Origin: Squalus acanthias
Lineage: Eukaryota
NCBI GenBank assembly: GCA_030390025.1
Contig: CM059432.1
Span: forward strand, 54,314,001-54,378,000
Direction: 5' to 3'
Length of the DNA stretch: 64,000 nucleotides
The position numbers and the translations under genes are program-made. Below, one piece after another: positions 1 through 64,000 of this stretch (position 1 is the stretch's first letter; each line of letters opens with the position of its first letter). The notes below the pieces were generated by a model. The model ran no database searches and was not told where the DNA came from. It saw only the letters and a list, made by a program, of their open reading frames with translations.

Positions 1-1360
1 TGCATCCTACAGTTAGTAGGCACTGCAGAAATGGTGTGCTGGTGATGGAGGGAGTGAATGTTTAAGGCAGTGGCTGGGGTGCCAATCAAATGGATTGCTT
101 TGTCCTGGACAGTATTGAGCTTCTTGAGTCTTCTTGGAGCTGTACAAATCCAGGCAAGTGAGGATTATTCCATCACACTCCTGACTTGTTGGTGGTAGAG
201 AGGCTTTGGGGAGTCAGGATGTGGTCACTCACCATAGAATACACAGCCTTTCATCTGCTCTAGTAGCCACAGTATTTATGTGGCTGGTCCAGTTCAGTTT
301 CTGGTCAATGATGATCCCTGGGAGGTTGATGGTGAGGGACTTGGCAATGTTAATCCCATTGAATGTCAAGGGAAGGTGGTTATATGCTCTCTCTTGTGGA
401 TATGTTCATTGCCTGACACTTGTGTGATGCAAATGTTACTTATCAGATGTTGTCTAGTTCTCGCTGCATGTGGCCATGGACAGCTTCATTATCTGAGGAA
501 TTGCAAATGGATCTGAACACTGTGCAATCATCAGTGAATAGCTCTACTTCTGACCTTATGATGGAGCAAAGGTCATTGATGCGGTAGCTGAAGATAGTTG
601 GGCCTAGGATGCTGCTCTGAGTAACTCCTGTGGCGATGTCCTGAGGCGGAGATGATTGGCCTCCAACAACTACAATCACCTTCCTTTGTGACAGGTATGA
701 CTCCAGGTACTGGAGAATTTTCCCCCTGATCCCCAATGACTTCGGTTTTACTAGGGCTCCTTGGTGCCACACTCAGTCAAATTCTGCCTTCATGTCAAGG
801 TCAGTCACTCTCACTTCACCTCTGGAATTCAGCTCTTGTGTCCATGTTTGTACCAAGGCTTTAATGAGGTCTGGAGCTAAGTAGTCCTGGCGGAACCCAA
901 ACTGAGCATCAGTGAGCAGGTTACTGGTGAGTAATAGCGTTTGATAGCACTGTCGATACCTTCCTTAACTTTGCTGATCATTGGGTATAGGCCAATGGGG
1001 TAGTAATTGGCCGGGTCAGATTTGTCCTGCTTTTTACGGACAGGACATACCTGAGTAATTTTTCACCATTGTCGGGTAGATGGCAGTGGTGTAGTTGAAC
1101 TGGAACAGATTAGCTAAGGGCTAGTTCTGGAACACAGGTCTTCAGCACTACAGTCAGGATATTGTCGGGGCTTGTAGCCTTTGCTGTGTGCTGTGCACTC
1201 AGCCCTTTCTTGATGTCATCTGGAAGGAATCGAATTGGTTAAAGACTAGCATCTGTGATGGTGGGGACCTCAGGAGGAGGCCAAGAAGGATCATTTACTC
1301 AGCATTTCTGGCTGGCGATGGTTGCAAACGCTTCAGCCTTGTATTTTGCACTCACATGCT
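1..1360 (-). mobile_element. Degraded non-LTR retrotransposon (CR1/L2-type LINE), RT region; same family as 30096-31234
   Basis: ORF 443..772 gives GVTQSSILGP..INDL..LFTDDCTVF (RT motifs); DNA closely matches 30420-31230. Confidence 0.85.
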
Positions 1361-1848
1361 GAGTATGAATGGGAGTCATGGTGGGAGTGAATGGTGGGCA
1401 ATGGTGCTGCTGTAATTTCTACCCTTATGGATCCAAAAATTGTTACTTGCTTTAGATTCACTGCTTTAACACTTGTAACTTCATCTGTGTAAATACAAAA
1501 TATGCTCACCAGTACAGATTCATAGCCCAGGACAGCTCTAGCAGTATAGAAGTGCAGCTATTTCCTACTAGGTTCTCACTTTATAGAAGCACCTTGGCCA
1601 CTATCATTACAACAGCAGCATCACATCTTTTTAGAGGAAATGTGATTTGTTTGCTTGACTGTGGCTGCTCCTTTGCTTTTCAGAGACACATAAAATGCTT
1701 GTGATTGTTGGCGAAATCATCAGCTCACAGTGGCTGTTGATTCCTTAAATTAGAGGCTAACATCAGATCTCTACTGGACTGTTCATATTACAGATTGGTC
1801 ACATACTCTTTTGTTGTCTATGCTTGAAACCGTCCACTTAAACACTAA

Positions 1849-2793
1849 GGGGGAAAAATTCGTGTATGGCAAGAGAATTCCCAGTGTCACCGGCAAATCG
1901 AGTTAACAGCCGCTGAAAATGGCCGCAGCGCTACCGGGCAAAAGTTTACGTTGGGGGCTGGCGACGTGTAGCGCAGCGCTAACTTACGTACAACACTCTT
2001 CTGATGGCATTAATGGAGGCCACTGACCCGAAGATCCCGTCCAGAGTCAGCATTGCAGCTTCATACAGCCTCTGGGAGCAAGGCTGTGGAGTTCACAAGG
2101 AATTATGGGCAATTAAAGGGGCTTTTAATTAAAAGGTTAATGCATTTAGAACTAATAAAAATTACAATGAAGTGAAAAAATGCAGCTTCCAGCCCTTACT
2201 GCATTTCAATAAAAAATATACCATTAAAAAGAAGTCACAAATGGGATTCTTCAGCACGTAAAGCTGAATTCCCTTCCGAACCTCAAAAAATGGGAAAAGA
2301 GCTCCAACCCTAACACAAATGGCTCAGCAAGCCAGGGAAGGGGCACCCAGGGTCTTGCCCGCAGCACTCCACCTTTGTGCAGAGACGTCCTCTACCCACA
2401 GGGGCCAGGAGGCCTTCAGGAAAGAACGATGTGGGACCAGATGACCAAGGCCATCACTGCCAGCAGTATCGCCCCCACCACCTGGCTCCAGTGCCCAAAG
2501 AAGCTTCATGACCTCAGACCACTGGTCAAGGTCAGGGAATGCATCTTCAAAAGCCGATCTCCTACCAACTGCATCACTAGCTTCACACACTTCTCAATGC
2601 ATGACTCCCCCCTCCCAATCACCACTCCACCATTTTTTTTTCAGGGCGCTACCACTTACTGGCAGCGCTACCGGAATTTGGAAATGGAGGACGCCGTGGG
2701 ACCCGCCACCAGCTGGCGAAAGACCAGCGGCCATTGCTCTTTCACCATTTTTTGCCAGTAATGGGTGGCGTTAATTCCCCGAATGTTTTGCCA
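1849..2793 (+). mobile_element. Internally deleted PIF/Harbinger element carrying exon 1 of the Myb/SANT-like gene
   Basis: TAA on both flanks; degenerate TIRs gggggaaaaattcg / cgaatgttttgcca; ORF 2375.. WDQMTKAITASSIAPTTWLQCPKKLHDLRPLVK ends at the same aag|gtcag donor as the copies at 12693 and 50617. Confidence 0.75.
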
Positions 2794-3045
2794 TAACATT
2801 TTCTATTAGTACCCACAATGAACCTCAAATACTACAATTATAATTATTACCAAAGTACAGGTTAATTTGTACTTCAATATTTCTTGAAGTACCTCCAAAT
2901 GACAAGTGCAAGACATCTATCATCACTGTGCTATCACTCTCTCCTCCCCCAAAAACCAAGGTTAACAATTTCTCTGTGTTTCAAATATATCCTTTGAGTT
3001 ATGATAAGGTATAGATAGATACCAGATTGGTACTGGTGTGAATTA

Positions 3046-3480
3046 TTGAGTAGAATGAGCCTATATTCTCTGGAGTTTAGAAGAAGGAGAGGTGATCTCA
3101 TTGAAAAGTATAAAATTCTTAGAGGGTTTTACAGGGTAGATGCTGAGAGGCTGTTTCCCCTGGCTGGGGAGTCTAGAACCAGAGGTCATATTCTCAGGTT
3201 AAGGGGTAGGCCATTTAGGACTGAGATGAGGAGGAAATTCTTCACTCAGAGGGTTGTGAATCTTTTGAATTCTCTACCCTAGAGGGCTGTGGATGCTCTT
3301 TTAAGTATATTCAAGACTGAGATCGATAGATTTTTGGACACTAGGGGAATCAAGGGATATGAGGATAGGGCGAGAAAGTGGAGTTGAGGTAGAAGATCAG
3401 CCATAATCTTATTGAATGGCAGAGCAGGCTTGAAGTGCTGTATGGTCTACTCCTGCTCCTATTTCTTATGTTGTTATGAA
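3046..3480 (+). mobile_element. CR1 LINE 3' fragment
   Basis: LYSLEFRRRRGDLIE..FFTQRVVNLLNSLP (CR1 ORF2 C-terminus), CR1 3'UTR and ttcttatg tail. Confidence 0.9.
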
Positions 3481-5504
3481 CACAGCACACACTACCAGTC
3501 CTGGACCTCAAGAAGAGATGTGCAGGTTCAAGCCAAATCTCCCAAAAGTCATGGCTCTTCTTTTAAGTGTTTGTATCCTTTCCATATTCACAGATTTGAT
3601 ATTGATAATCTTGAAATACAGTTATTTTATTTTTGTGCACTCAAAGTATCATTTTATTCAAGGTCACAAAGAGCAGTTTCACGTCACAAGATAAATGTGA
3701 ATGATGTGATTGCTGTGCATTTCTGATTTGCTTTCTCATCAATATGTCAGGACTTTATCAGGGCACCAAGAAGGAGATGGCCTCATGGAGCACAGTGAAA
3801 ATGCAAACAATGAGGACATTCTATCCTGCATCGATGGAGAAACAGGGATGGCTAAAGACTGCCAGAAATCAGTGGTATGTCAGCAATATACACCCTTAAA
3901 AATGTTTTTAATGTTTTTTCGTACTTGTATACAGCCAAGAGATGCTATAAGTTATATCACAGGAGGAGGTGTTCCTGAAGATCCTTCAAAATTTAGGTGA
4001 CAATATCTCACACAACTTGAACCGTTATGGGGTTCCTTGGTAGGTTCAGGGAAATTCCTGTCTCCCTGGGAAATCTATTTTTCAGCTCATGCACTATGTC
4101 GCTGAAATAAACATTAATATTACAGTCATAAGGCTATTCAAACTTCAGGAATAGTTTTATTATAGTAATATCAACTCTAAACTATAAAATCCTGAAAACA
4201 TAATAAAATAACAACACTGTAAGGACTTTTCTCACCCTGTCATACCTTTCTCTCTTCCCTATTCTCTTCAAATTTTAACTTTAATTTTACTATTTTTGTA
4301 ATCTGTTCTACTTCTAATCCACTTCTCCTAATCCATTTTCCTACTTCATTAAGGTAAAATGTTAAACTTTGTCTGTTGCCGCCGCCCTGCCTTCACCATT
4401 CATTTTGGAGGCAGGAACAACATTTTTTTAATGGTTTGAACTGTCTAAAAACCAGCTGTGAGGCTCAGTTTTCCAGATTTTCAAAACTGATAGTCACATC
4501 TATTCTTCACAAATAATGCCCAAATATACGAAAGTGCAAGACAGCACCTGAATAAATTGACAGGGTTTGAACAATTAACACAACAGCCTCTTCTACCTCA
4601 GTGCCATCTTACACCACTGTGAAGGATGGCTTGAATACCATTGTGGGGTTCCATAAATATTATAACATTCTTTCCAACCTCTGTTAAATTATTTGTTAGT
4701 TATTTTTAATATGAAAGTCGAATTGAAGAAATATATAACAGCAACATGATTGAAATCCCAGAATATTTACTGCACAGTGGTGCTTTTTGAGACAACTAAG
4801 CACTTTCATCTAATTATGTTGTTTTCTGTACAGGTATCTGCTAAGGTCCTTCAGGAGTTTCTATTGCGTCAGATCATTGGCTTGAATTTACCAATAAGTG
4901 TGCTGGCTGTTTCTGAAAATATATAGCAGAGCAGACTGATATGGCAAAGTATATTTTCCAGTCTGATTTTCAAAGTGAAGTAGTGAAACATTCTTGATGA
5001 AGAGGGCAGAAATGTTTATCCTACAAAGTATTTCTGTTATTGCTACCAATAATGTGTTCGATCAAACACGCATTGCACTGTGAGAAAATGAAAAGAAACC
5101 ATATCTCAATATTTTGTACAATTGAATCATTACCAGTACATTTCCTGCTGCCCTAAGAATGATCAGATGGTTTAAAACTTATCTTGGCACATTCTCAGTA
5201 TTGTTCCAAAACATCTCCAGACAACATAAAATCTATTTTGCTCTTTTACCTATAACAGCAGCATGACAGTATTGACGCCATTGAGATAGGCAGCATTAAA
5301 CTCACTTACAACTGTTGCGTTGCACTTGCAGACACCCGAGGTTGTGATTGTACAAGACTCTCCAAATTAGAGCTAAAACCTAGAGCAATTGGCCAAACAC
5401 GTCCAGCTTAGTTATTGCTATGTGTTGAATTTACACTAGTTACCTTCTCAAAGAATCCCAGTAGATTACTAAGGCATTACATAGTGCTTAACAGGAAGAA
5501 AGGA

Positions 5505-5932
5505 GAACCTGCATTTTATATAGCATGTTACATGTCCTCACCATGTCCTAAGGTACTTTACAGCTAATAAAGTACTCTTGAAGTATAATCACTATTATGT
5601 AGGCAAGCATGGCACTCAATTTACACACAGCCAGGTCCTACAAACAGCAATGAAATAAATGACCAGATCATTTGTTTTTTTAGAGATGTTATATGATGTT
5701 AAATGTTGGGCAGGACAGTGGGAGAACTTGCCAGCTCTTCTTTGAATAGTGCTGTAGAATCTTATATCTGAGAAGGCAGACAGGGCCTTGGTTTAACATC
5801 TCATCTGAAAGACAGCACCTCCAGTGCAGCACTCCCTTGGCACTACACTGAAGTGTCAGTCTAGATTATGTGCTATCAAGTCTGGAGTGAGGCTTGAATC
5901 CATGACTTTCTGACTCAGAGGTGAGAGCCAAG
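5505..5932 (-). mobile_element. tRNA-headed DeuSINE (SacSINE1-like), degraded
   Basis: Reverse complement matches the SINE at 55884-56335 (head, central domain, tail). Confidence 0.8.
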
Positions 5933-7287
5933 GCTTCTAATTTTATATTGACTGCTGCATAAACTTTTTAAATGAACACTAATAACATCTCAGTAAATAC
6001 TCAAACATGTTCCCCACTACGAGGCCTGCCTCAAGTTCATTCACCTTGTGTTCGCCTTGGATATTGTATTGAAGCTAATACAACATGAATGCCCAAGATC
6101 ATTTCCTGTAGGATTCTTATAGCCAACAGTTTTAGTTGGATTCCAAAATAGGTCTCACCAAAGGGTAGATCTGGTGGAAGGTCTCTAATCAGTATCAAAA
6201 ACATAAAGCTTTGCAGCTGTATTTTCCTGCACTATCCTGCCCCAAATTAGGTGGGATAGCAGTGGAAATAGCAAGAAAATGGGGTGTTGAAGCCTATTAC
6301 CACCTCCCTGCCCCAAGTTTAACTTCCCTCACCACCCCCGCCCACTCCCCAACTGGGACAGCCGACACATGCCACCCATCTCTTGCAAATACTAGTGGGG
6401 CTCAGGGCCTAAAGTCCCAGAGGATGTTCCTCCCATTCTCCACTCTTACCACTGCTCCACTAGAGAAAGATGAAACTTGGCCCAGGGTAGCAATGGTAAG
6501 GCCCCAAATTTTCTAAATGGAGAGAGAGGACCTAGTTGAAACCTCCTCTCTTTCTAATTTGGCTCCCATACACTTACTTTTGTGGGCCTCAGTCTCTGCT
6601 AAAGCCTACAAAGCTGATAAGTGTGTTCATCTTTGTAGCTATTCTGCCTCTTTAAGGTCCCTCTCCACCTCTTCTGGTGCTACAACGGTAGTCCCACTGC
6701 AGCACTACCTCATTCTCCTCATCGCCATTGGTGGGCTCCCTTTTGAGCAGCATGAAGCCTACTGTGCATCCCAAATTACGCCTTCCCAGGAAAATGGAAA
6801 TTCCCAGCTTGGTCTCTCGGACTGGGTATTTCAGTGTAATACCCACTCAGAGAGACTAATGTTTTATGTTGTTGATGCTGATCATAGGCTTTCCACCAGA
6901 GCTGTTTCACTATCAGTCAGGATTACAAGGCACCGCTTCAATTGAAGTTGGTAGCTACATACTTTGAATTGTATCATTTTAGGAATGTCCTAAAAGAAAA
7001 TGTGTAATTAATTTTATAGAGCATGTAGTACTACACATCACATTGCTTCACATCAACACAAAGGCCTAGATATTAACAGGGGCGGTTTACGTAGGTGGGG
7101 GCAGAGTTTAAGATGGGAAACGCGGAAATCTGGTTTGCCCTGCGTGCTGTGGAGTTTTAACTCCTGAGCATGTGTCTTTTGTCCTTGACAGGTTCCCCAC
7201 CCGGAAGTTAGCCTGACTGAGGGGCTTGGCTTCAGTCGGGCCGGTGCACTCCAGAACAGGCCGCAGGACTAGATAGGTCCAATCCAC

Positions 7288-9603
7288 AAATGAAGCTGGG
7301 CAGGTAGAAGGCGTATCAGTGGGGGAGCATTTTGGTGCTAGTGACCATAATTCTGTTAGATTTAAGGTAGTTATGGAAAAGGACAAGGATAGACCAGGAA
7401 TAAAAATTCTAAATTGGGGAAAAGCAAATTTTGCTAAGCTCAGAGGGGATTTAGCCATAGTGGACTGGAAACAGCTACTTGAAGGATAAATCAGTGTCAG
7501 AGCAGTGGGAGGCATTCAAAGAGGAGATCTGGAGGGTTCAGACCAAACATGTGCCCTTAAAGAAAAAAGGTGGGAATAACAAATCTAGAGCCCCCTGGAC
7601 ATACAGGGTAGGATAAAGAAAAAAAGGGAGGCGTATGACAGATTCCGAGGGCTAAATACTCCAGAATCTTTAGAGGAGTACAGAAAGTGCAGGGGTGCAA
7701 TTAAAAAGGATATTAGGAAAGCAAAGAGAGAACATGAAAAATTCTTGGCAAGTAAAATCAAGGAAAACCCAAAGATGTTTTATAAATATATTAAGAGTAA
7801 GAGGATAACTAAAAAAAGGGTAGGGCAGATTAGAGATCATGAGGGTAATCTGTGTGTGGAGGTGGGAGACGTCGGTAGGGTTCTTAATGAATATTTTGCG
7901 TCTGTTTTCACAAAGGAGAGGGGCGAAGCAGACATTGCTATCGAGGGGGAGGAGTGTGAAATATTAGATGAAATAAACATAGTGAGAGAGGAAGTATTAA
8001 GGGATTTAGCAGCTTTAAAAGTGGATAAATCCCCAGGCCCGGATGAAATGTATCCGAGGCTATTAAGTGAAGCAAAAGAGGAAATAGCAGAGGCCCTGGC
8101 CATCATTTTTCAATCCTCTCTGGCTTCAGGTGTGGTGGCCAGAGGACTGGAGGACTGCTAATGTGGTACCCTTGTTTAAAAAGGGAGAAAAGGATAGACC
8201 GAGTAATTACAGGCCAGTCAGCCTAATCTCGGTGGTGGGAAAATTATTGGAAAGAATTCTGAAGGACAGGATAAATCTTCATTTAGAAAGACACGGATTA
8301 ATCAAGGATAGTCAGCACGGATTTGTTAAGGGACGGTCATGTCTGACAAACTTGATTGAATTTTTTGAGGAGGTAACAAGGAGGGTAGATGAGGGTAGTG
8401 CGTTTGATGTAGTTTTTATGGACTTTAGCAAGGCTTTTGATAAGATTCCACATGGCAGACTAGTCACGAAGTTAAAAGCCCATGGGATCCAGGGCAAAGT
8501 GTCAAGTTGGATTCAAAACTGGCTCGGAGACAGGAAGCAGAGGGTGATGGTTGATGGGTGTTATTGTGACTGGAAGGCTGTTTACAGTGGGGTTCCGCAG
8601 GGCTCAGTACTAGGTCCCTTGCTTTTTATGGTATATATCAATGATCTTGACTTGAATATAGGGGGTATGATTAAGAAGTTTGCAGATGATACTAAAATCG
8701 GCTGTGTGGTTGATACTGAAGAAGCAAGCTGTAGACTGCAGGAAGATATCAATAAATTGGTCAGGTGGGCAGAACAGTGGCAAACGGAATTCAATCTGGA
8801 GAAGTGTGAGGTAATGCATCTGGGGAGGGCTAACAAGGAAAGGGAATACACATTAAATGGTAGGACACTGAGTAGCGTAGAGGAACAAAGGGACCTTGGA
8901 GTGCATGTCCACAGATCCCTGAAGGTAGCAGGCCAAGTAGATAAGGTGGTTAAGAAGGCATACAGAATGCTTGCCTTTATTAGCCGTGGCATAGAATACA
9001 AGAGCAGGGGGGTTATGCTTCAACTGTATAAAACATTAGTTAGACCTCAGCTAGAGTACTGCATGCAGTTCTGGTCACCACATTACAGGAAAGATGCGAT
9101 TGCACTAGAGAGGGTACAGAGGAGATTTACAAGGATGTTGCCGGGAGTAGAGAATCTTAGCTATGAGGAAAGACTGGATAGGCTGGGTCTGTTTTCCTTG
9201 GAACAGAGGAGGCTGAGGGGAGACCTTATTGAGGTGTATAAAATTATGAGGGGCATAGATAAAGTGGATAGAAAGGACCTATTTCCCTTAGCAGAGGGGT
9301 CAAAAACCAGGGGGCATAGATTTAAAATAATTTGGAGAAGGTTTAGAGGGGATTTGAGTGGAAATTTCTTCACCCAGAGGGATGTGGGGGTCTGGAACTC
9401 ACTGCCTGAAAGGGTGGTAGAGGCAGGAACCCTAACCACATTTAAAAAGTACTTGGATGTGCACTTGTGATGCTGCAACCTGCAGGGCTATGGACCAAGA
9501 GCTGGGAAGTGGGATTAGGCTGGATAGCTCTTTGTTGGCTGGCACGGACACGATGGGTCGAAATGGCCTCCTTCCTTGCTGTAACTTTCTATGATTCTAT
9601 GAC
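7288..9603 (+). mobile_element. 5'-truncated CR1 LINE (end of endonuclease domain through RT and 3'UTR)
   Basis: ORFs 7745..8161 and 8130..9470; ttctatga tail at about 9587-9602. Confidence 0.95.
8130..9470 (+). pseudogene. CR1 ORF2 reverse-transcriptase region, open for 446 aa; frameshift near 8140 and no 5' end
   Basis: [46 protein letters not shown] motifs. Confidence 0.9.
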
Positions 9604-10369
9604 CCCGTGGAGGTCCAATCCTGGGGGGTAGTGGGCGGTCCAATCCCCAACCCCAGGAGCCTTTGCATGGGCAAGGGGCTGATGCGGGGGAAGGGGGGGG
9701 AGCTTGAGGGGGCTTGGGGGGAAGCACTCCTGCTCCTCCTGGCCCACAGTGCTGTAAAGTCACTTATCTTCTCCCAGAAGTTGTCCTTGCCTCTCTTCAG
9801 CTGCCGGGTTTCCCAAGGCCTGGAAAACCCGGCAAGCCACAGTTAAACTTGTAAAACAGGTTAAATCAGAGGCTGCCAGCCTCATCAAAATATTTAAATG
9901 CCCATCCCTTGTGCCGCGTCCGTTAAACCCAGAAGTGGATGGGTTGGAGGTAGATTGAGGTTGGATTTGAGATTTAAAATTTTTTAACCTCTGACCTATT
10001 TTTGGGTGTTAAAATCCAACCCAAAGTGTGTAATGTCAACCGAATCAATCTTAGACAATTGGTGTGTAGCCATCTCAGGAAGCTAGTCTCGCACCGAGTT
10101 ACTTTCAGTTTTAATTTTAATGTTAGCAGAAAGCAGACAGAACAGTTTAACTGGCATTCAGATGTCAACGAGCACAGCTGTTGAGATGCATGCTTGCATA
10201 AGATATTTTCTTTGCAATGCAGAGCTACTCGTATAACTCAGGGCTGCTGGTCTCAAACCAACACATGTAGTATGACAACACCCACAGACTTTAATTGTCT
10301 TGAAAAACGTAACTCATTTAAAGTTACCTAATCCAGATTTAATTTTGGTACTTTGTGCTGTTTTGACCA

Positions 10370-10860
10370 CCGATTATAGTAAAAGATATTAAAGCAATAG
10401 AGAGTATACAGCATAGATTCACCAGAATGATGTCAGGGATAGGAAACTATAGTTATGAGGAGAGTCTTGTGTTACGAGGAGTATTTCCACTGGAGCAGAC
10501 AAGGCTAAGGAGATTTAATGGAGGTTCTGGGTTTTGAAAGAGGGAATAGGGAAAAACCATTTTCTCTGGTTGAGCAGTCAGTGATAACGGACCTTCAACT
10601 TAAAAAGGGAGTGAGGAGAAAAGTTAGGAGAAATGTCTTAATACACAGGTTATTGGAGCACATAATCACAGGGGGTTATATAATTGCAGAGACCAATGCA
10701 TCTTTTAAGCGAAAATTTAATAAATATCTGAGCAGAGGAAGATACACAATTATGGGTAGAAAATGGGCAGTGAGATTAATTTTGGATTGCTCTGGTAAAG
10801 AAGCAACACAGACACAATGGGCCAAATGGCGTCCTTCTGTGCTTTTAAGCTTCTATAGTT
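10370..10860 (+). mobile_element. Old, degraded CR1 3' fragment
   Basis: agattcaccagaatga..tatagttatgaggagag and residual similarity to the CR1 C-terminus and 3'UTR. Confidence 0.7.
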
Positions 10861-10974
10861 TAAAGCGATTTTGTATGGTTGCAACTAAAGCTATGAATAG
10901 TGAATTTGTATATTTTGCCATATAATTTATAGTTGTATCTGCAATAGTTTACATTTAAAGTACATACATTGGCA

Positions 10975-12060
10975 GAAGAACCAGAAGCAACATGAAAACT
11001 TTTTAATGCAATGAGTGGTTAGGATTTTGAATACACTGCCTGATAGGGTGGTGGATACAGATTCAATAGTAGCCTTCAAAAGGGAATTGGATAAATACTT
11101 GAAGGAGAAAAAAAATGGCAGGGATATGGAGAAAGAGCGGAGGAGTGGGACCAACCTTGGAGAGCTTAAGCCGAGAGCACAGCAGAGTGAGCTGGGAAGA
11201 GTCAGGACTTCTAATTTGGGAATTTGGTGAGAGTGGGAAAACCAGGGGCGAGTAGAAGAGAAACAGTGGTTAAGCAGTGGGTAAATAGTACAGATATTGT
11301 GTTTTTTATCAAACTGAAATGTAAGCCTAGCTTTAACTTAAAAATTACATGTCAGTAGGCAGTTAACTGTCAGTCACTGTAAGTAGGTCACTGGCCAGGT
11401 GTTAATTAGCTATTGTATAGCTGGGGGCTGACTAACCATTGAAACTGGTTTGTGTCTGAAAGGTATATGAAGGGTGATACTTACGAGAACCCAGCAGAGT
11501 GAGCCAGTAACGGAGTGAGCTCGGAACAGAGTGAGGACTTCTTGAATGAGAACTTGGTGAAGGTGGGAAGGAGGCGCTCAATAAATTAACTGAGGAAGAA
11601 AAGCTGATGTGCTAATAATGCCAGCTCAGAGTCGTTGAGCTGGAGTATGAGTTAGAGACACTCCAACACATAAGGGAGGGGAAGGAATATCTGGACAGTT
11701 TACTCCAGAGCACAGTCACATCGCATAGACAGATACAGGTACAGGAAGAGGAGTGTGTGACTGAGACAGCAGGGTAGAGGAACCAAGTGGAGGAACAGAA
11801 GGAGAAACTGCAGAATCTGGTCCGGTCCAACAGGTACAATGCACTTGCCAGTTGTGGGAATAAGGAAGAAGGCTGCAGGGAGATTGGCCAGAATGCAAAC
11901 CAAGGCACTTTGGAGCTGCAGGCAGTCTCAGGAGGGGGAAGAGCAGAACAGAAAGATTGTATTTACAGGGGAATCAATAGGGGGATAGAGGGTATTCTCT
12001 ACAGTTGAGATCAGGAGTCAAGGAGGGTGCGTTGCAAGGATAAGGGATATCTCAAAGTGA
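10975..12060 (+). mobile_element. CR1 3' fragment (about 10975-11150) joined to a CR1 5'UTR/ORF1 fragment
   Basis: NTLPDRVVDTDSIVAFKRELDKYL; then ELEYELETL..IREGKEYLDSLLQ and SNRYNALA, similar to the ORF1 pieces at 42189-43838. Confidence 0.7.
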
Positions 12061-12064
12061 CTGG

Positions 12065-12545
12065 AATAGAACAGGCAAGAAGCAGAGGAGCAGGAGCATG
12101 AGGAAGGGAGGATGAGGAGGAGGAGCAAGTGGAGGAGGAGAAAGAGGAGGAACTTGAACAGAAAGTGGAGGAAGAGGAAGTGGAAGGGAGGTTACAATGT
12201 AGACAGACCCTTTCTGCCCGGGCTCTATGTGCTCAAATAATTTATGAGTGATATCAGTAACCTCAACCACACCTTCCCATTCACCAACAGTCCCACACTC
12301 CTTACCTTTCCTCTATCACTGACCATCACATCGTCTTCTTTCCGACAACACAAAAATAAAAAACACCAGAAAATGCATATTCTAATCCAATTTGATAAAT
12401 TCGCTCATGATATAATGCATACAAAATTAAACCAGTCACCCTTGAGCATTCCCTTAGTGCCTGTCTTCCATGTGCCTTTCCCTATCCTACTGCTCCTACA
12501 AGGTGCTTCCCCAGTGGCTGCAGCATGGGTAGTGGAAGGCTGCTA
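12065..12545. mobile_element. Central junction of a Harbinger copy (transposase 3' end on +, Myb-like gene 3' end on -)
   Basis: Glu-rich repeat and UTR resemble 38000-38245; 12440-12545 matches 45180-45290 and the reverse complement of 14320-14415. Confidence 0.7.
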
Positions 12546-12599
12546 GAGATTGAGATTGTTGGAAAGTGGGTGATGGGGGGGTGTAGAGAATTGAACAGT

Positions 12600-14381
12600 G
12601 GATGGAACCGTGGTGGTCAATTCCAGAAGTCAAGCCCTGAGGACCTGGATGCAGTGCCGCAAAAAGTTCAATGACCTCACACGAGTGGTCAAGGTCAGTG
12701 AATTAATTGTCAATTGCTATATCCCACCATCTGCACCACTAGCCTCATGCAATGCACCACACTCCAATCACTCATCTACCAACAATCTCTATCAAACAGG
12801 ACTCATACCTCACATTCATAGCTTCACCTCACATGCACACACTTACTGCTGCAAGCCTCACACCCACATCTCACAGTTTGCACTCACTGCCAGCTATTCA
12901 ACCATGACAGCCACATCACCCAAACACATTGCACCACACTCACTGAAAAACTTCCCTCTCTCTTGCAGGACAAATTGGTGCATAACTGAAGGCAGCAAGA
13001 GCTAACCAGTGGGGGATAGGCAGGCCTGCATGACCTTACCCTAATGGAGGAGACGGTGGTCGCCATCATTGGAGTGGCCATTGCTGAGGCCGTGGCCAGC
13101 GGCAGAGCTGAATCAATTGAAGATGACGGTATCCTCATACATGATTCTCCTCCTCACCTCCCACTTCTCCCTCATCCTACAATGTCTTTTGATTTAAAAG
13201 TTGCAGATTGTAAGTATTCACCTCTTACTTCCCCCCACCACCCCGCCCCACCCCCTCCACTCACTGCAACCCTACCCTTGTGCCTTCTCTTTTCAGATAC
13301 CCAAGAACTGCAACCTGGCCAGGCCGTAGTGGTGGAGCAATAGGTGGAAGAGGAAGAAAGCAGAGATGTTGAAGACACAGCACCATCACTTGATTTCACA
13401 CTCGCAGCCACAAGCTCAGATACTGACACGCCGCATACTTTAGAGGATAGCTTAGATGCAGTATACGCACATGGTGAGACACCGGGCACGAGTGCCCTGC
13501 AGCTAGGGCAGGGGACAAGGGTAGCTCAGGTGCCAGCTCCCCGGAGGGCAAGGTCACACACGAGTTCTGCTGCAGAGGACTCAGATGAGGACTTCGATGG
13601 GGCGGCCTACAGAAGAAAGCTGATGGCTATGCACAATGAAATTCTTGGTGTATTGGCAGACCTGCCAGAAACCTTGTGTGCAATGTCAAGGAGCTTAGAG
13701 GAGTCCAGCACCAACTTGGCACAGGGCTTTGCACAGAGGTTGGAGCCCATCCTTTCCAGCATGGAACTGGTGGCCAACTCCATTAGCGCATTTGTGGAAC
13801 CAACCATGATGCAGCATCTGATGGCCAATGTCTCAGCTTCCATTGCAGCACAAACAGAAGCCACCCAATGTCTGGGTGTTGCAGTGGAAGCTCAGACTTC
13901 TGTCATGCAAACTCAGACTGTTCTCATGCAGGCTCAGCTTGCTGCTGCGCAAGTTCAGACTGCTGCCATCATGGCTGCACTTACCAGTGTTCAAAGGGGC
14001 TTGCAGGGTGTCACAGCAGTCCAGCAATCTCTCCTCCAGCACAATACTAGGATTGATGAGGCACCACCCCGAGGGAGTGGCAGTGGCTCTGTGGAGGACG
14101 AACCTACTGTCCTTTCTCAGGATGACAGCATTCATCCTTCCACTCCTGCCACTCCACCAGTGCCCTTGCTGTTGCCTGTCAGCCAGCCAGCCCAGACTGC
14201 TGCCACCCATGCTGAGATGGTGCAGTCCAAAGTCGGGCCTTCTAAGCCCAGAGCTGCTCGAGGTCGTCCTCCAAGGCCATCTGCAGTGTCCTCCACTGGA
14301 AATCGACAGCCTTCCACCAGCAATGCGGCAGCCACTGGGTTAGCACTGCGTAGGAGCACTAGAACAGGCAAAGGCACATAA
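12600..14381 (+). pseudogene. Harbinger Myb/SANT-like DNA-binding gene, 3 exons (..12693, 12969-13128, 13297-14381), with stops
   Basis: RTWMQCRKKFNDLTRVVK|GT..AG|DKLVHN*RQQELTSGG..LTLMEETVVAIIG|GT..AG|DTQEL; phases are consistent; long coiled-coil/low-complexity exon 3 (ORF 13344..14381). Confidence 0.85.
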
Positions 14382-14977
14382 AGGACAGGCACTAAGGGAA
14401 TCCACAAGGGTGATTAGCTTACCTTTGAATGCAATATGGCATGATTCATAATTTGTTTTGGAATGTTTATTTTGTGTTAGCTTTTATTTCTGCACTGTGT
14501 CCAAATGGACGCTGAAATGGTCAGTGACAGAGGGAAGGTAAGGTGTGGGACTGTTTGTGAATGTCGTATTGGGGTTGCATTTACTGGTATCACAGCTGGA
14601 TGAGTCGATCACGGATAGCCTGGCCAGAAAGTGGTTGTCTGGGTTGCCTCCTTCTTGCCTCCTGTAGGAATTATTTATTAATTTCCCATCTTCCATGTTG
14701 GGTGTTAGAGTGGGGTTCATAGACCTGCATCCACCTTAACAGAAAACACACACAGATAAACTATCTCTCAGAGATCTTTTATTTAACCACTAACTCACAG
14801 ATTAAATAACAATCCAACTTGACCTGTCCTGGAGTCTTCAAGTGCCTGGTGGCCAAACCAACGATCATTTAAAATCTGTTGAATCTTTAGACGTCTTCTT
14901 TCCTTTAGACCAGGACATGTTTGTCCTGGCTGATTGAAGTAAAAAAATTTGGTATTGTGTTAGTTCTTATATTCTTT

Positions 14978-16681
14978 GGCTGCAAAATTTGGTACGTTAG
15001 CGCCTCGCATTAACGCCTGGTGGGGGCGCTAACGGGGTGCTAAGGGGTTAGCGCCCGGGCGCGGCAAATGCAGCAACGCCCGTGATCTTCAGTGTCGGTT
15101 TAGCGCAGGTGCTAACTCTTAACGCCTGGGCCTCTAGCGCCTCGCAGATCGTGACGTCATAAAGTATGCAGTGCCCCGTTATCATCCCGGATGGAAAATT
15201 GACTCTCGCCCCCCTGCTTTATTGCCTCTCGCCGACAACGCCAGCAAGAGGAGGCATTGTGAATTCGGCTAGCCGCTTCGGGAGCGGTAATTAAAGGGAA
15301 TGCTTTTCAGCTAGTGCAGCCTTTATTATTTGCAACAGTCTGGTGCCTCCGCAAAGTCTTTAATGTTTCATTGGTGCAAGATAACCAAGCCCTCCACTTT
15401 GAGAGAGTGTTTGGGGAGAGAGCGGGAATATGGTATTTTGTGAATGGATGCGAGATTGAGGCGGGACAGCTGCTTGTCGTGTCAATATCCCACCTCCATC
15501 CTCGCCTGACCAACCAGAGGGATTTTCCCCTGATTGAGCTTGTTAAGCCCGCCCTGCGGGCTCAGCAGGCCAATTAGGGAGGAAGTCACTGACAGATCAC
15601 GTCAACGTCAGACGTGCTATCTGTCAAGACTTCTTGAAAGAAGAAATGTCAGCTCTGTGAAGCTGTCAAACACTGACATTCTCTGTAGTTTGATGAGTCC
15701 TTGTGTTCAGGACTCATTAGACCTTTCAAATTTGTAAATTTCACATGGCTATTGGAACGGAGGTTCCAACTGTGAAATTGACAAGCAGGATGTCGGCTCT
15801 CCCGATCCACCGCGGCTGAAGGCTGTAGAAAGAAAACAAGGTAACTGAACACTTTTTTAAACTTATCACTCACCTTGCATACTTACCACTCCACACTTGC
15901 ACCCATCACTCACCTCTACACCTTACTTCCAGGTGCCTCCGACCACCGCAGACCTCCTCCACGTCTCCTCCAACCTGGCGGGCTTCTCCGAGGTCGGGAA
16001 GCCTTCACCTGTGAAGGTAAAATGGTACTAATCCTTTTTTCTGCCTGCTAACAGGCAGTTAAAAGGATTAAATGCATTTCCCGCCTCCAGGAGACGGGAC
16101 CCGAAGCTGCACATCTTCCCGCCTCCTGGCAAAAGGGCACGGAGGCGGGATGGGGGCGGCTTTGCCATCCGCCCCCACTTTCTCCGAGTTTAGCGGCTGT
16201 CCCGCCTCCATGCCCGCCTCCTCGGGGCTTGGAAAATCCAGCCCAGAGGATCAGCCATGATCATATTGAATGGCGGAGCAGGCTCGAAGGGCCGAATGGT
16301 CTACTCCTGCTCCTATTTTTCTATATTTCTATGTTTGGGGCTGTAATGGCAGTTGCCCAGGTCGCCTTGCAAAACAGAACTGATGACAACTAGCTTGTGC
16401 AGCATCATTGGCCCTTCCCGTTAAGTGAGGGAAGCAGCCTCTGTGATGAAAGAGTGCCGTTTACAATGCGCTCAAAATTGTTTAACACTCTGCCGCTACT
16501 GCCCCGCTCTCGGACTTTAGTGCCCTAAGAGAAGTGGTTAGTGCTTGATTTAGCACTCCACTTCCCTCTTGGAGCGCGAAAATTAAATTTTGTGGGAGGC
16601 GAGAATGATTAACGCCTGGCGCTAATTTTTCAACTTTAAAGTTTTAGCGCCCCAAACGGGGCTATACCGAATTTCTCCCCC
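14978..16681. mobile_element. GC-rich Harbinger-type MITE containing a CR1 tail and a second MITE
   Basis: Ends ggctgcaaaatttggta / taccgaatttctccccc; subterminal gcgcc/gcgcta repeats shared with 43987-44884; flanks ttt/att (one mismatch). Confidence 0.7.
15435..16244. mobile_element. MITE of the gggctggatttt family inserted into a CR1 3'UTR fragment
   Basis: Ends ..gaaaatccagccc; body matches the reverse complement of 32998-33835; CR1 3'UTR resumes at 16245 (agaggatcagccatg). Confidence 0.7.
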
Positions 16682-17036
16682 ATTGTGTCCAGACTTCTCT
16701 CATGATTCTCACTTGCACATCTCAATGATTGGTTCCTTCAAGCATGGCTATTTACCTTGCTGTTCATGGTTGGTTCAAAGTTTAGTGGGGTTATCTCATC
16801 ATGCATGTCACTTGTTGAAGTTTAATGAGGGTCTTATCTCAAGACAGTGCCAGTTGGTTCTGATGATCCCATAGCAACCCTACATTTGTCCTTGGTTGCA
16901 AGCTGCCTTTGTCTGATATAATGTCTGTTAAAATGTTCCTCCATATTCCTGTTTCTCAACTTGCATTTTAATGTAGTTTACCATCATTAAAAGTTCTTCT
17001 AGTTGATAGGCATGTTTAATACAGATTTTTCCTTCA

Positions 17037-17072
<36 letters not shown>

Positions 17073-19704
17073 CTCGTCAGTTGCTCGCCATATGGCTGGT
17101 GGGAAGGGCTGTGCCCTCATGATAGTGAGGTTGTGCAGCATGCAGCAGACCACAACAAATCACGACACCCGCTCTGACGAGTACTGCAGGGCTCTTCCAG
17201 AGCGGTCCAGGCAGTGGACGCGTTGCTTCAGCATGCCAATGGTCTGGTCAATGATTTTTCATTTGGCAGCATGGTTTTCGTTGTATGAATACTGCCCACG
17301 TGTGCATGGGTTGTGCATGAGAGTCATAAGCCATATTGTTAACAGATAGCCCTCGTCGCCCAGTAGCTACCCTCTGGTTTGTCATGGTGGCTCAAATGCA
17401 GATGGGACAGCGGACTGCCACAGAAAGAAGGCATCATGACTGCTGCCAGGATACCGGGCATTCACCTGCATGATTTGCTGAGCATGGTCGCACACCAGCT
17501 GGACATGGAGAGAGTGGAATCCCTTTCAGTTGCCATACATCTCAGAGTTTACGTGTGGCTCCTGCAAAGCAACATGCGTGCAGTCAATGGCACCCTGCAC
17601 CATGAGGAAGCCTGCAATCCTCGCGAAACCTCGTGCTCGCTCCACCTGCTGCTCTCTGGTCATGGAGAAGGAAATGTATTCAGCTCTCTTGGAATACAGA
17701 GCCTCAGTTATGTCCTTTATGCAACAGTGCATGGCAAACTGGAAGATGTTGCAAATAACTCCTGCTTCAGTGTGGAAGGAGTCCGACACATAAAAGTTCA
17801 TGGCCACCGTGACCTTCACAGCCACTGGCAAAGCGGTCCTCACCCTGCTCTGAGGTTGTAGTTGTGGCTGCAGCAGGTGGCAGATTTCAGTGAGGACGTT
17901 CTGGCTGAGGTTGAGGCAGGAGAATTGCTCCCTGAACACCATGGGCGGATATGGCCTCCTGTGGAGAGCCCTTCTCCCCCTCCTCCTCCTCCTCCTCCCT
18001 CTTCCCACAGCTTATCCTGCTCTGTGTCACCTCTGCTCATTCTCCCGGTCATGCTGTAGGCCAAGAGGAATGCCTACTAGTGCACCCATGTCTTGGAGCA
18101 AGTGATCTGTGCAGAATCCTTGAAGTCAGGACAAAGTCCTTCAGCACCTGCCACACCACTCCCTGTAGACTTTAGCAACATTAAATAACTGTACAAACCA
18201 CCAAACATTTCTACAAACTCAGCAACAGCCAGTAGAAATCAACCAGCAACCAACCTGTCAGTAGGTGATGATCGCATTAAATAGCTCTGGTAGGGGGGTC
18301 CTTCCAGCTGCTGAACGCTGGTTCAGTTGTGCGAGCTTGAGAGGGCATAGGTTGCAGGTCAGCCATGACCTCATTGAATGGCAGAACAGGCTTGAGGGGC
18401 TGAATGGCCTACTCCTGTTCCTATGATGTGTCAGTCTATATTATATACCCAAATCTCTGGTGTCGATGAATCCACATTCTTCTGACTCAGAGGTGAGAGT
18501 ACTACTACTGAGCTATGGCTGACACCTAAGAAGTAAATTGACCACAGTAAACTGGGCTGAACTGTTAATGGATCAACCTACAGACAAATAGTGGGAAGTA
18601 TTCAAAGTATTTGGTACAGTACAAAACCAGTATATACACCTAAAAGGAGAACAACCACCTTATCTCCAAAAAAAATCACTGCAACCACTAGTATTGAAGA
18701 AAATAAATCTTCACATAAAAACAGTCCCAGAAAGTTCCTTTTGAGGAAAGTTTTGGAAGTTGCATTTTAGAAGCTTACCTGTTATATAGAATTTCTTTAG
18801 GAACAAGCAATAAATAAACACATACCCCTAATGAGGACTCAGAAACTGAGCTCATTTAACATTTTCTGCCTCAGTTTGTGCACAACAAAGATTGGAAGTG
18901 AGAATAACATCTGATTGGCTCTTGTTCCAGCTCCAAACTATTTGGTTCTGATAGGCTCCAGTTCCACTTTATAAATGGTCTGATTGGTCGATACTGATCA
19001 TTTCCAGTGCCAATTAAACAAATTTGATATTTCTTGTAAAATGCAAGTTGACCTGTGGATTGAAAAGCTGCTGTCAGCTTAAAAAGCGGATGGTTTGGCA
19101 TGTATGGAAGTGGTCACAAGATCCAAGTTTAACAGGAACAGAACTAAATCAGAATACTTGAAAGAAATGCAGACATTTGGGCAATGGAGTTTAGATGATA
19201 TCATTCTATACAATCTAGAGTAAAGGAGGAAGATGCAATGGATCTATCAGTATGAATTTGTATTTCTGATCCATTAGTTTTACCTGTCTCTCTGACGAAT
19301 TTTCATTTGTAAATTGAGTTGGACTTCCTGATACTCAAGAAAGGACAATGGAATATTTGGGCCATCAAGAATACCTGCATAAATGACAGCAAATATTCCA
19401 AAAAGCAAGCACTATCAGACAGCAACAAAAACACCAGATATGACCGACTCATTTGCAGAGTTATTGCAATGCACTCCACAAGGAGCTCTATGGCTAACCG
19501 AATCTCAGTAGATGATCAGCAAAACCTGTACACTTACTCCTTTCAATATGGAATCACTGAGGAAAGTAGTAGGTTAGTTGTCATATGTCACAAACAAACC
19601 ACAAGTAGAAAGGGAAGCATGGTGCTTCACACAGATAATGTTCACAAACTACAACGGATTCAATAAATAAACTGCATTTAGTTTAATCATTTTGCTGAGA
19701 ATTT

Positions 19705-19893
19705 ATGGAGGTAATTTTTACCTTACCCACCTGGCAGGAAGCTGATGGCATTGGGTCAGCCACCCATTTTACACACACCAGATTTTCCCTCCATTGACTT
19801 CAATAGGGTGTAAAATCAGGCGGGTGTAAAACAGGCAGCCGACCCAAGCCCGTCAGTTTCCAACCAGGTGAGGTAGGTTATAATTACCTCCAT
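19705..19893. mobile_element. Short MITE (about 190 bp)
   Basis: 12-bp inverted ends atggaggtaatt / aattacctccat; central near-palindrome ccattgacttcaatagg. Confidence 0.65.
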
Positions 19894-19915
19894 GTGTCCA
19901 AGATAGAAATATATT

Positions 19916-20405
19916 GGGCTGGATTTTGATACTGGGGTGGGTTGGGGTCGTGTCATCCGCATTTCGTGTTATCCACCCGACTGCAATTGGATGTGGGAGA
20001 TTGATGCAATTTTCACCTAATTGGGCAATTGAGTTCCAGCATGTGGGAACCCATGAACCAATTAGTGTTTTCAGTCTGAAAGTCGCCTTTGATGATGTCA
20101 TCATTGCTGCTGCATTGCAGGTCAGAGACTGCCTGGGCTTTGCTGTGAGAGGACCTGGATGCAAAATGAGCAGCAGCTCAGAGAGAGAGAGAGAGAGAGA
20201 GAGAATGATTGATTGATTGTTAAGGGCTTTAATGGCCTCTCCCGCCTCTTGGAGGCGGGACGGAGACGGGACCACCGCACACGATTTCATCAAAATTGCG
20301 TGGAGGCGGAATGGAGGTCCGATCGGGTCCGCCCGCCACTTTTCACAATTTTAACCCCCCACACGCCTCCAAACCCGCCTCCACGGGTCAATGAAAATCC
20401 AGCCC
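19916..20405. mobile_element. Harbinger-type MITE
   Basis: Perfect 12-bp TIR gggctggatttt / aaaatccagccc; ATT TSD; internal (GA)n. Confidence 0.85.
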
Positions 20406-20489
20406 ATTGTATTTGAGGAATTGTACAGGTGGTCTGGAAAGGTTAATTTGCAGATGTGGGTTGCAGGTTTAAGAAATGAGCAACCTCTG

Positions 20490-23400
20490 ACACACATTGG
20501 AAAGCATCTTGGATTAGTGCCTGGCACTCCAGTATTCCTTGCTGCATGGGTGGTTTAGCAGCTAATTTCTCTTTGTCACCTTTGCTCGCCTGCTCTGCCA
20601 TGGTTTTAGCATTTGGTTCTCCCTCCATCATGATGCCTTCTTGCAGTGTGAAATTATGTGTCATGAAGCAAATAGTTATTTATGGGATCCTTGGGCATCT
20701 GTAATGTAAGACAGTACTTTGAGACATTATAAACATTGGTTCAAGATCTCAATGGTATGCTGGATAATCATTCCGTTTGCAGCACAAACCGTGTTTTGCC
20801 TATGTTCTGCTTCTATCAGTTTTTGCTACAAGGGTGTCTGGAGCTTTGGCTTGCAAAGAGTATCCTTGGTCTCCAAGCAGCCATTCATCCAGTCTTCCTT
20901 CCACTTCAAAGTAAGATCTTAAAGATGTATTTTGGAGATCCTTGAGTCAAAATTTCATAGACCTCGTAGCTGCCCAAAGTTCTGCTCTCAGACAGATCAA
21001 AAGACATGATGAGAGAGTGGCCAGCAGTGGCACCATGTCTGCAGTAGTCATGCACGAAGCAGCACAGTTGATTTCCTTAAAATGAAACCATTATGGAAAC
21101 ACATGGAAGGGTAAGGAATTCACATGCATTGTTCTGTGCAAGTGTATACTGATGGAATAAAAGTCCTTATAGTTCATATAGGACCATGAATTGTAGAGGC
21201 CCAAATAGCAACATGGATTCAATAATGGTCCCCTGCCCTCTTGGAAAGCCTGGAGACCTGCACATTGTGCTTTCTGTCATAATATAGAATCATAGAATAG
21301 TACAGCACAGAAGGAGGCTATTCGGACCATCGAGTCTGCGCCGGCTCTTTCGAAGAACAATCCACTTAGTCCCACTCCACCTCTCTTTCCCCATATCCCT
21401 GCAATTATTTCTCCTTCAAGTATTTATCCAATTCCCTTTTGAAGGCTACTATTGAATCTGTATCCACCACCCTATCAGGCAGTGCATTCCAAGTACTAAC
21501 CACTCGTTGCGTAAAAAAGTTTTTCCTCATGTTGCCTCTGGTCACCTCCAATCACCTTAAATCTGAGCCCTCTCATTATCAACCCTTCAGCCATTGGAAA
21601 CAGTTTCTCTTTATTTACTCTATCTAAATCCTTCATGATTTTAAACACCTCTATCAAATCTCCTCTTAGCCTTCTCTGCTCCAAGGAAAACAACCCCAGC
21701 TTCTCGAGACTATCCACGTAACTGTATTCCCTCTTCCCTGGAACCACTCTAGTAAATCTCTTCTGCAACCTCCCCAAAGTCTTCACGTCCTTCCTAAAGA
21801 TATTGTACCCAGAATTGGACACAATACACCAGCTGGGGCCGAACTAGAGTTTTATAAAGGTTTAGGATTACATTCCTTGCTCTTGTACTCTATGCCTCTA
21901 TTTATAAAGCCCAGGATCCCATATGCTTTATTAACTGTTTTATTAACCTGTCCTGCCACCTTCAAAGATTTGTGCACAAGCACACCCGTGTCTTTGTTCT
22001 TGCACCCCCTTTAAAATTGTACCATTTAGTGTGTATGGTTTCTCCTCATTGTTCCTACCAAAATGTATCACCTCACACTCCTCTGCATTTAATTTCATCT
22101 GCCATGTGTCTGCCCATTCCTCCTGCCTATCTAGGTCTTCTTGAAGTCTATTAATATCTTCCTCACTGTTTACTGCACTTCCAAGTTTCGTGTCATCTGC
22201 AAATTTTGAAATTGTGCCCTGTACCCCCAAGTACAAGTGATTAATGTTATCAAAAACAGCAGTGGTCCTATTACTGAATCTTGGGGAACGCCACTGTATA
22301 CCTCCCTCCAGTCCGAAAAACAGCCATTCACCACAACTCTATATTTTCTATCCTTTAGCCAATTTTGTATCCATGCTGCTACTGTGCCTTATACCCCATG
22401 GGCTTCAATTTTGCTACACGCCTAGTATGTGGTACTTTATCAAACGCCTTTTGAAAGTTCATATACACAACATCAACTGCACTGCCCTCATCCACCCTCT
22501 CTGTTACCTCATCAAAAAACTCAATCAAGTTAATCAAACACGATTTGCCCTTAACAAATCCATGCTGGCTCTCCTTTATTCATTCATGCTTGTCCAGGTG
22601 GCAATTAATTTTCTCCCGGATTATTGTTTCTAAAAGCTTCCCCACCATCGACGTTAAACTGACTGGCCTGTAATTGTCAGGTTTATCCTTCTCCCCTTTT
22701 TTGAACAAGGGTGTAACATTTGCAATCCAACTGTCCTTTGGCACCACCCCGTATCTAAGGAGGATTGGAAGATTGTGGCCAGCACCTACGCAATTTCTAC
22801 CTTTACTTCCCTCAGTAACTTCAGATGCATTCCATCCAGACCGGGTGACTTATCTACTTTAATTACCACCAACCTGTCTAATACCTCCTCTTTATCTATT
22901 TTATCTCATCCAGTATCCCAGCAACCTCCTCTTCCTTGGTAAACACTGATGTAAAGTAGTCATTTAGTACCTCAGCAATGCCTTCTGCCTCCACCAATAG
23001 TTCTCCATTTTGGTACCTAATCGGCCTCACCACTCCTCTGACAACCTTTTTACTATTAATATGCCTATAGAAGACCTTTGGATTCCCCTTTATGTTAGCC
23101 GCCAATCTATTCTCGTACTGCCTCTTTGCCCCTCTTTTTAGTTTTTTCACTTCTCTGTACTTTTTATATTCAGCCTGATTCTCACTTGTATTATCAAGCT
23201 GACATCTGTCATACGCCCCCTTTTACTGCTTCATCTTACTCTCCAGCTCCTTCATCATCCAGGGAGTTCTGGCTTTGGTTGCCCTCCCTTTCTCCCTTAT
23301 AGGAATGTACCTAAACTGTACACGAACCATCTCCTCTTTAAAGGTCGCCCATTGCTCCATTACATTTTTGCCTGCCAGTTTTGACTCCAATTTACCCGGG

Positions 23401-24640
23401 CCAGGTCCTTCCTCAGTTTGCTAAAATTAGCCCTCCTCCAGTTAAGTATTTTTATTCTAGATTGCTCCTTGTCCTTCTCTATAACTAATCTAAACCTTAC
23501 AATACTATGGTCACTATTCCCGAGATGCTCTCTAAATGTGACATTCTCCACTTGACCCACTTCATTCCCCAGAACCAGATCCAGCAATGCCTCCTTCCTC
23601 GTTGGGCAGGAAACATACTGATCAAGAAAATTCTCCTGAACACACTTCAGAAATTCCTCCCCTTCTCTGCCCTTAACACAATCACTGACCCATTCAACAT
23701 TGGGGTAATTAAAGTCTCCCATTATCACTACTCTATAGTTCTTGCGCCTCAGTAATTTATTTGCCAATATGCTCCTCTATATCCTTCCCACTATTTGGTG
23801 GCCTATAAAATACACCCAGTAGTGTAATAGCTCCTTTATTGTTTCTCAACTCCAACCAAGTAGACTCTGTCTTTGACCCCTTAAGGAAATTCTCTCTTTC
23901 TAGCACTGTAATATTTTCCTTAATCAAAACTGTTACCCCTCCTCCTCCTCTTCCTTCGCTATCTTTCCTGAATACCTTCTACTCAGGAATATTAACCATC
24001 CAATCCTCCCTTTTTTGAGCTGGGTCTCAGTTATCACCACTACATCATATTCCCCACGTGGCTATTTGCACCTGCAGCTCACCAACCTTATTAACCACAC
24101 TTTGTGCATTTACACACATGCACTCCAAACCTAACTTAGACTTCTTTGTATTTTCCATGATCCCACCTAATTCTGTATCATTTCTAACTCTAACTGTCTC
24201 TCCCAATCCTCTGTGCACCTTGTTTCTACTTTTTAATACTACATGCTGGTGCCCAACCCCCTGGCAAATTAGTTTAAACCCACCCCCTCTGCACTAGTTA
24301 ACATGCCCGCAAGGATATTGGTCCCAGCTCTGTTCAGGTGCAACCCGCCCATCTTGAACAGCTCCCTCCTGCCACAGATCTGGTCCCAATGTCCCAGGAA
24401 TCTGAAGCCCTCCCTCCTGCACCATACTGCTGCTGGTCAGTGAAAAAAGTAATGAAGTCATTGCCCTGATACAACCTCTCTGATATATCTGTGGACAGCA
24501 AACTAGCTGGCACTGCAAATGTTAACAGTGCTGGTCTGGATGGAACCCAATACACCAAAAACAGCAGGCCATGGACACTTGGTTAGCCTCTGTCAGTGTC
24601 ATATAGGTGTCTGATCATATCTAGAGATCTGCAATGAGGA
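20490..24640 (-). pseudogene. Ancient, heavily decayed Harbinger transposase split by the CR1 at 21285-24427
   Basis: Hand translation, in colinear order: LGSIQT..ISERLY.GNDFITF (24440-24590) | PGFPRGQG..HVAI..YMNYKDFYSI..WLLGDQGYSL..ICFMTHNFTL..QALIQDAF (20490-21280). Confidence 0.75.
21285..24427 (-). mobile_element. CR1 LINE (end of ORF1, endonuclease, RT, 3' tail) with internal deletions
   Basis: ORFs with MGDFNYP..LDLVL..SDH, KFADDTKLG, LGLFSLEQRRLRGDL; tail reads atagaatcatagaat on +. Confidence 0.95.
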
Positions 24641-24741
24641 GATGACACACTCTATCAGAGTTCCCTCCATAGCCTCAACTACTTAAAGCCCAGCATTTCA
24701 ATCAATCATAGTTAACTGTGTCTGGGCAGAAGACAAAAACA

Positions 24742-25200
24742 ACAAGTTGCATTTATATAGCACTGTTAATGTAGTAAAACTTCCCACGGCGCTTTACAGG
24801 AGCTTTATCAAACAAAATTTGACATCGAGCCACATAAGGAGATATTAGGGCAGATGAGAGGTTGGTTTTAAGGAGCATCTTAAAGAAGGAAAGAGAGGCG
24901 GAGAGGTTTAGGGAGGGTTAGGGCATCGGCAGCTGAAGGCACGGCCGCCAATGGTGGCACGATCAAAATCAGGGATGAGCAAGAGGCCAGAATTGGAGAA
25001 GCGCAGATATCAGAGGATTGTAGGGCTGGAGGAGATTACAGAGATAGGGAGTGGCGAGGCCATGCAGCGATTTAAAAACAAGGATGAGAATTTTAAAATT
25101 GAAGCATTGCTCAACCAGGTGCCAATGCAAGTCAGCGAGCACAGGGGTGATGGGTGAACGGGACTTGGTGCGAGTTAGAATACGGGCAGCAGAGTTTTGG
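24742..25200 (-). mobile_element. L2 LINE 3' fragment
   Basis: SAARILTRTKSRSPITPVLADLHW..FKSLHGLATPYL (L2 ORF2 C-terminus); ..gctatataaatgcaa tail. Confidence 0.85.
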
Positions 25201-25799
25201 CTGATGGAAAAGAACTGGGAACCCAGATGTTCAGAAAAAAAATTAATCTGATCATTTAGCTGGTCAAAAAATATATAGCAGTTTACAAACTGTGTGCTGA
25301 AATCAATCAATCATAATAACAGGCAACACTGTACTTCAGGCAACAGTTAAGTGACCAGATCTTGTAATCTAATTTTGTTGAAATTTTGTGATTCACATTT
25401 TTCCAGGAAATAACAGTGCCCCAGCTTAAATAAATCGCTGCTTCTGTAGTTAAACTCTGTATTTAATAAGCAATCATTAGATTTGTTGATAAATATATAC
25501 GTTTTACTGCAAGTGTAGGACGAATAATACACAACAGCCTCAGCAGGAAGGAATGGGTGGATAAGGATAAAAGGGAATGACATAACAGAAACCGAGGTGT
25601 GAATTCTTCTGGGAAGTGCTGTCAAGGCCATTTTAGCCATTCACTTGTCAATTTTACAGATGCAAGAACCCAAATGTCTCTAGTGAGGCTGAAGACTGAC
25701 TGGACAAGAACGGCTAATTAGTTAGTCTCAAACTATTTAAGTTAATTTCTGTCTAACTTCAGTAACATTTCTTGCCTTTCACAGATAATACAAACAACT

Positions 25800-26445
25800 G
25801 GATTTGAGTACAGGAGTAAAGAAGTCTCACTCCAATTATATAGGGCCTTGGTGAGACCACACCTGGAGTACTGTGTACAATTTTGGTCTCCTTACCTAAG
25901 GAAGGATATACTTGCTATAGAGGGAGCGCAACGAAGGTTCACAAGATTGATTCCTGGGATGGTGGGACTGTCGTATGAGAAGAGATTGAGTAAACTAGGC
26001 CTGTATTCTCTTGAATTCAGAAGAATGAGAGGAGATCTCATTGAAGCATACAAAATTATTACAGGGCTTGATAGGGTGGATGCTGGGAGAACGTTTCCCA
26101 TGGCTGGGGAGTCTAGAACCAGGGGCCACAGCCTCAGGATAAAGGGTAGGCCATTCAGAACTGAGATGAGAAGAAATTTCTTCACACAGAGGGTGGTGAA
26201 TCTTTGGAATTCTCTACCCCAGAGGGCTGTGGAGGCTCAGTCATTGGGTATATTCAAAACAGAAGTCGATAGATTTCTGACTAGTAAGGCCATCAAGGGA
26301 TATGGCGATAGGGCCGATGAATGGAGTTGAGGCAGAAGATCAGCCATGATCTCATTGAATGGCAGAGCAGGCTCAAAGGGCTGAATGGCCTACTCCATGT
26401 TCTTATGTTCTTATGTTCTTATGTTCTTATGTTCTTATGTTCTTA
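25800..26445 (+). mobile_element. CR1 3' fragment with a long (TTCTTATG)n tail
   Basis: ORF 25848..26330 LVRPHLEYCVQFWSP..; 8-bp tandem tail at about 26397-26445. Confidence 0.95.
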
Positions 26446-27477
26446 ACTGTGTTTTTGTTTGCTGTGTGGGTTTGAGGTTGCTCTGCAACCAGCATGTTGG
26501 CCATATTGATCATTTTCACCTTTGCATTACAAGTACGTGGGCTGAGGTACAGAGATGTTAATCTTAATAAATTAAAGCCAAGAGAAAAAGCAATTCAATG
26601 AACTTTCCATGATGAAAAATTGTACATATTAATCTTTGTGAGTTGACACTGCTGAAATAAGCTTTTTTTAAAAAAAAACATGGATTACTGGGTCTGGTAA
26701 TTTACAGAATCCCCTTAGGTTGTCCAGTCTTTCAGCAGTGTAGTAAGCTCTTGTACTAGAGTATAAGCTTTGTTGAAAACTTATCCCTTTCCTTATAAAT
26801 GTTCCTGTCACAATGGTTGATAATAAAGTAGAATGGAATTCAAGGTTATTACAATAAAACAGATCGCCTGTGGCATTGCTCACAGTAAATCAAATGATGC
26901 ACTGTTTTGCGCTAGATTTTCCACCCACTAACTATGAATGAGCAGAAAATCTATATCATGTAACTGACAATATATAATTCTACTGCCAAGATGGAGCTGT
27001 GTCTTAGCTAGCCTGTCCCTTTGAGGCCACAGATTGTAATAGTTGTAAGTAACCAAAGCCAGAGGCCAATCAGAGCTTATTGCTGTTTGGTGAGGGAGGC
27101 TTGCAGATTGGAGGGTGCTTGTAAATTTTAGACTCCAAATCAGGAAAAAGAAATGAGATCAGTGTCTTTTCTAATATTTTTGACACTTTGAAGTATATGT
27201 TTGAGTGTGATGGATGCTCTCCAAACCTTTATATAGCATAATAGATCTCCATAGCATCGTTCATGAATAGTCTGGAGCAGCACTTACATGGCCTGTCCCT
27301 TTAAGGACGATAGTTCTAAATAGGCAAATTCCATAATAGTAGCTGGTGCAAATGGCTGAGGTCATTCATGGGAAATACGACTTTCAGTCTGCAGATCAAT
27401 AACTGACTTCTTTTTAATATATTTGGCATCTGTAACAATGTAGGGCAGACACGAGCTAGACTTTTTAATATACTGTC

Positions 27478-27899
27478 AGCCTTGGCTCAATGGTAACACC
27501 GATGTTTCTGGACGAAAGGTCAGGGGCTCAAGCTTTACATCGAGATGAGTATATAATCTCGGCTGGCAGTTTAGTAATGAGGAGGTGCTGCACTGTTAGA
27601 TGGGATGTTAAACCAAGCCCTCCTCTGCCTGCTTAAGTGGATATAAAAGATACCATGATATCATTTAAGAGCAGAGAAGTTCTCTGTGTCCTGGCCAACA
27701 TTTATCGCTCAGCTAACACCACTAATGCAAATTATGTGATCATCTATCTCATTGCTGTTTATGGGACATTGCTGTGTGCAAATTGGTTACTGTGTTTCCC
27801 TACATTACAACAGTCACTACACTTCAAAAATTGGTTGTGAAGAAATTTGGGACATACTCAAGACATGAAAAGTGCTCCATAAATGCAAGCTCTTTCTTT
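27478..27899 (+). mobile_element. DeuSINE (SacSINE1-like), degraded
   Basis: tggctcaatgg A-box head; central and tail similarity to 55884-56335. Confidence 0.8.
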
Positions 27900-27994
27900 A
27901 TATGCTAGCAGGTTATCTGCAACATTGCTCATGGTGAGTTGAAAGCTGTTTTATAGTGATTACACAATTAATTCAACGAATTGTAATTTCTATT

Positions 27995-29203
27995 ATAAAG
28001 TTTCTTTGATGAGGTAACAAAGAAAGTTGATCAAGGTAATTCAGTAGATGTTGTATATATGGACTTTCGGAAGGCATTCAATAAAGTGCCACAGAGGAGG
28101 CTTGTTAAGAAGGTGGAAGCCCATGGAATTAAAGGGAAAGTGGCGGCATGGATATGGAATTGGCTCAATGACAGGAAGCAGGGGGGTGGTGGTGGTTGAA
28201 TGCTTTTCAGGCTGGGTGGTGGTTGCAGTAGTGTTCCCCAAGGGTCAGTTTTGGGTCCATTGCTCTTTTCAATTTTTATAAACGACCTAAACTCAGGTGT
28301 AGGGAACAGCATTATAAAGTTTGATGATATGAAACTTGGCAAAGTTGTTGATAGTGATGAGGATATTTGTAGACTTCAGAATGACATAGACAGGATGGTT
28401 AAATGGGCTGAAGCATGGCAGATGGAGTTCAATGCAGAGAAGTGTGATGTAATGCACTTTGGGAGTACTAATATGGAAAGACAGTACACAATAAATGGCA
28501 CGATTTTACTCGAGCAGAGAGACCTTGGTGTCCATATACACAAATCCTTACAGGTGGTAGGGTAAGTTGTTAAGGTGGGTAAAAAAGCATATGGGTTACT
28601 TGGGTTTATAAATAGAGGCATAGAATATAAAAGCAAAGAGATAATGCTAGAATTTTATAAATCACTGGTTAGGCCTCAGCTGGAGTATTGTGGACAATTC
28701 TGGGCACCACATTTCAGGAAAGATGTAAAGGGTACAGAGGAGGTTTACCAGGAGGTTACCAGGGATGAGGAGAGGTTGAAAAAGTTAGGACTGTTCTCCT
28801 TGGAACAGAGAAGGTTAAGAGGTGACCTAATAGAGGTTTTCAAGATGATGAGAGGTTTTGATAGAGTAAATAGAGAAAAACTATTCCCTCTGGCGAGTGG
28901 GTCAATAACCAGTGGTCATAGAATTAAAATCATTGACAAAAGATTTAGAGGGGAGACTAGATTTTTTTTCACTTAGAGAATTGTCGGGGTCTGGAACACT
29001 CTACCTGAAAAGGTGGTGGAAGCTGATTCGATGAATAATTTTAAAAGGGAGTTGGACAGATACTTGAGGATGAGGAATACAGGGTTACTGACAAAAAGCG
29101 AGGCTGTGGGACTAAGCACGACTGCTCTTTCAAAGAACCGGCACAGGCACGACAGGCAGAATGGCCTCCTTCTGTGCTGTAAGTTTCTATGATTCTATGA
29201 TTG
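27995..29203 (+). mobile_element. CR1 RT and 3' end
   Basis: [21 protein letters not shown], ttctatgattctatga tail. Confidence 0.9.
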
Positions 29204-29322
29204 TATGTAAGTGCTATTGGGAGTGTCAGAAGGATTTTTGAGCTCAGTTTATGTGCTTCTGTCTACAGTTTCATGGGAGTTATAAGTCAGTCACCTTGAT
29301 TCTTGTTATATGTTTGTTTATG

Positions 29323-29750
29323 TGGCTTGGCTCAATAGTAACATTCTTGCCTCTGAGTCAGATGGTTGGGGGGGGTTCATAGTCCCACTCCAGAGACTTG
29401 AGCACATCATATAGACTGACACTCCAGTGCAGTTCTGAGGAGCTGCCATCTTTCAGATGAGCTAAAGCAAGACCATGTCTACACTCTCAGGATATAAAAG
29501 ATCTCACAGTAATATACAAAGAAGAGCAGGGGAGTTCTCCTGGTGTCCTGGCCAATATTTAGCCCTCAACTAACATCACTAAAACACATTATCTGGTCAT
29601 GATCTCATTCCTGCTTGTGGGACCTCGTTGTGTTCAAATTGGCTGCCTGTTTCCTACCTTACAACAGTGACTACACTTCAAAAAGTACTTTATTGGTTGT
29701 AAAGTGCTTTGTGACATCCTGAGGTTGTGAAAGGTACTATATAAATGCAA
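29323..29750 (+). mobile_element. DeuSINE (SacSINE1-like)
   Basis: tRNA-like head, gaagagcaggggagttctcc..gtcctggccaatattt core, aaggtactatataaatgcaa tail. Confidence 0.85.
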
Positions 29751-30095
29751 AGAGAAAAGTCAAGACAATGGAGCAGTGTAGTGAATTGGGTAAAGATAAG
29801 CAGTGTGTGACAGAAAGGGACAGAGAGTTTAACGGTAAAAGTGCATCAGCAAATAAGGTGAAAGCAGGGAATAAGGGTAAAAAGTTAAAACTAAAGGATC
29901 CTTACCTGAATGCATGAAGCATCTGTAACAAGGTAAATGAATTAGTGACACAAATAGAGACAAATGGGTTTGATGTAATAGCCATTACAGATGCATGGTT
30001 GCAAGGTGACTAGGGTTGGAAACTAAATATTCGAGGGTACTTGACGTTTTGAAAAGACAGGCGGACTGGAACAGGAGCGGGGGTAGCCCTGATAA

Positions 30096-31234
30096 TTTAT
30101 TTTTATTTGTTTCTGGGATGTGGCCGTCACTGGCAAGGCCAGCATTTATTGCCCATCCCAGGTGGTGGTGGTGAGCCACCTTCTTGAACTGCTGCAGTCC
30201 ATGTGGTGAAGGTACTCCCATAGTGCTGTTAGGGAGGGAGTTCCAGGATTTTGACCCAGCGACGATGAAGGAACGGCGATATAATTCCATGTCAGGATGG
30301 TGTGTGACTTGGAGGGTAACATGGAGGTGATTGTGTTCCCATGAGCCTGCTGCCCTTGTCCTTCTAGGTGGTAGAGGTGGCGGGTTTGGGAGGTGCTGTC
30401 GAAGAAGCCTTGGCGAGTTTCTGCAGTGCATCTTGTAGATGGTACACACTGTAGCCACGGTGGTGGAGGGAGTGAATATTTAAGGTGGTGGATGGGGTGC
30501 CAATCAAGCGGGCTGCTTTGTCCTGGATGGTGTTGAGTTTCTTGAGTGTTGATGGAGCTGAACTCATCCAGGCAAGTGGAGAGTATTCCATCACACTCCT
30601 GACTTGTGCCTTGTAGATGGTGGAAAGGCTTTGGGGAGTCAGGAGGTGAGATACTGGCCACAGAATACCTAGCTTCTGACCTGCTCTTGTAGCCACTGTA
30701 TTTATGTGGCTGGTCCAGTTAAGTTTCTGGTTAAGGGTGACCCCGAGGCTGTTGATAGTAAGGGATTCGGCGATGGTAATGCCGTTGAATTTCAAGGGGT
30801 GGCGGTTAGACTCTCTCATGTTGGAGATAGTCATTGCCTGGCACTTGTGTGGTGCGAATATTACTTGCCACTTATCAGCCCAAGCCTGAATGTCATCCAG
30901 GTCTTGCTGCATGCGGACAGGGACTGTTTCATTATCTGAGGAGTTGCGAATGGAACTGAACACTGTGCAGTCATCAGCGAACATCCCCACTTCTGACCTT
31001 ATGATGGAGGGAAGGTCCTTGATAAAGCAGCTGAAGAGGTTGGGCCTAGAACACTGCCCTGAGGAACTCCAGCAGTGATATCCTGGGGCTAAGAAGATTG
31101 ACCTCCAACAACCACAACCATCTTCCTTTGTGCTAGGTATGACTCCAGCCAGTGGAGAGTCTTCCCCCTGATTCCCATTGACTGCAATTTTACTAGAGTT
31201 CCTTGATGCCACCTTTAGTCAAATGCTGCCTTGA
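30096..31234 (-). mobile_element. 5'-truncated CR1/L2-type LINE (second family) inserted into the CR1
   Basis: ORF 30364..31212 MFADDCTVF..VRSVMEYSPLAW..IQDKAARLI; A-rich 3' tail at 30096-30110. Confidence 0.9.
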
Positions 31235-31697
31235 TTAAGGATGATATAAGGACAGTAGTGAGAAAGGATTTTGGCTCAGAAGATCAGAATGGGTGGAGAT
31301 AAGAAATAACAAGCAGCAGATAACAATGGTGAGAGTAGTTTATAGATCCCCTAAGAGTAGCTGTACCATTGTTACAAGCTCCTATCAAGAAATAATAGGA
31401 GCTTGTAACAAAGATAATGCAATAATCATGGTGGACTTTAATCTTCATATAGATTGAGCAGATCAAACAGGCAAGGTTAGTCTGGAAGACGAGTTCATGG
31501 AATGCATTCAAAAAAGTTTCCTAGAACAATACGTCAAGCAACCAACCAGGGAATTAACAGGCTATTTTAGATCTTGTTTTGTGTAATGAGACAGGGTTAA
31601 TTAGTAATCTAATAGTAAAGGATCCTCTAGGGAAGAGTGGCCAGAAGATGATAGAATTTCACATTGAGTTTGAGAGTCACATTCTTAAGTCCGAAAC

Positions 31698-32606
31698 GTC
31701 TTCTTCTTCTTCTTCTTAGGCAGTCCCTCGGAACCGAGGATGACTTGCTTCCACACTAAAAATGAGTTCTCAGGTGACTGATGAGTCCAATGCAGGACCT
31801 ACAGTCTCTGTCACAGGTGGGGAAGACGGTGGTTGAAGGGGCGGGTGGGTGGGGTGCTTGGGTTGACGTGCGCTCCTTCTGCTGTTTGCGCTTGGCTTCC
31901 GCTTGCTCCCGGCGAAGAGACTCGAGGTGTTCGGCGCCTTCCCGGATGCTTCTCTTCCACTTTGTGCGGTCTTGGGCCAGGGATTCCCAGGTGTCGGTGG
32001 GGATGTTACACTTTTTCAAGGAGGCTTTGAGGGTGTCCTTGAAGCGTTTCCTCTGCCCACCTGGGGCTCTCTTGCCGTGTCGGAGCTCCGAGTAGAGCGC
32101 TTGTTTTGGGAGTCTTGTATCGGGCATGCGGACGATGTGGCCTGTTCATCGGAGCTGATCAAGCGTGGTCAAAGCTTCGATGCTGGGGATGTTGGACTGA
32201 GCGAGAACACTGACGTTGGTGTGCCTATCCTGCCAATGGATTTGCAGGATCTTGTGGAGGCAGCATTGGTGGTACCTCTCCAGTGCTTTGAGGTGCCTGC
32301 TGTACATGGTCCATGTTTCTGAAGCATACAGGAGGGCGGGTATCACTACTGCTTTGTAGACCATGAGCTTGGTGCTGGGTTTGACATCCTGGTCTTCAAA
32401 CACTCTCTTCCTCAGGCGACCGAAGGCTGCACTGGCACACTGAAGGTGGTGTTGGACTTCGTCATCGACGACTGCCCTTGTTGACAGTAGGCTCCCGAGG
32501 TATGGAAAGTGGTCCACGTTGTCCAAGGCCTCGTCATGGATTTTGCTAATCGGGGGGCAGTACTGTGTGGCGGGGGCAGGTTGGTAGAGGACCTTTGTCT
32601 TACGGA
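31698..32606 (-). mobile_element. RTE-clade LINE 3' fragment
   Basis: FPYLGS..LLYASETW..RLPKQALYSEL..GGQRKRFKD; (GAA)n tail; 12-bp TSD taagtccgaaac (31686-31697) / taagtctgaaac (32607-32618). Confidence 0.92.
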
Positions 32607-32997
32607 TAAGTCTGAAACTAGAGTCTTAAACTTAAACAAAGCCAATTATATAGGTATGAGGGGCGAGTTGGCTAAGGTAGATTGGGAAATTAGATTAAAA
32701 TGTATGACGGTAGATAAGCAGTGGCAAACATTTAAAGAAATATTCCAAAATTCTCAAAGAATATACATTCCATTCAGAAATATAAACTCCATGAGAAAAG
32801 TGATCCATCTGTGGCTAACTAAAGAAGTTAAGGATAGTATTAGATTAAAAGAAGAGGCTTATAATGTTGCAAAGAATAGTAGTAAGCCTGAGGATTGGGA
32901 GAGCTTTAGAAACCAGCAAAAGATGACCAAAAAACTGATAAAAAGGGAGATTATATTGGGGAACAAGGAAATGGCAGAGACTTTAAACAAATATTTT

Positions 32998-33835
32998 GGG
33001 CTGGATTTTCAATGACCCGTGGAGTCGGGTTTGGAGTCGGAGGGGGGGGGGTTAAAGTTGCAGATTCGGGGGTCCCGACCCCATCCCGACTCCAACCAGC
33101 CTCCATGCCAGTTTCTCTGGCGGCGGGTACCCGACCTGTTCTGAGACCCGACTCCCCGAGACGGGAAGGGATTAGTGACAATTAACTGCCTGTTAACAGG
33201 TAGTTAACAGGCAGTTTTTTGCATAATCCCTATTTTAAAAAGAAAACTGTGGGCTTCCCGACAGGTGGCAACCACTCCAAGTTATCGGGGCGGGCCGTGT
33301 GTCTGCAGGGGTCGATATGTCCAGTGGGCAGGTGAGTGATGGGTGCATGTGTGCAGAGGTAAGTGTGTAAGGTAAGTGCTAAGTGTTGAAAAAAGTTTTA
33401 CTTACCTTAACTTCCTCCTGCAGGTGTCAGCCCTTCAGTTCTCGGGAGTTAGAAATCTCACTGGCACAGAAAGCAGGAAAGCCGTGGTTCTGTCAAAACC
33501 TGCAGCCTTCTGTTTTCTGTGCTGGAATGATTTCTAACTCAGCCTGAAAGGAAGGACTGAAGTTAGAAATCATATTGTGAGTGTTTGACAGCTTCACAGA
33601 GCTGTCAAACGCTGATATTTCATCTGTCAAAAGCTCTTGACAGATGAAATGTCAGTCTGTGACGTGACCTATTGCCGGGTGGCCCTTAATTGGCCTGCTG
33701 AGCCCACTGGGCGGGCTCAACAAGGTCAATCAAGGGAAAATACAGTGGGTTGGCCACATCTCGATGGAGGCGGGTTCACAAGCCAGAATGTGTGATTCCC
33801 GACCCCAACCCGACTCCAACTTCAAAATCCAGTCC
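32998..33835. mobile_element. Harbinger-type MITE inserted into CR1 ORF2
   Basis: TIR gggctggattttcaa / ttcaaaatccagtcc; TTT TSD; removing it restores LNKYF-VSVFT. Confidence 0.9.
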
Positions 33836-35540
33836 TTTGTATCTGTCTTCACAGGAGAAGACACAAAAAGCATACCAAAAATAGTGGGGAACCAAGGGGC
33901 TAATGAGACTGAGGAACTTAAAGTAATTAATATCAGTAGAGAAAAAGTACTTGAGAAACTAATGGGACTAAAAGCTGGCAAAACCCCTGGACCTGATGGC
34001 CGACATCCTAGGGTTCTAAAAGAGGTGGCTGCAGAGATACTGGATGCATTGGTTGTGATCTTTCAAAATTCCATAGATTCAGGAATGGTCCCAGCGGATT
34101 GGAAAGTAGCAAATGTAACCCCATTATTCAAGAAAGAAGGGAAGAGAAAACAGGCCAGTTAGCCTGACATCAGTTGTCAGGAAAATGCTGGAATCCATTG
34201 TTAAGGAATTGGTAACAGGGCACTTAGAAAATCATAATATGATTAGGCAGAGTCAACATGGTTTTATGAAAGGGAAATCATGTTTGACAAATTTATTAGA
34301 GTTTTTTGAGGATGTAACTGCAGTGTAGATAAAGGGGAAATGGTGGATGTAGTATATTTGGATTTCCAAAAGACATTCGATAAGGTGCCACATAAAAGGT
34401 TGTTACGCAAGATAAGGGCACATAGGATTGGGGGCAATGTATTAGCATGGATAGAGGATTGGTTAACGGACAAAAAACAGAGAGTAGGGATAAACAAGTC
34501 ATTTTCAGATTGGCAGGCTGTAACTAGTGGGGTGCCGCAAGGATCAGTGCTTGGGCCTCAGCTATTTCCAATCTATATTAATGACTTAGATGAAGGGACC
34601 GAGTGCAATATATCCAAGTTTGCTGATGATACAAAGCTAGGTGGGAAAGTAAGCTGTGAGGAGGACGCAAAGAGCCTGAAAAAGTATATAGACAGGTTAA
34701 GTGAGTGGGAAATATGGTGGCAGATGGAGTATAATGTGTGTAAATGTAAGGTTATTCACTTTGGTAGGGAGAATAGAAAAGCTGAGTATTTTTTAAATGG
34801 TGAGAGATTGGGAAATGTTGGTATTCAGAGAGATTTAGGTGTCCTCGTGCAGGAAACACAGAGAACTAGCATGCAGGTACAGCAAACAATTAGGAAGGCA
34901 AATGGCCTTTTTTGCTGGAGGGTTGGAGTACAAGAGTAAGGAAGTTTTGCTACAATTGTACAGGGGCTTGGTGAGACCACACCTGGAGTACTTTGCACAG
35001 TTTTGGTCTCCTTATCTAAGGAAGGATATACTTGCTTTGGAGGCGGTGCAACGAAGGTTCACTAGATTGATTCCTAGGATGAGAGGGTTGTCCTTTGAGG
35101 AGAGATTGAATAGATTGGGCCTGTACTCTCTGGAGTTTAGAAGAATGAGAGGTGATCTCATTGAAACATATAAGATTCTGAGGGGAAGTGACAGGATAGA
35201 TGCGGAGAGATTGTTTTCCCCTGGCTGGAGTGTCTAGAACTAGGGGGCAAAGTCTCAGGATAGGGGGACTGGTCTTTTAAGATACAGATGAGGAGGAATA
35301 TCTTCACTCAGACAGTTGTGAATCTTTGGAATTCTCTGCCCCAAAGAGCTGTGGATGCTGAGTAGTTGAGTATATTCAAGACTGAGATAAATAGATATTT
35401 GGACTCTAGAGGAATCAAGGGATATGGGGATCGGGCAGGAAAGTGGAGTTGGGGTCGAAGATCAGCCATGATCTTATTGAATGGTGGAGCAGGGTCGAGG
35501 GGCCGTATGGCCTATGCCTGCTCCTAATTCTTATGTTCTT

Positions 35541-36298
35541 GGCCCGTATTTTCCGATCGGAGGTTTCCTGCATGTGGAGGCCTCCAATCTGGAAAAAATT
35601 TACGGACTTACCTGAGGGCTCCCGAGGTGCATATACTTCCGTTCCTGGGCCTCTCCAAATTCGAAAGGCACAGGGCCCACGTATCCCAGAGGCGCATGCA
35701 GTTTGCAAGCGTCCTTGAGATCACGTGGGCCATGGGGAGCCAATAGGAGAAGGGAATCTCCCTTCATACACTTGACAGATAGACCTGTCAAATATATGAA
35801 TGAAGATCACCCTCAAAACACTGTAAAACATTAAATTAATTTTTTTTAAACATCATATTTTTTAAATGAGTTGAAATTACAATAAATTTAATATTTTAAA
35901 CAAAAATTAAATTTTTTGAAAAAATAATTAAAGTTTTTTACGGGGCTAAAAATAAACTTACCTTTTTCTAAAGTATTTTTAAATGATAAATGAGCAAAAA
36001 AAAAATTTAAAACTTTTTTCAGCTCTTATGCTGGTAAAAGCAGGCCTTATGCCTGCTTTTACCAGGCGTAAGATTTCTAGGGTTTTCTGCGGGCGGTGGT
36101 TCTCCAGAAAGCGGAACTCTCCGCCCGCAGAGGCCCTTCTCTAGGGCAGGCGTCCGATCTGTCAAGAGCATTCTTGACAGATCGGAAATGCTGGTTTTCA
36201 GCGCATGCGCTTGGCATGCCTGAAACCGGCATTTCCGATGTCCCTACGGGTGTGTACACAGCGCATACACACCCGTAGGCATCGTAATATACAGCCCC
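35541..36298. mobile_element. Hairpin-rich Harbinger-type MITE inserted into the CR1 tail
   Basis: Ends ggcccgtattttccgat / atcgtaatatacagcccc; the ttatgttct tail continues on both sides. Confidence 0.75.
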
Positions 36299-37139
36299 TT
36301 ATGTTCTCAGTCTTACTTTCTATTTATTGAATTTCATGTGTTACATTTTTTTGAAGTCTCGGAACCAGAGGAAGAGTGATGCTTTAGGTTGCAGGAAGTT
36401 AGGAGGTGTATTGAGATACTGAGCAAGGTGTGGCAATGTGGTTTTAGTAGTATTGGGGAAATAGTCTACAGTATTGGAGTAGTGCAAGGGTAGTTTTGGG
36501 CTGTGGGAAAACTGGGATGGTGGGCTGTCAGAGCATTGGCGAGGGGGCTTGTTGGGTGTACGAGTAGTGGGAGGTGGATCCAGTGACTGCGTACCATGGG
36601 ACATTGTTTACAGGGTGCTGCTGCAAAATGTGATATAATCACATTCATTAATGTTACTGCGAAACTGCGTATAAGCTCTTTATAGGGCTAACAGTTCTTC
36701 TACTTTCTTAGCAAAAACGCAGTAAGTACTTTAAACAATTTAAAGCTAGTACCCAAATCACAGTCAGGAACACAATATTAGGGGCTTAAATCAATAGTGG
36801 ATGGGCAAGGGTGTTCGGGCAGGAGTGGCGAATGGTAGTAGTCAGGAGGAGAAAGTATGGGGGCTACGGCAGGAGACAGCAGGAGGGAAGATTGAGTAGT
36901 GAGGGATCTGAAGACATGGGCCTTCAGTGTGGTAGCAGAAGAAGTGGTTGGAGAGAGTGGGGAGGAGGTTCATGCCCAATAACGAGCACGAGTGAATTTA
37001 TCCCCCGTAGATTCCATAGATCATCAGTTCTGATTTGCTGCTGTTTTACTTTGAGCCAAGTAACAAAATGTGTTGACATAATTCTGGTAAAGGATTTTAC
37101 AATTACAAAATATTAAATTCTGAGAGCATGCCTACCTGC

Positions 37140-38250
37140 ATTTAAGCCAGGAGCAGTGTAATAGATGGCTCCGCTTCACCAAGGAGGTGGTCACAGAACT
37201 CTGCTACCTCCTGCAACCAGACCTGCAGCCTCAGAGCAGCGTAACAATGGCACTGCCAGTGGCCCTCAAGGTCACCAGGGCCCTCAGTTTTTTCGCCACT
37301 GGATCCTTCCAGTCTGGAGGTGGAGACATAGCTAACATCTCCCAGTTCGCCGTCCATCACTACATTTGGGAGGTCACAGAGGCTCTGTACTCCAGGAGAA
37401 GGGACTTAATTGTCTTCTCTCTGAACAGAGAGAAGCAGGAGTAACGTGCATGTGGCTTTGCCAGGATATCGAGCTTTTCCATGGTGCAGGACGCCTTCGA
37501 CTGCACACATATGGCTTTGCGGGCACTGCAAATCATATACCGCAACCGCAAAGACTACCACTCATTTAATGTGCAGTTGGTGTGCGACCATGCCCAGCTC
37601 ATCATGATGCTGAATGCCCTGTATCCTGGCAGCAATCATGATGCCTTCATCCTGCGCAGTCCAGGGTGCCAGCAATCTTCCAGCCACCACGTCGAACCCG
37701 GGGGTGGCTGCATGGAGACAAGGGCTATCCATTCTGCACCTAGCTGATGACTCCCCTCCGCAACCCCACCACACGTGGCCAGCACTCATAATAACAGCCA
37801 AGCTGCCACCAGGAACCTCATCGAGCAGACCATCAGGGTGCTCAAGCAACGGTTCTGCTGCCTTGACCGCTCAGGAGGAGCCCTCCAGTATGCGCCAGAG
37901 CGGGTGTCCCATTTCGTGGTGGTCTGCTACATCCTCCACAACTTGGCCATCATCAGGGCACGGCCCTTGCCACCACAGGTTCCATGACTACCTCAGGAGT
38001 AGGAGGAAGAGGAAGAGGAAGAGGAAGAGGAAGAGGAAGAGGAAGAGGAAGAGGAAGAGGAAGAGGAAGAGGAAGAGAGGATGAAGAGGATGAGGAAGAA
38101 GAAGAGGAAGAAGAAGAGATGAGGCAGGCAGCAGATCCCTGTTCCGGACGGGTTGTCTGTGAGCGCCTCATCAGAATCCGGTGAATGAAACCCCAGATCC
38201 CCGTTGCTCACCACTTCTCCACCTTACCATCCCTCTGTCATCACAGCGTC
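37140..38250 (+). pseudogene. Harbinger DDE transposase with frameshifts
   Basis: LRFTKEVVTELC..ALPVALKVT..ATGSFQ..FDCTHMAL..YRNRKDYHSFNVQLVCD..PGSNHDAFIL..IEQTI..LKQRF..LHNLAI. Confidence 0.92.
38003..38120 (+). repeat. (GGAAGA)n microsatellite in the acidic tail of the transposase
   Basis: About 12 pure GGAAGA units followed by a degenerate GAR tract. Confidence 0.95.
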
Positions 38251-38254
38251 CTCT

Positions 38255-41200
38255 TAGAATCATAGAAATGTATGGCACAGAAGGAGGCCATTCGGCCCAT
38301 CAGGTCTGTGCCGGCCAACAAAGAGCTATCCAGCCTAATCCCACTTTCCAGCTCTTGGTCTGTAACCTTATAGGTTACACACTTCAAGTGCATATCCTTG
38401 TACTTTTTAAGTGTGATGAGGGTTTCTGCTTCTACTATTCTTTCAGGCAATTGAGTTCCAGACCTTCACCACCCTCTGGGCAAAAAATGTTCTCCTCAAC
38501 TCCCCTCTAATCCTTCTACCAATTACTTTGGCAGATGGAGTATAATGTGGGAAAATGTGAAGTTATCCACTTTGGTAGGAAGAATAGAAAAGAAAAAAAT
38601 TATTTAAATGGAGAAAGACTACAGAATGCGGCGGTACAGAGGGATCTGGGTGTCCTCGTACATGAAAACATGCAGGTGCAGCAGGTAATTAGGAAGGCAA
38701 ATGGAATGTTGGCCTTTATTTCAAGGGGGGATAGAGTATAAAAGTAGGGAAGTCTTGCTACAACTTTATAGGGTGCTGGTGAGACCACACCTAGAGTACT
38801 GCATGCAGTTTTGGTCACCTTATTTAAGGAGGGATATACTTGCATTGGAGGCAGTTCAGAGAAGGTTCACTAGGTTGATTCCTGGGATGGAAGGGTTGTC
38901 TTATGAGGAAAGGTTGAGCAGGTTGGGCCGATACTCATTGGAGTTTAGAAGAATGAGGGGTGATCTTATTGAAACATATAAGATTCTGAGAGGGTTGGAC
39001 AGAGTAGATGTGAGAGGATGTTTCCCTTCGTCAGGGAATCTAGAACGTGGGGTCATAGTCTCAGAATAAGGGGTTGCCCATTTAAGACGGAGATGAGGAG
39101 GAATTTCTTCTCTCAGAGGGTTGTGAATCTTTGGAATTCTTTACCCCAGAGAGCTGTGGAAGCTGAGTCATTGAATATATTCAAGGCTGAGATAGACAGA
39201 TTTTTGAGCAACAGGGGAGTCGAGGGTTATGGGGAACGGGCAGGAAAGTGGAATTGAGGCCAAAATCGGATCAGCCATGATCTCATTAAATGGCAGAGCA
39301 GGCTCAAGGGGCCGAATGGCCTGCTCCTGCTCCCGTTTACTATGTTCTTATGTTCTTATCTGCTGCTAAGGAAAGTAAGTCCTTCCTATCCACTCTATCT
39401 AGGCCCCTCATAATTTTACACACCTCAATCAAGTCTCCCCTCAGCTCCTCTGTTCCAAGGAAAGCAACCCCAGTCTATCCAATCCTTCCTCATAGCTAAA
39501 ATTCTCCAGTCCCGGCAACAGCCTCATAAATCTCCTCTGTATCCTCTCTCGTGCAATCACATCCTTCCTGTAATGTGGTGACCAGAACTGTACACAGTAC
39601 TCTAGCTGTGGCCTAACTAGTGTTTTATACAGTTCAAGCATAACCTCCCTACTCTTATATTCTATGCCTCAGCTAATAAAGGAAAGTATCCCGTATGCAT
39701 TCTTAAACATGTTATCTACCTGTCCTGTTACCTTCTGGGATCTGTGGACATGTACCCCAAGGTCCCTCCGTTTCTCTACACTGGTCAGTATCCTACCATT
39801 TAATGTGTATTCCCTTGCCTTGTTAGCCCTCCTCAAATGCATTACCTCACACTTCTCCAGATTGAATTCCATTTGCCACTTTTCTTCCCACCTGACCGGT
39901 CCATTGACATCTTCTTGCAGTCTACAGCTTTCTTCCTCACTATCAACCACACGGCCAACTTTTGTATCATCTGCAAACTTCTTAATCATGCCGCCTACAT
40001 TGAAGTCTAAATCATTGACATGTGCCACAAAAAGCAAGGGGCCTAGTATTGAGCTTTGTGGAAGACAACCTTCCAGTCATAAAAACACCCATTGATCATT
40101 ACCCTTTGCTTCCTGCCACTGAGTCAATTTTGGATCCAACTTGCCACTTTCCCTTGGATCCCATGGGCTTTTACTTTTCTGACCAGTCTTCCATGTGGGA
40201 CCTTGTCAAAGGCTTACTAAAATCAATGTAAACTACATCAAACGCACTATCGTCGACCGTCCTTGTTACCTCCTCAAAAAAATTCAATCAAGTTAGTCAG
40301 ACACGACCTTCCCTTAACAAATCCATGCTCACTGTCCTTGATTAATCCATGCCTTTCTAGATGATTAATACTGTCCCTTAGAATTTTTTCCAATAATTTG
40401 CCCACCACCAAGGTTAGGCTGACTGGCCTGTAATTACTCGGTCTTTCCTTTTCTCCCTTTTAAGTAACAGTACGATGTTAGCAGTCCTCCAGTCCTCTGG
40501 CACCACACCTGTAGCCAAGGAGGATTGGAAAATGATGGTCAGAACCTCCATTATTTCCTCTCTTGCTTCTCTTAACAGCCTGGGATACATTTCAACTGGG
40601 CCTGGCGATTTATTTACTTTCAATGATGCTAAACCCCTTAATATTTCCTCTCTCACTATGCTTATCTCATCTAATATTTCACACTCCTCCTCCTTAACTA
40701 CAATGTCTGCATCGTCCCTCTCTTTTGTGAAAACAGAAGCAAAGTATTCATTAAGAACCATACCCACATCGTCTGCCCCCACACACAGGTTACCTTCTTG
40801 GTCTCTAAAGGCCCTACTCTTTCTTTAGTTATCCTCTTGCTCTTTATGTATTTATAAAACATCTTTGGGTTTTCCTTGATTTTACTTGCCAATATTTTTT
40901 CATGGCCATCTCTTTGCTTTCCTAATTTCCTTTTAAATTTCACCCATGCACTTTCTATACTCCTCTAGGCTTTCTGCAGTATTTAGCTCTCGGTATCTGA
41001 CATAAGCTTTCCTTCCTTGCCTTATCCTACCCTGTATGCCCCTTGAGATCCAGGGGGCTTTAATTTTGAGAGTCCCACCCTTTTCTTTGTGGGAACATAT
41101 TTGCTCTGAAACCTCACTATCTCCTCCTTGAATGCCTCCCACTGCTTTGACACTGATTTATCTTCATGTAGCTGTTTCCAGTCCACTTTTGCTAAATCAC

Positions 41201-42770
41201 ATCTCAGCTTAGTAAAATTTCTCCAGTAAAATTGGCCTTTCCCCAATCAAGAACTTCTACTCCTGGTCTATCTTTGTTCTTATGCTAAATCTAACTGAAA
41301 TTATAACCACTACCACTAAAATGCTCTCCCACTGATACCCTTTCCACCTGCCCAGCTTCATTCCCTAAAACTAAGTCCAGACCACCCCCTTCTCTTGTTG
41401 GGCTTGCTACGTACTGGCTAAGAAAGTTCTCCTGAATTCATTTTAAGAATTCTACACCCTCTATACCTTTTACACTGATTCTATCCCAGTTAATGTTAGG
41501 GTAGTTGAAATCCCCTGCTATTACTGCCCTATTGTTTTTGCACTTCTCAGAAACTTGCCGACATATTTGCTCTTCTATCTGCCTCTGACTATTTGGGGGT
41601 CTAGAGTACACTCCCAGCAGTGTGATTGTCCTTTTTTTGTTCTTCGTTTCAATCCATATGTCCTCATTTGATGATCCTTCTAACGTATCATCCCTCCTCA
41701 CAGATGTAATTGTTTCTTTAACCAATACTGCGACCCCCCTTCTTTTTTTATCTCCCTCTCTGTCTCGTCTGAAAACCCTGTAACCAGGAATATTGAGCTG
41801 CCATTCCTGCCCTTCTTTCAGCCATGTTTCAGTAATAGCTATGATATCATACGTGTCTATCTGTGCCTTCAGCTAATCTGCCTTATTCACCAGACTCCTT
41901 GCATTGAAGTCTATACCATTAAACACTGCCAAACCCCTTTGTTGTCCATTTTCTAGCCTTTGTTTCCTCTGCCTTCCAAACTCACTTACTAATTTTCTGC
42001 CTTCCATTTCCAGCTTTTCTTCTCTCCCCTATGCTGAGATTCCCATCCCCCTGCCAAGCTAGTTTAAACCCTCCCCAACAGCACTGGCAACGCCCCAACA
42101 CCCTGCCCCCTGCGAGGATATGGGTCCCGGCCCCATCGAGGTGCAACTATTCTTGCCTGTACAGGCCCCACCTCTCCCAGAACCAGTCTCAATGCCTCAG
42201 GAATCTAAAGCCCTCCCTCCTGCACCATCTCTCCAGCCACGCATTCATCTGCTCTAACCTCCTATTTCTGTACTCAGTAACACATGGCACTGGGAGTAAT
42301 TTGGAGATTACGACCTTTGAGGTCCTGTTTATTAATCTATTTCCTAGCTCTCTAAAATCTGCCTGCAGGACCTCATCCCTCTTTCTACCTCTGTCATTGG
42401 TACCGATATGAACCACGGCTGTTCTGCAGCCGCTCAGTGACATCCTTGACCCTTGCAGCAGGCAACATATCATCCTGGAGTCATGTCTGCGGCTGCAGAA
42501 ACGCCTGTCTGTTCCCCTAACTATTGAATCCCCTATCACAAATGCTTTTCTGACCTTCCTCCTTCCGCCCCTCCCTCCCCCCCACCCCCATATAGCTGAG
42601 CCACCCATGGTGCTGTGGACTTGGCTCTGGCTGTACTCCGCAGAAGAACCATCACCTTCACCAGTATTTAAATACCAGTTAGAGAGCGAGATGCACTCAG
42701 GAGACTCCTGCACGACCTGCCTGGTCCTCCTTGTCTGTCTGGCAATCACGCATTCCCTCTTGTTAAGCAA
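38255..42770 (-). mobile_element. Near full-length decayed CR1 (ORF1 esterase, endonuclease, RT)
   Basis: VIGDSIVRG..HIGTND..WCRREGFRFL (ORF1); GDFNYP; KFADDTKVG; tail at 38256-38268. Confidence 0.93.
38530..39360 (+). mobile_element. CR1 3' fragment nested in the opposite orientation inside the minus-strand CR1
   Basis: ORFs 38535-39257; ttcttatgttcttat tail. Confidence 0.9.
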
Positions 42771-42982
42771 CCTCCTTTCTCCTCTGGTTCATAACAATGC
42801 GTTTTGAGTAAGCATGAAACTTCGTATGGAGTATACGGAACAGACTTTATTGATACACTGCCACTTCTCTTCTAGGAATGCCCACCTTGAAGAAGTTCTG
42901 CTCTTCTCTCCGACAGGATTTTCGTTTGTCGACGTTAACTCTGTTTCTCTCTCCACGGATGCTGCCTGGCCTGCTTCTTGTT

Positions 42983-43077
42983 GAGAGGTCGCACAACACC
43001 AGGTTATAGTCCAACAGTTTTATTTGAAATCACAAGCTTTCGGAGCTATCGATTTGCTCCTTCCTCAGGTGAAGTAA
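42983..43077 (-). mobile_element. 95-bp solo Penelope terminal segment with an 11-bp TSD
   Basis: Near-identical to 62491-62579; flanked by tgcttcttgtt at 42972-42982 and 43078-43088. Confidence 0.9.
43030..43072 (-). ncRNA. Minimal type I hammerhead ribozyme motif
   Basis: Minus strand: ucac-CUGAGGA-a-ggagc-aaaucgaua-gcucc-GAAA-gc-UU-guga; 4-bp stem I, 5-bp stem II, AAGCUU palindrome in place of stem III. Confidence 0.8.
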
Positions 43078-43624
43078 TGCTTCTTGTTTCCAGCATTTTC
43101 TGTTATTTCAGATTTCCAGCATCCGCAGTATTTTGCTATTGTATTAGTGTTGAAAGCCATGCTCCTTTATACACCATATTTTGACTACAACAAAGGAAAA
43201 TGTCAAAATGATGTATCTATTTCCCAAATCCTCTAAAAGCAGATTATCTATATAAATAGTTTGCAATTGTTTACCTCAGAACCATTTCCCCAACACAAGA
43301 CTTCCTGACGTAACATTTTCTAGCATCTTTGACCAATTGTTATCTGTATCTAATGGATACCTACTTCCCATGTTTATTACCCTAAACTAAACATTCACTA
43401 TTCATGGGTGATGTTATCACTAACACTTATTCCCTTACTCAAGCACTTTACATTTCAGAAAACAAGCAATACCTTCTCCTCAGACACTTCAATGTCATCC
43501 TGTTTATATCTTGGTAAGCCTGACAAGGCATTCTTTTACGACACTTCCAGGAAAACCTGTTTAACAAAAAAGTTCGACTGTTAAACTTTTAACCCCCCCC
43601 AAGATGTCCAATATACATCTCTCC

Positions 43625-43900
43625 AGGATGTCTAACACCTCTCTGCCTGCAAACTCTTAAGCTGCGGGGTGACCACCTCCTGAAACGTGCTATTCACGTA
43701 GCTGTCAGCCTTGCGGATGCACTGCAGTGATGCCAGCCGCTGCTCAAGCTCCGAAACCCAGAGCTCGAGCTCCTCCAGCTGATGACATTTCCTGCACAAG
43801 AAGCATCCTGGACTTCCCATATGGCACAAGATGTGCATTCGATGGGGCTGAGGTGCCCTGCCATGCCTCTAATTATTAGACTACAAACTAAACTTCTTAG
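43625..43900 (-). mobile_element. CR1 ORF1 N-terminal fragment (Cys motif and leucine zipper)
   Basis: C..C..LCRKCHQLEELELWVSELEQRLASL..FQEVVTP. Confidence 0.75.
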
Positions 43901-43986
43901 TTTAACCCACTGCCCTAACTTAGAGAGAAAAAAGACAAAATGATTTACTCAAGTTGAACAAGAACCACTGAGATGCTAAACACAAA

Positions 43987-44884
43987 GGGGGAAAATTCAG
44001 TTGCTGGCGCCTCCCATTAGTGCCTTAAGAGGGCGCTAATGGGGCGCAAAGCAACTAGCACCCGGGCGCGGCGATGTTTGCGCTGCTCGTGAAATTAACT
44101 AGACATTTTGCGGCGGCGGTAAACAGAACCGCCACGATCTCCTGCACTGGCAGATCGTGACATCAGTCGAGTGCGCAACGCCCCGGTAGCGCCCCTGAGC
44201 GGATATTGAGTGGCGCCCCCTGCCTTACCACCTGCCGCTAGCAGCGACAGGTTGAGGGGAGCATTTTGCAGTCAGGAAGGGACTGGGGGAGTGCTATTTA
44301 AAGGCGACCGCTTCCTGCCTTTTTTTGTTGCCGACATTTTTGAACCACGCATTCTGAGAGAGAGAGAGAGAGAGAGAGAGACTTCTGGAGAGATTCAATG
44401 CTGAGTGAAGGAGTTTTGGGTACTGAGCAGCACTTTGCAGGTTCATTTTGATTTGCCCTTCCTTGTATTGATTTAGAAGAGACTGTTGGGGCTGCACGGA
44501 GCTCTTTCCCGGGGCCTCTCCATTGTTATTTCCAGCAGATTTGATGTACAGGTCTCTCCAGGCCGAGATTCAAGGCTGCAATGAGCAGGATGTGGATGGA
44601 AAGCAAGATTAACCCGCCCCTTTAAGAACTGGCCGGGGCCATTGTGTCTGTGTTCCATTGCTGACTGACATCACATGAGCTACGCCAGCGCTTTGAGTTA
44701 TCGCCTCACTCCTCGGCCTTTGCGCCTTAAGACAGATGTGTAGCGCCTGATTTAGCGCTCCAATCACCTCCAGGGACGATAAAAGTCAAGTTTGCAGTCG
44801 GAGGCGATAATTAGCGCCAGGCGCTAATCTTTGCGCCCGGCCAATAATTGCGCCCCAAACGGGACGATACTGAATTTTTCCCCC
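43987..44884. mobile_element. Harbinger-type MITE
   Basis: TIR gggggaaaattcag / ctgaatttttccccc; AAA TSD; internal (GA)n. Confidence 0.9.
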
Positions 44885-44989
44885 AAAGAACATAAATATT
44901 AGATATCTAGATACTTAACCTAGAATTCGCGGGTTCTGTGGCTCCACTCCACCTCTTGAGTTGGATGAGAAACCGGTTTCCTCCTCGCC

Positions 44990-45755
44990 ACCAAATTCCT
45001 ACCATCATCAACTTCTTCCACGCTGCTTGCAACCCACTCCGATTGCGGTTCACCCACCTTTGTCTCCAAGCTCTGTGCTCAAGCTCTTGGGCACAAAGTT
45101 GAAATGAGAGCCACCACAAAACAAACATTCCAAAAATAATTTATAAATGAATCAATCCAAAACTACAGAACGAAGTCGAGTAATCACCCTTGGGCATTCC
45201 CTTAGTGTCGGTCTTTCATATTCCTTTGCCTACTCTAGTGCTCCTATGCAGTGCTACCCCAGTGGCTGCAGCATGGCTGGTGGAAGGCTTCTGAATTTTC
45301 CGGGGGGGAAACTGTTGATGGCCTTGCATGACGACCTCGAGGAGCTCTGGGCCTAGAAGGCCTGGCTGTAAACTGGATTACCTCAGCCTGGGCAGCAGCA
45401 GTCTGGGCTGGCTGGCTGACAACCAGCAGCAAGGGCACTGGCGGAGTGGTAGGGGTGGGAGTATGAATGCAGTCATCCTCAGAGCCACTGCCACTCCTCT
45501 AGGGAGTGGCCCGCAGCATTCCTAGCCATCTGTGGGAGGACAAATTTCTGGACTGCTGTGAGACCATGCAAGCCCCTTTCTACACTCGTAAACCCAGCCA
45601 CGATGGCATCAGTCTGAGCTTGCGTGGCAGCAAGCTGAGACTGCATGAGACCAATCTGAGCTTGTATGGCAGCAAGCTGAGTCTGCACCAGGGCCGTCTG
45701 AGCTTCCAGTGCAGCACTGAGATGTTGGATCGCTTCCGCTTGTGCTGCAATGTAA
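44990..45755 (-). pseudogene. Harbinger Myb-like gene exon 3 fragment plus intergenic junction
   Basis: MQTQLAAIQAQ..TSVERGLHGLTAVQ and LLVVSQPAQTAA match 13850-14400. Confidence 0.85.
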
Positions 45756-46137
45756 TCATAGAATCATAGAAGGAGGCCATTCGGCCGTCGAGCCTGTGCT
45801 GGCTCTCTGCAAGAGCACTTCAGCTAGTCCCACTCCCCTACCCTTTCCTCATAGCCCTGCAATTTTTTTTCCTTCAGGTACTTATCCAATTCCCTTTTGA
45901 AAGCCACGATTGAGTCTGCCTCCACCACCCTTTCAGGCAGTGCATTCCAGATCCTAACGACTCGCTGCGTAAAAAAGTTTTTCCTCATGTCGCCTTTGGT
46001 TCTTCTGCCAATCACCTTAAATCTGTGTCCTCTGGTTCTCGACCCTTCTGCCAATGGGAACAGTTTCTCACAGTTTCTCTCTATCTACTCTGTCTAGACC
46101 CCTCATGATTTTGAATACCTCGATCAAATCTCCTCTC
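45756..46137 (-). mobile_element. CR1 3' fragment
   Basis: ORF 45824..46054; tail reads tcatagaatcatagaa on +. Confidence 0.9.
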
Positions 46138-46558
46138 TGGAAAAACTGGGGCTGTTCTCCTTAGAGCAGAGAAGATTGAGAGGAAATTTGATAGAGGTGT
46201 TCAAATTCATGAGGGGTCTAGACAGAGTAGATAGAGAGAAACTGTTCCCATTAGCGGAAGGGTCGAAAACCAAAGGGCACAGATTTAAGGTGATTGGCAA
46301 AAGAACCAAAGGCAACATGAGGAAAAAATGTTTTAGTAGCGAGTGATTAGGATCTGGAATGTACTGCCTGAAAGGGTGGTGGAGGCAGATTCAATCGTGG
46401 CTTTCAAAAGGGAATTGGATAAGTACCTGAAGGAAAAGAATTTGCAGGGCTATGGGGAATGGGCGGGGGAGTGAGACTAGCTGAAGTGCTCTTGCAGAGA
46501 GCCTCCCTGGATCGGAATGGCTTCCTTCTGTGCTGTAACCATGCTATGATTCTATGAT
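46138..46558 (+). mobile_element. CR1 3' fragment of the same subfamily, directly adjoining in the opposite orientation
   Basis: LEKLGLFSLEQRRLRG..; gctatgattctatgatt tail. Confidence 0.9.
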
Positions 46559-46747
46559 TTGAGACAGTTTTAGGTAGAAATGCACTTATAGCTGTTATTG
46601 TTCCAGGATCCAAATTAATGCCTTGAGGAGAAATAGTATGTGCTTTTTTAAGTTCTTAAGAACCTATAAAATTGACATTAACTTTTGTATGGTGACGTTG
46701 AAGTCGATGTACGGGTGTAGGCAATGTAAGTACTTCACTCATTTGCA

Positions 46748-47050
46748 TCTCAGGGTAATAGGTTGGCCATTTAGGCCTGAGATGAGGAGAAATTTCTTCA
46801 CTCAAAGGGTTGTAAATCTTTTGAATTCTCTACCCCAGAGGGCTGTGGATGCTTAGTTGTTGAGTATATTCAAGACTGAGATCAATAGATTTTTGGACAC
46901 CAAGTGAATCAAGGGATATGGCTCTAGGGCAGGAAAGTGGAGTTGAGGAAGAAGATCAGCCATGATCTTATTGAATGGTGGAGCAGGCTCGAGGGTCCGT
47001 ATGACCTACGCCTGATCCTATTTCTTATGTTCTTATTTCTTATGTTCTTA
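46748..47050 (+). mobile_element. CR1 3' fragment
   Basis: EMRRNFFTQRVVNL; ttcttatg tail. Confidence 0.9.
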
Positions 47051-47224
47051 TATAACATCCTCTGTGGCTCAGAATGCAGGATGATGAAGGAATGATATGC
47101 CATAAACTGATTTGTCTTGTAAATTTGAAGGACAGACAGCACCATATTGAAATATGTTCTAAATTCAACTTAAGCTATTGAACCTCTTTCAGCCATTTTT
47201 TTTGGCAATTCCCAAACCATGCTC

Positions 47225-47350
47225 TTAAGATTCCCCAGAGAGTCTCCCAGTCTCCTACTTAACACCACTGGAACCTGCAAAAGCCGATCTGCCAACTTCC
47301 AGCAGAGTGATCGTGGGAGACTGGGAGAACCCCTGCAGAATTTCAGGGCC
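47225..47350. mobile_element. Short old MITE, related to the one at about 52755-52900
   Basis: 12-bp inverted repeat ctcccagtctcc / ggagactgggag. Confidence 0.5.
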
Positions 47351-47619
47351 CGTGGCTTTTAGTTGCTATGGATCTACATTCACCAAAAGCAGCAGTAAAG
47401 CATGACTATTTCCATGTCAACAGGTTTCATATGGCTGAATAGGAGAGGTGTTTGTTGTGACCTTCTGAGGCAGCATTTGATTGGAGAAGAAAATAGAGGA
47501 ACAGTTAGGTAGCACAAGGGTTTTCCCAAATCGCTTTGCAGCAATTCTGCAATAAAGGAAAATAATAAATAAGTGTTTTCAGAAATGCCACAGTTTCAGC
47601 AGTAGCAGCAGCAACAACA

Positions 47620-48440
47620 ACATGAATTTAAATAAGGCCTTTAACGTAAAAAAAAGTCCCAAGGTGCTTCACAATAATCAAAAACAATAGACGCCAAAGG
47701 AGATATTGGCAGGATTAACCAAAAGCTTGCTCAAAGAGATGGGTTTTAAGGAGGAGAGGGAGGTAAAGAGGCAGAGGGCTTAGACAACTGAAGGCATGAC
47801 CGCCAATAGTGTGAGGAAGGGAAGGGGATGCATCAGAGTTGGAGGAACGCAGAGTTCTGGAGGAGTTGTAGGGCTAGAGGATGTTACAGAGATAGGGAGG
47901 AGTGAGGCCATGAAAGGGTTTAAATACAATGATGGGAATATTAAATTGGAGGCTTTGGGGGACCAGGAACTAATGTAGGTCAGCAAGGTCAGGAGTAATG
48001 GATGAGCTGGACTTGGTGTGGGGTATAAGTGGTCCAGGATGGGTTTTTTGAGGAGGGGCTGATGATACTGGTTTTGAATGAGAAGAGAACAGTACCTGAG
48101 GAAATGGAACCATTTACAATGTCAGCTAGCTTAGGGGCCAGGCAAGGAAGTTGCGTGGTCACCAGTTTAGTGAGAATGGGGTCAAGGGAGCAGAAGGTAA
48201 GTCTCATGGACGAGATTGGAAGGGGGTAGGGGAATGTGGGTGGTCAGAGATGGCCTTATCTGTGATCAAGACCACAGGAGTTGAGAGGCCATGTGAGATG
48301 GCAAGGTTGAAAGGGTGGTTGTGAATATGGTTAAGAGAGTTTATATGGAGTTAAAAGTTGAGGGAATGCAGGAGGGCAGTGAAATCAGAGAAAAGAGGAC
48401 AAGATGAGTTGAGATGGAGATTAAAATGACTGAGGATGCA
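47620..48440 (-). mobile_element. Degraded L2 LINE fragments
   Basis: CSLDPI.TKL..LAP.LADIVNGS.SSG..FKT.II; 3' part similar to 24742-25200. Confidence 0.75.
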
Positions 48441-48713
48441 AACTTATTCACTGATTGTGTTTTTGCTCTGCATGCAAACTTCATCTACACATTTTAAATG
48501 CATTAAAATTTTTATCTAAATTTGCTGATACTAACCCATTGTTTGACACATCGGTAACCAAGCTTTTTATCTGGTTCATATTTCTAAAATTTCAATGATC
48601 AATTTGGAACATTCTGCATTGTTAATTCAATGCAAGTTTAATACATTTCAAGAGACCTTAATTGCACATTAGGAAAAAATAATTCCCTCAACCTTTTTCT
48701 GGGAAAAGGCATG

Positions 48714-49322
48714 GGGGCAGGAAAATTGGCTTGCGCCCCCTTTGGGGCGGTAACTTCGCCAGGGCGCAACTTTTAGTGCCCCGAAATAAATTAGCACCCC
48801 TGCACCCTAAATTCAATGGTATCGCCCCAAGCAGGAGGCAGGGCGCTACTGGAAGCGCTCCCCCTCCCTCTTGGGGCGCTCCCATTAAATATCGCGGCGC
48901 TATGTGCAGTAGTGCCACGCGTGCCGGCACGTAGCCCCACAGGTACTGCAGGCCTCACTCTCCTGATTAAAGGTGAGGGGCCTAGCGCAGTGTGCACCCG
49001 GGCCCAGCTGGACCACCGGGGAGCGGGGTGCCGGCAAAAGAGCCCGGCTCTCAAGAGGAGTGCAGGGCTGCCCGATAGCGGCTGGCACCCCACCTAAGGA
49101 GGTGAGAGGGGGCAGGTGCTGGTAGGCGGCCCCAAAAAAATGGCCGCCCGGCACCTGTCTTTTAATTATCGCCGCCCCGGCCGCAAAAACGCCCTCCTGA
49201 CCCTGTCGAACAAGGCGTCCGGCGGTAGGTCAGGGGGTGCGAGCCAAGTTTGTGGCCGGGGCGCGAGTGGGGTGCTGCGCACAGCAATGACGGGAGGCGC
49301 AAAGCAACCAAATATTTTCCCA
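48714..49322. mobile_element. GC-rich Harbinger-type MITE
   Basis: Ends ggggcaggaaaattgg..gcgcc / ggcgc..ccaaatattttccca; ATG on both flanks. Confidence 0.75.
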
Positions 49323-49438
49323 ATGATATTTTTGGCTCTGTATTTACCTTATTAGTGTATAATTGAGTTAGCAACGCTTTGATCAGATTCAGATACTTTT
49401 GGCTCAACCCCTTCCTCTGCCCCAATCCAATCCATATT

Positions 49439-50130
49439 GGTCTGGATTTTGCTCTAAAAATCATGGTGAGGCTAACAGCATTCACTGTTGTTTATGTGTA
49501 AATTGGACAGCAACTCCCAACTACCGCACATGCACAGTTAAACAAGGAAATCCAGAAATTTCTGTCTGAGATGCCCTGCTCCTCCAAAAGCGTCCTGTAA
49601 ATAGCATCCCGCCATCTGACTCACCATTCAAATGTATTGAACGGCATGAAGTTCCTGTACTTTCCTCTTTGATACGGACTAAGCTCCCCAAAAATAGTTA
49701 GGGCTTGTTCATTCCAGTCTAAGTACGTTTTTAATGGTGTGGGAAGTATTAATTACTACCAAACAACCTCTCTAGCTCTGAAGTTTAACTTTTACAAGCG
49801 TGGAATCCCAATTCTTTAGCATTTAATTATTGCTGAAGATTTTTAAAAATTTAAATACCTTTTATTTTTTACTTTTCTTTCTGACTCTTTTATCTCACTC
49901 TCTTAATCCAATTGTATTTTCCCTTTATTTCGCATTCTGTACCTGATTTGACATTGTTCAATGTACCAACTGACATATCCTGGTTTTAGGTGGCCCCCTC
50001 CCAGATGCCCAAAAATCATCCGAGGCCAATATGACGTAGGATGTTTTTCAGGCATAGTGCTGATAAATTAGTAACTTTCCCCCCATTTTCCACCTGGATA
50101 ACAAGCACAATGATGACCAATATCTACCCC
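49439..50130. mobile_element. Older Harbinger-type MITE
   Basis: Degenerate TIR ggtctggattttg / caatatctacccc; ATT TSD. Confidence 0.6.
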
Positions 50131-50392
50131 ATTGAGCCCAATGCAGGCAGCATGTAAACTTTGTGCTGCCTGGTAATTAACCTGATTGCAGCGTTGAGGT
50201 AGTGCTAAATGTGCTGTTCAGTGGATGAGCATCTCAGCTGGGGGCCCAAGTTCGTGCAAGGCTAGCACCATTTAAAGGTAGCCTGCACTACTAAAAGCCA
50301 GCCTGCACCTCTTAAAGGGGATGTGCATGTTGGCTGTAGTAGGTGCTGGAAGTGACTGAGGAAGAGAGCCTGACCTGCAAGAACAGTGAATT

Positions 50393-51810
50393 ATGGCGCA
50401 ACAGGGAAGGTTCTCTGATGCTGCACTGAAGGTCTTGGTAGAGGAGATGGACAGGAGAAGAGCGGTCCTCTATCCACAGTGGGCCAGGAAGCCCTCCACA
50501 CAAACTCTACAAAGGCAGTGGGAGCAGGTAACAGTGGCGGTCAATGCCAGAAGTTAAGCCCTGAGGACCTGGATGCAGTGTCGCAAAAAGTTCAATGACC
50601 TCACACGAGTGGTCAAGGTCAGTGAATTCATCTTCAAATGCTGTATCACACCAACTGCACCATTAGCCTCACACACTGCTCAATGCACCACACCCCCATC
50701 ATTCACCTATGAACAATCTCTATTAATCAGGACTCAAACCTTACACTCATAGCTTCACCTCACACTCACACACTTAGCACTGCTGCAAGCCTCACACCTA
50801 CATCTGACAGCTTGCACACACTGCCAGTTATTCAACCATGACAGGCACATCACCCAAACACATTACTCCACACTCACTGACACACTTCCCTCTCTCTTGC
50901 AGGACAAGGTGGTGCATAACTGACGGCAGCCGAGGCTCCCCGTAGGGGGACAGGCACGCTTGCATGACCTAACTCCCATAGAGGAGACAGTGGTAGACAT
51001 AATTGGAGAGGCCATCGCTGAGCCCGTGGCCAGTGGCGGGGCTGAAACAATCAAAGATAACGGTATCCTCATACCTAATCTTCCTTCTCACATCTCACTT
51101 CCCTCTCATCCCACAATCTCTATTGATTTGCAAGCTGCAGATGGTGTAAGCATGCACCCCTTGTTTCCCCCCCCCCCACCACCCCCACCACCCCCATTCC
51201 CCTCACCACAACACTACCCTTGTGCCTTTCTCCTTTCAGATACCCAAGAACTGCAACCTGGCCAGGCAGTGGTGGCAAAACAAGAACTGGAAGAGGAAGA
51301 AGGCAGTGATGCTGAAGGCACAGCACCATCAGTTGATTTCATACTCGCAGCCACCAGCTCAGATACTGACACTCCGCATACTTTAGAGGGTAGCTTAGAC
51401 GTGGGATCTGCACGTGGTGAGACACTGGGCATGAGTGGGCTGCAGCCAGGGCAGAGTTGGCAAGAGTACCGCAGGTGCCAGCTCCCCGGAGGGTGAGGTC
51501 GCACACGAGTTCTGCTGCAGAGGACTCAGATGAGCATTTCAATGGGGCAGGCTACAGAAGAAGGCTGATGGGTATGCACAATTAAATGCTTGGTGCATTG
51601 GCAGACCTGCCAGGAAGCTTGCATGCAATGTCAAGGAGCTTGGAGGAGTCTGGCACTAAGTTGGCACAGAGCTTTTCGCAGAGCTAGGAGACAATCCTTG
51701 CCAGCATGGAAGTGATGACCAATTCCATGAGCACACTTGTGGACCCAACCAAGATGCAGTGTCTGATAGCCGATGTCTCAGCTTCCATTGCAGCACAAGC
51801 AAGCACTAAA
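50393..51810 (+). pseudogene. Harbinger Myb/SANT-like gene (exons 50393-50617, 50903-51062, 51240-), exon 3 internally deleted
   Basis: MAQQGRFSDAALKVLVEEMDRRRAVLY..QWEQVTVAVNA..RTWMQCRKKFNDL; same GT-AG sites and 160-bp exon 2 as the copy at 12600. Confidence 0.88.
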
Positions 51811-51999
51811 GAAATGCACAGGGTTGATTAGTTTAAATTTGTATGCAATGTGGCATGAATTCATTTACAAATTTGGTTTGGAATGTTTATTTTGTGTTGC
51901 CTTTTATTTTTGCATTGTGGCCAAACGGATGCTGTTATGGTCAATGACAGAGGGAAGGTAAGGTGTGGGACTGTTGGGGTTGCGTTTACTGGTATCACA

Positions 52000-52606
52000 A
52001 CCAGATGAGTTGGTCACGGACTGTCCCGTCAGAAAGGGGCTGTCTGAATTGCCTCCTCCCTTCCTCTTCCTCTTTCTCCTCCTCTTCCTCCTGCTCCTCC
52101 ACTGATCACCATATGGTTGGTGGCAAGGGCGGTGCACTCACGATGGTGAGGTTGTGCAGCATGCAGCAGACCACCACGAATCTCGACACCCGCTCTGCCG
52201 AGTATTGCAGGGCTCCTCCAGAGCGGTCCCGGCAGCGGAAGCATTGCTTCAACATGCCACTGGCGTGCTCGATGTTGTTTCTTGTGGCAGCATTGCTTTT
52301 GTTGTATGAATGCTGCCCACATGTGCGTGGGTTGCGCACCAGAGTCATGAGCCATGTTGTTGTTAATGGATAGTTCTTGTCTCCCAGTAGCCAATCTCTC
52401 GTTTGTCCTTGGAGTTCAAATGCAGATGGGACACGGACTGCCGCAGAATGAAGGCATCATGACTGCTGCAAGGATACCGGGCATTGGTTTATATGATTCG
52501 CTAAGTACGGTTGCACACCAGCCGGATATTGAGGGAATGGAATCCCTTTCGGTTGCAGTACATCTCAGAGTTGAGATGCAGAAGCCACACAGCTACATGC
52601 GTGCAG
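52000..52606 (-). pseudogene. Harbinger transposase C-terminal half, convergent with the Myb-like gene
   Basis: NRKGFHSLNI..PGS.HDAFIL..IEHASGMLKQCFRC..VVCCMLHNL. Confidence 0.88.
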
Positions 52607-53497
52607 ATTTTTTTCTAAAGGTAATTATTGCACACTCAATGGCAGGCAGCGAAATTAAAGACCAATTTCAAGGATTATATTCAAAGTAGACGAGTGTTAA
52701 AACATTTTTCTGCATTTCAAAGACATTAGCAAGAACTTCTTAAATATAAGTGCATAGAATTTCCATGAGGGTTCTCCTGATCCACCAGAACATCAGCGGA
52801 AACCTCAAAGACCATTTCCGCCGTTTCTCCCCGTTTCTGCCAATGTTTCACTGAAAATACGGCAGGAAAATAGGAGAACTCCTGTTGAAATTCCAGGCAA
52901 TGATACTCAAAAAGGAAACTGAATCCAAATTGAACAAATTCCGATGTTTGTATAAAACATGATTTCGTCAGACATAATTAGATCAAAATCAACTTTATCT
53001 CCAGTAAAAGCATAAACTGCTGGAAATGCAGACTAATTGACTTGCTGTATATTCTCTAGATTTTCTGCTTATATTTCAGATTTCCAGTATTCATTGTTTA
53101 CATTTTATCTCAGTTCCTATAAGGTGTCTATAACCAACACAAATCTGTAAATTGAGCGATACGCTAACCTCAATGATGAATGAAATATGCATTTATAAAC
53201 ACAATGAGGAGAATTTTAACCTAGTAACAACTCGCCTCTTTGAGTGACGTCAAGATGGAGAGATTGATTGTTGTTTGTAAAACAGCAAAGGAACAGCTCA
53301 AGTGTCAAATTTTGATCTTCTGCCACTTTGGACAGACCAGCCTAACCCACCTCGCCCCTCTGTAAAGGTGCTGCTGCAGAATTCCGGGGCCCCCATGGGA
53401 CAGGTGCACTGGTAGCACCATAAATGATGGCGGGAACCCTGACCCTTTTATACAAATGACCGCATCCCCGAGATTTGGGATGGGGTCATCGCTGGAA

Positions 53498-53763
53498 TAG
53501 TGTCGCCAACTCTGGTTGGATATATTCCTGGAGGTTTCATCATATGACCTCCCGTCTCCAACTGCCCCACCCAGTCAAATAGGCTTTTTTCTCATCTCCA
53601 ATATTTTTATAACTAATAAACAATAGTGTTCAAAGAAAATTAAAAAAAACACTTTTTTTAATGCCTCTATGATTTTTCTCCCTGTTCCTCACAGAAGTGT
53701 CCTGGAGATTAATCTTAATTGCTAGCGACTCCAGCTACAATCCTGAAGGTTTGCCACACCATA
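53498..53763. mobile_element. Possible non-autonomous hAT-type element
   Basis: Ends resemble a decayed TAGGGTTGCCAAC-type TIR (tagtgtcgccaac / gtttgccacaccata); no clean 8-bp TSD. Confidence 0.35.
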
Positions 53764-54549
53764 GTTCCAGCAGTATAGCTGCCAAACAGAAAATTCTAGG
53801 CTCCTGTTTTTTATTTAAGGTGGTTTTCTCCCCTGCTTTCTTGGTTCCCACAAACCATGCACCATCCATAGCCAAGAGGGTGGGCAGCAGACCTGTTTCC
53901 GTATCTCTACAAATATTGCTTGCTAAGTGATAGCTTTACTGCTGAATTTTCCTCTTTCTCACGTCTGAGGTGGATAACTCTGTATGTGGGCCATTGTAAT
54001 CAAAAACCTATATCTTGCTACTCCAAGGTACAACGTGTTGATACTGTAATTAATTATGCCACTATACTCCTCTTTCTACCATTGATAATCAACTCCCTCA
54101 AAGGAGCAATCTCTTGGGGGGAAAAAAAGTTTTTGGCAATGAAACACAAAAGAGCTTGCCTATCTCTTTTTAATGAAGAGCTTGCCCCTTTAAGCTGGTT
54201 GCATTTTTTTACATTATATAATCCGGTATCTTGCCATGCTTTGACGAAATAACTTTACTTTTCTTAGCCGACTAAGAAGTGCTGTCTGTTATTTTAACAC
54301 ATTGGTCACCTTTATCCCAAGACAGCTGGTTATGATGCTACAGTCTTCAGGCACATAATTGGAGCCAAAACTTGTCCTTCGGTGTGATTAATACCAGCAA
54401 CAGAAGGGGTGATTCATCAGCATAGAATCGGGTTTTTGGGGATTTGAAGGCTGAGTAGATCAGCACCAGCAAATTCATTGTTCTAAACAATGCTGTATCT
54501 GAAAATCTAATAAAAACTGGAAAATCAATAAGTCTTAAAGGGACTCTTT

Positions 54550-55264
54550 GGGGAAGAAATTCCCCTTGAGGGCCATTTGGGGCACTAAGTCAAAAATGTT
54601 TGAAAAGTTAGCGCCAGGCACTAACCTTTTCAAACATTTAAGAAATTCCCATTTTTTGCTCCAAGAGGGAAGTGGAGCGCTAAATCAAGTGCTCCACTTG
54701 CCTCTTGGAGCACAAGAGGCAGGGAATGTCCCGATCCGGGGCGAGGTGCTCAGCAGCGCCACGTGTGGCCATGCGTGGCGCTGCCGCGTTGCAGGGGTTC
54801 TTCCCTCAATTAAAGGGAAGGTTTCCCTGCTGCGAGCTCTGCATTTTTTTTGGCATCTGCGAGAGCACCGGGATCTGGGAGTGCCAAGCGATCAGCCCGG
54901 CACTCAAGTTTTTTTTTTTTAAAATCGGTGACTTTTTTCATGTCGGCCGGCCACCGCGCCTTAAAATGGCACCCCGCGATCGGCTGGCCTCACTGTTCGC
55001 GACCCCTGCAGCAGTCGGTAACATCGCCCGGCGCTGCTGCAGGGCATGAGGGGGAATTGTTCTTCCAAGGCGTTACCACTACCGGGCACAGAAGATCGGG
55101 GCGATACCCAGTAGTGCCGCCGCTAACCTCCCACGGAATTTCACTGGAGGCACGGTTATCGCCTCGGGGGGGGGGGGGGGGGTGGGTGGGGGGAGGTGCG
55201 AAAAGCCATTTGCACCCCATTAGCACCTCCCACCGGAGGCGCAAATGAGGGGAATTTTGCCCCC
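54550..55264. mobile_element. Harbinger-type MITE
   Basis: TIR ggggaagaaattcccct / aggggaattttgccccc; TTT TSD; related to 14978-16681 in reverse. Confidence 0.85.
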
Positions 55265-55883
55265 TTTATTTCTCTTTATTTGTGGAGAGAGAATGCTCAT
55301 TGACTGGAAACGTTAACACTCGCCATAGATGCTGCCTGACCTGCTGAGTGGTTCCAGCATTTTCTGTTTTTACTTTTGCGTAAGTGTAGTTTCTGTATTG
55401 CAGTAAAACTTAACCAACCATTAAATTGCTTCCACCAAACATTTAGTACAGAACTCATTGTTTTTATCCTTTGCTCCATGACATCACAGACATAGCTCCT
55501 CATTTAATTATTATAATTGTCAGTCAACTGTTTATTTGTGCTGTAATCAGAACATGTCTGCTTGACTCAATTGATAAGACTCTCATGTCCAGGTCAGTAG
55601 GTTGAAGGTTCAAATCCTGCACCAGTGAATAATTGCAGAATCTAGCTGACATACTAGTACATTATTAAAGGGATGATGTGTTGTCAGGGGGAATTTTAAC
55701 CTAAAAAACCACAGGTGGGTTGAGGGCGTGGGGATAGTAAAGTGTTAAAAATCAGCATCCTGACCTCAACCCGCCCACATCTGGTTTTAATGGGGGCAGG
55801 CTGTCTATTTAAATATTATAATGAGGCTTGAAGCCTCTTTAACCTCCATTTTGTGTTTAACTGTATCTGATCGGGTTTTGCAC

Positions 55884-56335
55884 AGCCAGTGGCTCAGTTG
55901 GTAGCACCCTCGCCTCTGAGTCAGAAGGTTGTGGGTTCAAGTCCCACTCCAGAGATTTGAGCACAAAAAATCTAAGCTATCAGTACAGTACTGAGGAAGT
56001 ACTGCACTGTCGGAAGTGCCGTCTTTCAGATGAGACGTTAAACCGAGGCCCCCATCTGCCCTCTCAGGTGGATGTAAAAGATCCCATGGCACTATTTCGA
56101 AGAAGAGCAGGGGTGCTCTCCCCGGTGTCCTGGCCAATATTAATCCCTCAATCAATATAACAAAAACAGATTATCTGGTCATTATCAGATTGCTGTTTGT
56201 GGGAGTTTGATGAGCGCAAATTGGCTGCTGCGTTTCCTACATTACAACAGTGACTACACTTCAAAAAGCGCTTTGGGATGTCCGGTGGTCGTGAAAGGCA
56301 CTATATACATGCAAGTCTTTCTTTCTTTTCTTTCT
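55884..56335 (+). mobile_element. Best-preserved tRNA-headed DeuSINE (SacSINE1-like)
   Basis: Pol III A box tggctcagttgg, B box ggttcaagtccc, central domain gatgtaaaagatcccatggcactatttcgaagaagagcagggg, tail ctatatacatgcaagtctttcttt. Confidence 0.9.
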
Positions 56336-56433
56336 CATAAAACTCTGTTGAAATTCTTAAACACACAGCTGCTTGTGGAGTTAACTTCCCTTTTTCATGT
56401 CAAAAGAAGACAATCCCACACATCATCAATCAA

Positions 56434-56567
56434 GGGTCATCTGACGAAGGGTCATCCACCTGAAACGTTAACTCTGTTTCTCTCTCCACAGATGCTGCCT
56501 GATGCTGAGTATTTCCAGCATTTCTGTTTTTATTTCAGATTTCCAGCATCCATAGTATTTTGCTTTT
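56434..56567 (+). mobile_element. 134-bp element with a hammerhead core and a 14-bp TSD
   Basis: acatcatcaatcaa at 56420-56433 and 56568-56581; CUGACGA..GAAACGUU at 56441-56469. Confidence 0.85.
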
Positions 56568-57687
56568 ACATCATCAATCAATGCCAGCTTGAGTTACACA
56601 ACTTCTTGCAGCTTTCAAATAAATTTTACAACTTTTACCCGATATCATACACACAGTAATAGCATTCCCCCTTTTCTCCCTTTTGGTCACACATTCCAGT
56701 ATCAACAAAATGAATAAAAATCACCTCAAAGCATTGAGTAGTACTGAAATTGGTCAGAAATTTTAAAAATACTAATTATTGACTCATGTCTGGAACCACA
56801 GACTTTCACACAATTTACAACAACCAGAATTTCACCGTGGCCATAATAAAAGTCTGATTTTCACAATTTTATAGTAATTTAACCTCAATAACGTCAATTT
56901 AATTCAGACCAATATCCTAAATTCAACACACATTCCAGCCTGAAAAAGAGGGAGGCGCCACAGCTACAGTAACATTCACACATGCTTTTTAAAAAAAAAT
57001 TAACATTCACACTGAAAACAAAAAACTGTGAATCAGTAGAAAAGAGACACGATCTTCCATTTACTTCTTTATTCCATCAAAACTATTTTATCCTTTTTCC
57101 CATAATTAATTTTCAATTACTGATGTTTTCTATTGAATCCCATTCTGTATGGATTCAAAGTTTCAAGCGGACAGTCCAAGCCTCTTTCCTCCTGCACAAT
57201 GCTGAGGAGATTTCTCTGAGCCTTTTTCAGAATTTTTTCAGTGCAAGGAAGAGAATATTTTGAATAGATTGTCTCCTTATTCTCCTTGTGACTTCAATAG
57301 GATTCTCCCCGGGCTTAATAGGTCCTACCTCCCGAGCCAGTGACTCAGGCTGCGATTTCCCCTACCTTGGTGGGTCCGGTGAGGCCGGGGTCGGTGGCGG
57401 CGTGTGACCCCGCTGCCGGCTCCAGCCCGCTGTCCCAAGTGATCTTACGCTGATTGGGCTTGTTAAGCCCGACTAGCACATTTCCCGGCCAACTGAAGGA
57501 AGCGGGTCTGATGACATCACTTGATGACGCGTCATCAGCCGGTTTCCTTAAAGGGACCATGCGCAAATTGATTTTGACAGTTATGCTGTCAGTGTTCTAC
57601 AGCGTTGAGGTGCTGCAAACACTGACAAGCACTGCACAAAGGTGCACAGCTGCACCCAGGCTCTCCATGACCCCCTCCATATGCATC

Positions 57688-57935
57688 CCTGAGGTAGAAA
57701 ATTCCAAAGATTCACAACCCTCTGAGTGAAGAAATTTCTCCTCATCTCAGTCCTAAATGGCCGCCCCCTTATTCTGAGACTGTGACCCCTAGTTCTAGAC
57801 TCCCCAGCCAGGGGAAACATCCTCCCAACATCTACCCTGTCAAGCCCCTTAAAAATATTATATATTTCAATGAGATCACCTCTCATTCTTCTAAACTAGG
57901 AATATACGCCTAGTCTACCAAATCTCTCCTCATAG
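57688..57935 (-). mobile_element. CR1 C-terminal fragment adjoining MITE-like sequence at about 57300-57687
   Basis: ORF 57581..57886 MRGDLIE..FFTQRVVNLWNFLP. Confidence 0.85.
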
Positions 57936-58114
57936 AGAGGGGCTGTACTGCAAATGTCCCCAGATCTGCCACTCATTCCAAAGTTGATTGTATGCTTTAC
58001 ATGCCCTGCCTGAACATCCCATACATGCAGGTACTGGGGTCCTCCACATTTGTCTCAGTGTTTGGGAAGCAGATCCCCAAAAGACTCCAACAATCACTCA
58101 TGCTCTGGAAGCAA

Positions 58115-58312
58115 CAACAGCAACAACAACAACTTGTATTTATATAGCAGCTTTAAAGTAGTAAAACATTCCAAGGTGCTTTGCAGGAGTGATACAAGAC
58201 AAAATTTGACGCCGAGCCACATAAGGAGAAATGAGGGCAGATGACCAAAAGCTTGGTCAAAGAGGTAGGTTTGAAGGAGCGTCTTAAAAGGAGGAAAGAG
58301 GGGTAGAGAGGT
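58115..58312 (-). mobile_element. L2 3' end
   Basis: FKTLLQTYLFDQAF; same tail as 24742-24900 with (aac)n. Confidence 0.8.
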
Positions 58313-59494
58313 GTGGATTGTACATGAATTTGCAGTTAGTGAAGGAACCATTAAAAATTGTTATATCAGAAAGCAAAATTATAAAAGGGGTATACCATAT
58401 TCACTAATGACTCAAGAGTTGCAGTTAGCTATTTTTCTTTTGTGCAAGAACTCCTGCTTACGGAACAGGAATAATCTGAGATAAATTTCACAGTATTTCA
58501 CAATCATGTTTTCAAATATTTCTAAATTCATAAGAATCTTACAGACACTTTTATTGTGACCATTGACAAAGATTAAAATTGGAATTCACCTTTATATTCA
58601 AAATGTTACATCCAGTAAAAGAAATTAAAACTGTTTTTATTGGAAACTTAACTAATGTGCTTACCAATCTTTTAAAGACACATTCTGCCTAAAGCAGCAA
58701 CATAGGTTAACTCCTTTCCATTATCATCAATTTAGACTGTGTTGATGTTCTACTCACTCCACATAAAATTAGAATTTCATTTACTTTAAAGGCTATCAGT
58801 GTCAACATTAACGAGTTTTAATCTGTCATAGCACATAATGCAACCCATGTCTCCTGAAGTAAATCATACCCTGGAGAAATTATAACATTACAAGATACCT
58901 GCTTCACAATCTATGAGATTTTGATGAAGCTATTGAGACAATCAAGGCTTAATGCAGCCAGACTAAAGCAATAGGATTGTGAAATCCTACCCATTTTATT
59001 TCCCAACTGAATTGACAGGCACTACTACCTTTCAGATATTACTACTGCTTTAGTTAATTTTCTGCTCAATCTTTCTGCTCAGTCTTTTTTATATTGGAGA
59101 ATAATCAAATTGTATTTGACATTTTAAATAGTTCATAAAATGTAGCTTACTGTTATTGACTTTCAGTATTTAGGTACCCTGAAAATTTCTGGAAGATGCT
59201 GAGAAATGTTTTTCCATTGATTGTTGATTTTCTTTTGCTTGAAACAACTGCCAATACCCATTATCTTAATTCATTGGAGTAGCACTCAATGTCTTTGGTA
59301 TCCCTTTTATGAAGTTTGTTGCTGCCATTTAGCAGTTAATTGTGGCTGTTGGGCATTTGATTGAAGGGCAATGTTGTCTGGCAAGTATTTCTGGTGTTAA
59401 TTGCTTAATTAAACTCATTATCCAATTTCCATTCAATTGAACTGACAGATGTACTGACCTGTTGTGTTTTTTTTCCCTGAGACTTTGGGCTGGC

Positions 59495-60115
59495 ACACAG
59501 GTACAAAATTAATCAAAAAGTCTAATGGAATGTTGGCCTTTATCACAAGGGGGTTGGAATTCAAAAGTGAGGAAGTGGTGCTTCAGTTTTACCGAACTTT
59601 GGTCAGATTCCACCTGAAGTATTGCATTCAATTTTGGGACTGCACCTCAGGAAAGGGGTACAGTGCAGATTCACCAGGATGATACCAGGGCTTAAAGGGT
59701 TAAATTATGCGGCTAGGTTGCATAACCTTGGACTGTATTATCTTGAGTATAGATTTTCAGGGTGATCTGATCGAGGTAGTTAAAATGATTAAGACGTTGA
59801 TAGGGTAGACACAGTAAACTATTTTTTCTGGTGGGGGAATCCAGAACAAGGATGTGTAATCTTAAAATGAGAGCTCGGCAATTTAGGAGTGAAATCAGGA
59901 AGCACTTTTTCACGGAAAGTATAATGGAAATCTGAAACGCGCTCCCCAAAAGGCTGTGGATGCTGGGTCAATTAAAATTTTCTAGACTGAGATTGATAGA
60001 TTTTTGTTAGGAAAGGATATCAAAGGATAAATGGAGTATAGGTAGAGATCAGCCATGATCTAATTGAATGGCAGAACAGGATTGAGGTGCTGAATGGCCT
60101 ACTCCTCTTCCTTTG
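59495..60115 (+). mobile_element. Degraded CR1 3' fragment
   Basis: NGMLAFITRGLEFKS..LVR.HL.YCIQFW; CR1 3'UTR. Confidence 0.85.
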
Positions 60116-60163
60116 TGCCATCTTCCTTGCACTACCATTATACAATATATTTAGAGTAGGTAC

Positions 60164-60950
60164 TGTAAGCCTCTCTCTTACTACTGTTCAGACCTCGAGA
60201 ATTACAAATAAGCGTAACAATGACAGATAAGTATGTGATTAATAAAATTGGTCTTTATTCACACTACAGTTCAAAATTCAAGTGTACATAGAAGCATTCT
60301 CTCGCAATTAATATGCTTACAATTTACCGTACATAAAAGTACTTCCCAGCAACTTATATGCTAATTCCTGACGATTCATATCCCAAGTCAACCGTACATA
60401 AAAGTACTCTTTAACAATAGCTAAGCTCTATGTCCAACTTTCATACATACTATTATCCCAGGGTGATCAGTCCGGAAAAGTAGTAGGTTGCACACATATA
60501 CTGGCCAGCTTTCTTTGTTCCTCTCTTCTTCTTCTGCTTCCTTCTGAATTTCCCGCCTCTGGTCATTTCTTTATAGTACCTTTCTGCTGGCCCCCCTCGT
60601 ACATCTCCATCTGCCTCCCTCTGATAGGTCAGTTTCACTCCAAGCCTTCCCTGATTGGAGTTTCTTCTGCATGACACGTTCATGTTCCTGTGATGTGTGT
60701 GGGGGCAGGACTTCCTCTTCATCTGGTGTTTCTCCTTCCTGTCCATGTGGTCTCACAAACAAAGGACCATATGCTGACCATCAGGCAAAGGACCCCCTGC
60801 TGACTTCCTCCATTTTGTGTCTTCACAAACAAAGGAACACATGCTGACTTCCTACAATTTGAGTCCATCCATTACCATTTCACAATTCATTTGTAATTTC
60901 AATCTCCACATGGTAGCAGCAGTTTTATTAAGGTTTTTTAGAATCTTACA
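60164..60950 (-). mobile_element. Solo LTR (787 bp) of an LTR retrotransposon or ERV
   Basis: tgtaag...cttaca ends; GTAC TSD at 60160-60163 and 60951-60954; minus-strand TATAAA near 60572 and AATAAA near 60255; internal direct repeats. Confidence 0.85.
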
Positions 60951-61257
60951 GTACCACCATGGTCTCTGACTTAAGAACATAAGAATTGAAGCAGCAGTAG
61001 GCTATAAGGCCTCTTGAGCCTGCTCCGCCATTCAATAAGATCATGGCTGAACTTTTACATTAACTCCACTTTCCCGCACTATTCCCATATCCCTTGATTC
61101 CCTTAGTGCCCAAAAATCTATCGATCTCAGTCTTGAATATATTCAATGACTGAGCATCCACAGCCCTCTGAGGCAGAGAATTCCAAAGATTCACAACTAT
61201 CTGAGTGAAGAAATTTCTCCTCAGTCCTTATTGGCCGACCCCTTATCTTGAGACGAT

Positions 61258-61445
61258 GGGCTGGATTTTATCAATGGTGGCGCGTTGGGGGCGGGACTGC
61301 TGGTTGTTGGGTTTCAGTCCCACCCCCAATGACATCCAGCCAACCCACGCTATTTTCCCTTGCTTGACCTTGTTAAGCCTGCCCTGCAGGCTTAGCAGGC
61401 CAATTAAGGGAAAGCCGGTGACAGAGAATATCAGCATATGACGTC
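61258..61445. mobile_element. One-ended fragment of the gggctggatttt MITE family
   Basis: Starts gggctggatttta; matches the reverse complement of about 33660-33835. Confidence 0.75.
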
Positions 61446-62348
61446 AACATTTACTAGTCTCTCACCATTTAAAAAATATTCTGCTTTTCCATTCTTCCTA
61501 CCAAAGTGGATAATTTCACACTTCCCCACATTATACTCCATCTGCCACCTTCTTGCCCAATATCGCAACCTGTCTATATCCCTTTACATCCTCCTAACAG
61601 CTTACTTTCCCACCTTGCTTTGTAACATCAGCAAACTTGGATATATTACGCTCGGTCCCCTCATCTAAGTCATTGATATAGATTGTAAATAGCTGAGGTC
61701 CAAGCACTGATCCTTGTGGCACTCCACTTGTTACACCCTGCCATCCTGAAAATGACCCATTTATTCCTACTCTCTGTTTTCTGTCCATTAACCAATCCTC
61801 AATCCATGCTAATATATTACCCCCAATCCCATGAGCACTAATCTTGTGTAACAACCTAATGTGTGGCACCTTATCGAATGCTTTCTGTAAATCCAAATAT
61901 ACTACAAGCACTGGTTCCCCCTTTTCTGCCCTGCTAGTTGCTCCCTCAAAAAACTCTAATAGATCTTTCAAACACAATATCCCTTTCATAAAACCACGTT
62001 GACTCTACCTAATCATATTGTGATTTTCCAAGTGCCCTGTTACCACGTCCTTAATAATAGATTCTAGTATTTTCCCTATTACTGATGTCAGGCTAACAGG
62101 TCTATAGTTCCCTGTTTTCTCTCTCCCTCCTTTCTTGAACAGCGGGGTTATATTTGCTACCTTCCAAACCACAGGGACCATTCTAGAATCTAGGGAAATC
62201 TAGAAGATCAAAACCAATGCATCAACTATCTCTGCAGCTACCTCTTTTAAAACCCTAGGGTGTAGGCCGTCAGGTCCAGGGGATTTGTCAGCTTTTAGTC
62301 CCATTAGTTTCTTTAGTACTTTTTCTTTACTAATATTAATTACTTTAA

Positions 62349-62418
62349 GGGGGAAATATTGGGTTGCTTTGCGCCTGGGGCGCTAACAGGAGGCACGAAG
62401 CAACCCAATTTTTCCCTC
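62349..62418. mobile_element. 70-bp micro-MITE, little more than two TIRs
   Basis: gggggaaatattgggttgctt / aagcaacccaatttttccctc; ends match the right end of 48714-49322. Confidence 0.75.
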
Positions 62419-62536
62419 TTGTTCTTTGTGTCTTCTACTGTGAAGACAGACACAAAATATTTGTTTAACGTCTCTGGCATTTCCTTATTCAGAGGTCGCA
62501 CAACACCAGGTTATAGTCCAACAGTTTTATTTGAAA

Positions 62537-62574
62537 TCACAAGCTTTCGGAACTATCGCTCCTTCCTCAGGTGA
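62537..62574 (-). ncRNA. Minimal type I hammerhead ribozyme motif in the Penelope terminal region
   Basis: Minus strand: ucac-CUGAGGA-a-ggagc-gaua-guucc-GAAA-gc-UU-guga. Confidence 0.8.
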
Positions 62575-62908
62575 AGTAAATTGGATACAGAATCGTCAGA
62601 GCATATATAGATGGAAAAAAAAGCATGTGTACTTTACAATTGCAGACCAATAAATTAAATCATCCTGACTATCTGCCGAGGTGTGATAAAGTTAATTAAG
62701 TCAGCCAGGAAGGTACCACATCAAAAGACATAGCAAGATACAACTGAGACAATGAGGTGAAGTCGCAGGGGTTCTAACGTGTCAAAAGCTGCCGTCTGTA
62801 TGTAAAACGAAAAGCTTTAAAAAAAAATTTACTTTTTTACTGGGAAAATTTTTACTTTTTTACTGGGAATCACATCTGTGAACAAGCTAACGACGACTCG
62901 AGTCCGGA

Positions 62909-63827
62909 TCACGTCATGTATCGTGACATAAACCCAAGATCCCGATTGAGACCGTCTTCATGAGTGCAGAACTTGGCTATCAGTTTCTGCTCGATGATTT
63001 TGCGTTGTCGTGTGTTTCTAAGGTTGCCTTGGAGAACGCTTACCCGCAGATCCGAGGCTGAATGTCCTTGACTGCTGAAGTGTTCCCCGACTGGGAGGTA
63101 ACAATCCTGCCTGGCGATTGTTGCGCGGTGCTCGTTCATACGTTGTCTCAGTGTCTGCATGGTCTCGCCGATGTACCATGCCGCGGTGCATTCTTTCCTG
63201 CAACGTATGAGGTAGACAACGTTGGCCGAGTCACATGAGTATGTACCATGTACCTGGTGGGTAGTGTCCTCACGTGTGATGGTGGTATCTGTGTTGATGA
63301 TCTGGCATGTCTTGCAGAGTTTGCCATGGCAGGGTTGTGTGGTGTCGTGGTCGCTGTTATCCTGAAAGCTGGGTAATTTGCTGCGAACGATGGTACTTCT
63401 GAGGTTAGGCGGCTGTTTGAAGGCAAGTAGTGGAGGCGTGGGGATGGCCTTAGCGAGGTGTTTGTCGTCATCGATGACATGTTGAAGGCTGCGAAGAACA
63501 TGTCGTAGTTTCTCCGCTCCGGGGAAGTACTGGACGACGTAGGGTACCCTGTTGGTTGTGTCCCGTGTTTGCCTTCTGAGGAGGTCTATGCGATTTTTCG
63601 CTGTGGCCCGTCGGAACTGTCGATCGATGAGTCGAGCGTCATATCCCGTTCTTACGAGGGCGTTTTTCAGCGTCCGTAGGTGTCCATCGCGTTCCTCCTC
63701 GTCTGAGCAGATCCTGTGTATTCGCAGGGCTTGTCCATAGGGGATGGCTTCTTTAACATGGTTAGGGTGGAAGCTGGAGAAGTGGAGCATCGTGAGGTTG
63801 TCCGTGGGCTTGCGGTAGAGTGAAGTG
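62909..63827 (-). CDS. Penelope-like ORF, RT thumb and GIY-YIG endonuclease (partial, uninterrupted)
   Basis: TSLYRKPTD..SFHP..IPYGQALRIHRICS..CKTC..NVVYLIRC..YIGET..LRQRMNEH..HF..E..GLN. Confidence 0.9.
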
Positions 63828-64000
63828 CATCGGCGAGACCATGCAGACACTGAGACAACGTATGAACGAGCACCGCGCAACAATCGCCAGGCAGGATTGT
63901 TACCTCCCAGTCGGGGAACACTTCAGCAGTCAAGGACATTCAGCCTCGGATCTGCGGGTAAGCGTTCTCCAAGGCAACCTTAGAAACACACGACAACGCA

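Follow-up and report, generated by a model that had tools for sequence, protein, structure and literature searches.

How did a 95-bp segment carrying a hammerhead ribozyme motif come to lie, with a target-site duplication (TSD) of its own, inside another repeat of a shark genome? The insert occupies positions 42983–43077 of the window, by which we mean the whole 64,000-nt stretch of Squalus acanthias DNA analyzed here, and is flanked by perfect 11-bp direct repeats, TGCTTCTTGTT, as the sequence-only reading of this locus had proposed. The left copy (42972–42982) adjoins the element 3′ end of the insert, and the right copy lies at 43078–43088. This is the longest exact repeat at the junctions, with no extension to 12 bp, and an 11-mer of this kind would arise by chance with a probability of 3e-7, which rises to 4e-5 if 5 nt of slack is allowed per end. 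Since 4 of its 11 positions differ in the host copy at 56434, we considered whether the 11-mer had been carried in by the element. This was rejected: the 11-mer takes the place of precisely 11 positions of the host, in register, and the same spot varies among other host copies. We therefore regard it as a genuine target duplication.

The interrupted host (42932–43140, plus strand) belongs to a second hammerhead-type repeat family, also represented at 56434, of which it is the tail. Once the insert and one repeat are removed, the host and the copy at 56434 are colinear, agreeing in 91 of 106 columns, in keeping with its earlier assignment to that family, but the host copy itself has no hammerhead core; it begins at ACGTT, after the GAAA box (truncated within GAAA). 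The 56434 copy retains the core and has no stem I. It is 134 bp long (56434–56567), is bounded by a 14-bp TSD, ACATCATCAATCAA (window 56420–56581), and is the only other TSD-bounded short end of a Penelope-like element (PLE) found in the window. Just upstream of it, the repeat at 55900–56310 bears what we take to be a resemblance to a shark SINE.

The insert has a long partner in the same window. Insert positions 2–95 align with 62491–62579 (minus strand) at 93.6% identity (88 of 94 columns), the differences being one 5-nt indel in loop II and one substitution, and the near-identity to the terminal ~90 nt of a Penelope element that had been noted from the letters therefore holds. A weak match was also recorded at window position 6117 (E 0.004). 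The partner, 19.5 kb from the insert, bears an ORF and ends in the same 89 nt, made up of a hammerhead (62537–62574, predicted cut between 62541 and 62540) and a tail. Its ORF end (62909–63823, minus strand) covers a reverse transcriptase (RT) thumb region, a CX4CxxC linker and a GIY-YIG endonuclease, and is 90% identical to a Heptranchias perlo protein. Full-length homologues of the protein carry the RT domain PF00078, and the linker is kept in 10 of 10 aligned proteins; the Pfam GIY-YIG match is weak (20.4 bits vs a cut-off of 22.6). As judged from the linker motif, the partner is of Neptune/Nematis type, a feature common to both clades: the accessible text of Craig et al. (2021) describes a CX2-5CxxC linker before a C-terminal GIY-YIG domain as marking Neptune and Nematis (PMC8557442).

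Several smaller features surround the partner. It was inserted into a high-copy repeat (62425–62490), and because a target homologue exists at 32961–32998, C62490 can be assigned to the target. The sequence CTT(A/G)TT adjoins both 3′ junctions (42977–42982 and 62484–62490, n=2), possibly reflecting an endonuclease preference. The 3′ untranslated part of the partner holds a short, T-rich tandem duplication of ~24 bp at 62820–62870, ending ACTGGGA. On its 5′ side, 63825–64000 is an inverted repeat of 63001–63176 (99.4%) that runs off the window.

A descriptor scan of both strands of the 64 kb found only two hammerhead motifs, one in the insert (43030–43072, minus strand) and one at 62570, against a background of 0.017 motifs per shuffle in 60 Markov shuffles. 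The scan agrees with the minimal motif described before on the minus strand (CUGAGGA/GAAA, stems I and II, AAGCUU). Read from the sequence, the candidate ribozyme of the insert has the type I core, CUGANGA ... GAAA ... UH with stems I and II, together with an extra nucleotide 9/10.1, G10.1–C11.1 and a palindromic 15.2–16.2. Stem I is 4 bp (UCAC/GUGA, 43072–43069/43033–43030) and is followed by CUGAGGA (43068–43062) and the extra A (43061). Stem II is 5 bp (GGAGC/GCUCC, 43060–43056/43046–43042), and behind it come GAAA (43041–43038), the AGCU palindrome (43038–43035) and U17 (43034), so that the 3′ side of the core reads GAAA-GC-U-U; since position 17 is a U, the palindrome extends to AAGCUU. 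The predicted cut lies at the 43034/43033 boundary and divides the insert into 44 nt up to the cut and a 51-nt tail (42983–43033, minus strand). Calling the insert "essentially just a hammerhead" thus overstated its content, as the hammerhead accounts for only about half of it. The reported AATAAA is present in the tail (43019–43024, insert positions 54–59), no poly(A) follows it in the 95 bp and no ATG occurs within the insert.

Whether this motif could act alone is doubtful. A single minimal hammerhead showed no cleavage in vitro according to the available text of Cervera and De la Pena (2014; PMC4209133), and the lone motif of the insert would be inactive, its stem III requiring a second copy. 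Fold stability of the insert is not above that of shuffles (z 0.04), and the predicted pairing probability is 0.75 for stem II and about 0.2 for stem I. For dimers, the predicted energy of the active form is −21.7 kcal/mol vs −24.3 kcal/mol for a 6-bp form tying up A14–U17. The 5-nt gain in loop II (43047–43055) creates a palindrome, AUCGAU, which is predicted to form a competing dimer at −33.3 kcal/mol. The Rfam covariance-model check that had been suggested gave no hammerhead family match for the window (E up to 1) or for 141 nt (E up to 10). As in the metazoan PLE hammerheads of the 2014 paper, in the portion accessible to us, the insert has a type I core, a 4-bp stem I, a dispersed single copy and a link to a GIY-YIG PLE, along with the extra nucleotide 9/10.1, G10.1–C11.1 and palindromic 15.2–16.2 (PMC4209133). 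It differs from them in being of shark Neptune type, in U17, which yields AAGCUU, and in its 9-nt loop II.

To place the insert within its family, we turned to public contigs and aligned 4 of the 22 listed sets, all of them contig sets, to 62400–63749 at 80% likeness; organism A, which shares 0.62–0.65 of words, may be a relative rather than the species of the window. Behind 62551, the loose-end consensus of a sister subfamily (supported by 43, 33 and 27 contigs) reads CUGACGA and has a loop of 3 nt on an unchanged GGAGC/GCUCC stem. The variants seen thus have 3, 4 or 9 nt in loop II, and the family, as far as its sequences tell, varies at N7 and in loop II and keeps core and stem. The contrast drawn earlier with the copy at 62537 holds for loop II, which is 9 nt in the insert vs 4 nt in the partner; the G-U/G-C difference read earlier as preserved pairing is one-sided. 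It was rejected as a compensatory change for that reason and because G-C also occurs in the sister consensus; given the family variation, it is G-U at 62552 that is unusual, and the pair is no covariation.

The contigs also locate the family's 3′ end. Loose ends before 62491 occur in 89 of 1,296 partly aligned contigs in set X2 and 84 of 930 in set X5, and the flanks there are mixed (agreement 0.43–0.44); together these mark 62491 as the fixed 3′ terminus of the family. The consensus of these loose ends finishes in ...ACAAAAGTG, so longer-tailed copies exist. The tail of the insert ends at the position of 62491 plus one G, a base also present in that consensus, and the extra G at 42983 was therefore likely templated. 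A close parallel is PAc, the Poseidon element of Anolis carolinensis (Frangieh et al. 2024, PMC11167929), which likewise has a fixed 3′ end downstream of its hammerhead, longer-tail copies, an uncleaved ribozyme that is kept and a T-rich target beside the 3′ junction. PAc belongs to the Poseidon clade and has its start codon at stem II, whereas the partner here is set apart by the CX4CxxC linker.

For head-to-tail joints, the contigs give a more varied picture. Head-to-tail joints back to 62491–62501 leave from 62519, 62540, 62581, 62840 and 63302, among 15 of 17 joints listed, in alignments that at 80% likeness carry a risk of repeat artefacts. One of these, an X5 joint from 62540 to 62497, leaves exactly at the predicted hammerhead cut; this single joint is possibly a copy of cleaved RNA. 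Three of eight joints near the element end lie no more than 2 nt from the predicted cut (P = 0.014), a clustering that is only a hint, as two of the three come from organism C, whose alignments may simply end there. At 62580–62849, organism C is barely covered at all, and this gap was left out of the evidence.

We therefore favor, with a probability of roughly 0.6, the interpretation that the insert is an extremely 5′-truncated copy of a Neptune-type PLE, produced by premature termination that was possibly biased by folding. Its 3′ end coincides with the family terminus at 62491, and breakpoints vary, both in the five different joints and in the four host-family copies of the window, whose starts range from 7 nt ahead of the core to points inside the tail. 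Of the two possibilities that the sequence-only reading had left side by side, 5′ truncation is accordingly the better supported by the five joint breakpoints, while the promoter boxes or tandem arrangement of a distinct unit are not found at the locus. A fixed 3′ terminus, colinearity with the end of a GIY-YIG element, a TSD and no poly(A) are what is seen in 5′-truncated EN+ PLEs, and the literature, as far as it was accessible, treats 5′ truncation, pLTRs and tails as ordinary properties of PLEs. Truncated PLE ends that consist of a single minimal hammerhead have been on record since 2014; in the available text of that study, the hammerheads of metazoan PLEs are for the most part lone motifs belonging to truncated elements (Cervera and De la Pena, PMC4209133).

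In the sequence of events that we envisage, the element's enzyme would nick the target and prime reverse transcription there. Synthesis would start inside the tail, at a point that is fixed for the family and lies 51 nt downstream of the cut site, much as internal RT initiation has been shown in vitro for the anole element PAc (PMC11167929). The RT would then copy through the intact cut site and the whole ribozyme, ending 9 nt upstream of C3. Termination would have come prematurely, just past stem I and after 95 bases, possibly favored by RNA structure, and staggered cleavage would have given rise to the 11-bp duplication. The cut site in the insert is intact, therefore the template was not a cleavage product and was likely uncleaved or re-ligated RNA. 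The resulting copy is probably a dead end, because it lacks Pol III boxes, a poly(A) and a tandem partner, and a lone motif of this kind failed to cleave in vitro.

The position of the 5′ end fits simple truncation less well. The insert begins with TTACTTC (43071–43077, minus strand), only 5 nt outside stem I and 9 nt upstream of C3, and this heptamer matches YYANWYY, which we take to be the initiator consensus, exactly from the first base of the insert. An X5 joint in organism A, 62581-G-62491, breaks 2 nt from the 5′ boundary of the insert, and the 134-bp copy at 56434–56567 also starts 7 nt before its CUGA. These observations raise the alternative that the element RNA begins at about 62579 and that the RT, starting ~90 nt inside, runs off its 5′ end; the resulting cDNA of fixed length would normally jump templates to make a pLTR and would sometimes be integrated alone. 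We consider this run-off unlikely, though it is the most serious competitor of premature termination. Transcription start sites with an initiator and an internal promoter within the pLTR are described for Penelope in the available text of two papers (PMC2377424, PMC6765202), and the internal initiation of PAc (PMC11167929) would also suit run-off. Each of the hints from the sequences, however, is single and was noticed post hoc. YYANWYY fits 1.07% of positions and has four sites in 62491–62908, for one joint of eight to land in a 5-nt window by chance P = 0.44, and the starts of three other host-family copies lie further 3′. In PAc, moreover, the ORF starts at stem II, and the pLTR reaches ~145 nt upstream of that start (PMC11167929). 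No loose end at 62579–62581 appears among the 24 of 1,319 rows listed, whose ranking is not by count; as an argument this absence is weak, and it leaves room for a pile-up of 5′ ends at 62579.

Run-off would nevertheless have consequences of its own, among them a sharp mode of copy lengths without any independent mini-element. It is conceivable, if doubtful, that shark Neptune-type transcripts start ~9 nt upstream of the core and that, with the RT initiating internally 90 nt into the RNA, a fixed, strong-stop-like cDNA integrates by itself as ~95-bp units of ribozyme and tail or seeds tandem retrozyme-like arrays, which would provide a mechanistic route from pLTR formation to the birth of retrozymes.

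Far less probable is a self-propagating, non-autonomous mini-element, similar to a monomeric retrozyme or a SINE, with a lineage of its own, whose transcripts would be processed and then re-inserted by the PLE protein. The insert does have its own TSD and a distinct loop II, and, to judge from the joint 62581-G-62491, a ~92-nt unit of hammerhead and tail may stand in tandem elsewhere in organism A. The locus itself, however, holds a single hammerhead unit. The 5-nt loop insertion is absent among 12 of 13 indel rows listed at a 3% share, where clipped contigs could hide it, and a lineage of this kind would need diagnostic changes at high copy number. Searched with the A and B box patterns that we assume for Pol III promoters, the insert has no exact internal box of either type, and only one B-like 9-mer with 1 mismatch, which sets it apart from SINEs. 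Non-autonomous PLEs are known in Chlamydomonas, in the accessible part of PMC8557442. Non-LTR retrozymes, as far as the available texts describe them, are also short, non-coding, pLTR-related and equipped with a type I hammerhead (PMC7229834; bioRxiv 10.64898/2026.07.22.740005), and Li et al. (2026) report pLTR-derived retrozymes in tandem units, in families with units of 51–972 bp (bioRxiv 10.64898/2026.07.22.740005). By the definition given there (Cervera and de la Pena 2020, PMC7229834, in the portion available), retrozymes have at least two hammerhead units in tandem and form circular RNAs, whereas the insert locus is one unit with a minimal motif.

Least probable of all, and by our estimate highly improbable, is a solo pLTR that remained, with the original TSD, after a longer, partly tandem insertion had recombined between its two terminal repeats. 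By analogy with solo LTRs, a TSD would be expected to survive such recombination, and solo structures of this kind have been described in Adineta (PMC3846280, accessible text). The solo and inverted pLTRs of EN+ PLEs resemble the insert in their pLTR-plus-tail structure and similar TSD length, on the available parts of Arkhipova et al. (2013, PMC3846280) and Craig et al. (2021, PMC8557442). A 95-nt upstream repeat would be needed first, however, and in the same available text those Adineta solo pLTRs that are ascribed to recombination or deletion had no TSDs; Adineta pLTRs are ~180–220 bp vs the 95 bp of the insert, which has no inverted partner (PMC3846280).

Taken as a single locus, then, the insert is a further truncated PLE end, in a shark-type genome rich in repeats. 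For pLTR formation and the role of the hammerhead in PLEs, it serves mainly as a pointer. The 5′ ends of very short, TSD-bounded PLE copies record the points at which reverse transcription stopped: a peak of such ends just upstream of stem I would locate the template's 5′ end, a peak at the cut site would show cleavage in vivo, and no peak would mean ordinary truncation. Our literature search, which left most subscription papers and Repbase outside its reach, found nothing on shark genomes together with Penelope and hammerhead ribozymes, and listed no publication that deals with this shark family or with a preferred stop upstream of the hammerhead.

Summed contig depth in the tail bin is 2.9x that of the ORF in X2 and 4.5x in X5, and is 1.2–1.3x in the hammerhead bin, falling at 62580; such depth is no copy number and cannot rank the parts, and the tail is common to sister subfamilies, so the depth was not counted as evidence. 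A 26-base tail pattern had 0 matches in contigs of viral, metagenome and prokaryotic genome collections. In metagenome contigs, a profile search yielded two loci from 57 candidate stretches, both short, with 28–29% identity, and matching only the interior of the protein; these were set aside. Pieces of the partner ORF also occur in shark gene models (NOXP20-like, septin 5a, XRCC5, PPP1R12A-like and IFIT5-like), reflecting either exonisation or an annotation artefact.
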